Source of the DNA: a virus
Taxonomy: Duplodnaviria > Caudoviricetes
Reading direction: 5' to 3' (one strand)
IMG/VR virus record: IMGVR_UViG_3300028886_000037
Coordinates: 1 to 64,000 of that record
Length of the DNA: 64,000 bases
How positions within the stretch are numbered: position 1 is the first letter of the stretch; the number at the start of each line of letters is the position of its first letter. Positions 1 through 64,000 of the stretch are shown one piece after another. The notes under the pieces are model-generated. The model was not told where the DNA came from. It ran no database searches and worked only from the letters and a program-made list of their open reading frames with translations. Position numbers and translations under genes: made by a program.

Positions 1-2165
1 TTGTACTTGAACTGCGGAATAGAGCTATTGCCGAAGTGATTGCCTCCGCCGAGAACGAACAGCTTACGCATGTGATTCTGGTAATAGCGCTGATTGTTCC
101 AGCCCATGATGATGGTCGAGCCCTGAAGACTCGAATCCGTGTTGGACATGTAGTAAGTCTGACGGATGTCGTTTCTAAGGCCCTTACCGAAGAGGAAGAC
201 GTTAGATTCACTGTCATACTTCGGATTCTGAGTAGTTTCGTCAAATACCGTCGTTATGTGACAGTTGCGTCCGATGATCACAGAATGCGAAGTGCGAGTT
301 CCGTAAGACATCGTAGCTGACTTGTAAGACTCGATCGTGTTGTACTCGACCTCAGTTCCAGTATCGTTTTGCGTATATCCTAGACCAACAACGAAGTTTC
401 CTTGTGACATGTTGGCCTTGACAGCGCCACCGATGTAGATAGAGTCCTTTGACGATTCGACTTCAGAGACGTGAATCGTGGAGTTCATCCTAGACTCTTT
501 GATACCCTTGATGCCGAGGAAGACGTTCATGTCAGCGTTAGTGATATCCAAGTCACAAGAACCAGCGACGAAGTTTCTGCCGTACTCCTGAGTTCCCATG
601 TTCGTGCTCTTGCTGATTCTGTTATCGATCTCGATGTCCTTCGAGTTGATGACAGTGTTCAGAGCGCGTGTCGTGTAGCTGCCCCAGTCAGTATCGTTGC
701 TGCCCTTGACGCGGTTGTAGATAAAGATGTCCTGAGAGTTAGCGATGAGCGTGTCATACATGATATTCTTTACGTCATCGCTTAGATCTTCCTCGTCGTA
801 TGCCTTCGAGAACGACCTGATACGAGCCGAGTTGAGGATCATGCTGTTGCCTCTAGCCATCACCTGATAGGAGTTGACGCTAGTGGTGTTGCCGATGCCT
901 ACTGCATTCTTACAGAACAGCTGATTGCCGTTGCCGAACTTGGTAACGTTGCCATCGTAGTCGTCCTTATCGAACTCGCTCGTGGAATTCTTTAGATAGT
1001 AGTCATACTCAGTGTTATTGAACTCGTAGCTCTCGTTCTCGGTGAAGAGACTAACGCCTGGCTTCTTTCTAGCGAACCAGTCCTGCTCGTAGATTACTCC
1101 AGTTTCACCGTTTTCGGTCTTTGCCTCGAAGAAACTCTGATGAACGCCCTCAAGACGAGCGTGTTTGTAACCATCACGGTCAGTCGTGTACTTGACACTT
1201 CCGATGACGGTCTGAGGAAGTCTAGTGTCGTCGGAGATCGGCTCGCTCTTGTTCAATACGGTCAGCTTAGCTGGAGATCCGAAGTCCACGTTGTGCTCCC
1301 ATTCATCTCCATCACCGACATCGTTCGTGAAGAACATGCGTGAATTTACGTCAATCACCTCGCCTCCCTGAAGCTGTTCCGCGTAGTATCCCTCTGGCTC
1401 AGACTGATCGATTGGCTCGACGTCGTTTCCGCGAATGCAGAATGCTGAGTTAGTGAGCAGATCGTTGTTCACGACGTGCATCGAACCAGCGAACTTCATC
1501 CATGTCTTGAATGAATCCGACTGGTCTAGAACGGTGTTCGGTACTTCCTTGGATGATATGCCGAGAGTAACGCGAATAGCGCTCTTGGACATCGAAGCGC
1601 TTGACGGATCGATCTCCAGTGTGCTATTCTTGAAGATGACCAAGCCGATAGCGACAGCTCTCTCGATTGTGCCCTGCTGGACGTCCGAGTAGAAGTCGAT
1701 GTTGTAAGCCTGACCATAGAGAACGATTGCGTCAACTCTAGCCTTTGAAGACAGCCTGTTGCCCATCATCGTGTCAGAGATAGGAATCTCGATGACGGTA
1801 GATCCGTGTGCGACCTTGTCTTCGCCAGTCATCTGGAATTCATCTGCTGCTTCCACGTTCAGATCAGTGAACATGTGAGAGCCAGGGCTAGACAGTGCAG
1901 CCTTGTAGCCAGATGAACTAGATACCGGTACTTCATCGGTTGCGACATAATTCAGATCTTTGAAGAGAACTATGCCATTGCATTCTTTCAACAGAGTGCT
2001 GAAGTCTGGAATAGGATTGTCTCCAAGTCCGTCTAGGTACTTGGAAACGTCATCTTTGAAAGTTACAGGCGCATATCCGTTGAACTGATATGAAATACCG
2101 CGTGACTGATTGTTAGCCACGTCTGGATCGCCTAGAGGGATGTACTTGTATGTGATAGTTGCCAT
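1..2165 (-). CDS. Large virion structural protein (possible tail fibre or baseplate-associated), truncated at the left window edge
   Basis: ATG at 2165 with GGAGA RBS; begins MATITYKYIPLGDPDVANN. The frame was open where checked and appears to run off the window, which would explain its absence from the ORF track. Ser/Asn/Gly-rich distal part; sits in a structural operon. Confidence 0.6.
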   Translation of the reverse strand, partial: MATITYKYIPLGDPDVANNQSRGISYQFNGYAPVTFKDDVSKYLDGLGDNPIPDFSTLLKECNGIVLFKDLNYVATDEVPVSSSSGYKAALSSPGSHMFTDLNVEAADEFQMTGEDKVAHGSTVIEIPISDTMMGNRLSSKARVDAIVLYGQAYNIDFYSDVQQGTIERAVAIGLVIFKNSTLEIDPSSASMSKSAIRVTLGISSKEVPNTVLDQSDSFKTWMKFAGSMHVVNNDLLTNSAFCIRGNDVEPIDQSEPEGYYAEQLQGGEVIDVNSRMFFTNDVGDGDEWEHNVDFGSPAKLTVLNKSEPISDDTRLPQTVIGSVKYTTDRDGYKHARLEGVHQSFFEAKTENGETGVIYEQDWFARKKPGVSLFTENESYEFNNTEYDYYLKNSTSEFDKDDYDGNVTKFGNGNQLFCKNAVGIGNTTSVNSYQVMARGNSMILNSARIRSFSKAYDEEDLSDDVKNIMYDTLIANSQDIFIYNRVKGSNDTDWGSYTTRALNTVINSKDIEIDNRISKSTNMGTQEYGRNFVAGSCDLDITNADMNVFLGIKGIKESRMNSTIHVSEVESSKDSIYIGGAVKANMSQGNFVVGLGYTQNDTGTEVEYNTIESYKSATMSYGTRTSHSVIIGRNCHITTVFDETTQNPKYDSESNVFLFGKGLRNDIRQTYYMSNTDSSLQGSTIIMGWNNQRYYQNHMRKLFVLGGGNHFGNSSIPQFKY

Positions 2166-2195
2166 CAGTTCTCCGATGTAAAGATTCTTTTACGA

Positions 2196-2555
2196 TTAGT
2201 GCTGCTTGGAAAGCTCAGTCTGGAAGACGGGCATGACGATTCCAGTCTGGTCCTCGATCTCGTTGAAGGACTGACAAGATCCCTGCGGCTCTTCTAGAGT
2301 GTGGTGGTGATTTCCAGCGATGATCTTACCATCGATGATCAGGTGCATGTGACCGTCGATTCCAGCCTTGTCGGTGTGACCGAGGTTGGAGAACTTGTCC
2401 ATGTAGTAGTGATGACGATGTGAATCGACCTGACACTTTTCGGTGTTAGGAATAGCGTCAGAAGTAGATCCGAACACCACAGAACCCGGAAATTCTCTCG
2501 GACCGAGAGAATTGATAACTTCATTCACCAAGTATGATTTTAGTGTCTTGCTCAT
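2196..2555 (-). CDS. His-rich (HxH repeat) putative metal-binding protein with a capsid-targeting-like N-terminus
   Basis: SHRHH, GHMH and NHHH motifs; N-terminus MSKTLKSYLVNE; TATAAATA upstream at 2584-2591. Confidence 0.55.
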   Translation of the reverse strand: MSKTLKSYLVNEVINSLGPREFPGSVVFGSTSDAIPNTEKCQVDSHRHHYYMDKFSNLGHTDKAGIDGHMHLIIDGKIIAGNHHHTLEEPQGSCQSFNEIEDQTGIVMPVFQTELSKQH

Positions 2556-2586
2556 GTTAAAACCCTTGCAAAAGTCTTTGAATTAT

Positions 2587-3303
2587 TTATAGCTGGCGGT
2601 CGCCCTGAAGCGGAACCATGCGCTGATAGTTGATAGTAGCGTCGATCGTTCTCACTTTGTCTGACGACTCGTAAGTGTTCTTCTCGTTTCCGATCTTTGA
2701 GACATAGCAGCTCTCGTAGAAGAACGAGACGACAGTTCCGTGCTCTGCTACCTCGTCAACTCCATCAGTAGGATCATATTGATTGACCTTCTCGACGTCA
2801 TAGATGCGCACGAGCATGTCGAAACGGAACAGAGCTGGCAGCGTAGGGAACGAAGAGTTGTCACCTGGATCTCTTCTATAGCGTAAGCCGTCGAAGTGCA
2901 TAAGCTGCTCTAGAATGCATCTTATGTCACGAGACACGTTGTCGTTGAAAGTCATGGTAAGAGATCCAGACTGAGCATATCGGCCAGGAACCGTGTACTG
3001 ATAGCCAGGAAAGAACATCTGTATTGCGTTCTGGTGTTCTGGGTGCTGTATGGGCACTTTGCAGACGCTTTTCTGTAGCTTGTCCATCCATGCGGCCTTC
3101 GTGTTTCCGCTCTCTTTCTGGAGCTTATTGACGACATTCTGGAGCCATTGAGGCGGCGCATCCTCCTCTTTCTCGTACTCGAAGAAGTCTGATTTTCCTG
3201 GATCTACCTGATCCAGTTTCTCTGAGAGGAAGAACTCGACCGTGAAAGCCCACTTAGGAGCGGGCTTGGTGTCGTAAAAGTCATTGTGAAAGATGTTGTA
3301 CAT
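2587..3303 (-). CDS. Tail tube (gp19/gp54)-fold protein
   Basis: gp19-like pattern: F-x-V-x-F ... PGRYAQSGSLTMTFND ... CYVSKIG ... IDATINY. Confidence 0.65.
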   Translation of the reverse strand: MYNIFHNDFYDTKPAPKWAFTVEFFLSEKLDQVDPGKSDFFEYEKEEDAPPQWLQNVVNKLQKESGNTKAAWMDKLQKSVCKVPIQHPEHQNAIQMFFPGYQYTVPGRYAQSGSLTMTFNDNVSRDIRCILEQLMHFDGLRYRRDPGDNSSFPTLPALFRFDMLVRIYDVEKVNQYDPTDGVDEVAEHGTVVSFFYESCYVSKIGNEKNTYESSDKVRTIDATINYQRMVPLQGDRQL

Positions 3304-3313
3304 TGACCCTCAC

Positions 3314-3886
3314 TTAGTCGTCTCGATACTTGCCTTCCTCAGACGGATAAACGTCGAACGTGTCGTATGTGATAGACGCAGTCAGCTTGAGAATGTCGTC
3401 GCTGCTTGCGTCCATAGAAGTCATCGACACTTTCTCCACGTTGCAGTTGTATAGCGTGTAGATGTTTCCGCCTTCGAACGTGTTGTCACGTGAGATAATC
3501 TCGATCTTGTCGAATCTCTTGTTGAACTCTACGTGCTTCAATCGCTGCTCTTCATCTAGGAATTCACCTCCGATTGGCACTCCTAGGAACTGGAAGAGCT
3601 TGAGATTCAATTGACCCTTACATCTCAGATAGAACTCGATAGAGGTTGATCCGCCGCGATCCGAGTTGATCACGTCTCTGCGATATGTTCCGAAATACCA
3701 ACGCTTAGCCAACGTGTTCTGCTGCTGTGGCAGATCGACTTTGAACGGATAGAACTGATTGTCTTCGCCAGTGTAGCGGTAATTGTAGCCAGTGCTGTCG
3801 TAGAAGTTGACTGAGAATAGACAGGCCTTCTGCGGGTCTGCCCAGTTGTCAAGATCACTGGTGAAAATCGAGTAGTTGTTGCTCAT
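3314..3886 (-). CDS. Tail tube (gp19)-fold paralogue
   Basis: VDLP ... SIEFY ... YTLYNCNVEKVS ... MDASSDDILKLTASITYD. Confidence 0.6.
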   Translation of the reverse strand: MSNNYSIFTSDLDNWADPQKACLFSVNFYDSTGYNYRYTGEDNQFYPFKVDLPQQQNTLAKRWYFGTYRRDVINSDRGGSTSIEFYLRCKGQLNLKLFQFLGVPIGGEFLDEEQRLKHVEFNKRFDKIEIISRDNTFEGGNIYTLYNCNVEKVSMTSMDASSDDILKLTASITYDTFDVYPSEEGKYRDD

Positions 3887-4677
3887 CTATAACCTCCTCC
3901 GTGACCTGCAGCGTTCGGATGATAACCGCCCATGTAAGCGCCAGATTGACCTGGCTTGTAGTCTTCCATCTTCCAGTGCTCTACTCTTGATCTCCAGTTT
4001 GTCAGATCTTCCAGCGGATCAGGATCGGTGTCGATCTCGTAAGTCATGTAGCTGAATGACATCGTCGGCAGAATGATCTTGGATCCCTCTGCGTCAAACT
4101 CATATTTGTAGTCGTAGTCAGCTATCTTGCAGTTGCCGAAGATGTGTCTCATCACGATATGAGTGAGGCTGTTGTTCCAGACGTTGACCACGATCTTGTC
4201 GATGTAGCGGTACGGACGATAGGAGTCAGTGTATCGGTTGTATGACTCGTCGTAGAGATTCTTTCTCAAGCAGTAACGGATGAACTTTCTAGCGTATTGA
4301 AGGTCTGTCTCGTGTAGCTCCATCTGGAAAGGCTCACAGCTAGATGTGTTTGGCGTGTACACTTTTCTTGAGCTGTTGCAGAACTTGATGACCTCTTCGT
4401 TCGGCTTGTATGACGGCGGCGTGAATCCAGCGCAGTTCTTGAACGTGAACTTTCGCGTCAAATACTCATCGAACTTGTTAGTCTCGATGCCGTAAGCCTG
4501 AATCTCCTCTGGTGTGAACAGATCCGTGAGATTCTCATAGGTCCTGTCGCCAGTCTTAGCCTCTTTCTCCGTTCTCTGCCAGTCCATCTCAAGATCATAA
4601 ACTTCGACGCTGTAAGCATCGGATAGCTTGAATGACTTGGTAGCCATGTAATCTTTTATGGACAGATACGGATCCAC
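3883..4677 (-). CDS. Tail tube (gp19)-fold paralogue
   Basis: FQMELHETD ... HIFGNCKI ... PTMSFSY; ATGA overlap with the next gene. Confidence 0.5.
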   Translation of the reverse strand: MDPYLSIKDYMATKSFKLSDAYSVEVYDLEMDWQRTEKEAKTGDRTYENLTDLFTPEEIQAYGIETNKFDEYLTRKFTFKNCAGFTPPSYKPNEEVIKFCNSSRKVYTPNTSSCEPFQMELHETDLQYARKFIRYCLRKNLYDESYNRYTDSYRPYRYIDKIVVNVWNNSLTHIVMRHIFGNCKIADYDYKYEFDAEGSKIILPTMSFSYMTYEIDTDPDPLEDLTNWRSRVEHWKMEDYKPGQSGAYMGGYHPNAAGHGGGYR

Positions 4678-4680
4678 TTG

Positions 4681-5007
4681 TTAGCCCTTCTTTCGGATAC
4701 GGACGTACTTGACTGCGTTTTCGATCTTGGAGATGTCGATATACTTCAGAGCGACGTGAGGCAGAAGATCGTGCCACGGATCTGAGATTCCGTTGAGCCA
4801 CATGATAAACCACCAGAGATCTGGCGTTCCGTAGAGTCTCTGGCTGATCAAGTCTGGACGCACTTGCTCCGGAGTTCTGACGACCGTCCATCGATAGTCT
4901 TGATCATTCAGCAATTCAGGAAAATCGATGCTACCCATGTCGAACTCGGCACGGTCATCGATTATGTTCTTCTGAAATAGCGCTTCTCTGTTGTATATTC
5001 CAGCCAT
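4681..5007 (-). CDS. Baseplate wedge protein, gp53-like (LysM-type)
   Basis: RPDLISQRLYGTPDLWWFIMWLNGISDP motif typical of T4 gp53 homologues. Confidence 0.85.
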   Translation of the reverse strand: MAGIYNREALFQKNIIDDRAEFDMGSIDFPELLNDQDYRWTVVRTPEQVRPDLISQRLYGTPDLWWFIMWLNGISDPWHDLLPHVALKYIDISKIENAVKYVRIRKKG

Positions 5008-5012
5008 ATATT

Positions 5013-6668
5013 CTATTTATTCGACTCTTTGTAATACTCGTCAAGAAGTTTCGCTTGCTCTGGATTCTCTTTTCTGAGCTTATTCACTTTCTCTACGCTA
5101 GCCGCGCTTCTATCCGTCAATTCCTTGTTCTTTGCTAAGAATTGATCAATACGATTCAACCATTCTTGCTGAGTAATCTCGCCTCTATCGAGCATCTGTT
5201 TAGACTCTCTATAGAATTTGCTGTTCTCAGCACGTTCACGTTCTATCGCATGTCTCTCATTATGAGCTTCTGCGATCATTCCAGCCATTACAGCCTGATC
5301 CTGAGCATTCTTCTCGACAGTGTTGCGGTTATCTCTGTAATACGATAGAGTCTGATTGTTTGATGGATTTTCTACTGTTCCAGCTATCTCGTCCGAGTGA
5401 TTCATCTGCTGCGTAGTAGATCCCATGAATGCGAACTGTACTTCCTCCGCGTTCTTCGCGGTCTCTTCCTTATAATTCTCAGAACCTTGTGCGACACGCT
5501 GAGCAGCGGCAGCCACGTCGGTACCAGCAGTGTAATTGTAACTGCCAGGTTCATTCGGATTTGATGCAGCTTTATCAAGAACTTGGAATGCCTGTTGAGC
5601 TACCTCTTCCTTAGTGCCGTTTCCGTATGAAGAGATACCTGCAGCATGCATTACATCTACCTGATACTCTTCATCGATATGCTCCTGATTTTCCTGAACT
5701 TGCTGACGCATAGCTTCTGTTCTCTGCGCCATAGTTCCGTAGTTGCCATGTGCGTCCATGCCGTTCTCATCTTCGTCTTCCTTGTGAGACAGAACGGCGA
5801 TCTTTTTCTCAGTTCCCTGCTTAGCTCCAAGCTTCTCGTCAATTTTCTTGAGATATGCGAGATTCTCAGCCGAGCTCTTCGCATCATCTGCTGCGACGTC
5901 TGCTTCTCTCTTTGGCTTCGTTGCTTTCGGAGTGTAGTAAGTAGCATCAGACTTGTCGAACTGAGGAATCGTGAGTTCCTCCATCTTGAAGTCTTCCTCT
6001 GGTATGATGATCTTGTCCTGGTGAGGATAGTCGACGCTCATCTCGTTGAAGTGGATCTTGATGGGCCACTCAACGCACTCTTCACTGCTGTAATCGAACT
6101 CTACTGTCTCGATATTCTCTACGAAGCAGTCTCTGAACGTGTAGACAGCTACGATTTCTGGATCATTCGCCTTTAGCCCTTTGATAACCTCTTCGTTCAC
6201 GTTGTTCAATCCGAGATCAAGCTTAGTGTCCTTGTAGTTCAGCTTTCTCGGATCGATGATGTACACGTTCAGCATCAGTTCTTCTTTCTGATTCGCGTAC
6301 TTGCGTGCGATCTCTCTTCCAGAGTATGTGCCAGTCTGGATTGCGCTCTGTATCGTCTGCTCACGGTTGTCATAGGATCTGCGGAACAGCTTCAAAAGCT
6401 CTTTGTACACAGACAGATTCTTGTCGTCGTTGAAGATAGCGCCGAAAGAGTTAGAGTTCTTGTAGCGGGTCGGAATCTTGAACACGAATCCAGCATGGAA
6501 TGCGTCCATTGTCTCGAGTTCTGCATCTGGAATGTCGATCTCCTTGACTGCCTTTGCGAGCTTCGTGATCGCTTGCGGAGGATCCCCGATAAACACATCA
6601 ATGCGGTATGCCCACGGAACGCCTGGCATATCTTCGTAGAAGTCGTTATTGAATATGTTGTACTGCAT
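5013..6668 (-). CDS. Tail-tube-fold N-terminal domain (about 215 aa) plus a long low-complexity/helical C-terminal extension
   Basis: N-terminus YNIFNNDFY..P..PW resembles 2587..3303; YTFRDCFVENIETVEFDYSS. Confidence 0.55.
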   Translation of the reverse strand: MQYNIFNNDFYEDMPGVPWAYRIDVFIGDPPQAITKLAKAVKEIDIPDAELETMDAFHAGFVFKIPTRYKNSNSFGAIFNDDKNLSVYKELLKLFRRSYDNREQTIQSAIQTGTYSGREIARKYANQKEELMLNVYIIDPRKLNYKDTKLDLGLNNVNEEVIKGLKANDPEIVAVYTFRDCFVENIETVEFDYSSEECVEWPIKIHFNEMSVDYPHQDKIIIPEEDFKMEELTIPQFDKSDATYYTPKATKPKREADVAADDAKSSAENLAYLKKIDEKLGAKQGTEKKIAVLSHKEDEDENGMDAHGNYGTMAQRTEAMRQQVQENQEHIDEEYQVDVMHAAGISSYGNGTKEEVAQQAFQVLDKAASNPNEPGSYNYTAGTDVAAAAQRVAQGSENYKEETAKNAEEVQFAFMGSTTQQMNHSDEIAGTVENPSNNQTLSYYRDNRNTVEKNAQDQAVMAGMIAEAHNERHAIERERAENSKFYRESKQMLDRGEITQQEWLNRIDQFLAKNKELTDRSAASVEKVNKLRKENPEQAKLLDEYYKESNK

Positions 6669-8263
6669 TAGCGTATGAGTCCTTTAACGAGAGCATCGAG
6701 TAATTTTCTGTTTCTTGATGGAAGTCCCTCTAGCTTACCAGACGAAGAGTCAAGCATTCCGTGCGAGACTGCCTTCATGTTCGACAGCTCTTCCTCTGAG
6801 TAGTTGAACTCGTCTCGTGTCGCCATCGCTCTGCCGAGAGATTCCATCTTGTAAAGTTCTTCATCCGTGACTTTGTTATCGTAAACATTTGTAAACTTAA
6901 CTTTAACTACGCTTCCATCTGCTGCGACGGCAGACTTCTCTTTGTTGACGGCCATGTTGTAAGATGCCTCGAGATTCTTATTGCCTTCCATGCTAGCTTT
7001 CGTGTACTCGTCACCAGCGACTTCGTTGAACTTAGCTTCGGAGATCTCACGATAATTTACGCCATCTACGCCAGTAACTACACGTTCATAAAATTTGCCG
7101 TCGTCACCCTTGTAGAGAGCTACTGCGCCTGGAAGCTCAATAGCTGCGTATGATTCGAACGGCTCTCCTCTAGTGTTCGCTGCAGTGTTCGACTTATACG
7201 CCTGATCAAGATTCGCTGCCCAGTTACCTTCTCTATCAGAAGTAGCAAATACGCCTTCTGTGGATTCATTCTTGAGTGTCGTTCCGAGATCTGCCTGATA
7301 TTTAGCCTGCATGTGAAATACCCAGGTCGTTGTGTGCTGAGGCTTGAGCTTAGATTGATCATAATTGCTTCCATCCAAGAACTGAACTTTTCGATCTTTT
7401 CCTCCTTCAGTTACGACCTTCGTGTCAACAACACTCATCACGACCTTACTGCCGTCTTTTCCACGAGTCACGAATGTCGTATTCTCTCCGAGATCAAGAG
7501 CATGAGTCGGAAGATTCTTGTCATAGCCGACAGAGTCTTGTTCGAACTTGCCAGCCAGTTTAGCTGCTGCTTCCTCGAACTCTTTCAAGCGCTTCTGGAT
7601 GTCTTCCATGCTACCCGCAGCGTCAGGCTCACGATCGAGTCCACCCTCTTCGATAGTCTTGTTTATCTCGTCTTCTGCGTTGAATCCAGCAGAGCGTCTA
7701 GTCACCCGATCAAACTCCTCAGTCTCGAATTCGACAGCGTTGAATGTAGCGTCAACTGTCAGAAGCTGGACAGTGCCAGTTCTTGAGAATCTCGGAGGAG
7801 AGATCGACTCTAGGACCAGAGAGTAAGTATTGTGGAAGAGCGAGTACTCGTTGAACTTGAGCTTGTTGTACTGGTCGTGGATGTTCACGTCTACGATCAG
7901 ATCGACGTTTGTCGTATTGTTGTAGATCGCATAAGGCTTCCAACGATGCTTCGCCTGCATAGCGTAAAAGACCTTCGAGATCAGCATGTCATCGGTCTCG
8001 TAGAACGTGATCGTCATCTCCTTTTCGCCAGTGGAGAAGAACGGGAACGATACGAAGAACGATCCGTACTGGATCGACTTGACCTCGGAGTCTGGCTTCA
8101 TCTTCGGAATCTTGACAGCCTTCACAGAATAAGCTAGCTTCTTGAGAGTCGAAGTCGGAAATACCAGATCTCCCTCGTTCGGACTATGGAATTGACAGTC
8201 GAACAGAAAGCTGTTCAACGGTCTCATCGTATAGTCTGTCTGTGCGTTGTCTATCCTACTCAT
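6668..8263 (-). CDS. Tail-tube-fold domain fused to a putative N-acetylmuramoyl-L-alanine amidase (Amidase_2-like) domain
   Basis: N-terminal VKAVKIP ... MTITFYETD ... VDATF; C-terminal WVFH ... SDREG ... AAIE ... VTDEEL ... SHG ... KLEG. Confidence 0.55.
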   Translation of the reverse strand: MSRIDNAQTDYTMRPLNSFLFDCQFHSPNEGDLVFPTSTLKKLAYSVKAVKIPKMKPDSEVKSIQYGSFFVSFPFFSTGEKEMTITFYETDDMLISKVFYAMQAKHRWKPYAIYNNTTNVDLIVDVNIHDQYNKLKFNEYSLFHNTYSLVLESISPPRFSRTGTVQLLTVDATFNAVEFETEEFDRVTRRSAGFNAEDEINKTIEEGGLDREPDAAGSMEDIQKRLKEFEEAAAKLAGKFEQDSVGYDKNLPTHALDLGENTTFVTRGKDGSKVVMSVVDTKVVTEGGKDRKVQFLDGSNYDQSKLKPQHTTTWVFHMQAKYQADLGTTLKNESTEGVFATSDREGNWAANLDQAYKSNTAANTRGEPFESYAAIELPGAVALYKGDDGKFYERVVTGVDGVNYREISEAKFNEVAGDEYTKASMEGNKNLEASYNMAVNKEKSAVAADGSVVKVKFTNVYDNKVTDEELYKMESLGRAMATRDEFNYSEEELSNMKAVSHGMLDSSSGKLEGLPSRNRKLLDALVKGLIR

Positions 8264-10775
8264 TGGCTGCCTCTTCGTTATAAGGATAGGTCATCGCTTC
8301 AAGTATGCGGTAAGACGCTAACGTGATCGGCTCGCAGTAGTCTTCAGCAGCTCTTGAGAACTTGAACGAGACGTTCATGTAGTCGGTAGAGCTCTGTGCG
8401 TTCGTGTTGAATGAGGAGATGGCAGCGTTTGATCCATCTTCCTTCTGGCATGTCAAGACGACCTTGTCTCTGCGAAGATCTACCTTGAGAACTCGGAATG
8501 AGATGACCATGCCTGTCGGATTCAATGTTCCATATTCTCTCTTTGCGATAGAGAAATAGATCGGAAGTGATCCGTAAGTCTTTATCATTTCTCTGAAGCG
8601 CGTGAAGTAGTAAGCGCAGTTCTCTGGAATCGGGTACGCATTCTGGTAAACGGAAGAGTGTCCAACTTCAGTGAAGTCTGCGTACATAGGAACTTCGATC
8701 TTGATGGCAGTGTCAGATGTCGTGTTCTTGATCTGAATCATTCTGTCGCAGTTCCAGGAGAATGCGATCTTCTCTATACCCTGAGGTTTCTTTTCGATGA
8801 TGTCGAGAGTGTGGAACATGAAGAGATCTGATAGCTCAGACACCATCTCGTCGTAAATCTTGACGTCGCTGATGACGCGGTTGACTGGAAGAATCGACTT
8901 GACAGCCTTGAATGCGAAGTCTGAGAGTTTCTTCATGTCTGACGTGCTTATCTCGGCAGATGTCAGTACGATCGACAAGTGAGACGATAGACGGAAGTCG
9001 TCGCCCACTCGTGGATTCGGCTTCAGCTTGTTCGTGGTCGAGTCGGCTACCTCGTACTCAGGAATCATCTCGTGAGTTGGGCCTTCCCATAGCGGAATCA
9101 GTCTCGCCTTGATTCCGAGAACACGATAGAGAAGCTCGATCGACTTCGGTGTTCCCTTCCAGCGGTCGATGTATGGAAGGATACTGTAATATCTGCGGTA
9201 GATGGTCTCTGCTAGCTCTTCCTTAGTCTGTCTGAGATCCTTGTCCTCGTACTTAGCGAGAACATCAGCTGCCTCTTTCACATCCTCGTAGTTGAACGCT
9301 AGCTCGGATCCGTGCTCAGATGCGAAGTTAGTGAGCAGTGGAGCTTCACATGCGTCTGGGTTCTTGAATTCAGAGATTCTGTGGATCTTCTCTAGGATGC
9401 CTATGCGGCAGTCTTTGTCGAGCGGCGTGTACATCGTGTTGAGGTATCTCTCGAACAGCTTACAGAGTCCGAAGATTCCCTCGTTCTTCAATACGCCTGG
9501 AACGAACGGATCCACGTATAGTTTGCGCTTGTTGTCATCGCACTCGGAAACGAACGGGCCTAGATCTCTCTCTACGTATGTCTTAGCCTGAATCTGCGCC
9601 GCTAGATCCTTGTCAAGTTCGAACGAGATAGTCTCGCCGTAGATTGTACAGTTGAGCTCATCGATGTTGCCGTCTAAGTACGCATAAGCCTTGACGTAAC
9701 CGCTGCGATCAATGCCGTCTACGAGCTGTGTCGCAGAGACGAGCATCGTTCTGCCGTCAATCTCTAGACGGTCTTCCTCTGTAACTCCAGACAGATAGCC
9801 GACAGAGCCCTCACGTAGGCCGATCTTGATCTTGAATCCGAAGTCTGCCAACTTGTCGTGATTCGGATTGCTGACTGCGATAGTCGTCTTGCCTATCGTG
9901 TTCTCGTCGATAATCATCGAAGCTGGATAAGTGTCCACGAATCCGAGCTCAAGGCGCTTGATCATAGCGAGCAGATCTTCTTCTGTGATATGGTACTTGA
10001 CGAAGACCTTGTCAAGCGGTCCCTCTAAAGTATTTCCAGCTATATCAAAGAATTTGAAATTTAGCTTGAAATAGCTTATAATCGGGTCATCAATACCACC
10101 AGTGCATGCGTTCAGTTCAACCTTCTCTGGATCGATTTCGATATTGACCTTGTACAGAGTCTTGTCAACCGGAGATTGTTGAATCTCAACATAGATTCCG
10201 TCAGAGCTTGTCCCTGAAGCTTCCCAATAAGGAGATGTGCCGTCCTTTCTAGTTCTTTTGATCTGAGTGACCCACTCTTGAAGCACTTCTTTCCAAGCAG
10301 AAATTTCATAAACGTCGCTATCGATGCCGCTATCGTCCTTGATTAGCATCTCCAACGACCACATTTCGTGAGTGGAATGTCGTCCTGAATGACCTCCTGG
10401 GGTCTCGAATGAAGTGAAGTGGCCAGTGTAGCTTAGAAGTTTCGGTGCAACATAATCGAGAACGACGTTCTTCTGAGTGCTATAGACTCTATACTCGCCT
10501 GCGCTGCTGTCGAAGTAGATCGTTCCGTCAAGGTCATTCTCATAAGGAGCGCTTGCGTTAGCGAACGAAGGTGCTCCAGAACGACCTTCCTCAGGGAAAG
10601 TGTCTGTCGGTGGAAGATTCTGAGTCGGACCGAGTTCAGACTGATTTCGATACGGCGGAGCAGTTGCACCGTCTCTGTGGTTTTCGCTGTCGAACATCCA
10701 CGTGATGTAGTCAGGATTTATGGCATCAAATAGTCTGAGCTTGCCATCGTACTCTTTTAACACTTCGATCTTCAT
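8256..10775 (-). CDS. Baseplate wedge protein (gp7/tail protein I-like)
   Basis: RWKGTPKSIELLYRVLG motif; late promoter immediately upstream. Confidence 0.6.
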   Translation of the reverse strand: MKIEVLKEYDGKLRLFDAINPDYITWMFDSENHRDGATAPPYRNQSELGPTQNLPPTDTFPEEGRSGAPSFANASAPYENDLDGTIYFDSSAGEYRVYSTQKNVVLDYVAPKLLSYTGHFTSFETPGGHSGRHSTHEMWSLEMLIKDDSGIDSDVYEISAWKEVLQEWVTQIKRTRKDGTSPYWEASGTSSDGIYVEIQQSPVDKTLYKVNIEIDPEKVELNACTGGIDDPIISYFKLNFKFFDIAGNTLEGPLDKVFVKYHITEEDLLAMIKRLELGFVDTYPASMIIDENTIGKTTIAVSNPNHDKLADFGFKIKIGLREGSVGYLSGVTEEDRLEIDGRTMLVSATQLVDGIDRSGYVKAYAYLDGNIDELNCTIYGETISFELDKDLAAQIQAKTYVERDLGPFVSECDDNKRKLYVDPFVPGVLKNEGIFGLCKLFERYLNTMYTPLDKDCRIGILEKIHRISEFKNPDACEAPLLTNFASEHGSELAFNYEDVKEAADVLAKYEDKDLRQTKEELAETIYRRYYSILPYIDRWKGTPKSIELLYRVLGIKARLIPLWEGPTHEMIPEYEVADSTTNKLKPNPRVGDDFRLSSHLSIVLTSAEISTSDMKKLSDFAFKAVKSILPVNRVISDVKIYDEMVSELSDLFMFHTLDIIEKKPQGIEKIAFSWNCDRMIQIKNTTSDTAIKIEVPMYADFTEVGHSSVYQNAYPIPENCAYYFTRFREMIKTYGSLPIYFSIAKREYGTLNPTGMVISFRVLKVDLRRDKVVLTCQKEDGSNAAISSFNTNAQSSTDYMNVSFKFSRAAEDYCEPITLASYRILEAMTYPYNEEAANE

Positions 10776-10782
10776 ATCAAAG

Positions 10783-10814
10783 TATTTATAACATTTCTGA
10801 AACTATTATAAATA
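10783..10814. promoter_or_regulatory. Divergent pair of T4-type late promoters (TATAAATA): minus strand 10783-10790, plus strand 10807-10814
   Basis: Exact T4 gp55 late consensus on both strands; the plus-strand copy points into a non-coding region. Confidence 0.7.
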
Positions 10815-10852
10815 CAACATAGGTTTTCAAAAGTATATCTTAAGTATACAGT

Positions 10853-11035
10853 ACCCATGGAAGGTGGGGAAGGGTTATCCTGAAAAAACCAATAGCCTCG
10901 GAAACTGATAGCAAAAGGCTAGATCTTTTGCTGGATTAAAGGAACCAGTCACAGCTTGTAGCAAGACTATAAGTCACGCTGGAAAATCATCAACTAAAGT
11001 TGAGTGATTTGCTTCATAGCCGACTACACAAAAAA
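10853..11035 (+). ncRNA. Stand-alone (orphan) TnpB omega-RNA: scaffold 10853-11017 plus guide from 11018
   Basis: Collinear similarity and compensatory base changes relative to the tnpB 3' region 60912-61059; ends in CTTCAT; no ORF. Confidence 0.8.
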
Positions 11036-11068
11036 GAGCACTGCCGAAGGACCAGAACGGCAGTGCTC
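11030..11068 (-). terminator. Rho-independent terminator
   Basis: GAGCACTGCCG/CGGCAGTGCTC stem followed by T6 on the minus strand, downstream of 11098..11466. Confidence 0.75.
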
Positions 11069-11097
11069 AAGCCTAGGAAATGACCAAAGAACCTAGG

Positions 11098-11466
11098 CTA
11101 TAAGAGTCTGAGCATATTGTCTGGACGACCCTGCTCTTCGTATATTTTGTAGATACGATCGTATTCTTTCATGTGATTTTTCATCGTGCGATATGCGACC
11201 AAATAGATAATGACCCAGATGACCGTCTCTATTACCATGCCAGATACGAACTTTCCCGAGTAGAGTGCGAACATAATCGTGTAGAGATCTAGGATCACGA
11301 CGTAAAAAGCGAACAGAGAGCCCCATTTGAAGGTCTTTTCCTTCTTGCGCTTGCTCTTACGGAAGAACGTATGATCTCCCAAGAGAATCATGAAGAGATA
11401 CGCTAGGGACATAAACAGCCCTAGATATTGTGTGAACATTAGCGGAATATAGACTTCCTCATTCAT
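11098..11466 (-). CDS. Membrane protein (about 3 TM helices)
   Basis: Three hydrophobic segments and a basic loop; AAGGAG RBS. Confidence 0.7.
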   Translation of the reverse strand: MNEEVYIPLMFTQYLGLFMSLAYLFMILLGDHTFFRKSKRKKEKTFKWGSLFAFYVVILDLYTIMFALYSGKFVSGMVIETVIWVIIYLVAYRTMKNHMKEYDRIYKIYEEQGRPDNMLRLL

Positions 11467-11583
11467 ATTTTCTTCCTTGTATGGATAATATACTTATTTG
11501 TTGCGGTGTTCGTTATTCGTCATCCTAACATTTTTCTTGATTTTAAGATTTCAAAATGTTAGGATGAAGAAAAATGTTATGGT

Positions 11584-11868
11584 CTAGCCGTTGTACTTCG
11601 GAAGTTTCGGCTTTCGGATTCGATCAACGACCTGAACAGAAGATTCGTAAGAGCCAGATCCGTCCCAAGACCACTTGAAGTAAGTATCGCTCTCTACTTC
11701 GCAATGGCCAGGACCTGTTGAAGCATAGCCTGGAGTAGCATCACCTCAGTCACGACGGCACTTCTCTTTGGCGAGCTCCCAGTTTTCTTTGGAATATGGA
11801 AATGTCTCGATGTGGTCATCGGTGTGGCGGTCGTGGTGGATGTAGACGATAGATTTGCGATTGGCCAT
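11584..11868 (-). pseudogene. Small hypothetical gene interrupted by an in-frame TGA
   Basis: AGGAG RBS; MANRKSIV...KCRRD*GDATPG...KYNG*; TGA at 11746-11748. Confidence 0.65.
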
Positions 11869-11899
11869 TTGATGTCTCCTTGTTGAGGTTTTAGTTAAA

Positions 11900-12184
11900 G
11901 GCTATGTCCACTCAATGTGTTGCTAGTTGGACTTAGCAGACCACCAGGCATCTTGCATTTCACTCAAATCATCCCGAATTTCTAACAACTGTTCATAATA
12001 ATACTGATATTTGGCGTCCGCTACATCTTCATTGAGTTCAGCTCGTTGTTCAATATAACGTGCAAACTCAATCAGATTATTAGAAATTTCTTTAATTTTT
12101 TCTTTTGTCATATCTACTCCTCTGGTTAGTTTTAGACATTTTTGGGCGTTTTATAGGCCAGCAACACTTTGGGTGGACATAGCC
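11900..12184. mobile_element. Non-autonomous IS1595-family (ISPna2-like) mini-element / mobile insertion cassette
   Basis: 25-bp terminal inverted repeats beginning GGCTATG (23/25 match); 8-bp direct repeat TAGTTAAA at 11892-11899 and 12185-12192. Confidence 0.8.
11923..12111 (-). CDS. Hypothetical helical passenger protein inside the mini-element
   Basis: GAGGAG RBS; AT-richer than the flanks; stop codon overlaps the left TIR. Confidence 0.65.
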   Translation of the reverse strand: MTKEKIKEISNNLIEFARYIEQRAELNEDVADAKYQYYYEQLLEIRDDLSEMQDAWWSAKSN

Positions 12185-12193
12185 TAGTTAAAA

Positions 12194-12499
12194 TTACGCT
12201 TCGTAGCCCTGAAGACGAGCCAGGCTGATGAAGTACTGCTTGGTCATCAGATCCCAGTGATTGATGTAGTCTTCGATGCAGTCGACGGCAGTTTCCATGA
12301 CCTTGTCATGGGGACCATGTGCGGTGAAGAGGACTTCGTCGTTGAGCTCGGTAGCGAGGATCGAAAGAGAGTTGCGGTCTTTGACGAGCTTGCACTTGAT
12401 CGGACAGACGTCTTTCTTGTTGAGGTCGAAGATAGTGCCGCTCTTCATGGCTTCGAGCTTAGCGATCATGCGGGTCTTTTGGTCTTTCGTGTACTTCAT
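12194..12499 (-). CDS. Hypothetical early protein
   Basis: AAGGA RBS; downstream of the conserved early promoter. Confidence 0.7.
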   Translation of the reverse strand: MKYTKDQKTRMIAKLEAMKSGTIFDLNKKDVCPIKCKLVKDRNSLSILATELNDEVLFTAHGPHDKVMETAVDCIEDYINHWDLMTKQYFISLARLQGYEA

Positions 12500-12535
12500 A
12501 TTGACGGTCCTTGTTAAGAGTTAGATCTTTTGTTG

Positions 12536-12578
12536 TTTACATAGTAAATATAAGTATTTTCAAGAGAATTCTAAACCC
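12536..12578 (-). promoter_or_regulatory. Early sigma70-type promoter (TTTAGA-17-TATATT)
   Basis: One of four near-identical copies in the window. Confidence 0.7.
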
Positions 12579-12589
12579 TAAAAACAAGA

Positions 12590-12619
12590 AAATCTCTGTG
12601 GAAATTTCCACAGAGATTT
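12590..12619. repeat. Perfect 30-bp palindrome (terminator or operator)
   Basis: AAATCTCTGTGGAAATTTCCACAGAGATTT. Confidence 0.85.
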
Positions 12620-12643
12620 GTAACAGATTTTATATAGTTTTTG

Positions 12644-13540
12644 TTACGATTTTGCTTCTACGATCATGCCGCAGCTGTTTAGAAGTTCGACTGCTTCGTC
12701 GAACTGACGATCAGCGCTATAGCGGTCCATCATGTACTGCTGCTGATCGAACTTCGGTGTATACTTCGGATCGTCTGGGTTTCTGACAGCAGCGTCAATC
12801 GCGTCACTGTCAAGATAGAGCTGATAGCCATAGACTATAGCTCCCTGACCGCGACCGTTCTCAGGTTCGACTTTGTACTTCCAGTGCCGATTGTCACTTG
12901 CGTTTTTCTCGATGGCTGTGATGACATAAGCCTTTCCGTCTCTCAGATCAGATCTGTGAGTTCCATAGACTACGTCGCCGACTTCGAATCCGTGTTCCTT
13001 CTCGAAGTTTCTTCTAGCCCTGTTCTCTAGGTTAGACTTGTTGCTGCTTCTAGCGTTCAGAGCCCTAGAATAGACGACGTAGCGATGAAGAGCCTTTTCA
13101 AGCTTATCGAAGTCGATCTCAAGCTTGATGCCTTTGTCAAGCTCGTCAAGAAGACCGTCAAATCTTCTCAATACCGACTTCGCCTCATCTCTCGGCATTT
13201 TCTGGATCTTGTTGTAGAACTTTTCACGAACAGCTTCATAGATCCTGTCGGTTAGTCCATCCGCTATATAGTTCTTCAGCGATTCAACATCATCGAAAAT
13301 CTTATAGAATAGATAATCATCTCCCAGATAGACTCTCACCTCGAGTCCGCCCTTCCAGTTAGGAATTATTCTCACATTGAAGTCACCAACGCTGGTATCG
13401 ATCTTGAAGTTCAACTTCTCTAGTCTTTTCTGATGAAAATCGTGTACCCATTTCGCCGCTTTAGCAGTTCTAGCGTCCTCTCTCCAGTCTTCGTCTAGAC
13501 TCTCGCGTCTCATATCTGAAAGCTTTTCCATGATTCCCAT
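12644..13540 (-). CDS. Hypothetical late protein with an SH3/KOW-like segment, possible internal head protein
   Basis: FEVGDVVYG segment; C-terminal DEAVELLNSCGMIVE motif; TATAAATA at 13571-13578. Confidence 0.55.
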   Translation of the reverse strand: MGIMEKLSDMRRESLDEDWREDARTAKAAKWVHDFHQKRLEKLNFKIDTSVGDFNVRIIPNWKGGLEVRVYLGDDYLFYKIFDDVESLKNYIADGLTDRIYEAVREKFYNKIQKMPRDEAKSVLRRFDGLLDELDKGIKLEIDFDKLEKALHRYVVYSRALNARSSNKSNLENRARRNFEKEHGFEVGDVVYGTHRSDLRDGKAYVITAIEKNASDNRHWKYKVEPENGRGQGAIVYGYQLYLDSDAIDAAVRNPDDPKYTPKFDQQQYMMDRYSADRQFDEAVELLNSCGMIVEAKS

Positions 13541-13619
13541 GTTAAATTCTCCGTGTTGTGCTTTTCTGATTATTTATATCTGAGCGCTATAAATAAAGAG
13601 TAACTAAAGGAGACTCGCT

Positions 13620-14378
13620 ATGAAGTCCATCAGAGAAACTGAAGAGAAAGTCCAAAAGCCAGGTCCAAAGTCCAACAAGATTCTGATCAACAAGGATCTT
13701 CTTCCGTCAAAGGGCAAATACTACAAGACCGACCTATTTGCTCGTAAGCTCAGCGCAATCGAGATGAAAGAACTGTCGAAGGTGACCCGTGAGTCCGTCG
13801 ATCGTGTCTTCAACAGCACAATCGCGTCAGCTATTGACGGGATCGAACTCTCAGACGTTCAGAGAAACGACAAGCTGTGGCTGATCTACTACCTCCGCTC
13901 GATCACTTACAACGACATTCCGATGAAGGTTGAGGGTGAGTGCAAGAGCTGCAAGAAGAAGGCTTGGTACGACTACCGTCTCATGAACTTGGACGTCGTA
14001 TATGCTGAGAAAGAGCTAGAAAAAGAGCTCGTGCTTCCAAACGGAGATACTCTCGAACTCAGATTCCCGACCATCGGAGACGAGATCGAGATCGCTCGCA
14101 CGAAGAACAACCCAGCATACATCGAGAATATCGACACAGACGTGATGACGGTCGCATCGCACATCAGCTCTATCAACGGAGAGGCAGTGAGCATCTATGA
14201 AGCTTACACGTACTTCGCAAGAGGAAAGGGAAGCGCACTGGACTATGCGAAACTCGTATCGCACCTCAAGAAGTTCGCGTTCGGTGCGAGACCTTACGCT
14301 AAGTTCCCGTGCTCATGCGGTGAATATGCTGAAGCAGAAGTGCCGCTGACTACTGCCTTCTTCCTCCCAGAGATCTAA
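13620..14378 (+). CDS. Baseplate hub assembly protein, gp26-like
   Basis: LPSKG ... LRSITY ... CKSC ... LRFPT ... CSCG; late promoter at 13588-13595. Confidence 0.7.
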   Translation: MKSIRETEEKVQKPGPKSNKILINKDLLPSKGKYYKTDLFARKLSAIEMKELSKVTRESVDRVFNSTIASAIDGIELSDVQRNDKLWLIYYLRSITYNDIPMKVEGECKSCKKKAWYDYRLMNLDVVYAEKELEKELVLPNGDTLELRFPTIGDEIEIARTKNNPAYIENIDTDVMTVASHISSINGEAVSIYEAYTYFARGKGSALDYAKLVSHLKKFAFGARPYAKFPCSCGEYAEAEVPLTTAFFLPEI

Positions 14379-14992
14379 TTCGTCTTAGACACTACTGGAA
14401 CTTTCAACGGCTCGATGGCCCAAGTGCCATCGGGCAATTTTTGTTGAACGGTGAGTCCGAACTTCTCATATTCGAACGTCGTCTGGAAAGTGACTACTGA
14501 AGCGTCACCGAACTCGAGATCCAAGTTGCTGATTCCAGTCAGAAATGCACGATGGAATGACAGCTTCGCGAACGGCATCTTCGCATTGTCAAGCGAGTAC
14601 ACGTCTATTCGGTCGATGCAGTTGTCTCTAAGAAGAGGTTCTGATCCCTCTTCTCTTCCACCACGCGCTGGAATGCCATATCGTGAACCCTGCGCCCATG
14701 CGGCGAAGATGATGTAGTTCATGAACTTAGAGTCCAACGTCCAAGTCACTGTCAGAGTGTTAGTGTCTCTAGCGCCCTGAGGATTCGGATGCTTCTGAAC
14801 CTCATGCTGCCAATACGAGTGTAGCAGCTTGAGCGTTATGTTCGGAAGCTGGACGGACTTGACCGAGGTAGAGAATGTAGCCAAATCGAGCTCGTCATCT
14901 GGAATGATCGTCAGGTTTGGAATGTTGCTCATCACTAGCTCATATTTGTTCTTAGTGAATAAGTTGACGTTTTTGTTCATCGTTTCTGACAT
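14375..14992 (-). CDS. Tail tube terminator/completion protein, gp3-like
   Basis: NKYELVMSNIP ... VQLPNITL ... LTVTWTLD ... AFLTGISNLDL ... TFEYE. Confidence 0.65.
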   Translation of the reverse strand: MSETMNKNVNLFTKNKYELVMSNIPNLTIIPDDELDLATFSTSVKSVQLPNITLKLLHSYWQHEVQKHPNPQGARDTNTLTVTWTLDSKFMNYIIFAAWAQGSRYGIPARGGREEGSEPLLRDNCIDRIDVYSLDNAKMPFAKLSFHRAFLTGISNLDLEFGDASVVTFQTTFEYEKFGLTVQQKLPDGTWAIEPLKVPVVSKTN

Positions 14993-15000
14993 GTTTATCC

Positions 15001-15726
15001 TCAGTCAAATTGTAAATTTCCGTAAATGTACCCAGTGAAAGTGCCAGGGTAGAGATCAGTGTTCCTTCTGATTTCTCCAGTGTACTGGTACCAGATGAAC
15101 GAAGATCGAGATGCGGTCTGTTTCACGAATCGTCCAACGAGTTCCCATACATCTTTGCACTTGTTGAACTTTCCGCCCTTCATGATCGTCATCACTTTCG
15201 ATCCAGCATCCTTCCAGTCTTTCAGGAACTTCTGCTCGGTGAACTTGTTGCCCGTCGTCAGGTAGAACGAAGGAGTTCCGATCAATACTTCGGACGTGTA
15301 GAACATGGGCGTAGAGAATCCTACGTTTGGAGGAGAATCTTTCAGGATCGTTAGATATGGCGCGATCGTCAGTTTAGAGCGCAATAGAGCACGTCCTATG
15401 AGCTCGAAGTAGTTCTCCCAAAATGACCCATCGCCATTCCTGCACTTAGCTGCAACGGCGTCGTAATCGCCCTCTGTGGCCATTCCTGGCACATAAGCGA
15501 CAATACCGCCGCAGCTAGGTCCAGAATTAGGAGGATATAGATAGGGAATTGGAGCGGCTGGAGGGAATTCGATCATTCCAGTCACTCCGAACTGTGGCGC
15601 GAACTGATTGTTCAGGAGACTCGTCGAGATGTAGTCGTTTATGCTATTGACGAGACGGTTTCTCGTCCATTCATAACTCGGCTTAGGATCGCAGAGATTC
15701 TCCAAAGTTATCTTGCCAAAGTTCAC
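15001..15726 (-). CDS. Hypothetical protein (possibly structural)
   Basis: 241-aa ORF with a GTG start in the minus-strand operon. Confidence 0.55.
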   Translation of the reverse strand: MNFGKITLENLCDPKPSYEWTRNRLVNSINDYISTSLLNNQFAPQFGVTGMIEFPPAAPIPYLYPPNSGPSCGGIVAYVPGMATEGDYDAVAAKCRNGDGSFWENYFELIGRALLRSKLTIAPYLTILKDSPPNVGFSTPMFYTSEVLIGTPSFYLTTGNKFTEQKFLKDWKDAGSKVMTIMKGGKFNKCKDVWELVGRFVKQTASRSSFIWYQYTGEIRRNTDLYPGTFTGYIYGNLQFD

Positions 15727-15744
15727 TATATCCTCCAGATCGGC

Positions 15745-16203
15745 TTATTCGACTGTGTACTTAGTCACCTTCGGTTCTGGGATCTTTGCGAGAGGAACAT
15801 TCACGATCAATAGTCCGTTCTGAACCTTCGGCTTGATCTGAGAGAGATCATACTTAGTCTCGACGCTGATCTCGAGTCTGAGATGACCGCTCTTGATTCT
15901 CTCTTCGATGTACTTGCGCTTCTTGTCGCTCTTTTCGTCCTTGACTTCGATGACGAGCATAGGGAGAGTCTCTGTTTCCTTAGAAGACACAGAAACGTCG
16001 TCCTTGGTCTTGCCAACGACTGCGACTTCGTATGTGATTGAGCCGTCCTCTTCCTCTACGACATTGTAGGGCCAGTGACAGTTAGATTCGAATTCCGACT
16101 TGATTGCCTTCTCAAACGGAGTAGGTCTGTAATAGTCGAAATGATTGAGAGCGTTCTGAAGTTGATCGGCCAGAGAAAGGCCGTTGTTTAGGATTCCATC
16201 CAT
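15745..16203 (-). CDS. Small heat-shock protein (Hsp20 family)
   Basis: PYNVVE ... YEVAVVG ... VQNGLLIVNVP alpha-crystallin motifs. Confidence 0.9.
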   Translation of the reverse strand: MDGILNNGLSLADQLQNALNHFDYYRPTPFEKAIKSEFESNCHWPYNVVEEEDGSITYEVAVVGKTKDDVSVSSKETETLPMLVIEVKDEKSDKKRKYIEERIKSGHLRLEISVETKYDLSQIKPKVQNGLLIVNVPLAKIPEPKVTKYTVE

Positions 16204-16354
16204 GATTTTATTCCTTGTGCAGTTTGCACGGATATGGACGATTAGCTGATCCTAGGCAGTCTGCTTCGGGTGCATACAAAAAGAAGCGCCTCAAGTGGAG
16301 AAGCGCTTCTTATTGCTTCGTCCAGATTATTTATATCTGGACTGTCTCTCTCTG

Positions 16355-16633
16355 TTAAGTGTATTCAGAGGTTCTTTCGGCACAGAGCTCATAGTTCGGA
16401 GTTACGCCGTAGTGTTCCTTCAACAGAGCCGATGCGGCCGAGCAGAAAATGTACTTCCGAGCTTGGAAGCCCCAGTAGTACAGAGACTGAAGTTCGTGCT
16501 GCGTCATCCCTTGGATGGACTCCCGAGCCTGACGGTAGGTCTTCTGCTCTACCATGTTGCGGATTTCGTCGTTACTGAAGAACTTTCGTTCGTTTCCAGT
16601 GTCGACGAGGAAGTTGATCTCTTCGCAAGGCAT
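16355..16633 (-). CDS. Hypothetical protein
   Basis: GGAGG RBS; phage-like codon use. Confidence 0.55.
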   Translation of the reverse strand: MPCEEINFLVDTGNERKFFSNDEIRNMVEQKTYRQARESIQGMTQHELQSLYYWGFQARKYIFCSAASALLKEHYGVTPNYELCAERTSEYT

Positions 16634-16650
16634 TTGATACCTCCATCCGA

Positions 16651-17127
16651 TTAGAGCGCCTGCGGAGCGGGACGAACATTATCGGGATAGAAGTACGAGA
16701 TGCGGATATCTTCCAGACGGCAGTACTGGCGAGTGAGCCAGTAGTAGAGTTCGCCTTCCGGAACCCACTTGAACTTCACATACTTCGGAATGCGAAGATT
16801 GCTACTCTTGTCGTAGCGGGTGAGTGAGCTCGTGGAGAAGCTCATCGGAAGCTGTTCATCCAAGACAACTTCGGTGCGGTAGTTGACCTTGTCGTCATCT
16901 ACGCGCTGGATGTACTGAAGCGCATGCTTGTTGCGTGCAACTTCATCGATTTCACGACCAGTGAGCTGAACGAACAGCTTCTTTACGGCGTCTGCCGGAT
17001 TTTCGGCGGTCATGAGGTCGCTGGGCAGCACCCAGTCGTTGTGACCAGCGGTCTTGGAGGTGGTAGGAAGAGCAATGAGAACATTGCCGTTGGAGGAGAT
17101 CTTGAGGTTATAACGTGCGATTGCCAT
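16651..17127 (-). CDS. Degenerate Nudix-fold-like protein
   Basis: GNVLIA ... WVLPS ... ENPADAVKKLFVQLTG ... FKWVP; lacks the REUXEE glutamates. Confidence 0.45.
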   Translation of the reverse strand: MAIARYNLKISSNGNVLIALPTTSKTAGHNDWVLPSDLMTAENPADAVKKLFVQLTGREIDEVARNKHALQYIQRVDDDKVNYRTEVVLDEQLPMSFSTSSLTRYDKSSNLRIPKYVKFKWVPEGELYYWLTRQYCRLEDIRISYFYPDNVRPAPQAL

Positions 17128-17206
17128 CGTTATGTGTTCCTTAAGTTGTGAATAAGAAGCGGCGCCAAGTTAAGTCTGACGCCACTTCGTTATTCGGTGT
17201 AACAAA

Positions 17207-17722
17207 TTAGATAATGGTCTTGCCATCAACCTTCATGGAAATGATGTTTTCGATGTCGATGGAGACCGGGACGAGACCGTTAGCCTCTTCGTTGATGTGA
17301 CGAGCGGGCTTGAGGTATGCGGAGTAGGATTCCTTTTCGTCCCACTTCTTGCCGTTGAGGAGGAAGTGAGAGCGAGACTTGTGATCCTTGTCGGTATAGA
17401 TGCGGAGGCAGATCTTGCCGGTTTCCTCGTTCTGAGCGAGGATTCCTTCGTAACCTTCTACCCAGTGGTAGTTGCTGTTACGTTCGCGTTTTACTTCCTT
17501 TTCGTGGCCAGCGTTCTTGGCGTAGAGTTCCTTGAAGTCGTAGCCGTTGCCAGCGTAAGAATCGAACTCGGTGATCTTGACCATGTTGTCGATATTCAGA
17601 CCTTCGTTGAGCAGAGCTTCCTTGGTGCAGGCAGATTTGCGGAACGGATGACCAGCCTTAGCAGTGGTGATCTGGATGTTGTGGCGGCCGAAGAGGGCGG
17701 AGAAGAGTTCGGTTTTGATCAT
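17207..17722 (-). CDS. Hypothetical early protein
   Basis: Follows the early promoter at 17754-17796; hairpin downstream. Confidence 0.7.
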   Translation of the reverse strand: MIKTELFSALFGRHNIQITTAKAGHPFRKSACTKEALLNEGLNIDNMVKITEFDSYAGNGYDFKELYAKNAGHEKEVKRERNSNYHWVEGYEGILAQNEETGKICLRIYTDKDHKSRSHFLLNGKKWDEKESYSAYLKPARHINEEANGLVPVSIDIENIISMKVDGKTII

Positions 17723-17753
17723 TTTTGATGTCCTTGATAGGAGGTTAAGTTCT

Positions 17754-17796
17754 TTTACATAGTTAATATAGGTATTTCGGCAGAGTTTGTAAACCC
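17754..17796 (-). promoter_or_regulatory. Early sigma70-type promoter (TTTACA-17-TATATT)
   Basis: GGGTTTACAAACTCTGCCGAAATACCTATATTAACTATGTAAA. Confidence 0.75.
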
Positions 17797-17825
17797 TTTT
17801 TCTCGAAAAAACTTAAAAAAGTCAA

Positions 17826-18635
17826 TTATTTTTGAGAAAATTCAAGAATTTCTCCGTTCGACAGGGTCTCTGCATTAAATAACTTAGTCTTCAGGATGTC
17901 GACCATGTCGTAGCACTTGATCGTCTTCATCTTTCCCTTTCCTGGTATCTGGAACAGGCGAAGCTCGTTGATCTTCAGGTCCGTGTGTTTCTCCACGATG
18001 TACTTGTAGAGACTCAGCTGTAGGCTGTACTCGGACACATTAGTGTTCGGAAATGCTCCAAACGGCTCTTTCATCTTCTGAGATCCAGAGCTTACAGAGA
18101 ACTGCTTAGAAGTCTTCCAGTCAAGAATGTCGATCGTGTCCGTGCGCTTGTTGTAAGCAACGAAGTCGATAGTTCCAGATAGACCGAGAGCTGAGTCGTT
18201 TACGATGACTTCGTTCGCGATCGGCTCGTACACGTTCTTCATCTTCTCGTACAAGTCGACGCAGATTCCCTTGCGGTACTCAAAATCTTCTATCATTCCA
18301 GGAAACTTGCTCATAGCATCGTAGTCGGGCTTATTCTCGTCCTGTTTCCACAGATGCTCCATCACAGCGTGCACTTCGGTGCCTAGACAGCGTGCGTAAG
18401 CGCCTTTCTGTTCCCACTCATCCAACACTTCATTGACTGGTCTTGCGTCACGTAGAGCGCATTTAAGAGCCATTCTGCACTTGTCGAACGGAATAGCGAA
18501 CTTGCCGACGAAAGTGGTCACTGATGTATAGACAGTGCCCTTAGAGTCGCTGTACTTGTGAGCGATCGGTTCGATCGAGATGTCGTTGAACTTCTTTAGT
18601 TCTTCTTTTGCGAATTCTATGCTGGTAGACGCCAT
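17826..18635 (-). CDS. PD-(D/E)XK exonuclease (RecB/Cas4-like superfamily)
   Basis: SVTT, GTEVH, E, GTIDFV, DWKTS and YSLQLSLY motifs. Confidence 0.85.
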   Translation of the reverse strand: MASTSIEFAKEELKKFNDISIEPIAHKYSDSKGTVYTSVTTFVGKFAIPFDKCRMALKCALRDARPVNEVLDEWEQKGAYARCLGTEVHAVMEHLWKQDENKPDYDAMSKFPGMIEDFEYRKGICVDLYEKMKNVYEPIANEVIVNDSALGLSGTIDFVAYNKRTDTIDILDWKTSKQFSVSSGSQKMKEPFGAFPNTNVSEYSLQLSLYKYIVEKHTDLKINELRLFQIPGKGKMKTIKCYDMVDILKTKLFNAETLSNGEILEFSQK

Positions 18636-19027
18636 ATTAGTTCCTTCTTGCCAGCGATCATTCTGATGATTTCACGCTGAGTCAAGTCACCATTGAGATG
18701 GTGAATGTTGTTGAAGTTGATGTGTCGAGTTACCTCGTAAGTGAACTGATATCCGAGCTTCTTGTAAGCTTCGGCTGCGATCTTGTTCGCGTTCAGTTCG
18801 ATCAAAGAAGTGTTTCCGTAGAGCATCTCCACGTTCTTCTGGTCACGATGCGCAAGCTCATGGAGAATCTTGAAAACATCAAGAAAGCGCGTAACCCTCT
18901 CGAAGTTTAGCGTTATCTTGTCCGTGTACGGATCATAGCAGCACTGCTTGCCGTAGTCAGCGTCCTTGATGTCGAATTCTCTGTAAGCCTTCGCGACTCT
19001 ATTTGCTGAATCTTCTAACGAACTCAT
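18617..19027 (-). CDS. HExxH zincin-like (IrrE/ImmA-type) protein
   Basis: ILHELAH ... IELNANKIA. Confidence 0.6.
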   Translation of the reverse strand: MSSLEDSANRVAKAYREFDIKDADYGKQCCYDPYTDKITLNFERVTRFLDVFKILHELAHRDQKNVEMLYGNTSLIELNANKIAAEAYKKLGYQFTYEVTRHINFNNIHHLNGDLTQREIIRMIAGKKELIWRLPA

Positions 19028-19409
19028 GATTAGTTATTACTCCATCCCTAGTTGAATATCGGAAGTGAATTGATAGGATGTGCGGATCGTCTGTCTGACC
19101 CAGATCCGCAGTTGATCTGTCGATTATTATGCTCAGAGCATTTTCGATATCCTGATAGATACGATTTCTGATCTCTTCCTGATCCACGTTCTTCTGGAAC
19201 AGGATCTGGTAGAGAGGACTTCCGAACTGGAGGTTGAAGAGTCTCTCGCCTGGAATCGTCAGAAGGTAGTTCTCCAAAGCCTGATCCATAGCATGAGTAC
19301 CCTTGCACTCATACTCGTTCTTGTCGTTGAAGAGACTTACGTCGTAATAGCCCGAGTCTATTTTGTCGCCAATTCTCTTAAAGTCTGGAGATTTCGTTAT
19401 GTCTAGCAT
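18999..19409 (-). CDS. Baseplate wedge subunit gp25
   Basis: QALENYLLTIPGERLFNLQFGSPLYQILF signature. Confidence 0.9.
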   Translation of the reverse strand: MLDITKSPDFKRIGDKIDSGYYDVSLFNDKNEYECKGTHAMDQALENYLLTIPGERLFNLQFGSPLYQILFQKNVDQEEIRNRIYQDIENALSIIIDRSTADLGQTDDPHILSIHFRYSTRDGVITNHEFVRRFSK

Positions 19410-19426
19410 ATAGCTTATTTATCAAG

Positions 19427-19454
19427 AAAAAGACCCGCCGTGGTTAGGCGGGTC
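19427..19454 (-). terminator. Rho-independent terminator after the tail sheath gene
   Basis: GACCCGCC/GGCGGGTC stem plus T-run. Confidence 0.75.
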
Positions 19455-19479
19455 GTTGCGGAGGTTCGATATGGACTGA

Positions 19480-22400
19480 TTAGATTCTAGTCGTGGATTC
19501 CACCGGTGTGATCGTTCCAGTGTTTCTGTTGAGGATGAGTGTGACCTCGATTCTCTCGATAGATTCAGCAGGTTCGAAGCTGATGTTCACGTAGACCAAG
19601 TGCGTATCCTTCTGATCCGGAATGACCTTGACTTCTCGCTTGAGAATGCCCTGACCAGACTGAATTCTTCCGAGGAAGGTGTCAACGGCAGTCTTCATCG
19701 AAGATCTGTTCGTTGTGGTGTTCTTCTGGTAGAGGTACGGGATCAACTTGCTCTCGAGGCGCTTCTCGATGAAGTTGCAGAGCTTACGGATGTCGATTCT
19801 GTTGAGAGCGGACTCCTTCTTCAACATCGTCTTCTGGCCCATGATGACTTCGCCGTATGCCGGGAAGTACATAGAGCTGTTGACGTGGATAGAGTAGAGC
19901 TGACCGAACTCGTCATCTTCTAGACGCACCATCGGATGATCAGAGTATCTGATGCGGCCGTTTGCGACGCCTGCAGGAGCCATCCACGGCTTGTCGAAGT
20001 TGTCGACGTAGCAGCATGCGACAGCAGCAGCCACAGATCTCGGCAGCATCACCCATGTTGAGGTGAACGGATCGAAGTAAGAGTCGTAGTCGTCATAGCC
20101 TGCGACGTAAGAGCCGTCAGCGAAGCTGAACATCTTACCTTCGGAGAGCTTGAGACGGATCGTCTTAGCTTCCTTAGAAGTACACTGGATGATACCGAGG
20201 TCCATCTTTCTCGCCATAGCGATCTGGCCGATGCGGTTCATCATAGCCATGTACTTCTGCTTACCAGAGAATGTCTCGACCGGTTCCACGTTGAAGAGGT
20301 AGTCGAAGTAAGCCTTCTTTCTGTTCTTGTACAGATCAAGAGCCTTCGTCTTCTCCTTCACGTTGTTGAGCTTAGAGTTGGTACCGCCAGTCATCTGGTA
20401 GATTGACCAGGTCATAGCAGGCATCTCATACTGTCCCTTGTAGTTGACAGAAGCTTCAACGGACTTCTTAGACACGTAGATGAACTGAGAGTTGCCGTTG
20501 ATCACGTAAGGAGCCCATAGGCTGTTGCCATTCTCATCCTTAGCGTTCGGGTCGTTAGAAACGAGGAATGTCTCTACCGGTGAGCTCGTGAGAGCATCGA
20601 GTCCGAAGCCCCAGACAGCCTGTGTCTTAGAAGGAGCCTTTGCGTACACGTTGATACGATAGACCTTCTTCCAAGTCAAGTTGAGCGGGTTAGAGCGGTA
20701 ATCGAGACCACCAGACTCTGGATCGTTGATCTTGTCTTCATCGTCGTAACGATAGAGCCAAGAGAATGCGTTCTGGTGATAGAGAGCTGGGATCAAAGCA
20801 GCTTCCGGAGTGATGATCGAGATACCGATGTCGTTACCGAACTCGCCAGGACCGATTGCGCCGATGACGAGCTGATCTGTCTTCTTAGACTGGTACATCT
20901 CAATGTCGCCGTTACCTGGCTCGCCATCGTTCTTGCAAGCAGGTGTGTAACCGTCCTTCCATCTTCCAGTAGGATCTGAGAAGACTTCCGTAGAAGAGAT
21001 AGCGTAAAGCTGACCGATGTCCGGATCGTTGTCTAGACCGACCTGCCACGGCTTGATCACGCCACCTGGAACTCCAACGCCGTAGTTAGCGACGGTGACG
21101 AACTTCTTGGTAGATAGATCACGATAGAGCATCCAAGTGTTTGCATACTCGATAGCAGCCTTGTCATGATTTGTGATTCCGAGTGTCGGATTTGGATTCT
21201 GCTCAGAATATAGAGCCTCGTCAACTACGATCAGCGCATACTGAACGAGTCGTTCGTCATCCTTTGCGAGCTTGTACTCAAGGATGCGATACTTGTCATT
21301 TGCGATGTCGGATACGTCTACGCCATAGTCAGATGCGACCTCTTCGATAATAGAGCTATTATCTTTATCTGTCGTCTTGATGACCTTCGGATATGTAGAA
21401 TCCATTGTGACGAGCATGTATTTGCTGTCTGCTGTGCCATACTCTGTGAACTTAATGCCGTGAACATCGGTTCTTCCGCTTGTCCAGTCCGTCTTCTCGA
21501 TGACGAAAGTCTTCGTAAGTCCGTCGTCCCAGTCGACTAGATCGACCTTGACAACCTCGAAGCCGTCATTGTCTGGAGTAGTCGGATCGTTTAGAGACTG
21601 AGTGTAGCTCTTAGCCTTGTTCAAAGATGCGTCGTAAAGTGCAGAGAATGACGCAGCAGCCTTGGCCTGATCCGGAACATAGAGAATGATGTTGATCTCT
21701 CTGCTGTCCAAGCTAACGCTAGCTGGGATATGGATCACAGTAGCGAGGTAATCTGTATTGTTGTCGACGATCTTGTCGTTTGCGATCTGGTAGTAATACA
21801 GAGATCCGCGAAGATCCGTAGTATTGCTCTTCTCAGTCATGCTCTCAGAGAGCTTTGCTGTCGGCATAGCGAACAGGGTCGGCTGAACGATCTGAACACC
21901 GTCTTCGTTCTTAGTGTAGACGATGTAAGCAGTTCCTTCTACTACGCCATATTCCTTGTTCTCGGAATCCGTGCCGAGATCACGATAGATGTAGAGATTT
22001 TCCTGGAGATTTCCAGAGAACTTCTGATACACATCCTTGATCACGATACGCTTAGAAGCGCCGATGAACTGATAGGTTGCACTGTTCTTTGTGTAAGGCT
22101 TGAAACCTGCGCTCTCTGCGATCTGCGGGTTGTAGTAGTTGCTAGCGCTTGAATCAGTGATGTCGATATCCGTGATCAACTTGATCTGATTCTCGATGTT
22201 GTTGTCGACGAAACGGACGTTTTCGACGTTCTGCTCGTGATTCTTGTCAGTAGAGCCCTCATAAGGGTACTGGATCTGAGCGTAGCCTTCATCGCCCTGA
22301 GTAGCTCTCACAGCGAGAAGCTGGGTAGCGCCACCGCCTTCGAAATAGACCTGAGCCGCGAAGTGGCCAAACTGATTCGGGTTGTCAGGAGTGCCGAAGT

Positions 22401-22566
22401 ACTCGTGGAACTTGTCAATAGTCGTGCAGAGAACGCGCTGGTTCGGATAGCCTCTGTTGGCGTTGATAACGATAGCGCCAATTCCATCGCCTGGTTCCGC
22501 ATTTGGTCTCACGGTATTGTCGATTTCAGAGAAACCAACGCCCGGAGTTGTCCATTTTGTAGCCAT
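19480..22566 (-). CDS. Tail sheath protein gp18 (enlarged, 1028 aa)
   Basis: TPGV..SEID N-terminus; PWMAPAG..NG, GQKTM, ALNRIDIRKL and PAESIERI C-terminal motifs. Confidence 0.95.
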   Translation of the reverse strand: MATKWTTPGVGFSEIDNTVRPNAEPGDGIGAIVINANRGYPNQRVLCTTIDKFHEYFGTPDNPNQFGHFAAQVYFEGGGATQLLAVRATQGDEGYAQIQYPYEGSTDKNHEQNVENVRFVDNNIENQIKLITDIDITDSSASNYYNPQIAESAGFKPYTKNSATYQFIGASKRIVIKDVYQKFSGNLQENLYIYRDLGTDSENKEYGVVEGTAYIVYTKNEDGVQIVQPTLFAMPTAKLSESMTEKSNTTDLRGSLYYYQIANDKIVDNNTDYLATVIHIPASVSLDSREINIILYVPDQAKAAASFSALYDASLNKAKSYTQSLNDPTTPDNDGFEVVKVDLVDWDDGLTKTFVIEKTDWTSGRTDVHGIKFTEYGTADSKYMLVTMDSTYPKVIKTTDKDNSSIIEEVASDYGVDVSDIANDKYRILEYKLAKDDERLVQYALIVVDEALYSEQNPNPTLGITNHDKAAIEYANTWMLYRDLSTKKFVTVANYGVGVPGGVIKPWQVGLDNDPDIGQLYAISSTEVFSDPTGRWKDGYTPACKNDGEPGNGDIEMYQSKKTDQLVIGAIGPGEFGNDIGISIITPEAALIPALYHQNAFSWLYRYDDEDKINDPESGGLDYRSNPLNLTWKKVYRINVYAKAPSKTQAVWGFGLDALTSSPVETFLVSNDPNAKDENGNSLWAPYVINGNSQFIYVSKKSVEASVNYKGQYEMPAMTWSIYQMTGGTNSKLNNVKEKTKALDLYKNRKKAYFDYLFNVEPVETFSGKQKYMAMMNRIGQIAMARKMDLGIIQCTSKEAKTIRLKLSEGKMFSFADGSYVAGYDDYDSYFDPFTSTWVMLPRSVAAAVACCYVDNFDKPWMAPAGVANGRIRYSDHPMVRLEDDEFGQLYSIHVNSSMYFPAYGEVIMGQKTMLKKESALNRIDIRKLCNFIEKRLESKLIPYLYQKNTTTNRSSMKTAVDTFLGRIQSGQGILKREVKVIPDQKDTHLVYVNISFEPAESIERIEVTLILNRNTGTITPVESTTRI

Positions 22567-22678
22567 ATTGAAATTCTCCTAGTATAATAGCTTTCGTGAC
22601 TGACATTTCGAGGGCCAGTCAATCTTTCTAAGTTATTTATACTAACTGTTGCAACGAAAATGTTGATAGTTGATTAGT

Positions 22679-24184
22679 TCATACTAACTTGGAGATGGGC
22701 AAAACTGTCGATTTTTGCTTAAATTTCTGCTCTACGTAGTATTTTGAGCGCTCTAGCCAGTGGTCATAGAGGTAGTTCGAGTGAACTTTGCCTCTCTTCG
22801 ACTTGTACCGCATGTCGTCGATGATGTCGTAAATGATCACTTTCGACTTCTCTGGATGCTTTCTGAGGCCACGGCCGATGGACTGGAGGACCTTGATCTT
22901 GGACTTCGAGTCTGCGAACAGGATGATCTCGTGAATCTTCTTGATGTTGACGCCAGTTGACATGGTGCCGTAAGTCGCCACGATGATCAAGCCGTCAGAC
23001 TCTTCTGCGGAGATTCTGATGAATTCACGCTCAGCTGACTTCACTGATCCAGTGATCTTGACGACTTTTCGATCTTTCGCGTGCTCCTTCAGGTAGTCGA
23101 TCGTAGCTTCTAGATGGTCGACGTGATTGCACAGAATGAGCATGTTGTGATTCAAGTCGGTCTTTCTCAGGATGATGTCGAGGATATGCATGCGGTCCTC
23201 GTACTCTTCAGTGAGTCTAACCTCTTCGGGATACGTTCTCTCCTGATTTTCCTTGATGAAGTCGATCGGGTACTGCAGGAACAGGTTAGCGACGATGATG
23301 TCGGTCAAGAAACCTCGGCTGATCAACTCTTCTGAACTGATCTTGTAGAGCGTCTTTCCTAGAACGGACTTCACGTCATACTTCTCGACTGCCGAAGTCG
23401 GCAGCGTACCGGTCGTACCGATCTTGAAGTCTGCGTTGATGCAAAACTGAACCATCGTCGATACACGAACACCTCTGAGACCATGGGCCTCGTCGATTAT
23501 GACTGCGTTCACGTCCTCGAAGTAGTCGGCTGACTGCTTCATCAACGACTGCCATGTCGTGATCAGGATCGTCTTGTGGTAAGTAGGAACGTGATCCTTG
23601 TCTTGGAGTTCGCACCACTTGTCCAGGTTGGACCATCCGTAGTCTTCGAAGTCCTTGTACATCTGAGTCACTAGCATGATGGACGGAACGATCAAAAGCA
23701 TCTTCTTGTAGCCGCGTTCCATCATCAAGTTGCGCATGATGAGGTAGATCATTAGCGACTTACCAGAGGAAGTGCAGCACTCTAGAATGCCACGCTTTCC
23801 GTTCAGAGCAGCGAATGCAGAGTCAAGCTGATAGTCTCTAGGCTGGTATTTCGATCCAGCCATGATCTGCTTGCAGTTTGCTTCGAATTTCTCTCTGGAC
23901 AGCCATTCTACTGGCTCTTTTTCGTAGTTCTCGAACTTGAGCTCGTACTTCTTGTTGTCGCACCACTTGATCAGCTCATCTACGAGTCCGATAGGGAACT
24001 TATGGGTCGTAGTCTTGAAGAAGTGAGTCTTTCCGTCCCAAGTGTGATTCTGGTAAGCGGGTACGAACTGATATCCGTCCTTGTGGATAGCGAAAGCATT
24101 GTCCAGCTCGAATAGAATATCTCCGTCATTGACCTGAATAAAGAAGTGAGTCTCGTTGATCTTAGTTGCAGTTATTCGTCCCAT
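22679..24184 (-). CDS. uvsW: UvsW-like SF2 DNA helicase
   Basis: WDGK, PRDYQ, TSSGKS, DEAH, TGT and LQSIGRGLR. Confidence 0.93.
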   Translation of the reverse strand: MGRITATKINETHFFIQVNDGDILFELDNAFAIHKDGYQFVPAYQNHTWDGKTHFFKTTTHKFPIGLVDELIKWCDNKKYELKFENYEKEPVEWLSREKFEANCKQIMAGSKYQPRDYQLDSAFAALNGKRGILECCTSSGKSLMIYLIMRNLMMERGYKKMLLIVPSIMLVTQMYKDFEDYGWSNLDKWCELQDKDHVPTYHKTILITTWQSLMKQSADYFEDVNAVIIDEAHGLRGVRVSTMVQFCINADFKIGTTGTLPTSAVEKYDVKSVLGKTLYKISSEELISRGFLTDIIVANLFLQYPIDFIKENQERTYPEEVRLTEEYEDRMHILDIILRKTDLNHNMLILCNHVDHLEATIDYLKEHAKDRKVVKITGSVKSAEREFIRISAEESDGLIIVATYGTMSTGVNIKKIHEIILFADSKSKIKVLQSIGRGLRKHPEKSKVIIYDIIDDMRYKSKRGKVHSNYLYDHWLERSKYYVEQKFKQKSTVLPISKLV

Positions 24185-24208
24185 TTTACTTACCTTCAGT
24201 TTCTGTAT

Positions 24209-24628
24209 TTATTTCCATTCTTCTGGAGTGAAACGATCCGAGAACGACTTGTAATAGTGCCAACGAGCACGCTCATCCGCTATCACTCTTCTCGCTTGTT
24301 CGTCCGATGAGAATCTCGTCACTCGACCGTCATAGTTCGTGACTGATCCAGTTATGTGACCCACGACATATCTCTTAAGCTTCTTGTTCCAAACGAGCGG
24401 CCGAGTCGCTGCTACGATTGGACCGGTTCTCAGAATGAGAGAGTTTGTAAAGTTCTTTAGCTTTGATATGTCGATCTTGACATAGTTTGGACTTTCCATT
24501 TCATTCACCACCACCAGATACCTCCGACTATCAGGAAAGCGATAAGCCACAATACGATCGATGCCATTATCGCCCAAGAACGATTGGATCCAAGGTACGC
24601 TGGCGTTCCGTCGCAGGATATGATCCAA
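24209..24628 (-). CDS. Hypothetical protein (true start probably near 24500)
   Basis: The 5' part of the ORF overlaps 24505..24693. Confidence 0.45.
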   Translation of the reverse strand: MDHILRRNASVPWIQSFLGDNGIDRIVAYRFPDSRRYLVVVNEMESPNYVKIDISKLKNFTNSLILRTGPIVAATRPLVWNKKLKRYVVGHITGSVTNYDGRVTRFSSDEQARRVIADERARWHYYKSFSDRFTPEEWK

Positions 24629-24693
24629 GCGAGAAGGAGTGCAGCTATGATTCCCAGAATTATCACTGGAGTTGTAAGTGTCAATGTGATCAT
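24505..24693 (-). CDS. Small membrane protein (2 TM)
   Basis: Two hydrophobic helices; GAGGT RBS. Confidence 0.6.
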   Translation of the reverse strand: MITLTLTTPVIILGIIAALLLAWIISCDGTPAYLGSNRSWAIMASIVLWLIAFLIVGGIWWW

Positions 24694-24695
24694 AA

Positions 24696-27600
24696 TTACC
24701 TCAGGAACTTCTTTTTAGCCTTCGTCATCTTGTACTCGATATAGTCTTTTCTCGACTCTGCCCAGCCTATGCACTCGAACAGAGCGTGGAAGTTAGACAT
24801 GAAGAACTTCTCGAAAGTCGTATCGTAGTCGATCTCGAACATTTGGTCAAATTCCTTCGGCCACTTCTCGAAAGCCATCTGGTCGAAGCCGTATTTGTTT
24901 CGCGGATAGAGGAATATGTGCTTAGCCTTAGATCCACGCTGGAGCGTGTCGTATCCTAGCTTCTCTCTCGCGTTTACGTAGTTGAAGTTGACGCCTATCT
25001 TTGCGCAGTAGTGAATGTGGTCCGGATAGGTGAGGCCGTTCTTGACGTACCAGTCGATTTCGTGGTCCATCACAGACAGGTCGCCGATAGTTCTGGACGC
25101 CGAGATGTCCTCTGGCTTGGACGCCTTGAATTTCAAGTAAGCGTCCTGAATCTGTCTCGTCGTCTCTTCTTTGCTCTGTCCGAGTAGAACGTCCGCAGTG
25201 ATCTTGACGGCGTATTCCTGACAGAATACCGGGAACTCTGCCTTCTTTAGAATTAGACCCTGAATCTTCAAGTGCTTGTGCGGATCTTCCTCGTATCCGA
25301 AGAACTTGCCGTCCTTGTCGACGACGGATCCGAGATACATCTTCTTTCCGTAAGAGATGAAGTTCGAGAACATGTTCTCACGAGTGAAGATGATGCGGTT
25401 GTGCATCTTGTTCTTCTCGGCCTTCGCGTCTAGAATTCTCTTCCAGAACCAGTTCATCTGCTTCTCCATGCAGTAGAACCATTCCATGTCGTCCATGTAC
25501 GGGAAGAGGTTGATCTTGTGTTCGTCGAAGCAGTAGTAGTTGGAGTCTGTGTCGACCTGAACGACGACAGACTCGCGATCCACGAACTTGACTGGCTTCT
25601 CGATCACGTTCACGTTGTCGATTGGACGACCGTTGATCTTAGCGTTGCGCTGAAGATCGAAACCGGAAATTGTAGAGTCGTCTGGATGCTTGAAGTTGGC
25701 CTTGAGCTCTTCCATGATAGTCTCTTCGCCAGTGAATCTTGCGCCGCCGTCGTGGACTCCCAACTGCATCTTGAGCTTCTTTCCGTCCATCTCGACTTCA
25801 ATTTCGTCGCCAGGCTTGTAGTAGTGGCAGTCGCCGTCGTAGACCACGTTGATGATGCGTTCGGACGTGATCTTCTTGATAGGATTGAGAAGAGCCTTCT
25901 GTGTGAGGTCGTTCACGAAAATCGTTACAGCTGCGCCGCCGATAGTATTGGCAGTCGTTACGTCCTTCGCGAGAATCTTGCCCTGATCCGTTTCGACTTC
26001 GTCTTCCTTCTTGTACCACTTGGTGTTGATCTTGATGACTGGGAAGAAGTCCATCGAATCTTTGAGGATATACTTGGAACGATAGTAGCGGTCCGTGTTG
26101 TCCTTGAGATAGCGGATGGTGACTCGAGCGCAACGAGTGATGGAGCGGGCGCAGTCGATGTTGAAGAGGTGGAACTGCGGGAACAGGCAAGCGCCGTATA
26201 GAGAGTTGATGAGCTTCTTACGGGTGAGCTGCAGCGTGCGGTAGCGGTCGGCAGCGATCTTGTCGCCAGCCTTCTCGGCGTCCTGCATGAGCAGCTTGAA
26301 CTTGAGACGTTCGTCGAAGATCTTTGACACGACAGACGGCAGAATAGCAGTGTCGTTGTTGATGAATCCGACTCCGTTGACTTCAGAGCGGATGACCTTT
26401 CCGGAATCGATGTCCTCTTGGCTCGGCTTGATGACGCGAGTCTCGGGAGAGATGTTGTACATGATGATGTGATTCGGATAGGACGACGTGATGTCTCCGC
26501 TCATGTTGTGCTGGTAGCGTCCAGGATCCGCGTAGCAGTAGCCTGCCTTCACAGCGTAAGGCTCGAACGAAGTCGGAGACTCCGGCGTGCAGTTCTGATA
26601 CTCGATGATGCCGTTTCCGAGATCCTTCTTGAAGTAGCCCTCGTCGTGCCACCAGTCTGCTGGCTTCTCGTATCTGTCGTTGTAGACCTGATTCTGCGCA
26701 TGAAGAAACTTCATGATGTAGCCGTCGTGTGCGGCCGTCATCGCGAAGACAGAGTCAAGTGTGATAAGAGCTTCATTGGCGTATGCGATAGTCGTCGGCC
26801 ACAGACGCTTTTTCTCTTCGATCTTCACCATCAGGCGCACGTCTTGGACGTTATACTCGACATAGGTCGTATAGTCCTTGATGTAGTGCTCGGTGAGACC
26901 ATATTCTAGCTTGACCTTTCCTTCGCCAGTTTCTTTCTTGCCGATATAGTCCAACTTCCAAGACGGCGAGTTCTTCACGAAGCCGATGAACTTGTAGAGC
27001 GCCAGATAGTCGATCATGTAGAGGCCTGGAGACGAGAAGTGATATCCCGTTACTTTACCCTTGTCGTCAGTGATCGGTCGCTTCTGAGGAGGAAGTTTGA
27101 GCGGAGAAAGCAGACGAGTGTAATCGAGCTTGACGCCGTTCTCTCGCTGGATCTTCTGCATACGGCCGATGATATACGCATCATCGAACTTCTCTGAGTT
27201 CCAGCCAGTCAGAATATCGAACTTCTGCTGCCAGAACCAGACGTAAAAGTCCTTCATCATCTCTAGTTCGGACTCGAACCATTTGTAGTTGGTCACGTCG
27301 GGAGAGTTGCCCTCATACGGCTCCAGACCCCAAGTGAAAGTCTCGCCAGCGACCGTCGAGTAGACAGTGATCAGGTTGATCGGATAGTTAGCTTCCTCGG
27401 GGTTCGGGAACTCCTGATTTATGAAGCAGCTGTCGTAGTATTTGCGCCACTCGTTTCGAACGATGTCCCAGATTTCCCACTTTTTCGTCTTGCAAGTGTG
27501 CTCGAACTGATACAGAGTCATCGTCTCTTCGTGGCCGTCCTCGATCAAGCGAAGCTTCACTTCCTTGTTGAGGTAGTAGCGTCTCGAAGTCTGCGTTTCA

Positions 27601-27932
27601 ATATCGTAGAAGGCGATGCGGTAGTCCTTGTACTCTTCATAGTTCAGTTCTGCGGTGTCGTATTTCTCGTGAATGTATTTTACGGGAGGTTTGAGGTCGG
27701 ACTCAGCGAGGCGCATCTTTTTCGCCATCACGCGATAGATCTGGTAGTCCTCTTTCGTCTTGCAGACGACTTCTTTCATCGGGACGCCGAAGCAGTCTCG
27801 AATTGGACTCTGGCCCGAGGAATCTGGCATAAAATACTTGAACGTGTACGGATGCTTGACATATTCGGTTGAACCGACTTCACGTTCGTAGATTGAATTT
27901 GACTCACGGTCGTAATAGACGTTTTTGTACAT
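24696..27932 (-). CDS. Family B DNA polymerase (T4 gp43-like) with insertions
   Basis: ExoI FYDIE, ExoII GWNSEKFD, ExoIII YNVQD; polymerase motifs DITSSYP, KKLINSLYG, DTDS, KKMY. Confidence 0.95.
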   Translation of the reverse strand: MYKNVYYDRESNSIYEREVGSTEYVKHPYTFKYFMPDSSGQSPIRDCFGVPMKEVVCKTKEDYQIYRVMAKKMRLAESDLKPPVKYIHEKYDTAELNYEEYKDYRIAFYDIETQTSRRYYLNKEVKLRLIEDGHEETMTLYQFEHTCKTKKWEIWDIVRNEWRKYYDSCFINQEFPNPEEANYPINLITVYSTVAGETFTWGLEPYEGNSPDVTNYKWFESELEMMKDFYVWFWQQKFDILTGWNSEKFDDAYIIGRMQKIQRENGVKLDYTRLLSPLKLPPQKRPITDDKGKVTGYHFSSPGLYMIDYLALYKFIGFVKNSPSWKLDYIGKKETGEGKVKLEYGLTEHYIKDYTTYVEYNVQDVRLMVKIEEKKRLWPTTIAYANEALITLDSVFAMTAAHDGYIMKFLHAQNQVYNDRYEKPADWWHDEGYFKKDLGNGIIEYQNCTPESPTSFEPYAVKAGYCYADPGRYQHNMSGDITSSYPNHIIMYNISPETRVIKPSQEDIDSGKVIRSEVNGVGFINNDTAILPSVVSKIFDERLKFKLLMQDAEKAGDKIAADRYRTLQLTRKKLINSLYGACLFPQFHLFNIDCARSITRCARVTIRYLKDNTDRYYRSKYILKDSMDFFPVIKINTKWYKKEDEVETDQGKILAKDVTTANTIGGAAVTIFVNDLTQKALLNPIKKITSERIINVVYDGDCHYYKPGDEIEVEMDGKKLKMQLGVHDGGARFTGEETIMEELKANFKHPDDSTISGFDLQRNAKINGRPIDNVNVIEKPVKFVDRESVVVQVDTDSNYYCFDEHKINLFPYMDDMEWFYCMEKQMNWFWKRILDAKAEKNKMHNRIIFTRENMFSNFISYGKKMYLGSVVDKDGKFFGYEEDPHKHLKIQGLILKKAEFPVFCQEYAVKITADVLLGQSKEETTRQIQDAYLKFKASKPEDISASRTIGDLSVMDHEIDWYVKNGLTYPDHIHYCAKIGVNFNYVNAREKLGYDTLQRGSKAKHIFLYPRNKYGFDQMAFEKWPKEFDQMFEIDYDTTFEKFFMSNFHALFECIGWAESRKDYIEYKMTKAKKKFLR

Positions 27933-28001
27933 AAATTCTCGTTTTAGCGCTTTTCGATAGTTAATTTAGAAACTATTTGCGGAAAGAATTTTCGAGTTTA
28001 T

Positions 28002-28043
28002 GGTTTAGATTTCTCACGAAAATACCTATATTAGTCATGTAAA
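28002..28043 (+). promoter_or_regulatory. Early sigma70-type promoter (TTTAGA-17-TATATT)
   Basis: Copy of the conserved early promoter. Confidence 0.7.
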
Positions 28044-28064
28044 CTTAACAAAAAGGACCAAACA

Positions 28065-28409
28065 ATGAAATATCTCGCCGAAACTACTCAGGACGTCTAT
28101 GAAATTTTCATCAACGGAGTAAACGCTATCTTTCCCAAGATCGACCTCACTAAGTCGCTCATGAGCGAGAATCTGGTCGTCGAGATAGTTGCTAGCTTCG
28201 GTGAAGAGGAGAGCCAATACTACGAAAAAGTAGCATTCAAGACCGTAAAGAAACCCGAGCTGCGCGGCATCATTCTTCACGAAACCGACAGTATGACCGC
28301 AGGTCCGAGACGAGTAAACGATGTCGAGGATTTCTTCATGCATCTCACGAACATGCGCTCGACCTACAAGAAGATCGCTGTCAAGATCGGCAGTGAGTTC
28401 GACATCTAA
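28065..28409 (+). CDS. Hypothetical early protein
   Basis: AAGGA RBS after the early promoter. Confidence 0.7.
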   Translation: MKYLAETTQDVYEIFINGVNAIFPKIDLTKSLMSENLVVEIVASFGEEESQYYEKVAFKTVKKPELRGIILHETDSMTAGPRRVNDVEDFFMHLTNMRSTYKKIAVKIGSEFDI

Positions 28410-28419
28410 GGAGCAAACT

Positions 28420-28698
28420 ATGGGACCAGACGGAATCGAGATAGAAGTCGAACGCAGCGAGGAAGAGATCCGCGCGGACAAGGCTTACAACGTGAAGGAG
28501 TACTTCGAGTCAAAGAAGAGCGGAACTGACTTCACGCCGATAGAAGTGAAGACTACGAAGAGAGTCCCGCTAGTACGCGAGACCAGACGTTCTTTCGACC
28601 GGGTCGAACGCTACATCAAATACAAAGACCTGCACATCGAGGACGTGAGCGAGAAATTCGAACACGTCAAGATGCTCATGGACATTTTCATGAGGTAA
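28420..28698 (+). CDS. Hypothetical protein
   Basis: AAGGAG RBS before ATG 28420 (MGPDG...). Confidence 0.65.
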   Translation: MGPDGIEIEVERSEEEIRADKAYNVKEYFESKKSGTDFTPIEVKTTKRVPLVRETRRSFDRVERYIKYKDLHIEDVSEKFEHVKMLMDIFMR

Positions 28699-28701
28699 GC
28701 T

Positions 28702-29043
28702 ATGGACTACAGCGAACAGTATGACTACTTGAAGTCGAAGGGCTGCACGTTCAAGTGGGACGAAGCGAATCCGTCTTGGTCCTTCAGCCGTGGTCACATC
28801 ATGTACAAGGGATCTGAGATCGGAACTCTCGAAAAAGACTACTCTTGGATCAGCGACTCAGAGGGAAACTGCTGGCAGTTCTCGTACATAGGACTCTACG
28901 CTCACCAAGACTTCAAGTCCAAAGTCGATACGACTCTCCTCGTCATAGACTCTGGTATGCCCTTGGAAATGGCCAAGGAAAAGATAAAGAGGAGAGACGC
29001 TATTCACTCCTACTTCGAAAACAGGAAAGAGAGGAGAAGGTAA
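28702..29043 (+). CDS. Hypothetical protein
   Basis: GAGGT RBS; terminator hairpin at about 29027-29062. Confidence 0.65.
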   Translation: MDYSEQYDYLKSKGCTFKWDEANPSWSFSRGHIMYKGSEIGTLEKDYSWISDSEGNCWQFSYIGLYAHQDFKSKVDTTLLVIDSGMPLEMAKEKIKRRDAIHSYFENRKERRR

Positions 29044-29095
29044 AGCCTCTCCTCTTTTTTTTGCGTGCTCTTCCTTTGTTGAAGAATTATTTCTT

Positions 29096-29878
29096 TTAGT
29101 TTCTGACGAGCTTTATTCCTTCGCTTTCTAGCAGTTTCTTAGCTGCATAGATAGTCATAGAGCTCTCGCCGATTGTTCCTTGTCTGGACAGAGTTCCGCT
29201 CAGTCCCAAGAAAGGAGAATCAGTGACTAGCAGTTGATCGACTTCTGTGTTTACACCGTTTGCGATGTCTCTCGCAGCATCTCTAGCTGCACTCTTAGCT
29301 GGACCTTCTAGCTTATCAGCTTCGCTCTCGCTCTTCTCTTCGTCAAAAGTGCAATGCAGTCTGAAGAGAATAGCGTCGTTATCGCTATTGGCCCACTGAA
29401 TGTCTCCAAGTCTGAAGCTGTAGCCGTCAACGTCGTATGTTCTTCCGTTTAGCTCTCTAGAAACTCTCTTCAGCTCTCTAACATCTAACTGGTCTCTGAA
29501 CTTGATCTGAGCAGAGTATGTGACGCCAGAATAGTAGTTGATCAGACTCTTATTCGATCCGACCGCGATTTCGTCAACGTCCAAGAAGATCTCGTTCTTT
29601 TCCCAGCGATCGTACTTAGCCTCTTCTTTCTGCCAAACTGGCTTTATCTTAGAGAACAGCTTTCTAGCAGCGACATTGACTCTAGATCTGACTCCGGATG
29701 CTTTCCAGTACATCTGATAGTCCTCGTTGTCGGATTCGAAGTATGAGTATTGGAATTCGACGCCATCGATGACATAGCTCTTTCCGAATTGAGATTCAAT
29801 AGTCGATTTGAACTTTCGGCCATCAGAAGGATTCTCGAATCCTATCATGTTACCTATGCATATTTCGTATTTTGCCAT
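29096..29878 (-). CDS. Hypothetical late protein
   Basis: AAGGAG RBS; duplicated late promoter upstream; C-terminal AAKKLLESEGIKLV motif. Confidence 0.65.
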   Translation of the reverse strand: MAKYEICIGNMIGFENPSDGRKFKSTIESQFGKSYVIDGVEFQYSYFESDNEDYQMYWKASGVRSRVNVAARKLFSKIKPVWQKEEAKYDRWEKNEIFLDVDEIAVGSNKSLINYYSGVTYSAQIKFRDQLDVRELKRVSRELNGRTYDVDGYSFRLGDIQWANSDNDAILFRLHCTFDEEKSESEADKLEGPAKSAARDAARDIANGVNTEVDQLLVTDSPFLGLSGTLSRQGTIGESSMTIYAAKKLLESEGIKLVRN

Positions 29879-29897
29879 TTAAAACTCCTTAATGATT

Positions 29898-29960
29898 AGA
29901 ATTTAAGTATGTTATTTATATCTAGAAAAGAATTTAAGTATGTTATTTATATCTAGAAAA
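29898..29960. repeat. 31-bp tandem duplication containing a late promoter
   Basis: AGAATTTAAGTATGTTATTTATATCTAGAAA x2. Confidence 0.9.
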
Positions 29961-30092
29961 CCTTCATCTCATATTTTGCGCATAAACGTCAGTTTTAGAG
30001 CGTTTTACGGCTCACCGGTATAGTTACTATGGTACAAGCTTAAAACGTCTTAAAACCGCCTCAAAACCGCATTTATGACGATTTGCGGGTAC

Positions 30093-30124
30093 AAAAGAAG
30101 CGCTGGTCGAAAGACTGGCGCTTC
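30093..30124 (-). terminator. Rho-independent terminator
   Basis: GAAGCGC..GTC/GAC..GCGCTTC stem plus T-run on the minus strand. Confidence 0.65.
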
Positions 30125-30154
30125 CTGGAGACAACAAACTTTAAGTAAGTTGCG

Positions 30155-30379
30155 TTAGACGCCCATCTCCTTGATGAACTGGCGGAACTTCTGGATCTCG
30201 TCGAGAGCGCCCTTGATGTAAGCCTTCTCAGAAGCGAGAGCAGAGCCCTGGAGTCCGTCAGGAATCTTGTAAGCCTTGATGTCGTTCTCTTCAATCTCGA
30301 GGCGCTGCTTGAGCTTGCGCATAGACTGAATGATGAAGTCGTTGCTGTCGATGGTTGCGTCAGTAGAGTTAGTGATCAT
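30155..30379 (-). CDS. Hypothetical protein
   Basis: AAGGAG RBS. Confidence 0.65.
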   Translation of the reverse strand: MITNSTDATIDSNDFIIQSMRKLKQRLEIEENDIKAYKIPDGLQGSALASEKAYIKGALDEIQKFRQFIKEMGV

Positions 30380-30451
30380 ATATGATTCTCCTTGTAGAGT
30401 TTCTTGAAATTTAAGTATTTATTCAGTGTGCCGATTTCGTCCAGCCATCAC

Positions 30452-31198
30452 TCAAGATCTTCGCTTGTCGAAGTAGCCTGACACGTTCTTTTTTCTCAAA
30501 GATCTGTATAGTTTTTCGTATTCTCTATCCAGTATCGTTTGCGCTTCATCCTCCCAGCCAGCGTTAAGATGGCCAGTGCTTGGATTTGTGACTCGATCAG
30601 CTATCTCGTGTTCTATCTCTCGCTCTTCCGGACGTGGCAAATCTATTCCGTTAGCCTTCTCCCACTTTCTGATCAAATAGCATACTTGTTCTCGAGAACG
30701 TCCGAGAATGTTATCTCTCATGACTTTAGCGTTATATGCCTCTCCATACTTCTTCTCGAACTTTTCTTCTGCAGCAGTCTTATCTGATTCATAATTACTA
30801 CTAGCCGTCTCGTAGCTCTCTTTTCCGAGTTCTGTTAACGCATATTTACGTTCTTCATCCCAGTTCAGAATTCCAGCCTTTACCATTCTCTGGAGAGGAG
30901 ACCATAGATCATGACGGCCCGATGTCTCTATTTTAAGAGCTTTTTGGATCTCGCCTTTGGTCTTTCCTTCCGGATGTTCGATTAAGTACTCAGCTACTCT
31001 GTACCATAGGGTTCGCCTGACGGTCTTGGGACGAATGTTGTTGTCTGCCCAATACGAATGACTGAAATAATTCTGTTCTTCGTCGAAGTCAGACACTGGG
31101 CCGACTTCCCATGCCGAGTCGTAGGTATTCTTCTCGTCGACTCTAGCGATCTTGATGTTGCTCTCGGCTAGAATCTTCTTTGCCGTGATAATGTTCAT
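30452..31198 (-). CDS. Winged-helix DNA-binding protein
   Basis: VAEYLIEHPEGKTKGEIQKAL ... LQRMVKAGIL ... YALTELG. Confidence 0.65.
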   Translation of the reverse strand: MNIITAKKILAESNIKIARVDEKNTYDSAWEVGPVSDFDEEQNYFSHSYWADNNIRPKTVRRTLWYRVAEYLIEHPEGKTKGEIQKALKIETSGRHDLWSPLQRMVKAGILNWDEERKYALTELGKESYETASSNYESDKTAAEEKFEKKYGEAYNAKVMRDNILGRSREQVCYLIRKWEKANGIDLPRPEEREIEHEIADRVTNPSTGHLNAGWEDEAQTILDREYEKLYRSLRKKNVSGYFDKRRS

Positions 31199-31218
31199 AA
31201 TTGTTTACATTCCTTGTG

Positions 31219-31416
31219 TTAGTCGCATAGAAGCTTGGGGCCTCTAGCTTCCTTGAGGTAGTAGGTCACGTCTTCGCCTGCGCTCTCGATCTTCTCGACT
31301 TCCAGGTTGAGCTGTGCGAGCTTAGAGTCCAGACGACCAGAGATGACGAGATCTTCGTTGAGCGAAGATCCGACTAGCGGATTTGATACTTTTCCAGTGA
31401 TAACGAATCGAGTCAT
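31219..31416 (-). CDS. Hypothetical late protein
   Basis: AAGGAG RBS; TATAAATA at 31439-31446. Confidence 0.65.
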   Translation of the reverse strand: MTRFVITGKVSNPLVGSSLNEDLVISGRLDSKLAQLNLEVEKIESAGEDVTYYLKEARGPKLLCD

Positions 31417-31449
31417 AGTTGATTCTCCTTGTTGAGTTTATTTATAGAG

Positions 31450-31720
31450 CAAATTTTATAACACTTTATTTGCGAACCATATATTGGAGAAAGAAAGAGG
31501 AGATATGTTGTAAAGTCTTATAAAATTTTCTTTACAATTATTCATTCATAGAGCTCACTTCGTTCGCTTTTTAGTGTAAAGTTTCATTTACAGAATTTTG
31601 TCACATTTTAATCTGGACAAAATATATTCAAGAGGAAAGAAATGGGAACAACACGTTTGATTAAAATGTGACAAAATCACATTCAAATCAAACGCTATTT
31701 TGCTCACTTCGTTCGCCATC
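31450..31720. other. AT-rich non-coding region with repeats; candidate replication origin
   Basis: GCTCACTTCGTTCGC x2 (31553, 31702); inverted ATTTTGTCACATTTTAATC / GATTAAAATGTGACAAAAT. Confidence 0.45.
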
Positions 31721-31721
31721 T

Positions 31722-33173
31722 TTAACCTTCTCTAACCGACTTTATCTTTATTTTCATCTTCGAGGCTAAGTTTCTTATGTATGAGGTGATCTCACTTGAC
31801 GGGATCAAGTATTGTCCCTTCTCGTTTTGCGGGTACCTCGTGAAGTCGAACTTCGTCTTTCCCTTGTCGGATCGCTCCGCTCTCTTCTCGTTCTGGATGA
31901 CGATGTCGAATCCAGCTTCCTCGTGGAGGTACTTCTTCACTGTCTTGATGGAGACTTTGTACTTCCTCAGAACTTCTCTGAGCTGTTTTCGGTCTTGGAA
32001 TGCGATCGTCCAGTCGTCGTACGCGAACTCGTCTTTGAGCCGCATCATGAGATCCCAAGTGTAGTTCTGGGTCCTGTACGTGCGGATCTTCGCTTGAGAG
32101 TCTGCTTCGATCTCGGGCCAAGACTTTCCCTCGAGAGCGTTTATCTTGCTGAACAGAGCTCTCTGAGCTGAGTTCCAGTCGAAGGTCTCGAAGCTGGCGA
32201 AGTTGGACTTGCAGAGGCACTTGAGGGTGTGGACTAGATCTTCGACAGAGTACCCCATCTCGTACTTGAGGTTGCACTTGTACCACTGCGGTACTAAGTG
32301 AAGGATCCAGTTGCAAGCCGTCTTGTACCGGTTTCCCTCGCGGATGTGCCAGTCTCCCTTGACGCGATTCTTGTACGTGAACGGCGGGTAGATAGAGAAC
32401 GGCTTGTCTTGCAGCTCTCCGATTCCCAGAGCTCTCGCTAGCATCTTGGAGTTGTAGGGTACGATTCTCAGCTCCTTCGGCTCTCCCTCTTTCGACTTCC
32501 TCTTGAACTCCACGTACTCTGTGAACTTTCTGATGATGACCGGGTCTTTGTCGTCTTTAGGCTTCAGGATCTGGTGGCAGAAGAACTCCGTTCCCTCTGG
32601 AATCGACAGCTTGTAGTGTTCTCTCTGCGGCATTCCGTAGCAGACTTGATGCCAGTTCTGGTAGCATTTCGAGTCACATGTAACTTTTCTTTTACATACA
32701 GACTCCAGCTCGGATATGATCTTGAATGTCTCTCGTTTCAGATCCTTGACGACGAACATGGGGTTCGCGGTCTCGACGTACAAGTGCCAGCGGAAGGGAG
32801 TTCCAGATGTAGATGGATAGAAGACGATGCGGTTGTTAGTGATGAGCTTCAGCGCTTCTAGCTCGTCTTCGGTCACGTTCTCGCCGTTGTCGTTGTCTAG
32901 ATCGATGAAGAGAAAGCGAGACGAGAAACTCTCTACTCCTATCTTCTGGACTCTCTTGACTGAGTGGCCGCTCGTGATCAGATCGATGTAGTCTTCGAAT
33001 GTGCAGCGCTTCACTCCGACTGGAAAGATTCCGTGTGATCCAGAAGAGTTCCAGATTCCGCGAATGCACTCTGGATCGTATTTAGTCCGGCCGTTCTTTC
33101 CCTCGCCGAGCTCCTTTGTCTTCACGTCGCTGATCCATAGCGAGTATTGAAGATATTCTGTGTATTTTTTCAT
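31722..33173 (-). CDS. Putative AEP primase-like / replication initiator protein
   Basis: FLFIDLDND (DxD) and YPSTSG..RWHLY motifs; basic C-terminus. Confidence 0.55.
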   Translation of the reverse strand: MKKYTEYLQYSLWISDVKTKELGEGKNGRTKYDPECIRGIWNSSGSHGIFPVGVKRCTFEDYIDLITSGHSVKRVQKIGVESFSSRFLFIDLDNDNGENVTEDELEALKLITNNRIVFYPSTSGTPFRWHLYVETANPMFVVKDLKRETFKIISELESVCKRKVTCDSKCYQNWHQVCYGMPQREHYKLSIPEGTEFFCHQILKPKDDKDPVIIRKFTEYVEFKRKSKEGEPKELRIVPYNSKMLARALGIGELQDKPFSIYPPFTYKNRVKGDWHIREGNRYKTACNWILHLVPQWYKCNLKYEMGYSVEDLVHTLKCLCKSNFASFETFDWNSAQRALFSKINALEGKSWPEIEADSQAKIRTYRTQNYTWDLMMRLKDEFAYDDWTIAFQDRKQLREVLRKYKVSIKTVKKYLHEEAGFDIVIQNEKRAERSDKGKTKFDFTRYPQNEKGQYLIPSSEITSYIRNLASKMKIKIKSVREG

Positions 33174-33302
33174 GTAGGGTTAACCAAGTTATATTTATGT
33201 TCGAGTTGGGCTAAAATATAATACATTTCGTCCGCTATAATATAACTCTTCCAGATTAAAATGTGACAAATTATAACTTGTCCAGAAAAAAAGGTAATAA
33301 AA

Positions 33303-33989
33303 TCACTTCAGCTGGAGAAAACCCTGAGGATCGAACTTCACTTCGTAACGTGTGCTAGGTATCATCGTCTCGAAGTCGATGAATCCTATCGGGTAGAGAT
33401 TCTCATTCTTGTTGACTGCGATTAAGAACCCTGACGCCAAACTGATGCGGTCGCCAGACGTTACGATATTCTCTGCTTTTACGCCAGGAGTATCTCCGTT
33501 GAGGAAAGTCATCGGAACGCCATAAGAGTCGTACTCGACTTCGTCATAGACGCTCTTGAACGGAATCTCAGCTCCAAGAATCTTAGCATCGCTCTCGTCT
33601 TGTTCTATCGTATGACCGAGAAGTCTAGCGTTGAGCTTAGCTTTTTCAACAAATTTGTTTATATAGTTCGATCCGAGATCGAGTGAAGCTGACGCTGGGA
33701 TGTTGAAGATCTCTTCGTAAGTCTTGTCGGTCTCGCAGTCCAAGCCGTTCGAGTCAGATACCCACGGACGACAGTCCATGCGAGCAGACGGATAGCGGAA
33801 TGTCGAAGATGGAACGAAGTTGCTCTCGACCGAGCTTCTCGGAATCGATCCGTCTCCGTCTTCTGCTGGCTTGAAGGTGTCGTAATTTCCAGCAGACGTG
33901 AGAATGCACTCGAGGTCTCCGTATGTCAGAGACTTCGAGCTGTCGCTGAAGAGATAATCTATGAAAGTGTCGTATGCTTCATACTTCAT
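33303..33989 (-). CDS. Putative virion structural protein
   Basis: End of the late operon; C-terminal PIGFIDF...GFLQL resembles the end of the neighbouring giant protein. Confidence 0.5.
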   Translation of the reverse strand: MKYEAYDTFIDYLFSDSSKSLTYGDLECILTSAGNYDTFKPAEDGDGSIPRSSVESNFVPSSTFRYPSARMDCRPWVSDSNGLDCETDKTYEEIFNIPASASLDLGSNYINKFVEKAKLNARLLGHTIEQDESDAKILGAEIPFKSVYDEVEYDSYGVPMTFLNGDTPGVKAENIVTSGDRISLASGFLIAVNKNENLYPIGFIDFETMIPSTRYEVKFDPQGFLQLK

Positions 33990-33991
33990 TG

Positions 33992-36900
33992 TTAGTTCTC
34001 CACCTTGATCTCAGTCAAGAGTCCGTAATTCTTGTCATCTCCATCGAACTTGTTCTTCTTAGGAAGCTGAGCGATGTAGCAGCCAGATACGAGATCTCGT
34101 CCATATCCGCCATCGATGAATGCGACTAGATCACGATTCTCGTCAGACAGAAGAATGCCACGGAAGTCGTCGCCCTCGATAGCTCTTCCCTCTTCGAACT
34201 GCATGTTCGGATCTTCGTCGTTCTCGTTCTCTCTGTTCAAGAGCTCGATGATAGACCAGTCAGACGGAAGGTAGCCGAGATGGATGTTGGATCCGTCGTT
34301 CATGCAGTACTTCTTACCCTTCATAGCGTACTGGATCCACGGATTCTCTTCGATGTACTTGTCGTTCTGGTGGATCCATAGACCTCTTACGCCCTTCTTG
34401 TCTTTTCCGTAACGGATAGTGAAGTCTAGCGGCATCTTGTCTCTGTCGAGATCTCTCACATTCTTCATGTCGTAGTCCCACGTGAAGTAGCGGTCGGTGA
34501 TGCCGTTGTTCTTCTCGTATCTCGCGTTGAACGCGTCAAGGAGATACTGAAGCTCTGGACGAATCGGCATGTCTGATAAGAACTTCGAGATGTCCTTGTT
34601 GTAGATTCTATCAGCGTTGTGAAGCTCTGCATTCATGATCGGCTTGCTCAACTTTCTGTTCACGAAGTTCGGGTTGCCTCCGAACATCTGCATGTAGATG
34701 TCGTTGTAGTCAGAGCATGGAGCGTTGGCTGCCGGGCTCATGTGCATCGGGAAGTGCATGAGCAGATCATTGTAGTCGCCGTAGTACCAGATGTTAACTG
34801 GCATCAACAGCACGCTCGGCAGAAGATCGTAGGTCTTGCAGAGATGAGAGCGGACGAGATAGTCTGTCTCATCAGTTTCGTCGCTATCGTGCTTGACGCC
34901 GTAGATGATGTTGTGATTCCAGAATTTGAAATACTTGCTATAGTCAGAAGGACCATACCAGTTCTGATTGTAGTCGACCACTGGGTGAGCGGATGCCAAG
35001 AGCCAGTTGTTCACTTCTGGACCTTGACCTGTCATCCAGTCGTCCACGTTTACCGAGTAAGCTGGGAAGATGTTCGATCCGATTGGGAAGTTAGAGCTCT
35101 GCTTTGCTCTGTATCTTACACCAGTTGCAGCGAGGTCTGTCATCAAGAAGAAGTTCGTAGTGTCGAGAATGTTTCCGATGTTAGCCCATTCGACGACTGG
35201 CGAGAACACCTTCGAGAAGATCTTGAACAGCGCACGATTTCGATAGTCTTGCCAGCTCGTCTGAGCATCGCTATAGAAGTTCTCGTGACCACCGATGTAG
35301 ATGTTCTGGATAAGGAATTTCTGAACGAAGAGGTTCTCGAGCGTATCAGGTCCGCACTTGTCGATATTGCACCACGGAGAAGTTCCGATGTCGTTCTGAC
35401 GATATTCGTAGATTGCAGCAACGCCTCCGAACTTGTTAGCGATTGCGATCGAGCGATCGTTGAACTCTTCGATCTTCGTTCCGTCATACTTCTTAAGCAA
35501 GCTTCTGTTGATGAACTTTTCTGCGTTCTCTGTGAACTTGATGAAGCAGTTCTTGATGGATCCACAGTAAGCCGGATTCATCGAGAGAGCCATCTTAGAA
35601 ACTTTCTCTTGTCCCTCGTTTTCGTAAAGTGAGTACTCTCCACGATTTGACCAAGAGACACAGTGATTGATCATGCCTGCGATACCGCCGATGTTGTAGA
35701 TCGACTTCAACTTGTACTCGATCTCTTCGCCTATTTTGTCTTCCATGTCGTAGGCAGGAATGAGATGATAGTATTTCATGCTGCGATATTTGTAGCCGAC
35801 AGTACCAGGAACATAGTTTGCAAGATCTTCCGTGTAGTGATCTGTGTACTGAGACAGGTAGCTGCCGTGATACACATCTTCGACTGCTGAGATAGGAATT
35901 CTTAGACGCTGCACTGGAATCTTTGCGATCATCGGATAGACACGATACGTGTCAGCATCGTGTCCATCTGGTCTAGGACCAGAAGAGTGATTTACGTCCT
36001 CTTCGACGATGATGCTCATATCCACGTACATGTAGTCGAGGTTGCCAGCATTAGCGACATTCTCGTTTCCTAGAATATTCTGTTCTGTGGTCTCTACGAC
36101 TTTTGACTTAATTCTTGCGTTGGGCTTGATAGTTCCATCGGATTCTCGATCATAGTCCCATAGATCATCCTGACGCTCGTAATCTAGGAATACGCCAGAT
36201 ACGTCAGTATTCCAGTTCATTGCGCTAGACATATAGATGGAGTTCTGAGTTCTGTTAGCGATAGGAATCGAGATCTTGTTGACCTTGACTGCGTAGCCTT
36301 CTTCACCGACGATGTCCAAGAATCCTTCATTCTCTTCTGCGACTGAAGCGATATACTCACCGAACCGGTCGATAGAACTATTGTCTCTCGGAACGACCGT
36401 GAGCATGGTCTTCGCATTTCCGTAGTCATAATAGTTCTTTCCGTTGTACATGATCTCAGAAGTACTAATTTGATTGTATCTTGCGCTAGTTCCGTATAGA
36501 TCCCAATAACCTCTCTCGCTGATAGAGCAGAAGTAGTTTGGACGGTTTGCGCTAGTGTTGTAGTCTGCTAGCTTTGCTGACACGTTGTTTCCGAACCACA
36601 AGACTTCCTGATATCCGCTACATACTGAAGCGTATACGTGATTGTCGAAAGCTTTAGGACCGTTTCTGTCGGCTTTACTTTCACCCGGTTGCATGTACCA
36701 GACAAATTCGTCAAGATCTGTACCGAGATCCCAAGCCTCAGAAGTGTCGTTTGGACCAGTGTAGGCTGGAATATAATAATGTCCATCATGAATTTCTTTG
36801 TTTCTCGTACCAAACCAGCCAGGGCTACCACCAGCAAACGGTTGATCATTTCCTGGGAAGATAGCATTAGGATTCAGAGTTGGGTTAGCGAGCAACTCAC

Positions 36901-39637
36901 ATCCGACAGCTACTTTGGCATTCATGATGTTCTTCACGAACTCTAGAGCGTTATTCTTGGTCTTTCCACAGACGCCACTGAATGCTGGACAGTATTCTAG
37001 AACGTCTGCTAGCGTTACTTGATATGAGTCACCATTGGCTTTAGTCTTGGAAGGAAGTCCACCGACTGGATCTTTCTCAGATAGACCCTTTGCAGCGTCA
37101 CCGAGATAGCTTAGATCCATGTGCTCGATGACTGGACTTCCGAGATATCTGACAGCGTTGCTCAAAGCCGCAGAGTCGAACTTCAAGCATTCATAGATGT
37201 TGTCATCTTTGCTTGCGGTATACGGATTGTAGAGCTTGAATGTTGATCTCTCAGAAGCGATGTCGACTGGAAGTTCAGCCTTGATAGCGAATGACTGAAG
37301 AGCTGTTCCGTCTGGATCATACTCGTGGTCGTCAAGAGCAAAACGAAGCTTAGCGTTTCTCAGAGCTTCCGGAATTCCGGAGCCGATTGTAGCAGAGTCT
37401 TCAGTCTCGTAGCCAGGAAGCTTGAAGTTACAGAACTCTTGTGCTCTCTCGGGAGTGTTTCTCCTGTCGATCATGTTGAAGATGTAGTCAGTGTCTTTCA
37501 CTACATAGTCATCGCCGTCTTTTTCGATCTGAACTCCAGAAGCTACGATGTCATGGAACGTGTAGAAACGATCTGATGCTCGGATCGCGTCTGCGCTCGT
37601 TGCGCTGTACTTGATTCGGTCAGCTTCGCTCGTGATTCCGTGAGGAGACTGGTAGTAGTCCCAGTTGTAAGCGAATACGTTCACCTCGTTCGTGTAGCTC
37701 TCTTGATAATCTGGAGTGTAAGTTCTGTTGTCTGTGTACACTCGGCTCATTAACGGACTCGTCTCGGCTTCTTTCTCACTGAGAGGAACGATGTCGACGG
37801 TAGAGCTGATGTCATGAATGTCTCCACAGTTCTGCTTACCGCAGACGTTTCCGATGAATCCGACGAATGTGTCTTTTGCTTCTCTGATAGTGTGTCGGCA
37901 GTCGATGTTTCTGATCTCGCCGAAGTTGTTACCGACGATTGGTGAGCAGTAGTAAGCGATTCTGCTGTAAGGGTTCATCTTCTGGTGAATCGTAACTTGC
38001 TGATTGTACTTGCCTAGAGTAGCTAGCAGAATCTCGTCTCTGATCTGCTTTGTGATGTAAGTGCCGAACTCCCATTCGAGATGTCCGATGTCGTCGTTTA
38101 CTAGCGATCCAGCTGCTCCGATGTCATGACTATCCAGATCATTCCAGGTCTTGACACTGCCGAGATTGCCGATAGTGTTTGCGAGAACTATGTCTGCGAA
38201 GTTCTGATCATCTTCCATCGGAATTATCGGCGGAAAGTTTCGAGCGTTGAGCGGGTTGTTCGGGTCACTCGATGCTCTGAACACGTCACAGAATCCGACA
38301 TTGTCTTTGAAGGTGTGTTGACGGTAGTTGTTGAAAATCTTTAGAACCGTTCCGTCAGTTCCGATATGGTCTGTAGCTCTAGCAGTTCTACGGTCGATCG
38401 TTTCGCTGTTTGCGAGATTGATCTCTGAGAAGTGGTCTAGGTTGTAGTTTATCGGAGACAGGTAGTTCTTGCTCTCGTCAGAGCTGTTGACATAGTTACT
38501 GTATGCTCTAACGCCGAGAAGCGCTCTGAGGTTGTTGTCACTTCTCTTAGCAAGAGAAGCGTACCACTCGGTGTTAGAGTCGTCAGATAGCACAGTATTG
38601 AGTCTTGGATCAGACATATCGTTGAAGTAGCTGTCTGCGCCCTCAGCGAAATAGCCGACATACGGAATCACGTTGTATAGCGAGTTGATACAGAACTTGC
38701 TCGGGAAGAACGCGTTGTAGTTAGCGTTGTTCCAGACATTGTCTGCTGGCGAGTACTCGTACTTGTTGCTTGCTAGATAGACTTCGGGACAGAAGCCGTT
38801 GAACTGCATATCGCCAGAAGTGATGATGTTGTTGACGGTACCCCAGTTCGTACCGACGAGACCACCGACAACGACATCAGAGCAGTCATTACGGATCTTG
38901 TCGAGTGAGATCTTGTTAGAGCACTTGAAACGAAGGTTGTTGACGATAGCGTCTTTCACTACGCCGTCTCCGCCGAGATAGCCGATGACACCGTTAGAGT
39001 TCTCCTTACACTCGATCACGATGTTAGTGATTCTGTGGCCGTTGAAGTCCAAGATGCCCTGGAAAGGACGGTTGGGCTCATTACAGATCACAGTGTCGAG
39101 AAGCTGATAGCCCTCTGCTGGATTTCCGATGTCGTCACCCATCACGACGACGATTCTGTTGTTGAAGTTGTCTTTGTCGTTGCAGCGTTCCGAGATCCAC
39201 TTGAGCTGAGATTTCTTCTGAATGTAGTAGAAACCTGAGTTGATGTTCTCGTCGCTCTGGTAGATGTACTGGTCGAACTTCTCTTTCACTCTAGGATCAG
39301 CGTAACCGATCTCTCCGCTGTAAGTCTGGAGGAACTTCTCCCAGTTGTCAGGGTTCACGAAGATCGGCTTTTCTGATACGTCATTGTTGTAGTAGGCGCT
39401 GTACTCGACGCCGAACTCTTCGTATCTGAAGGTCGTCTGTTCTAGAGTCTTAGTGCCGTTGCCCTTTGCGTACTTGTTGAAGTCGTCAAGGGTCTTGTAC
39501 TGCTCTAGCTTGATTTCATCATTATCGAAGATGTCGATGAAGTCTGAAGTTACTGGTGTGCCGTGCACATCAAACATGTTCGGCACTTGACCATTTAAGA
39601 TTTTCTCTTTGAAGCTGTTAAAGAATACTTCTCGCAT
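33992..39637 (-). CDS. Giant (1881 aa) virion protein with GLUG-like repeats, possible receptor-binding/fibre protein
   Basis: FQGILDFNGHRITN, VGGLVGTNWGTVNN and IGGIAG motifs. Confidence 0.6.
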   Translation of the reverse strand: MREVFFNSFKEKILNGQVPNMFDVHGTPVTSDFIDIFDNDEIKLEQYKTLDDFNKYAKGNGTKTLEQTTFRYEEFGVEYSAYYNNDVSEKPIFVNPDNWEKFLQTYSGEIGYADPRVKEKFDQYIYQSDENINSGFYYIQKKSQLKWISERCNDKDNFNNRIVVVMGDDIGNPAEGYQLLDTVICNEPNRPFQGILDFNGHRITNIVIECKENSNGVIGYLGGDGVVKDAIVNNLRFKCSNKISLDKIRNDCSDVVVGGLVGTNWGTVNNIITSGDMQFNGFCPEVYLASNKYEYSPADNVWNNANYNAFFPSKFCINSLYNVIPYVGYFAEGADSYFNDMSDPRLNTVLSDDSNTEWYASLAKRSDNNLRALLGVRAYSNYVNSSDESKNYLSPINYNLDHFSEINLANSETIDRRTARATDHIGTDGTVLKIFNNYRQHTFKDNVGFCDVFRASSDPNNPLNARNFPPIIPMEDDQNFADIVLANTIGNLGSVKTWNDLDSHDIGAAGSLVNDDIGHLEWEFGTYITKQIRDEILLATLGKYNQQVTIHQKMNPYSRIAYYCSPIVGNNFGEIRNIDCRHTIREAKDTFVGFIGNVCGKQNCGDIHDISSTVDIVPLSEKEAETSPLMSRVYTDNRTYTPDYQESYTNEVNVFAYNWDYYQSPHGITSEADRIKYSATSADAIRASDRFYTFHDIVASGVQIEKDGDDYVVKDTDYIFNMIDRRNTPERAQEFCNFKLPGYETEDSATIGSGIPEALRNAKLRFALDDHEYDPDGTALQSFAIKAELPVDIASERSTFKLYNPYTASKDDNIYECLKFDSAALSNAVRYLGSPVIEHMDLSYLGDAAKGLSEKDPVGGLPSKTKANGDSYQVTLADVLEYCPAFSGVCGKTKNNALEFVKNIMNAKVAVGCELLANPTLNPNAIFPGNDQPFAGGSPGWFGTRNKEIHDGHYYIPAYTGPNDTSEAWDLGTDLDEFVWYMQPGESKADRNGPKAFDNHVYASVCSGYQEVLWFGNNVSAKLADYNTSANRPNYFCSISERGYWDLYGTSARYNQISTSEIMYNGKNYYDYGNAKTMLTVVPRDNSSIDRFGEYIASVAEENEGFLDIVGEEGYAVKVNKISIPIANRTQNSIYMSSAMNWNTDVSGVFLDYERQDDLWDYDRESDGTIKPNARIKSKVVETTEQNILGNENVANAGNLDYMYVDMSIIVEEDVNHSSGPRPDGHDADTYRVYPMIAKIPVQRLRIPISAVEDVYHGSYLSQYTDHYTEDLANYVPGTVGYKYRSMKYYHLIPAYDMEDKIGEEIEYKLKSIYNIGGIAGMINHCVSWSNRGEYSLYENEGQEKVSKMALSMNPAYCGSIKNCFIKFTENAEKFINRSLLKKYDGTKIEEFNDRSIAIANKFGGVAAIYEYRQNDIGTSPWCNIDKCGPDTLENLFVQKFLIQNIYIGGHENFYSDAQTSWQDYRNRALFKIFSKVFSPVVEWANIGNILDTTNFFLMTDLAATGVRYRAKQSSNFPIGSNIFPAYSVNVDDWMTGQGPEVNNWLLASAHPVVDYNQNWYGPSDYSKYFKFWNHNIIYGVKHDSDETDETDYLVRSHLCKTYDLLPSVLLMPVNIWYYGDYNDLLMHFPMHMSPAANAPCSDYNDIYMQMFGGNPNFVNRKLSKPIMNAELHNADRIYNKDISKFLSDMPIRPELQYLLDAFNARYEKNNGITDRYFTWDYDMKNVRDLDRDKMPLDFTIRYGKDKKGVRGLWIHQNDKYIEENPWIQYAMKGKKYCMNDGSNIHLGYLPSDWSIIELLNRENENDEDPNMQFEEGRAIEGDDFRGILLSDENRDLVAFIDGGYGRDLVSGCYIAQLPKKNKFDGDDKNYGLLTEIKVEN

Positions 39638-39654
39638 GTATTATTTACATGCGA

Positions 39655-41556
39655 CTATCTCCAGCGCTTAGCGACATCGAGCATACCGTTGTCGTTGTCT
39701 CTCGATATGACTGTTCCAGTTGATAGCTTGAGAACCAACGCATTGTCTGAGACGTCATCGATGCTGTTGACTGGCGCGACCTTGTCTGGCGCTATCGTAG
39801 ACTCTTCGTAAGTGCTGATCGAAGTCGGACTCTCCTCGTCAATCGTGAATCTGTGATTGCTGAGAAGATAGTTTCCGTTGATCATCCAGTCATCGAAGCC
39901 GTAATCGTCATGCTTCTCGAACATAGCTTCACGGATGGCAGTCCAGTTGTCCACGTCGTCTTTGAAGATGTCTTGAATGCCTCCGACAGTGATCGTCTTG
40001 TCGAGAATCGTGCCACCAGACTCTTCAGTGCCTCTAGTGCTCGTCCAACGCTGCCAGTAGCACAACCATAGAAGATCGTCGTTTCCTCTCATGAAGCATG
40101 GATGTCCAATGTTCTTGTGCTCGTATCCGACAAGATCGCGGTTGTTCCAGTCGAGAATCTGATACGGTCGATTGATAATCTGGTAAGTGTTCTTGTTGTA
40201 GAGCTTGATCTTGCACTTGTCTCTCGGAAGTGAGATCCACATCGACCAGTTCTCTAACCAGTGGCTCTCTGACCACGAGTGACTGTCTTCGTTATCTACA
40301 TGAATGACGTGTTTCTTGTTCAATAGTGCACGTTTCTCCATCGCTTCAAAGCATCGAGGATCGAAACCATAGATGTTCAAGAATAGCAGTCTCGAAAGCG
40401 CATTGACACATTCAGGAGCGCCGTAGAGCAGCTCTGTCATCTGGTCTACGAAGTCATTGTCTGTAGTCGTGTTGTGCTTGATGTCAAGCGCTGCATTGCG
40501 AATCTGCGTGAATCGGTCAGCTAGATTGTTGTCCTCGATGATGATTCCATAGACCTGCAGATATTCGACATATTTGTCATCTGTCGCATTTCTGAGCTTG
40601 TCACAGAACAGCTGCAGAGATGATGCGACGATGTCTCTCGAGCTTCTCTTTCCGTATCTCTCATAAATCTCGAACATGGTCTTCACGGGCATCCAGTTTC
40701 TTCTGTAGCCGTTCCACATGTACATGCTGATACAGTTACGAGGCATGTTGTTCTCAGTGTTGTGAGAAGCGAGCATCTCTGGATATGGCTCGGCTTCAAC
40801 ATCTTCGTGATCGAGTGAGGACGCAGTAGCTAGCAGATTGTAGAGAAGTATTGGAAGTGTCATCACGTCTCTGATCGTAGATGCAGTAGCGAGCATCCTC
40901 GATGGAACTACGATGGAGTAATAGCTAAGCGTAGCAAGAGCATTTCCGACGATATTGTCACCGAAGATGAACTTGTTGATGTCTGCTGTTATCTCAGCTA
41001 CTTCCTCTGACGCTTTCTCTGTGATCTCTATCGACTTCTCATGAGTAGAAATCATAGAGATAGTCTTGAATGTATCGAGACCAGCTTTCCACCAGTCGCC
41101 TTTCTGGACATCATCAACGATTGTAACGATACCAGCAGATGCGAATTCCAAGAGCAAATTTCCCCATTCGCCAAATCTAGGAGAAGTCTTCTTGAACTCT
41201 GTCATGTCGTCTGTGATCTTGAAGTAACACCAGTTATCTAAGCTGTCTACCCAGAACCAGTCAGGTATCACGTTCTTGTCTGCTGGTGTCATTTGAGCAG
41301 CTTCAGTATCTTTTCCGAAGTCCTGAAGGTCACCGAGACTAACCATCGAATCACTCGGCTCTGGGTTTACCTCTTTCTCTGCTGTTCCATAGTAGTACTC
41401 GCTCGGTGACTGCCAACCATAAGTGTTGAGCATCTCCTCTCGGATCACATCTGCTACGCCCTGTTGTTCTGCGAGCTGAGTAGCAGTTCCTTCATACACG
41501 CCGTTCTTGGTGACGTTCTGTTGTTGTATATTGCTGTATCGTACAATTTCAGCCAT
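39655..41556 (-). CDS. Hypothetical (putative structural) protein
   Basis: 633-aa ORF heading the operon. Confidence 0.6.
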   Translation of the reverse strand: MAEIVRYSNIQQQNVTKNGVYEGTATQLAEQQGVADVIREEMLNTYGWQSPSEYYYGTAEKEVNPEPSDSMVSLGDLQDFGKDTEAAQMTPADKNVIPDWFWVDSLDNWCYFKITDDMTEFKKTSPRFGEWGNLLLEFASAGIVTIVDDVQKGDWWKAGLDTFKTISMISTHEKSIEITEKASEEVAEITADINKFIFGDNIVGNALATLSYYSIVVPSRMLATASTIRDVMTLPILLYNLLATASSLDHEDVEAEPYPEMLASHNTENNMPRNCISMYMWNGYRRNWMPVKTMFEIYERYGKRSSRDIVASSLQLFCDKLRNATDDKYVEYLQVYGIIIEDNNLADRFTQIRNAALDIKHNTTTDNDFVDQMTELLYGAPECVNALSRLLFLNIYGFDPRCFEAMEKRALLNKKHVIHVDNEDSHSWSESHWLENWSMWISLPRDKCKIKLYNKNTYQIINRPYQILDWNNRDLVGYEHKNIGHPCFMRGNDDLLWLCYWQRWTSTRGTEESGGTILDKTITVGGIQDIFKDDVDNWTAIREAMFEKHDDYGFDDWMINGNYLLSNHRFTIDEESPTSISTYEESTIAPDKVAPVNSIDDVSDNALVLKLSTGTVISRDNDNGMLDVAKRWR

Positions 41557-41616
41557 ATAGTATTTATGAAGATTCTATCGATTATAAATAACAATATACA
41601 CGCTTAGGAGACCATT

Positions 41617-42000
41617 ATGAAACGCTTTCTAGAATTCATCAACGAGAATCAAGAGCTGAATGAAGCACTCAAGAGAAAGAAGATGATTCGTGATGGAAAG
41701 GTCGTAACCAAGTTCAAGACCACTGAACCTGGAGTCAAGCGTGTTGAATATGACGAGTACGGAAATGCGCACGAAGTCAGAATGACTCCGCAAGAGATTC
41801 TGAACAGAAAGCGTGGTGGAGCAGACAGTGAACCTGGCGAGAGGGGCCGTATCACTGGACAAAAGAAGCGTGCAGCCAAGGAACCGACTCGTGAACGCAA
41901 ATGGCAGCTCAGCATGAAAAAGCGTAAAGCTGCTGGTCTAAAGCACTACAACAAGAAATTTCCTGACGTAAACAGCGATCACGACGAGTCGAAGCTCTAG
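41617..42000 (+). CDS. Basic internal-head-like protein with a capsid-targeting sequence
   Basis: MKRFLEFINE resembles the T4 CTS MKTYQEFIAE; TATAAATA at 41583-41590; AGGAG RBS. Confidence 0.7.
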   Translation: MKRFLEFINENQELNEALKRKKMIRDGKVVTKFKTTEPGVKRVEYDEYGNAHEVRMTPQEILNRKRGGADSEPGERGRITGQKKRAAKEPTRERKWQLSMKKRKAAGLKHYNKKFPDVNSDHDESKL

Positions 42001-42009
42001 GAGGCTCAC

Positions 42010-42183
42010 ATGGATGAGAAAGAATTCATGCAGAAGCAGATTCACGAGATCGAGCTCGCTAAGTACTACGAGGGAATCCGCATCGGAAGAGATCCGGGTG
42101 ATGAGTTTGTCCGTAAGTGGATAAAGGATAATGCGGAAGCTTATAGAGAAGCTAACAATCCGTCAGGAACTAACCAAACATAG
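42010..42183 (+). CDS. Small protein, DUF4032-like
   Basis: GGAGG RBS; EIELAKYYEGIRIGRDPGDEFVRKWI pattern (57 aa, below the ORF track cutoff). Confidence 0.5.
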   Translation: MDEKEFMQKQIHEIELAKYYEGIRIGRDPGDEFVRKWIKDNAEAYREANNPSGTNQT

Positions 42184-43243
42184 GTCTCTCGCTGTATAGT
42201 CTGAGACGGTTTTGATTCATTCTCTGGTCGATAGCGCAGTTGATAGTAACTTTCATCTTCTCGCCGAGCGCATTCTGATCAAGCTGCCAGCTCCAGTCCT
42301 TGATTGCGACGATCAGGTAAGTGTCGAGAATGCCAGCGCGTAGAATGTCGAGTCTGTGAAGCGACTGATTGAACTTCTCTTTGCCGTAAGTGATTCTCTG
42401 CTTGTCGCTCCATCTTCTGACGAGCAGCTGATCTGCGAAGTCTGTAATAAATTCACCAGTCTTTTTGATGGGGTCCCAGAGATTTTCAAAGAATCCTTTA
42501 TCTTGTGTAGTAGTCTGGTCCGAGTCTTCGTCCATAAGATATCCTGCACCAGGAACATTCTTACGAATAGCATCTTTAGCTGCCTTCTCTGCTCTGTCTT
42601 GGATTTTAGCTTTGAATGAATCTAATGCGGAATCCATAATCGGACCTATCGTAGATAAACCGGCGTCTGCGCTTTTCATCATGCTTGATATTAGCTGACT
42701 CATATTTGAAGAAGTTGCTACAGTTGCATAATTTTTCAAATACGAGATGATAGATGCATAATTTGATGGGCAGCATACTGGGTCGAATATCCTAGAAGGC
42801 TCTCTCCATGCTGTAAACTCCAATTTGAAACCGTCCGGTTGAAAGGCCTTATCCATCGGATATCTGACTGAGTAGTTTCCAGCCAACTGGATATTCATAT
42901 TTGTTCCAGTAGCAGATCCGAGTGCTCCAGCTACTCCACCACGACCCGTATAGTCTCTCATCTTGTCCATCAATGCTGTTACTGGTCCAGCTTTCAAGGT
43001 AGTCTTGAAACTAATCTTTGGAATTTCGTTCAATACTCCACAGATAGCAGACGCTTTTCCGCCTTCGTTGGTAGAGAGAACAAACCAGTTGTTGCCATAG
43101 AAGTTCTCGCTGAATCCGTTGAACATTGTCTTGATGTCTTTGCCGAAGTCGATCTTGATGGCTTCGGCAGTGTTTCTCTGCTTACGGAGTTCCTCTTCTG
43201 CGGCTTCTCTCTGAGCTTCTAGTCCTTCTATTCCGTCTGCCAT
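42170..43243 (-). CDS. Baseplate tail-tube cap/initiator-like protein (gp48/gp54-like)
   Basis: Tube-fold-like alternating beta segments with Gly/Ala-rich inserts; lies next to gp15. Confidence 0.4.
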   Translation of the reverse strand: MADGIEGLEAQREAAEEELRKQRNTAEAIKIDFGKDIKTMFNGFSENFYGNNWFVLSTNEGGKASAICGVLNEIPKISFKTTLKAGPVTALMDKMRDYTGRGGVAGALGSATGTNMNIQLAGNYSVRYPMDKAFQPDGFKLEFTAWREPSRIFDPVCCPSNYASIISYLKNYATVATSSNMSQLISSMMKSADAGLSTIGPIMDSALDSFKAKIQDRAEKAAKDAIRKNVPGAGYLMDEDSDQTTTQDKGFFENLWDPIKKTGEFITDFADQLLVRRWSDKQRITYGKEKFNQSLHRLDILRAGILDTYLIVAIKDWSWQLDQNALGEKMKVTINCAIDQRMNQNRLRLYSERPMFG

Positions 43244-43246
43244 ACG

Positions 43247-44254
43247 CTACCTGCACATGCTGATGAATTGTTCTTGAGTTACTCGTGTTGCGCTAGACAC
43301 AGTCAAGTTTATCTTACACCATTCTGGAGCTACACCCTGTCTCTTACCCTTGGAGTTTATCAACTGGACTATGTGAGGCGAGAATTCGAACTCGATGTCC
43401 TCGATGTAGAAGTCTAGAGGAGAACCTTCACTGCTATCGAGAACTATATTTCCTCTAGCGTCGAATAATCGAAACGTGAATGTATATCCGACTCGTTTAT
43501 TAGTAAAAGCAAATGCTGATATGATTTCACCTGCTCCTTTAACAGTTCTGAGCATTCCTTCTTTGAAGGTAGAGTCGCCGAAAGTTGCACCCCATAGACC
43601 ACCTCCTACGTCAGATGCTCCTTCGATTAGATACTTTCCACTCTCTCCTTTTTCTCCATTTAGGTTATCTTTCGTTGCCTCAAGATTTTTACCAATCAGA
43701 TCGATTTTGAAGTCTTCTGGCATAACAGCTGTTCTAGAGAACTTTATCCATTCCCACATATTAGAGACTTTCTTCGACTTCATGTTCAAAGCTTCACTTA
43801 GAGTGTCGCCGTAACGTAGTCCCTCGACGTGTAGTCCCTTCTTCAATACAGGGTAAGTCAGAAGGCTGAACTTAAATGATATGTAAGATGCCTTTTCGTC
43901 AAGCTGAGCAGCTAACTGAGTCCAACTATCAGTAAGGATCGGTGGCGTATATTCTGATCCACCCATAGTCTGAATGAATTTCGGAAAAGCTGCGATCAAG
44001 TTTTTAGCCCAGCCTGGGGTGCTTTTTGGGATAGCACCAGATATGTCACCACCGCCAAAAGCTGATACTGCTTTTCCTATGAAGCCAGTGTTATTGTTTT
44101 CCCAATCGCCCCAGTCAGTTCCATAGTTTAAGGCTGGAAAATCGGTGATATATGACGACATCTCTCCACAATTCTCTACAGCGTCCTTACTGTAGGGAGA
44201 TAGAATTATCGAGCCAGTTCTAGCTTGTCCGCCGTATATTTGAATCTTAGCCAT
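43247..44254 (-). CDS. Baseplate tail-tube cap-like protein (gp48-like)
   Basis: P.LNYGTDW ... FKFSL ... FYIEDIEFEFSP ... PEWCKINLTV. Confidence 0.5.
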   Translation of the reverse strand: MAKIQIYGGQARTGSIILSPYSKDAVENCGEMSSYITDFPALNYGTDWGDWENNNTGFIGKAVSAFGGGDISGAIPKSTPGWAKNLIAAFPKFIQTMGGSEYTPPILTDSWTQLAAQLDEKASYISFKFSLLTYPVLKKGLHVEGLRYGDTLSEALNMKSKKVSNMWEWIKFSRTAVMPEDFKIDLIGKNLEATKDNLNGEKGESGKYLIEGASDVGGGLWGATFGDSTFKEGMLRTVKGAGEIISAFAFTNKRVGYTFTFRLFDARGNIVLDSSEGSPLDFYIEDIEFEFSPHIVQLINSKGKRQGVAPEWCKINLTVSSATRVTQEQFISMCR

Positions 44255-44255
44255 A

Positions 44256-45674
44256 TTAGTTCATGTCCACTGGAGTCGGAACTTCTGTGCTTCCGCCTCT
44301 CTCTTCTTTGTTGTTCTCTATGTAAGCGTTGTAAAGGCCAGAGATGTCGAAGTGAATGTTCGAAAGAAGTCCACTTATGACTCTAGTCTCGCTGAGTATC
44401 ATTCTAACTGAGTCGTCGCTCATCTCTGTGTTCAAGCTGTCTGTTATTCTCGTGATCCGATCTTCGGATTCTCTCGGAACCTCTCTCAGGGAGGCGACAG
44501 CTTCCGTAAGCTTTCTGAGATTTCCGTCGAGCATTCTCTGTAGAGAAACCTGACCATCAACCAGAGGTCTGACTGCGTTAGCGAACACATCTACTGTGTC
44601 TGCCGTCTTGTTCGACTCTGGAGTCGGCACATCTACGAGCTTCACTTGGACTGGAGACGTCAGAACGTTAAGGATTCTCTCCTGATACGTGTAGTCGTAG
44701 ATCGGAAGATGTGCGATAGCGTTCTCGTACTGGACTCTCTGTAGTTGATCTTCTCCAAGTTCTTTCTTCACCGTATCTGCTATAGCCGTAGTCCGGAAAG
44801 CTGTGAATTCTAGAATAGATCTCTGGATAGCCGAAGTGTGTAGGTTGATCTCTGAGAGACGTTCATTAACTCCGTTTCCGAAACCAGTGAGCCAGTTCAC
44901 ATCGAGAGTCTCCTGCGCTACTAGCTCACCTCTGTTTTGTTCACGATCGATCTGTTCAAAATTTCTATCAGACAGATTTCTGAACGTATCTACAGACATC
45001 GAGACATTATTCGATATGAGATCTGTAGAATCGGCAATTCTGCTAAGTGTGAAGTTCAGATTACTGTCTAAAGAGACAAGCTTTTCGATTATAGGCGTAG
45101 CTATACTCGTTCCAAGCGCTGAACCGATAGCTTCTAGATTCGATAAGTTGCTTAATAGCAACGATGTAGAGTCGAGAAGTGGAGATATTTTCTGAGCTAT
45201 CTCAGAGAATTCGGCTGAATTGCCAGCATTATTAGCTTCTACATATAAACCTGATTTGTCGATCAGATCACTATCATTAGCTACTCGTTGTTCTTTAACG
45301 AGTGTCTTGATGTCAGCGATCTGAGCTACTGTCTCTTTCTTGGCGTCATTCTCTTCGACAGCAGCCTTGACGATGTCCGTAGTGACTTCAGCGCCCCTGG
45401 GTGCCGTAGCCATGATGGCGCGTTCGACTCTCGTTCCGATTCTCACGACTGAAGCGTCGAGAAGATTCAGACTGTCGTTCACCTGCGAGAGGTAAGTCTG
45501 GATACCCAAGAAGTCCTGAGTAGCTGTGCTCTGGATGAATCTGTCTCGGTCGTCTTGTGCGTTGGCCTCGAGCTGCTTGAAGATGTCGTCAAGTTTGTAG
45601 AACAGCACATCCGTTGCGTTGTCCATTTTGAATTCCAGATCACGGAATAGATCTTTCTGACTCTCTTCAGGCAT
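44256..45674 (-). CDS. Helical coiled-coil tail protein (tape-measure-associated?)
   Basis: Ser/Leu/Asn-rich heptads; lies between gp15 and gp48-like genes. Confidence 0.4.
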   Translation of the reverse strand: MPEESQKDLFRDLEFKMDNATDVLFYKLDDIFKQLEANAQDDRDRFIQSTATQDFLGIQTYLSQVNDSLNLLDASVVRIGTRVERAIMATAPRGAEVTTDIVKAAVEENDAKKETVAQIADIKTLVKEQRVANDSDLIDKSGLYVEANNAGNSAEFSEIAQKISPLLDSTSLLLSNLSNLEAIGSALGTSIATPIIEKLVSLDSNLNFTLSRIADSTDLISNNVSMSVDTFRNLSDRNFEQIDREQNRGELVAQETLDVNWLTGFGNGVNERLSEINLHTSAIQRSILEFTAFRTTAIADTVKKELGEDQLQRVQYENAIAHLPIYDYTYQERILNVLTSPVQVKLVDVPTPESNKTADTVDVFANAVRPLVDGQVSLQRMLDGNLRKLTEAVASLREVPRESEDRITRITDSLNTEMSDDSVRMILSETRVISGLLSNIHFDISGLYNAYIENNKEERGGSTEVPTPVDMN

Positions 45675-45699
45675 AATTCACTCGATTCCTTTAGCTTAT

Positions 45700-46986
45700 T
45701 TATTCCTTGATCTCGACGTCGTGCTTGCTGATCCACATAGTGTCAACTCGTTCGTTGCTGCTATTGAGGAAGTCTTTGCGGCCAGACAGAGTGATGTCCT
45801 CTTCGGTTACGTTAGCTAGATCGAAGCGATCCTTCATGCTGCCCTGCCAAGAACGATTATCTGGATTGTAAGTGCCTGGCTCTTCTGCGTAGTTGCCAGA
45901 GATTCCAACCATTGTCGTATACTTGTCAGCGAACTCGGACGTGCAAGCGGAGTTGAACTCCCAGAATGCGTCGTCCTTGTCTCCGCTAGTTCTGTTGCCG
46001 AAGATGTCGAATCTCTTAGTCGGCTTCCAGTACTTGAACGCGTCATAAGCCCCTTCGACTGGAGCGTAGATTCCAACTCCATCCTCTTGGCTGTCTCCGA
46101 CCCTCTCGATGAGACCATTCTCTTTGAGCCAGTTGTCTGCGCTGTCTGCGATGTAGAACTTCTTCTCACCTCCTGGTACTGCAGATAGAGTGAAGTGGAC
46201 ATCCTCTGTCTCGTATCTCGCGATTGATGGATTCAACTTGACGATGATCTTGTCGATGATAGCGCCCTCTTGTATCTTCGTGTAGACCTGACCCTCGATC
46301 GTGAACGTGAATTTCGCTTCGAGCTCACGCTTGTCCTGTTCTCCGAACTCATCCTGGTAGTCGAGAGACATGTTGTCCAACTTCATCTTGATGTCACGAC
46401 GGATGTTCATGAACCAGAACTCTTTGATGAATATGAAAGCTTCAGGATTGAAACGTGAAGTGATCTGTTCGATGATCTGTAGAAGATCTCCGAACTTCTC
46501 TGCTTTAGCAGACAGTTCGAAAGTGAGATTGTAAGGGACTGGCTGCGTGTCTTGCCATAGAAGCTGGCACTCGCCCTCTTCGATTCCTTTGCTCATCATG
46601 TAGTCATCGTAGAACATACGGATCGCGTCTGATGAAGCAGCTCTCGTGTTGTCATACTGGAAGTGAGAGATCTTGTAGTACATGTTAGGAAGCGGAATGT
46701 AGTAAGTCTCTCCGCTCTCTTGCTCTTTTCTGAAGTCGTGAGCTTTCGATCTCGGACCGAACTTCAACGGAACTTGAATTCTCTTTCTCGGATAGCCGTT
46801 CTCGTCATATCGGATCACGTAGAGATCGTTAAAGAAGTTAGTGAACGCGACCATGATAGCTCGGACAGTGTCTGCGAAATAGTAGCCGACCGGATATCCG
46901 AGATCTCCTCTGTCGTCGAGTGTCGCTTTCCAGAAACCATGCTTCGAAGGATCGTAGCCTTCTGTCTTCCAATTGCTTTCAGCCAT
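45700..46986 (-). CDS. Tail sheath terminator/stabiliser gp15
   Basis: AFTNFFNDL ... IQVPLKFGP ... QPVPYNLTFEL ... IIEQI...FNP. Confidence 0.9.
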   Translation of the reverse strand: MAESNWKTEGYDPSKHGFWKATLDDRGDLGYPVGYYFADTVRAIMVAFTNFFNDLYVIRYDENGYPRKRIQVPLKFGPRSKAHDFRKEQESGETYYIPLPNMYYKISHFQYDNTRAASSDAIRMFYDDYMMSKGIEEGECQLLWQDTQPVPYNLTFELSAKAEKFGDLLQIIEQITSRFNPEAFIFIKEFWFMNIRRDIKMKLDNMSLDYQDEFGEQDKRELEAKFTFTIEGQVYTKIQEGAIIDKIIVKLNPSIARYETEDVHFTLSAVPGGEKKFYIADSADNWLKENGLIERVGDSQEDGVGIYAPVEGAYDAFKYWKPTKRFDIFGNRTSGDKDDAFWEFNSACTSEFADKYTTMVGISGNYAEEPGTYNPDNRSWQGSMKDRFDLANVTEEDITLSGRKDFLNSSNERVDTMWISKHDVEIKE

Positions 46987-47023
46987 AAAAAACTCCAAGT
47001 ATATATTATATACAGGTGAAACT

Positions 47024-47887
47024 ATGTCTGAGCCTAACTACTTCAAGATACCGTACAAACAGCTTCCGAGCCTTGGACAACTATATCCGAAAGACTCTTC
47101 GATACGATTCAGGATTCTACAAGTTCGTGACCTGAAGTATCTCGGTGCGCTTGACAGAGACAATTCGAGCGAGATCGTCAACGACGTCATCAAGCGTTGT
47201 CTGAAAGTCGAAGGAATGAACATCGAAGACATCTACCGCATGGATCGTCTCTCGATTCTGTTCTACCTTCGCAGAAACACTTTCATGCTGTCGAACGGAT
47301 ATCAGACAGAGTTCGTCTGTCCATACTGCGGAACACGAGTCAGCAAAGAGTTTCAAGTTCACGAGCTCGCGAAGAAGACTATTCAGCAATCACTGTTAAG
47401 AAAAATTTACATTGATGGCAAACAGGTCAAGGGCGTCTACAAGAAGATCTTCGATCCAGAGTACAAGACTGATGATCCGGAGCTTGACTTAATTCTGAAC
47501 TGGACTAACGTGGACGAAGTCTATGATCACGTCAACCAGAGAGAGCTGGAAAACACGATCCTAGAACTTCCAGCAGACCAGTACGCGAAGCTGAGACACT
47601 TGGCTACCGATACGAGATGCGGAATTCTCAGCTACACAGAGCTTCAGTGCGACAACTGCTTCAACAAGATGAGAGTCGGAGTCGATCTGTCGGACGACAA
47701 GCTGTTCAACAAGGTCAAGATGACTACGATGATCCGCAACCAGATTCAAGTCAGCAAGTTCTGTGGAATAAATCTGACAGACGATATGCCCTACAACGAA
47801 GTCGAGCTGACGATCGCGATAGTGAACGATCTGTCTAAGAAAGAAGCAGAAGCCGTGAGCAAGACTAAAGGAGTCGCAAAACAATGA
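47024..47887 (+). CDS. Second gp26-like baseplate hub assembly protein
   Basis: LPSLG..YP ... FYLRRNT ... CPYC ... CDNC. Confidence 0.65.
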   Translation: MSEPNYFKIPYKQLPSLGQLYPKDSSIRFRILQVRDLKYLGALDRDNSSEIVNDVIKRCLKVEGMNIEDIYRMDRLSILFYLRRNTFMLSNGYQTEFVCPYCGTRVSKEFQVHELAKKTIQQSLLRKIYIDGKQVKGVYKKIFDPEYKTDDPELDLILNWTNVDEVYDHVNQRELENTILELPADQYAKLRHLATDTRCGILSYTELQCDNCFNKMRVGVDLSDDKLFNKVKMTTMIRNQIQVSKFCGINLTDDMPYNEVELTIAIVNDLSKKEAEAVSKTKGVAKQ

Positions 47888-48696
47888 GTGAAAGAGATCT
47901 AAGCAAAATATACGGCAACATTCCCGCAGATTCGCTAAACGGGCATTCTACGGCCGATTTGTCAGACCCTAAGGTAACTAACCGGTGGACTGGTAAAGTC
48001 ATCGCAAACAACGATTCTATGCGCATGGGCAGGGTGAAGGTAAAGATCTTCGGCTTCTATGACGATGTAGATGACGCTGTGATTCCTTGGGCTCTTCCAG
48101 AGAACGGCTATCTTGGCGCTTCGACTTCTAACTTGGTCGTTCCTCCAGTCGATACGATAGTTCGTGGATATTTCGAGAACGGAGATCCGTACAAGCCAGT
48201 CTATGACGGAATGATCACGGTAGAGAATCCTTTGGCTGCAGCAGCCGAAGCATTCATTGGAATGAGAGCGCCAGGCGACAGCATTCTGGACGACGCTGCT
48301 AGCTCGCTCGACTATCCAGACGTGATGGTCCTGATGAAGACTGATGACGGCGAAGGAGTGACTCTAAATCGCAAGAACGGCCAGATGAAGATAAGTCATC
48401 GATCTGGCCTGAAGATTCAGATTGATCCGAACGGAAGCATTCTCGTAGAGCAGAGCATGTCGAAGAAGATCGTGAATCCGAACGCTGCGACGATGGATGT
48501 GAAGATAGAGGGTAAGTTCACTCTCGAAGCAAATGACGACATCGTGATCAACGCAAAGAAGAACGTCTACATAGATGCAGTCAAGGGCGACGTGAATCTT
48601 GGAAGAAACAGTCTAAAGACACTAGTGTGCGCTCATCCGACTTGCTTCGTCACCGATGCTCCGACGAACGGCGGAAACACTAACGTCAAAGCTTAG
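47884..48696 (+). CDS. Baseplate central spike, gp5/gpV-like (OB fold plus beta-helix, no lysozyme domain)
   Basis: GKVIANND..MGRVKVKIFG ... IPWA ... P.V...V.GYFENGDPYKP ... HRSG. Confidence 0.85.
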   Translation: MSERDLSKIYGNIPADSLNGHSTADLSDPKVTNRWTGKVIANNDSMRMGRVKVKIFGFYDDVDDAVIPWALPENGYLGASTSNLVVPPVDTIVRGYFENGDPYKPVYDGMITVENPLAAAAEAFIGMRAPGDSILDDAASSLDYPDVMVLMKTDDGEGVTLNRKNGQMKISHRSGLKIQIDPNGSILVEQSMSKKIVNPNAATMDVKIEGKFTLEANDDIVINAKKNVYIDAVKGDVNLGRNSLKTLVCAHPTCFVTDAPTNGGNTNVKA

Positions 48697-48935
48697 TAGC
48701 TAGTATTCAAGTTCTTGGCGAGATTTTCTAGAAAATCCTTGAGACAGTCACGGCAGATGTGCTCTGCTGAGTCTTTTCCGGAGTACTTAGACAGAGTCAA
48801 GTTCATTCCGTATTGAACAGGTGTCCCATCAGTCAAATAGAGATTTCCTGCAAATTCGGTTTTGTGATCTCCGTGAATCTCTTTTCCGCAGAAGTCACAG
48901 TGGATCTCTTCTTGGATCGTTAGTATCTTACTCAT
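48693..48935 (-). CDS. Small zinc-finger protein
   Basis: CDFC ... HICRDC. Confidence 0.65.
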   Translation of the reverse strand: MSKILTIQEEIHCDFCGKEIHGDHKTEFAGNLYLTDGTPVQYGMNLTLSKYSGKDSAEHICRDCLKDFLENLAKNLNTSY

Positions 48936-49260
48936 ACCATCTCCTTATCTTTTCATCTAGTATAACGTCATGATATGTAATGATCTTGTCGAGATATTTC
49001 AAAAAGAAGTTCGAGATCAGCACAACTTCATCAATGTCCCAGCCCATAGCGCTTATGAAGTTGCCTTTATCGTCTTCATACTTGTAGGAATATGGTGCGC
49101 CACGAAAGTCGTGATCTTGATCATCTCCCTCTTCTGGGTACGTGATCGGAGTCAGATCAAGTGACGGAACATTCAATATCGCTTGAAATTCGACATTGCG
49201 GTTAGAGCCGCTGATCAAGCCATGTTCGTCGATTGAGTGTACATTCATTATCCTTCTCAT
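48928..49260 (-). CDS. Hypothetical protein
   Basis: Coupled ORF in the early operon. Confidence 0.55.
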   Translation of the reverse strand: MRRIMNVHSIDEHGLISGSNRNVEFQAILNVPSLDLTPITYPEEGDDQDHDFRGAPYSYKYEDDKGNFISAMGWDIDEVVLISNFFLKYLDKIITYHDVILDEKIRRWYE

Positions 49261-49814
49261 TGAAGCTTTGCGTGAACGAAGCCGAGCTCGATAGCCTTTC
49301 CGACCGTGAGCTTGTCGCCCTCTTTGAGTCCTAGCTCATTGCTTCCATCAGAAGACAGATGACTAGGAGGCAGCGGATCTCCTGGATGGAAAGTGAACAT
49401 GCAAGCGCCATATCCGCCATCTCCGATGATGATTACTGTGTAGTCTACGAACCATCGCATTGCAGACGACGCGAAAGGATCGGTGAGAACGAGAGACAGA
49501 GTTCCGGTTCCCTTCACGTCCATCATCGTGCAAATGAGATTGTGATTAAGTTCCTTTAGAGGAATCATTCCGAGCCACCCACGAATAGCATCAGTCTTGA
49601 AGGCGCGACAACCAGGCGCTACTGCGGGATGGTCATACTTGTACCACGAGACGTGCATCAGCGCACGTTCTAGATCTTCAGCGTGGACATAGTCAGTTAC
49701 GCTGCCTTTCCCGTTGCAAAGACGCTGCTCGATGCACTTGCGGAAATACTCTGGATCGTGTTCTTTTGTTCGCTGGATCGCGTGCCACACGTACTGATTG
49801 TAATCGTAGTCCAT
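49257..49814 (-). CDS. Hypothetical protein
   Basis: AAGGAG RBS; TFHPG motif. Confidence 0.65.
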   Translation of the reverse strand: MDYDYNQYVWHAIQRTKEHDPEYFRKCIEQRLCNGKGSVTDYVHAEDLERALMHVSWYKYDHPAVAPGCRAFKTDAIRGWLGMIPLKELNHNLICTMMDVKGTGTLSLVLTDPFASSAMRWFVDYTVIIIGDGGYGACMFTFHPGDPLPPSHLSSDGSNELGLKEGDKLTVGKAIELGFVHAKLQ

Positions 49815-49825
49815 TCGAAGTCTCC

Positions 49826-50236
49826 TTAGAAGTTAGTGGAGATGATCTCTTTCCACTTCAACCAGTTCTTGATCGTGAAAGAGAGTGAAGTGATGTTAGC
49901 TGCGGTGTCTTCTAGCCAGCCCATGTAGTAGCGCTGTTCGATCAAAGCGCGATTGATCTTTGCGACGTCGTCGTCTAGCGCCGTCTGTTCTGTAGCTTCC
50001 TTAGCCGTGTAAGCGTATCCGCCGTCCTTGAGCTTGTTCTTCGCTTTCGCGACGGCCTCTTCGAGCTTGACTTCGAGATTAGCCACGATTGCGACTTGTT
50101 TGCGGTAAGCGTCGATATACTTCTGCTTCATGCCTGGAATCTGCATATTCTTTTCCAGAATGTCGTCTGGGTTCTCAGGCATCACTACATCTTCGAGCGC
50201 CATTTCCTGAAATTTCAAAAAGTCTTCTTTAAGCAT
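49826..50236 (-). CDS. uvsY: Recombination mediator, UvsY-like
   Basis: 136-aa helical protein; IPGMKQKY ... SFTIKNWLKW resembles the UvsY C-terminus. Confidence 0.7.
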   Translation of the reverse strand: MLKEDFLKFQEMALEDVVMPENPDDILEKNMQIPGMKQKYIDAYRKQVAIVANLEVKLEEAVAKAKNKLKDGGYAYTAKEATEQTALDDDVAKINRALIEQRYYMGWLEDTAANITSLSFTIKNWLKWKEIISTNF

Positions 50237-50453
50237 TCGGTTCCTCGATCTCGTTGACGGAAAGCATATAGCGTTTTCCGTTCATAGTGAACTTGACGTT
50301 CTGTTTCGTATCAAGCAGAAATTGTGCAGCTGCTCCTATCACTTCGTCAGTGACGGCAGACTTGCTCTTCCAACCGCCAGAATCCGACTTAATTCCAGCA
50401 TATATCGCGGCTAGACCGCATCCAACGTGATACTGTGGCATTTTCACCTCCAC
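50229..50453 (-). CDS. Conserved small phage protein
   Basis: YHVGCG..IYAG ... WKSKS.VTDE. Confidence 0.6.
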   Translation of the reverse strand: MEVKMPQYHVGCGLAAIYAGIKSDSGGWKSKSAVTDEVIGAAAQFLLDTKQNVKFTMNGKRYMLSVNEIEEPNA

Positions 50454-50761
50454 TTTTCCAAAACTTTGTCCAACTTGTTGTGAAGATCCGTAACTTTCTC
50501 CCAGTCAATAACGTCCTGGTCGTCAAGTCCGTGCACATCGTCTAGACGGCTATACATGTCGTCGATTGCGCTCAGCCACTGTCTCGTCATCTTGACTACG
50601 CAGCGGTGCAAACGATGGATCTCCATTCCGTCATCGACTGAACGGACATACTCGTCGGCCTTCATGTCTTCGATCTGCTTTTTGAGAGCTCTTACGTTAT
50701 CACGCTCCTTGTCGAGCATAGCCTCAAGCTCATCGCGTCCATAAGAATCGTAGCCTAGCAT
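50444..50761 (-). CDS. Hypothetical coiled-coil protein
   Basis: Overlapping genes in the operon. Confidence 0.6.
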   Translation of the reverse strand: MLGYDSYGRDELEAMLDKERDNVRALKKQIEDMKADEYVRSVDDGMEIHRLHRCVVKMTRQWLSAIDDMYSRLDDVHGLDDQDVIDWEKVTDLHNKLDKVLEKWR

Positions 50762-50970
50762 TGTTCTCTGTCCTCTTTGCGGTAAGTGTCGTAATGCACT
50801 TCAGTTTCTCTTTCATAGTGAAATTGACGGCCGCATACGTCACATTCATACTCAGAGCAGTCGCTCGACAGCTCGTTGCTGTTCTCGTGAATGTAGCCGC
50901 AATACGGGCACACCATCTCTTTGGTGTGCCAGCTAAAAAGTTTCTTTCTAGTATCTGCGAATCGGTCCAT
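50755..50970 (-). CDS. Zinc-ribbon protein
   Basis: CPYCG ... CDVCG. Confidence 0.65.
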   Translation of the reverse strand: MDRFADTRKKLFSWHTKEMVCPYCGYIHENSNELSSDCSEYECDVCGRQFHYERETEVHYDTYRKEDREQC

Positions 50971-50971
50971 A

Positions 50972-51130
50972 TTATTCGTCCAGCCAGTCGAAGAACTGCT
51001 CTCGGTCGGTTTTGATCGACTTTTCGATCAATTTGAGATTATTCTGAGCTGCAAAACGACGTCCATCCGCCATCAACTCGCCATATTTTTGGATTTTCTC
51101 AATAAGCAGCTTTTTGTCGCTATCCTTCAT
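50972..51130 (-). CDS. Small hypothetical early protein (52 aa)
   Basis: AAGGA RBS; first gene after the promoter at 51154-51196. Confidence 0.55.
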   Translation of the reverse strand: MKDSDKKLLIEKIQKYGELMADGRRFAAQNNLKLIEKSIKTDREQFFDWLDE

Positions 51131-51153
51131 AGTTGGGGTCCTTTTTTTTGAAG

Positions 51154-51196
51154 TTTACATATACAATATAGGCATTTTCGTCAAATTTGTAAACCC
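51154..51196 (-). promoter_or_regulatory. Early sigma70-type promoter (TTTACA-17-TATATT)
   Basis: GGGTTTACAAATTTGACGAAAATGCCTATATTGTATATGTAAA. Confidence 0.75.
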
Positions 51197-51246
51197 TAAA
51201 GTGCATGAAATTTTAGTTTTGCGCAAAATTCTATAATTAAAGAGCA

Positions 51247-53028
51247 ATGTATATCAAGTTCCATTCGATAAAGTTCAAGAATTTTCTGTCCTATGGCAAC
51301 GGATGGACTACTCTGAACTTCAACAACAAACTCAACCTGATCAATGCCCAGAACGGCGCAGGAAAATCGACAATCGTTGACGCTATCTCGTTCGTGCTCT
51401 TCGGTAAGCCCTATCGTGACATTAAAATGAAGAGCCTTGTGAACTACATCAACAAGCGCCACTTGGAGGTAGAGATCCAGTTCGACATCGGCAAGGATTC
51501 CTACCGCATGCTGAGAGGACTTGCGCCGTCGAAGTTCGAACTGTACAAGAACGGCGAGATGGTAGAAGCGCTGAGTTCAAAGAAGCTCAATCAGATCGAG
51601 ATCGACAAGCTGCTCGGCGTCAAGTATCTGCTATTCAAGAACGTGATGTGTATCGGGGCAATCTCGAACGTGCCGTTCTTCAACATGTGTCTATCCGACA
51701 GAAGAGAACTGCTCGAAACGATATTCGGACTCACGAACATCGCGGATATGCTCGACGAGGTGAAGGACCGCAGATCGAACGACAACATCACCATCAAGAC
51801 GATGAGCGCAACTAAGACTGGTCTCGAGAACTCGATCAACGACCTGATCAAGATCATCGCGGACATGGAGCAGAAGAGCCGCAATTTCGAAACGAACAAA
51901 GCGGACAGACTAGAGAAGGTGAAAGACCATATCGAGCAGCAGAAGTCCGACTTGGTGAAACACGAGACCAACATCAAGAAGTGCGAAGAGAAGTGCGCCG
52001 AGCTCGAACCCGACTTCTCAGAACTCGACGACACTATTATTAGGATTCGTGAACGCGTCGCTGGACTCGCAGAGCACAAGGCGAAGGTGACTAGCCTGAC
52101 GAAGATTTACGACTTCCGTGACAAGAACAAGTGTCCGATATGCGGGACAGATTTCTGCTCAGATCACGCGAAAGAGTATTTTGACGGAATTCTCGCCGAG
52201 ATCAACATGGAGCAGGGATTCTACGACACTCTGAACGAGAAGCAGAAGGCAGACGAGGAAAGCGCAGAGAAGATGCGCAACTCTAAGTATTTCTACGAGA
52301 AGGTGAAGAGCAGAATTTCGACAGAGCAGACGGTCATCGAGGGCTTGAAGCGTGGCATTGCTTACGACGAGCAGCAGTATAAAGACATCGAGGCTGAGAC
52401 AAACGGATTCGATCCGTCTGACCAGAGAAAGCGCGTAGAGGAGTATCGAAAGCAGCTCAAGATCTGCAACGACACGATAGACGAGACGTCCGAGCGAGTA
52501 GCGATCGACACTGACCTCATCACGATTCTCTCAGACAGCGGAATCAAGCGATACTTCTTTGAGGAGATCGTTCCGATTCTAAACCTCAAGATCAACGAGT
52601 ACATCAAGAAGTTCGGCTTGAACGTCGAAGTCATCTTCGACAGCATGCTAGAGTATACGCTCACTCGTGGCGCGTTCGAAATGGAATACAACGGACTATC
52701 GAACGGAGAGAAGACAAGAGTGAACGTCGCTATGCTTCTCACTTTCTACGACATCGCGAAACAACTGTCAAACTGGTCGAGCTCTATTCTGTTCATGGAT
52801 GAGATTTTCGACACTGGTATCGACGGCGATGGAATTACGGACTTCCTGAAAGAGTTGATCACGATGATTCAGGGCGACAGCAACCTCGGCGTGTACCTAA
52901 TTTCGCACAAGCTAAATGATCTAAATTTTAGTCAAATACAATATAAGTTCGAGACGCTGAGAGTCCAGAAGAAGGGCTGCTTCAGCCAGTTGGTAAAGGA
53001 TAGAAATGAGCAAGGTAGCCCTAGTTAG
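51247..53028 (+). CDS. Recombination ATPase gp46 (Rad50/SbcC-like)
   Basis: FKNFLSYG, NGAGKST, CPIC zinc hook, LSNGEK, FMDE, ISH. Confidence 0.95.
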   Translation: MYIKFHSIKFKNFLSYGNGWTTLNFNNKLNLINAQNGAGKSTIVDAISFVLFGKPYRDIKMKSLVNYINKRHLEVEIQFDIGKDSYRMLRGLAPSKFELYKNGEMVEALSSKKLNQIEIDKLLGVKYLLFKNVMCIGAISNVPFFNMCLSDRRELLETIFGLTNIADMLDEVKDRRSNDNITIKTMSATKTGLENSINDLIKIIADMEQKSRNFETNKADRLEKVKDHIEQQKSDLVKHETNIKKCEEKCAELEPDFSELDDTIIRIRERVAGLAEHKAKVTSLTKIYDFRDKNKCPICGTDFCSDHAKEYFDGILAEINMEQGFYDTLNEKQKADEESAEKMRNSKYFYEKVKSRISTEQTVIEGLKRGIAYDEQQYKDIEAETNGFDPSDQRKRVEEYRKQLKICNDTIDETSERVAIDTDLITILSDSGIKRYFFEEIVPILNLKINEYIKKFGLNVEVIFDSMLEYTLTRGAFEMEYNGLSNGEKTRVNVAMLLTFYDIAKQLSNWSSSILFMDEIFDTGIDGDGITDFLKELITMIQGDSNLGVYLISHKLNDLNFSQIQYKFETLRVQKKGCFSQLVKDRNEQGSPS

Positions 53029-54094
53029 CGATCTGCACTTCGGAACTCATTCGGACGACAGAATTTTTCAGGACTCTCAATTCGCATTCATGGAGCAGAT
53101 GGCGAATGACTGCAAAGAGCGAGGGATAGAGAAAATCTTCGTTCTTGGCGACCTGTTCGACACTCGTCATGCCGTGAATGTTTTGACGATAAACCGAGTG
53201 GTCGACTTCTTCAAGCGACACGAGGGCGAAGTGATCTGGTATATCGTTCTCGGCAATCACGACCTCTATTACAAGAATTCGATGGACATTAGTTCGTTGG
53301 TCGTTCTTGACCGCATCGCCAACGTGAACATAATCGACAAGCCAATTAGAATGAGGCTTGATCCTAAGAAGTGCAGCGAGACTGGAAAGGATCACGACAC
53401 TGTCGTCGTGCCGTGGGTTACTGACTATGAAGAGTTCCGCAACTACGTTGAAAAGGAATTCGATCTTGGATGCGGAATCACTCGCCTATTTGGTCACTTG
53501 GACGTCATCGGTGCAAAGATGGACATCTTCAACAATCGTGCAGAGCAGGGCTTCGACAAAGACGAGCTGTTTAAGCACTGGAAACACATCTATACGGGCC
53601 ATTATCACATTCACTCGGAAACTACACAGGGTGACTGCAAACTGACCTATTTGGGCTCTCCATACCAGCTTAATCGTTCAGAGATCGAAGAGAAGGGATT
53701 TTATATTCTCGACACTTACACGGAAGAGATGGAATTTATCAGTAACGAGCACTGCATCGAGTACAAGAAGCTCAAATTTCCAGATATGCCCGAAGATCCA
53801 GAGACATTCATTCATGGCAACATAATTGACGTCGAGATCAGTTGGGAGTCTTCGAAGTACATGAACAAGGTGAACGAGTACCTTGAGAAGATCGAAAGTT
53901 ACGGACCAGCATATCCAGTCAATCCGATCTACCAGCGCAGACAAGAAAATACGCCTATCGAAAGGATAGACGTATCTAAAATCACGCTGCTGAGTCTCGC
54001 CAAGAAGTATATTGACGACAGCTCAGATATTAAGGACAAAACGAAGGTCTTCAACGCGTTCAAAGAGCTTCATCAGAGTCACTCGATTCAGTGA
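53006..54094 (+). CDS. Recombination nuclease gp47 (Mre11/SbcD-like)
   Basis: SDLHFG, GDLFD, GNHD, GH, GHYH, YLGSP. Confidence 0.95.
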   Translation: MSKVALVSDLHFGTHSDDRIFQDSQFAFMEQMANDCKERGIEKIFVLGDLFDTRHAVNVLTINRVVDFFKRHEGEVIWYIVLGNHDLYYKNSMDISSLVVLDRIANVNIIDKPIRMRLDPKKCSETGKDHDTVVVPWVTDYEEFRNYVEKEFDLGCGITRLFGHLDVIGAKMDIFNNRAEQGFDKDELFKHWKHIYTGHYHIHSETTQGDCKLTYLGSPYQLNRSEIEEKGFYILDTYTEEMEFISNEHCIEYKKLKFPDMPEDPETFIHGNIIDVEISWESSKYMNKVNEYLEKIESYGPAYPVNPIYQRRQENTPIERIDVSKITLLSLAKKYIDDSSDIKDKTKVFNAFKELHQSHSIQ

Positions 54095-54215
54095 TCTCTT
54101 CGCTCTTTTTCTTGCGCTTTGGAACTTGCACTTCAACTTTGACTTGCTGAACCGTGTTCGGTATTACGACGTTCACATCGATTCTGCGGTATGGACTTCT
54201 TACTCTTACGCTCAT
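54060..54215 (-). CDS. Small hypothetical protein
   Basis: ATGA-coupled to 54212..54613; MSVRVRSPYRR... Confidence 0.35.
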   Translation of the reverse strand: MSVRVRSPYRRIDVNVVIPNTVQQVKVEVQVPKRKKKSEEITESSDSDEAL

Positions 54216-54613
54216 GGCTCCTCCAATTCTATCTTCTCTTCTGGAATTCCTATCTTGGTCTTCAGCACTTCGGGAAGATACTTTCGAAGCAGCTGGATGG
54301 CTTTTGTCTGTTTGTCACGCTTCATTTTCTCTACGCAGTTCTTAGCCTGGACTATGAAGAACGGATCTTCGGCCATGTGAGAGGTGAACATGTCCACTTC
54401 CTCCGGAGTCAGGTATAGAACGACTGACTGGTTCTTCTTTGGATTCAACGACTCTAGCTTGTGGAGCGCGTAGAGCTTGATCAACTGAATGATCCAAGTC
54501 TTTGGCCTGTCCTCAGCGCAGAAGTCCCAGATTCCGCCCTCGTCTGACTCCTCTTCCATGTCTAGAAAGACATGAGGCTGTTCGAGCAGAAGCTTTTCGA
54601 CTAGGTATCTCAT
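54212..54613 (-). CDS. Hypothetical protein (possible head-associated)
   Basis: N-terminus MRYLVEKLLLE. Confidence 0.55.
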   Translation of the reverse strand: MRYLVEKLLLEQPHVFLDMEEESDEGGIWDFCAEDRPKTWIIQLIKLYALHKLESLNPKKNQSVVLYLTPEEVDMFTSHMAEDPFFIVQAKNCVEKMKRDKQTKAIQLLRKYLPEVLKTKIGIPEEKIELEEP

Positions 54614-55113
54614 CAGTTCTCTCCTATCAAGCTGTTGTAGAAGATGATTACGGCAGCAGAGAGCTTCAGAACGTCGAAGTCACGATCCTTGTACTTCGTG
54701 ATGACGTCATAGGACTTCGGAGAGCAGTTGTCCCAGTTTCTCCAGTCGAACTTCTCTTGCTCTACCATCGCGATGACCTGCTCGCAAGCGCCACGGATCT
54801 GTTTCTCGAAGTTCTTGATCTGGTCGCCCATTGCGTTATACTTAGTCGTGTGAGCGCAGCTGTCTTGGAATGCGGAGTGAATTCCATCTATGATTCCCAC
54901 TGCGACATCCTTCTGAGCCTTGATCTTGTCAGCTAGGGATTCTCTCAGGCTCTTGTGCTCTTCATGAGGAGCTTCTTGCGCCGGTGCGGGTTCAGGTGCG
55001 GGAGCTGGTGCAGGTTCCTGTGCTGGTGCTTGAGGCTGCTGTTGTGGAGCAGGTTGCTGCTGTGTAGGCTCGGCTTCATCGACACGCTTTCTAAAATCAC
55101 TAAATCTTTTCAT
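54613..55113 (-). CDS. Putative internal head protein with a CTS-like leader and a Pro/Gln linker
   Basis: MKRFSDFRKRVDE; TATAAATA at 55129-55136. Confidence 0.6.
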   Translation of the reverse strand: MKRFSDFRKRVDEAEPTQQQPAPQQQPQAPAQEPAPAPAPEPAPAQEAPHEEHKSLRESLADKIKAQKDVAVGIIDGIHSAFQDSCAHTTKYNAMGDQIKNFEKQIRGACEQVIAMVEQEKFDWRNWDNCSPKSYDVITKYKDRDFDVLKLSAAVIIFYNSLIGEN

Positions 55114-55142
55114 AAATTCCTCTCAAATTATTTATAGACACG

Positions 55143-55169
55143 AAAAAAGCGCTGGAATGACCAGCGCTT
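55143..55169 (-). terminator. Rho-independent terminator
   Basis: AAGCGCTGG/CCAGCGCTT stem plus T-run. Confidence 0.7.
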
Positions 55170-55190
55170 CAATTCTTTTCGGATGCTAGA

Positions 55191-55589
55191 CTATTCGTCA
55201 GCCGGGCCGTAGATGTTGTCGTTGTCCATTGCGCTTACGACTGCAGCTGCAGCTTCTGCGTCAGCGGAACCGTCATCTTCGTACTCAACCTTGTCAAGGA
55301 TTGACTTGATAGCTTCGAGCTCTTCCTTCGTGACCTGGATAGTGAAGATCTCCTGTTCCTCGCCATCGCCCTCATCCCCAGTTTCGGATGTTTCAGCAGT
55401 AGCGCCCGGTTCTTCATCTTCCTTCACGACCTTGTAGCCGTGAGCATTAGCAACTTCAATAGCTTCGGCGATCAGTTCCTTCTTGGACTTCTCAGCCTTA
55501 GCAGACTCATCGACCACCTTGTAGCCATGAGCCTCTGCCACTTCGATTGCTTCATCTAGCATCTCTTTTGTGATTTTAGAGTCTTTCAT
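55191..55589 (-). CDS. Acidic prohead core/scaffold-like protein with an internal repeat
   Basis: EAIEVAxAHGYKVV twice. Confidence 0.55.
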   Translation of the reverse strand: MKDSKITKEMLDEAIEVAEAHGYKVVDESAKAEKSKKELIAEAIEVANAHGYKVVKEDEEPGATAETSETGDEGDGEEQEIFTIQVTKEELEAIKSILDKVEYEDDGSADAEAAAAVVSAMDNDNIYGPADE

Positions 55590-55620
55590 TTGGTTAACCT
55601 CGTTGTTAAAATCTTTTTAT

Positions 55621-56109
55621 TTATACCGTTCTTCGTCCGCCAGTTACGATTCTCTTGATCGCGTCTCGGAGGTCTTGGACGATGATCTGTTCGTTTACGA
55701 TGAGTCCGTATGCTGAAGCGAACACAGACTTCAATTCCTTTGACTTTCTGACGATAGCGTCTTTCAGCTCAGAATCCTGTGGATAGCACAGCGCATTTGA
55801 GATCTGACGGTCATCTAGACCCTCTTGACGGCAGTATGCGGTGTAGCCCTCGACTAGATCACTTGCAGCTTCGCGGACCATCGGCATGATGGTCTCTGGA
55901 TCAGCGAACTGCTCATCGAGCGTGTAGCTCTCTTCGAGGTTCTCAGTGTTGAGCTCCTCGTTTTGGCCAGGCTCGATGTCGTCGTTGATCACAAGTTTGG
56001 CTCCGCAGCACGGACACACTGGATTTGAGATGTTGACTGTGTATGCAGTCTCTTCGTCATCCAGTGCTTCCAGCACCCTCAGAGCGCCCATTTGAGTTTC
56101 GCTGAGCAC
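55621..56109 (-). CDS. Hypothetical protein with CxxC
   Basis: CPCCG; acidic. Confidence 0.55.
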   Translation of the reverse strand: MLSETQMGALRVLEALDDEETAYTVNISNPVCPCCGAKLVINDDIEPGQNEELNTENLEESYTLDEQFADPETIMPMVREAASDLVEGYTAYCRQEGLDDRQISNALCYPQDSELKDAIVRKSKELKSVFASAYGLIVNEQIIVQDLRDAIKRIVTGGRRTV

Positions 56110-56112
56110 GAG

Positions 56113-64000: not shown

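Follow-up and report, generated by a model that had tools for sequence, protein, structure and literature searches.

A 228-bp stretch of a cattle-rumen jumbo phage genome is a real, well-bounded and probably functional element, and we consider it likely, from its sequence and that of its relatives, that it is a PATE-like, RNA-only homing element using in trans the TnpB that the same phage encodes elsewhere. The element has a phage late promoter and an omega-RNA scaffold, and holds no open reading frame of at least 50 aa. The window (the whole stretch of DNA analysed, 64,000 nucleotides) is the first 64 kb of a single-contig virus record of 247,923 bp, 98% complete. The source samples are bovine gut, and the structural genes of the phage are T4-like. 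No cultured relatives were found, nor any relatives of the flanking protein in IMG/VR or the GenBank phages; uncultured sister phages have flanking proteins 88-96% identical. A host assignment via GTDB matches was rejected, the matches being phage-like contigs within unrelated MAGs. The features of the element (hereafter the orphan) and of the tnpB element in the same window are listed in Table 1.

Table 1. Positions in the window of the gene-less element, the tnpB element and their parts
Feature	Positions	Strand	Remark
Whole gene-less element	10790..11017	+	228 bp; after TTTAT, without target-site duplication; sister empty alleles
Left junction motif TTTAT, putative TAM	10785..10789	+	inside minus-strand late box of 839-aa gene
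T4-type late promoter box TATAAATA, element-borne	10807..10814	+	homologous to promoter of family tnpB elements
Type-B-specific leader hairpin	10833..10849	+	first loop base 10839
Omega-RNA scaffold	10839..11017	+	stems, right-end hairpin, 3' end
Stem 1	10854-10868	+	loop GGAAG
Stem-1 loop, predicted pseudoknot with 11012-11016	10859..10863	+	ISDra2 omega-RNA geometry
Stem 2	10872-10891	+	scaffold part
Type-B hairpin	10910-10932	+	scaffold middle
Stem with inner hairpin	10945-10982	+	scaffold part
Right-end hairpin	10984-11010	+	bulged G
Scaffold 3' end CTTCAT	11012-11017	+	sequence
Guide (native right flank)	11018..11037	+	positions 1-17 match empty allele after TTTAT
Two host hairpins	11037..11100	.	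present in empty alleles
tnpB element, IS1341-like, without tnpA	59579..61059	+	at TTTAT in late promoter; degenerate left-end hairpin
tnpB, 398 aa	59787..60983	+	RuvC D191/E275/D357; Pfam PF12323/PF01385/PF07282 (IS605 OrfB)
tnpB element's own omega-RNA	60899-61059	+	right end of tnpB element

Boundaries, insertion site and guide of the element

The boundaries of the element are given by sister phages. At 11 sister-phage loci (L014-L017, L062-L068) the site is empty with the flanks joined exactly, the empty alleles running from TTTAT straight into the sequence at 11018, and the loci L056, L057, L059 and L061 carry the same 228 bp with one change. These last represent a second carrier strain (SRR8397906), most flanks of which differ by 2-4% and the 839-aa gene by 8.5%; in place of region 10023-10308 of this gene the second carrier strain has unlike sequence. 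The element is carried by a minority of strains: two have it and many are empty. A look-up of the tnpB site for the second carrier strain matched samples other than its own, and in every match the gene spacing was that of an empty site. No clear co-conversion tract was recognized among the flank differences near the orphan, and sequence search detected no tnpB coding remnant there.

The late box TATAAATA of the 839-aa gene lies on the minus strand at 10783-10790 and is rebuilt by the first A of the element. The same holds for the tnpB element, of which the site (59578/61060) is empty in ten sisters (L098-L107): both insertions in the window lie in a reverse-complemented late box, which the first base of the element restores. 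Among 14 left ends of the family, TTTAT stands 7-11 nt ahead of the left-end signature in all, and within TATTTATA in nine. TTTAT falls within the late box when this is reverse-complemented, and 9 of the 14 left ends lie in such a box, so that late promoters appear to be preferred and harmless insertion sites. Left ends in reverse-complemented late boxes were seen at 59572-59579 and 10783-10790 of the window, and in L001-L008, L023 and L032. The box TATAAATA occurs in 55 copies in this genome, nearly all immediately upstream of genes.

Any IS200/IS605 element gains the adjacent flank as guide on insertion. The original prediction gave the orphan a distinct guide, and its guide does differ from that of the tnpB element, but it is just the native, pre-existing flank, since the empty alleles of the sisters join TTTAT to 11018 directly. 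Beyond the 17 matching nucleotides, the sole difference from the empty allele is one extra A in the following A-run, found in carriers only.

Homology and structure of the omega-RNA scaffold

The 5' hairpin, the terminal hairpin, the CTTCAT end and the late box named from the letters alone were all located at the places given for them. A local alignment of 10844-11018 with 60900-61060 scored 105, against 30.7 +/- 5.2 and a maximum of 54 for 1000 dinucleotide shuffles, and blastn of the orphan against the tnpB 3' end gave E 4.6e-9 over 79 nt at 75% identity. The orphan and the tnpB-linked copy are reciprocal best non-self matches in the 248-kb genome. The collinear alignment with the tnpB 3' region that had been proposed is thus sound as homology, but it starts at about 10840 and not at 10853, and the central part of the orphan (10872-10940) has been remodelled and does not match the tnpB-linked copy column for column. 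Overall the orphan is 60% identical to the resident omega-RNA, and in the 5' half 51%. A covariance model scan, suggested earlier as a means to find more orphans, detected in this genome the two copies only (both in the training set). The model score of the window scaffold is 113 bits. About 40 related scaffolds were obtained by pattern scans, model search and protein search with the conceptual translation. Among the curated families of Rfam no gathering threshold was reached, the best being SSRC34_2 with 26 bits against 48.

The structural evidence is covariation across relatives, rather than folding of single copies, which was only modestly better than that of shuffles (z -1.67). For 32 sequences, 89.7% of the cells are paired as compared with 32-46% when the partners are slid, and double changes are found in 25 of 36 pairs, counts that are inflated by relatedness. 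The four pairs of the predicted pseudoknot are kept in 32/32 sequences, mostly as invariant pairs with one double change (L003), and conservation ends at 11017 across the same 32 sequences. The two types of scaffold, type A and type B, described below, can be superimposed in stem 1 and in the two stems at 10945-10982; stem 2 and the middle hairpin are found in type B in a different register. Judged from these comparisons the scaffold of the orphan is complete and structurally intact, with a predicted pseudoknot of the ISDra2 type. The earlier claim of selection on structure, as against decay, holds for a widespread gene-less lineage, but not in the form of divergence between the two copies of this phage. 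In the type-B leader, 10822-10828 may pair with 10899-10905 in the middle of the scaffold; this possible pairing is invariant, with no covariation, and trimming at 10839 would remove it.

A separate type-B lineage and its candidate nuclease

Most of the related scaffolds are of type A, overlapping the 3' end of TnpBs 76-89% identical to that of the window, or representing internal deletions. Full and internally deleted tnpB elements were found at the same site (L025/L030/L031 versus L028, and L072 versus L071), and every such deletion leaves the omega-RNA scaffold untouched. Type B is known from seven phage sites: the window, L022 (with a clamp-loader gene on one side and a groES-like gene on the other), L073 twice, L078, L091 (these last four on phage-like contigs of a horse-gut MAG) and L108. 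No tnpB was found at or upstream of any of the seven. Identity between the orphan and the gene-less copies at other sites is 74-81%, and the stems of the orphan contain double changes. The 5' halves of type B form one clade (100/100) and have no common reading frame. The 3' halves are mixed with tnpB-linked RNAs (a single clade was rejected, p-AU 0.012) and resemble the co-occurring type-A RNAs, that of the window copy grouping weakly with the resident tnpB's (92/86), from which we suggest that the halves of omega-RNA are interchangeable modules.

The original prediction was to fall if relatives showed a recent deletion remnant. On this sequence evidence the orphan did not arise recently by deletion within the tnpB of this phage but is a member of the separate, long-lived type-B lineage; the idea that all of the orphan derives from the resident tnpB element was rejected on account of the 60% identity and the grouping of its 5' half with other type-B copies. 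The presence of type-B copies at seven different sites implies past mobility. Nothing was found with the type-B pattern in the GTDB genomes, in a scan with the promoter-plus-scaffold pattern, or with the orphan sequence in the GenBank phages and PLSDB. Two sets of candidate relatives were rejected, L049-L051 as chance 18-mer matches and L075 as a chance pattern match. The phage-like contigs C13, C35, C120, C123 and C172 of G001 (L073-L079, L083-L096), binned in a Paludibacteraceae MAG from horse gut, hold 13 omega-RNA loci, among them four gene-less copies of type B as well as TnpBs belonging to two subfamilies. Type-B copies and full-length TnpBs occur there on the same contigs, which make a good system for the study of guide sharing.

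The TnpB at 59787-60983, which matches ISDra2 TnpB with E 6e-72, is likely to be the trans-acting nuclease for the orphan RNA, their compatibility being suggested by the ends and core that the two RNAs have in common. It may fail to load the orphan RNA, given the 51% identity in the 5' half and the extra hairpins, and a different tnpB subfamily, whose tail the type-B 5' half resembles, might be the true partner. The element would then be the same gene-less one, but served by a type-B-specific TnpB of a co-infecting phage or of the host, and in this phage it would be expressed, unarmed and hitchhiking. Such a partner would explain why the type-B 5' half is distant from all type-A RNAs and why, when it is translated conceptually, the product looks like the tail of a tnpB read in another register; on contigs C123 and C172 of G001, moreover, the TnpBs found together with type-B copies are more distant ones (48-51% identical). 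On the other hand, the upstream sequence of all seven type-B sites is free of tnpB, and a search with the conceptual translation against 1.84 billion representatives, weak because it covers representatives only, gave no TnpB and one 68-aa call over another gene-less copy. In addition, types A and B have the same kind of left end, promoter and putative TAM, as well as the same predicted pseudoknot and right end. We regard a partner other than the resident TnpB as unlikely.

A second TnpB of this genome (168700-170367, minus strand; L053), which was missed by tblastn, was rejected as partner, being 25% identical, with a different right end and no model match. It runs through the right end into the downstream gene to give 555 aa, and has an unusual RuvC-II region. 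In the resident tnpB the stop is a TAG at 60981-60983, inside the omega-RNA region, giving 398 aa as compared with 417-420 aa in most homologues; the catalytic motifs are all upstream of this TAG. The left-end hairpin of the tnpB element is degenerate and lies at about 59595-59625. Directly before the tnpB start codon there is a long hairpin (59710-59785), of which the sequence varies among L001-L008 with the palindrome kept; this hairpin is possibly a regulatory leader.

Promoter, left end and RNA ends

The orphan was originally credited with its own phage late promoter. The box is present and element-borne, but it is the internal promoter of the family, as seen in L108, and was not captured at this site. 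The left-end hairpin usually found upstream of the box is absent in the window copy and kept in L108 and L073a, so that excision and movement by TnpA have probably been lost by the window copy. Neither a Y1 nor a serine transposase was found in a search of this genome for TnpA. The left-end signature is lacking in 5 of the 7 type-B copies, including that of the window, and the scaffold is whole in all five.

A neutral, immobilised remnant, namely a PATE whose left end was lost after a single transposition and which is at present transcribed passively and beginning to decay, would account for the absent left-end hairpin in a genome without TnpA and for the rarity of carriers. It also fits the window allele A10891, which disrupts a G-C pair that every other type-B copy keeps, and the recent same-site deletion derivatives of full tnpB that are common in the family. 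It agrees poorly, however, with the core helices and the pseudoknot, all intact despite 19-26% divergence from other type-B copies, with the scaffold persisting whole in the five left-end-less copies, and with the defined RNA end at the scaffold boundary. We consider a mere remnant improbable, and return to the homing element as the preferred reading.

The contigs X3, X6 and X7, from RNA-library assemblies of two studies, end at 10838/10839, as does L060, whereas a DNA contig crosses this point. The letters joined at the contig ends in two RNA assemblies we take to be Illumina adapter, indicating a fragment end at 10839. One RNA contig covers 10839-11084 only, and RNA cover is absent at 10776-10837, a weak observation. 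The rumen metatranscriptomes concerned are SRR8416064, SRR8416057 and run X3. Position 10839 is about where homology to the tnpB-linked RNA begins (around 10840). If the T4 spacing of box and start applies, as we assume, transcription begins at about 10820 and 10839 lies about 19 nt later. Processing of the 5' end at 10839 is plausible, since the RuvC domain of TnpB trims the 5' end of its own RNA (PMC10278001). A minus-strand read-through ending at 10838/10839 is less likely because of the terminator-like hairpin at 11037-11069 and its T-run. A mature 5' end at 10839 stays a weak hint, as the contigs carry neither strand nor level and may include DNA.

The hairpin at 11037-11069, the first of the two host hairpins, is followed by a minus-strand T-run and is terminator-like for the 122-aa gene; a consensus scan left it uncalled, its loop being 11 nt. 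The 839-aa gene starts 7 nt past its late box (10775-10790), and an RNA contig ends at the ATG; the mRNA of this gene is probably nearly leaderless.

Relation to known systems

Gene-less omega-RNA elements have already been published in bacteria, and the orphan does not represent a new class of system. PATEs are elements that lack a transposase, have palindromes close to their ends and cause no duplications (Dyall-Smith 2011, PMC3119063), and they often encode omega-RNAs needing TnpB in trans, as for ISGst of G. stearothermophilus (Meers et al., 10.1101/2023.03.14.532601). The orphan is similar in being free of ORFs, terminal inverted repeats and target duplication, in its right-end palindrome (10984-11010), in its insertion after a 5-nt motif, in having ends common with a tnpB IS family and in encoding what is predicted to be a full omega-RNA requiring TnpB in trans. 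The window copy, however, has no left-end palindrome and is probably homing-only, and for this reason we classify the type-B lineage as a PATE and the window copy as a left-end-less derivative. Unlike those PATEs, the orphan is carried by a jumbo phage of lytic type and has a late promoter of T4 type, and its lineage has its own 5' RNA architecture and is not a deletion of the resident IS. The IS200/IS605 (IS1341-like) family to which the element belongs is common in large phages of anaerobic habitats.

As in the omega-RNAs of IS200/IS605, the scaffold stops at the right end of the element and the adjacent flank is the guide. The experimental demonstration of action in trans by a standalone omega-RNA was reportedly for IscB. 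Standalone trans-acting omega-RNAs of OMEGA systems have been described in a report that states their biological role to be unknown (PMC10691335, citing a 2021 Science paper). The orphan resembles these in having neither effector nor transposase in cis, and the intact TnpB of the same family 49 kb away would gain a second target with no duplication of the nuclease; it differs in that a natural target can be named, the empty allele of the sister phages. The pseudoknot between the stem-1 loop and the 3' end has been solved for ISDra2 omega-RNA (PMC10097598; PDB 8bf8, 8h1j). With ISDra2 the orphan has in common a homologous TnpB, a pseudoknot predicted at the same positions, a guide in the right flank and, putatively, a TAM identical with the insertion motif, but the TAM and the end here would be TTTAT and TTCAT, there is no tnpA, and the guide RNA gene stands apart from the nuclease gene.

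Homing by TnpB is established in bacteria (PMC8612924), and T-even phages possess free-standing homing endonucleases and collaborative homing (reviewed in PMC13565253). As in the latter, a nuclease encoded elsewhere is proposed to drive inheritance of the orphan locus in mixed infections, but the specificity would reside in the RNA of the passenger element and not in a protein. In the literature covered, which is incomplete, we found no report of such an arrangement in phages, nor of the targeting of late promoters. The case is distinctive in that a whole lineage is gene-less, the left end has been lost more than once, target alleles occur naturally and an RNA end is hinted at. With exact boundaries, natural empty targets, a candidate nuclease in the same genome and this hint of the mature 5' end, which most such cases do not offer, the homing hypothesis is directly testable. 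If true, the 228-bp element would be a minimal parasite of a selfish nuclease, and would illustrate a route by which a TnpB guide becomes independent of its gene, a step that bears on how trans-encoded CRISPR guides originated. Being under no coding constraint, the type-B scaffold may offer a natural alternative scaffold for a compact nuclease with TTTAT as TAM.

Proposed homing mechanism and targets of the guide

The empty alleles show insertion after TTTAT, antisense in a late promoter that was restored by the incoming copy. The first arrival would have depended on TnpA in trans, at a time when the left end was still present as in L108 and L073a. The late box of the element would then drive a precursor from about 10820, which, following the RNA-contig hint, may be trimmed to a 5' end at 10839, and transcription would continue into the flank that serves as guide. 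Late-expressed TnpB is proposed to bind this RNA in trans and, where an empty sister phage takes part in a mixed infection, the complex would cut TTTAT plus flank. Recombination repair with the RecA/UvsX-like protein, for which a RecA-family gene is present in the phage, would transfer a copy of the 228 bp to the genome that was cut; alternatively, the rival would be lost. The carrier allele should be immune, since the insertion parts the TAM from the target. One TnpB could in this way serve two drive sites 49 kb apart. As carriers are a minority, the drive, if any, is not sweeping. Of the two roles first put forward for the orphan RNA, homing is the one supported, by the empty alleles with exact TTTAT plus guide, the intact scaffold and the intact TnpB of the matching family in this genome.

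More tentatively, and with somewhat less than even confidence, jumbo phages may harbour a self-sustaining lineage of RNA-only selfish elements, each composed of a late promoter, an omega-RNA and its own leader hairpin for 5' processing, from which the left end, where the transposase binds, has been shed repeatedly. These elements would persist purely as RNA-programmed gene drives that exploit whichever TnpB of the family is resident alongside them or arrives by co-infection, and the late box would serve them as both TAM and safe harbour, so that a single TnpB would support a multiplexed natural drive between sister phages.

The other role first put forward, a domesticated guide against competitor or host DNA, is not borne out, and in its wider form, an RNA kept against host DNA or unrelated phages, for regulation of late promoters or for titration of TnpB, it is very improbable in spite of the dedicated late promoter, the immobile element and a look-alike of the guide upstream of another late promoter (genome 235870), because the guide equals the pre-existing flank of empty relatives, the element is polymorphic and not fixed, no TTTAT followed by at least 6 guide bases is present in this genome (5 nt only at 235870), no exact TAM-plus-guide target was found in IMG/VR, from which records close to this genome may have been withheld, and no other guide target in the GenBank phages, and TnpB retains D191, E275 and D357, unlike the TldR repressors. 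The look-alike at genome 235870 (minus strand), upstream of a late box, consists of a 5-nt seed, an 8-nt insert and about 12 nt alike to the orphan guide, and 13 nt of it recur at 61069-61081, in the flank of the tnpB element.

Follow-up and report, generated by a model that had tools for sequence, protein, structure and literature searches.

The window analysed here is a 64,000-nt stretch from the 247,923-bp genome of a tailed jumbo phage of the cattle rumen, and it codes for a tail sheath protein, a tail tube-like protein, a helicase and a DNA polymerase. Between two small phage genes lies a mini-cassette of 285 bp (window 11900-12184), which holds one gene and has no transposase in its interior. 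The features of the locus are, in window coordinates:

11584-11868, minus strand: downstream phage gene, cut to 40 aa by an in-frame TGA at 11746-11748
11892-11899: target-site duplication, copy 1, TAGTTAAA, an exact 8-bp direct repeat that adjoins the element end
11900-11924, plus strand: terminal inverted repeat on the cargo-stop side, GGCTATGTCCACTCAATGTGTTGCT, containing the TAG stop of the cargo gene (11923-11925)
11923-12111, minus strand: cargo gene, 62 aa, predicted two-helix hairpin protein, the sole ORF of the cassette
12117-12122, minus strand: Shine-Dalgarno site of the cargo gene, GAGGAG, 5 nt before the ATG, kept in all 285-bp copies
12123-12159, minus strand: subterminal region, GGCC-T/GATAAAA...CCAAAA...CTAAAAC, common to the non-transposase end of larger elements
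12160-12184, minus strand: terminal inverted repeat on the upstream side of the cargo gene, equal to the family consensus
12185-12192: target-site duplication, copy 2, TAGTTAAA, an exact match to copy 1
12194-12499, minus strand: upstream phage gene, 101 aa, with its stop codon 1 nt from the duplicated target

The original prediction described near-perfect inverted repeats, flanked by an exact 8-bp duplication and enclosing a single AT-rich 62-aa ORF with its own ribosome-binding site in the orientation of its neighbours, and we recover each of these features. The two repeats agree at 23 of 25 positions, leaving 2 mismatches (26 nt at 92% with the adjoining A/T counted). The repeat at 11900-11924 differs at 2 positions from the family consensus GGCTATGTCCACCCAAAGTGTTGCT, which was derived from at least 20 elements. 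A search for the 25-mer end with up to 3 mismatches returned only two places in the 64-kb window and none in 100 shuffles, and across the whole phage genome the matches are confined to the two sites of the cassette. The G+C content of the cassette is 38%, compared with ~45-52% in the flanks. Read inward from the ends, its subterminal region resembles those of four other elements (L006 R, L009 R, L018 L and L043 L). Two candidates for a second element in the window were rejected: a 12-mer resembling the end (49683-49694) falls inside a 185-aa ORF, and a weak transposase match (50791-50934) encodes a 71-aa zinc-ribbon protein. Among the isolate phages in INPHARED there was no match to the cassette or to the 2.8 kb around it.

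An empty version of the insertion site, the existence of which had been put forward as a check on the prediction, was identified on metagenome contig L026, which is ~90-91% identical to the window. L026 43-838 is aligned with window 13000-12185, and L026 831-1644 with window 11899-11071. As these two alignments overlap by 8 bp, at a single related 8-mer (TTCAATTA vs TTTAACTA on the minus strand of the window), L026 lacks exactly the cassette and one copy of the 8-mer (285+8 bp, 293 bp). The 8-mer of L026 follows the stop codon of the 101-aa gene and precedes the ribosome site of the gene after it. The comparison shows that the cassette inserted into an AT-rich spacer between the 101-aa gene and a phage gene of ~90 aa, duplicating 8 bp. 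In two more distant relatives (L017, L025) the two flanking genes are adjacent and there is no cassette, and in two others (L015, L016) the entire stretch 11584-12193 is missing. Contigs L057-59 carry the cassette at the orthologous site with 95.4% identity, which is like the identity of the flanks, indicating that the insertion occurred before the split between the window and L057-59 and after the split from the L026 lineage.

We also observed conserved inverted repeats of the CCTAACATTTT type at 11513-11583, at the edge of the variable segment and 300 bp from the cassette. L015 and L016 join 12194 straight to 11583, and L014 and L017 hold other DNA there. One possibility is that these repeats act as a regulatory site, another that they are a hot spot of recombination.

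Homologues of the 101-aa upstream gene occur in four viral contigs at 74-93% identity and also in L026 and L057-59. The downstream gene is 89-97 aa long in L026, L057 and L025 and 83 aa in L017; the L057 copy is called intact at 94 aa. The codon at 11746-11748 is TGG (Trp) in L026, L025 and L017 vs TGA in the window, and the frame is open to 94 aa if the TGA is read through, so the TGA is probably a nonsense mutation. As the gene is truncated by a nonsense codon, the insertion was possibly not harmless, or the gene may be dispensable. A leader, CTCAACAAGGAG, precedes the downstream gene and recurs before other genes of the window (11876-11887, 31425-31436 and others, minus strand; n = 17 at up to 2 mismatches, 7.7 expected), a recurrence that does not establish the early timing which the original prediction gave to the operon. 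The ribosome-site context of the cargo gene differs from this leader.

The cargo gene lies on the same strand as the 101-aa gene and the gene at 11868-11584 (all minus). We identified cargo homologues in 35 database clusters at 76-100% identity, with the frame open in all of them, and pN/pS is 0.24-0.57 for all pairs except two near-identical ones. An AF2 model (pLDDT 84) predicts two helices, 3-25 and 33-61. The protein has no Pfam or PHROG match above threshold, with only noise below it, and the same holds for its neighbours. A search of PDB and BFVD with the model found no fold match with E below 0.7; the best was the hairpin of phage Aqs1 (E = 3). The name 'chorismate mutase', given to one homologue in one source, is without support. 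Our best guess for the cargo is a small accessory factor that binds protein and either helps the phage or is neutral to it.

The cargo gene adjoins one element end in each of the 13 contexts examined, its stop codon falling within the end repeat or at it, and in these contexts the gene was never found apart from such an end. Gene tables place it co-oriented with the upstream gene in 12 of the 13 contexts, for which a one-sided binomial test gives ~0.002 on the assumption of independent contexts, and these contexts are not fully independent. A scan for sigma-70-type promoters, the consensus for which may not suit Fibrobacter or phage promoters, revealed no promoter-like site within the cassette; candidates were located only upstream of the 101-aa gene, at the frequency expected by chance. 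The gene is absent from the 151 Fibrobacteraceae genomes searched. As a separate observation, the last cargo codons (11926-11961, the minus-strand 3' end; GCTAAGTCCAAC) show similarity, in opposite orientation, to the first 13 nt of the end repeat, and a related cassette (L049) has a nearly full second end repeat at this place. Judging from this resemblance, the cargo C-terminus may derive from a former element end, as a trace of cassette construction.

More than 20 contigs have a record of the identical 62-aa protein, and copies of the cassette 98.9-99.6% identical to that of the window occur in unrelated contexts. The same cassette is flanked by its own perfect 8-bp duplication in L065 (TTTTCAAA) and in L067/68 (ATTTAAAA). 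Its presence at several sites with different perfect duplications, together with the empty site, shows movement as a unit, the mark of a mobile insertion cassette (MIC). Further copies are without matching duplications (L011, L062/64/69, L066), which points to later recombination between copies or to complex events, so that some copies moved or were reshuffled by recombination and not by simple transposition. In L011 the cassette lies terminally in a larger element that lacks a transposase and is related to that of L004/L006.

The original prediction also called for a search for cassettes with the same ends and different cargo, and these exist. Sister cassettes hold unrelated small genes, encoding 146 aa in L005 (626 bp) and 188 aa in L009 (807 bp). 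A third, in L007 (3210-3797; L012 is the same locus in reverse), is a 456-bp cassette with a 115-aa gene nested in a 132-bp cargo-less element, with duplications of ATTGCTAT for the 456-bp insert and AACGTAGA for the outer element; without its nested insert the 132-bp outer element is a true empty MITE of the family. Larger cassettes combine the cargo gene with others (L047, 940 bp, three genes; L049, 534 bp, two genes; L043, 359 bp). The 16 target duplications, that of the window and 15 perfect ones in relatives, are 88% A+T. At one further locus (L039 3001-4320, on a 349-kb contig with similar contigs of up to 431 kb), the cargo gene stands beside an end repeat, and beyond it come a Zn-ribbon IS1595 remnant truncated to 217 aa and another end; these very large contigs are phage-like and carry a prohead protease domain. 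The locus has the look of an autonomous copy that has decayed within a genome of megaphage size.

An exact-pattern scan for the ends found ten loci in IMG/VR and seven loci among one genome per prokaryote species (185,579 species). In the latter set, exact matches came only from MAGs of Fibrobacter, Fibrobacteraceae and Hallerella. Five of the six bacterial elements with the same ends have perfect 8-bp duplications, and the 25-nt end is present in 9 of 151 Fibrobacteraceae genomes. The bacterial MAGs contain one copy each, which is weak evidence because repeats often collapse in such assemblies. Autonomous elements with these ends, which the original prediction had proposed to look for, were thus found both in these MAGs and on phage contigs. 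The L010 element, on a phage contig, is 3750 bp long with the duplication AAAAAAAT, and the L004/L006 element (~4.4 kb, duplication TTTTAAAT) lies beside a UvsX-like recombinase gene on a 160-kb viral contig. Realignment of the ends delimits further complete elements, likewise flanked by perfect, AT-rich 8-bp duplications, of 6010 bp (L019), 3919 bp (L021), 3503 bp (L022), 2458 bp (L024) and ~5.2 kb (L020/L023).

Every element of at least 1.75 kb encodes a protein of 351-366 aa. The L010 protein matches the NCBIfam model for IS1595 family transposases (NF033547; 173 bits, E 6e-51, cut-off 75) and Pfam DDE_Tnp_IS1595 (PF12762; 39.5 bits, cut-off 27), and its Zn-ribbon match is below the Pfam cut-off and above the NCBIfam cut-off. 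For the transposases of the other elements, the match to the L010 protein has an E of 1e-160 or lower. The catalytic D, D, N/E/H, K set of the family is represented by D170, D255, N290 and K297, which are invariant when 11 transposases with identities as low as 41% are aligned, a sign of conservation and not of activity. The predicted IS1595-like character of the ends is supported by these elements, in which the same 25-nt ends and 8-bp duplications bound a gene for an NF033547-matching transposase. All the autonomous relatives found carry extra genes (1.75-6.0 kb), the passenger-carrying ('tIS') form, and no plain 1.1-kb copy, as for a simple single-ORF IS of the ISPna2 group (~1.0-1.15 kb), occurs among the exact-end matches sampled. 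The passenger genes of L010 encode secreted proteins. In the Fibrobacteraceae MAG element (L020 2849-8000 and L023 1-42), a C5 cytosine DNA methylase (Pfam 320 bits) adjoins an unannotated 243-aa ORF, and these may be a restriction-modification pair; the element also bears glycosyltransferase-like genes.

Mobile insertion cassettes, for example MIC231, consist of IS ends around one or more non-transposase genes, with a target duplication, and are mobilised in trans by a cognate transposase. MIC231, derived from IS231 in the Bacillus cereus group, has the same architecture and presumed mode of movement as the window cassette; it belongs to the IS4 family and resides on bacterial chromosomes and plasmids, whereas the window cassette belongs to IS1595, resides in phage genomes and carries phage-type small ORFs as cargo. 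MPME1 and MPME2 are similar by description: these ultra-small mobile elements of mycobacteriophages have short inverted repeats and a single small ORF, and closely related genomes differ in whether they carry them. Their repeats are much shorter and we know of no cognate transposase for them, whereas the autonomous partner and the family of the cassette are identified. Within IS1595, the ISPna2 group has ends of the form GGCnnTG according to ISfinder, a rule that we did not find in the searchable papers, and the window ends (GGCTATG) have this form, as had been predicted.

The closest named transposases are those of the ISSag10 family, which are 49% identical to the transposase of the Fibrobacter elements. 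A copy of tISSag10/MTnSag1 on an Enterococcus plasmid has 25-nt ends (GGCTCTGTCAC... and GGCTATGTCAC...) starting GGCTCTG and GGCTATG, so that both elements have 25-nt ends starting GGCT(A/C)TGTC, with 17-18 of 25 positions in common. tISSag10/MTnSag1 (Streptococcus agalactiae) and tISCpe8 (Clostridium perfringens) are autonomous elements of 1.7-2.0 kb with a transposase and a lincosamide resistance gene, and their homes are Firmicutes chromosomes and plasmids, in contrast to the phage genome, 285-bp length, lack of transposase and 62-aa gene of the window element. For tISSag10/MTnSag1, 25-bp repeats, 8-bp duplications, AT-rich targets, a circular intermediate and probable replicative excision have been described (PMC5704250). 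The window element is like tISSag10 in its 8-bp duplications, in its preference for AT-rich targets and in carrying genes not involved in transposition (PMC5704250). The 8-bp target-site duplication is part of the definition of the IS1595 family (PMC8101967).

Viral MITEs are non-autonomous elements that share the same ends between phages and bacterial hosts, so that they can serve to link a phage to its host (Nadal-Molero et al. 2024, PMC11602168), and they were found in only 0.01% of viral sequences (PMC11602168). The host link here is to Fibrobacteraceae. Viral MITEs are non-coding, whereas the interior of the window element is almost entirely a conserved ORF with pN/pS below 1, and we therefore reject its identity as a MITE. 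Insertion sequences have been reported as rare in phage genomes (PMC3429520), and we found no paper on IS1595 in jumbo phages or in Fibrobacter phages.

Based on the shared ends, the duplications and the likeness in published properties, we assign the window element to the IS1595-family MICs. Window 11900-12184 is very probably a non-autonomous MIC derived from a passenger-carrying IS1595 transposon ('tIS') of rumen Fibrobacteraceae and large phages, in agreement with the transposase-less mobile insertion cassette of the original prediction. A MIC is a known kind of element and ordinary IS biology; its location in a phage is unusual and rarely reported.

The cassette keeps two predicted transposase-binding ends of 25 nt, ~35 nt of subterminal sequence and one 62-aa gene. 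We found no matching transposase in the 248-kb genome of the window phage, suggesting that the cassette would have moved in trans, with a Zn-ribbon + DDE (D,D,N,K) transposase of 351-366 aa supplied either by a copy on the chromosome of a Fibrobacter host or by a co-infecting phage with an autonomous copy. To judge from relatives, this transposase would bind the ends and move the cassette into AT-rich 8-bp targets. By analogy with the route proposed for tISSag10/MTnSag1, movement probably proceeds through a circular copy-out/paste-in intermediate. Because there is no promoter-like site inside the cassette and the gene is co-oriented in 12 of 13 contexts, translation of the cargo likely uses its own GAGGAG, on transcripts that read through from the phage operon. 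The cassette may give the phage a means of acquiring genes, as the original prediction proposed; its cargo might instead be of use to the element.

In that alternative, the 62-aa gene is an accessory gene of the element itself (a cofactor, a regulator or an anti-loss factor) and the cassette is selfish and not a gene-acquisition route, which we consider unlikely and yet the most serious of the alternatives. The constant position of the gene at an end in 13 of 13 contexts, its absence away from such an end and from the 151 Fibrobacteraceae genomes, and its open frame with pN/pS below 1 are all consistent with an accessory role, and copies at least 99% identical in unrelated contexts are as expected for an actively spreading unit. 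However, the autonomous elements examined (L004, L010, L018-L024) lack the cargo gene, indicating that the transposase does not need it, and the sister cassettes hold unrelated genes within the same ends. The orientation bias fits selection for expression from phage transcripts and serves either reading.

It is improbable that the cassette is an inert fossil, that is, an old and immobile insertion with an unexpressed gene and no present function in the phage. The single copy without a transposase in the 248-kb genome, the end that departs from the consensus at 2 positions, the lack of a promoter-like site inside and an insertion older than the split from the L057-59 lineage would fit a fossil. 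In contrast, the copies of 98.9-99.6% identity elsewhere, with perfect duplications, indicate that this sequence type moved recently, and the frame is intact in all 35 clusters, with fewer amino-acid-changing than silent differences and a conserved Shine-Dalgarno site.

Inverted repeats abound in phage intergenic regions, including the conserved one 300 bp away at 11513-11583, but the reading of the repeats as a palindrome enclosing a native phage gene, whether arisen by chance or regulatory in nature (an operator or terminator pair), is already refuted by the identical ends that flank IS1595 transposase genes in bacteria and phages and by the exact 285+8 bp empty site, to which are added the shuffles, none of 100 yielding such a pair, the exact 8-bp duplication, and the hairpin of the cargo 3' end with the end repeat, on which the terminator idea depended and which is no stabler than shuffles (z = +1.0).

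How virulent phages acquire their many small orphan genes is largely unexplained. The IS1595-family MIC described here is a clean case of a small conserved gene put into a jumbo phage operon: the site is known both filled and empty, and the transposase family is identified. The restriction of exact end matches to Fibrobacteraceae, among the genomes of 185,579 species, also provides a host link. The two 25-nt ends within 285 bp are predicted to form a minimal mobilisable unit, a possible tool for Fibrobacter or its phages. More broadly, and with somewhat less than even confidence, we propose that the IS1595 element is a phage-adapted shuttle, with autonomous copies in large Fibrobacter phages and sense-oriented intergenic mini-cassettes of 1-3 genes that are exchanged between unrelated lytic phages and also offer mobile stretches of homology at which recombination can occur; on this view, recombination of this kind left behind the copies that lack matching duplications. 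Such a shuttle, if true, would give virulent phages a transposon-based way to exchange accessory genes. Its role, though not its mechanism, would be like that of integron cassettes or of the promoter-stem-loop cassettes found in T4-type phages.
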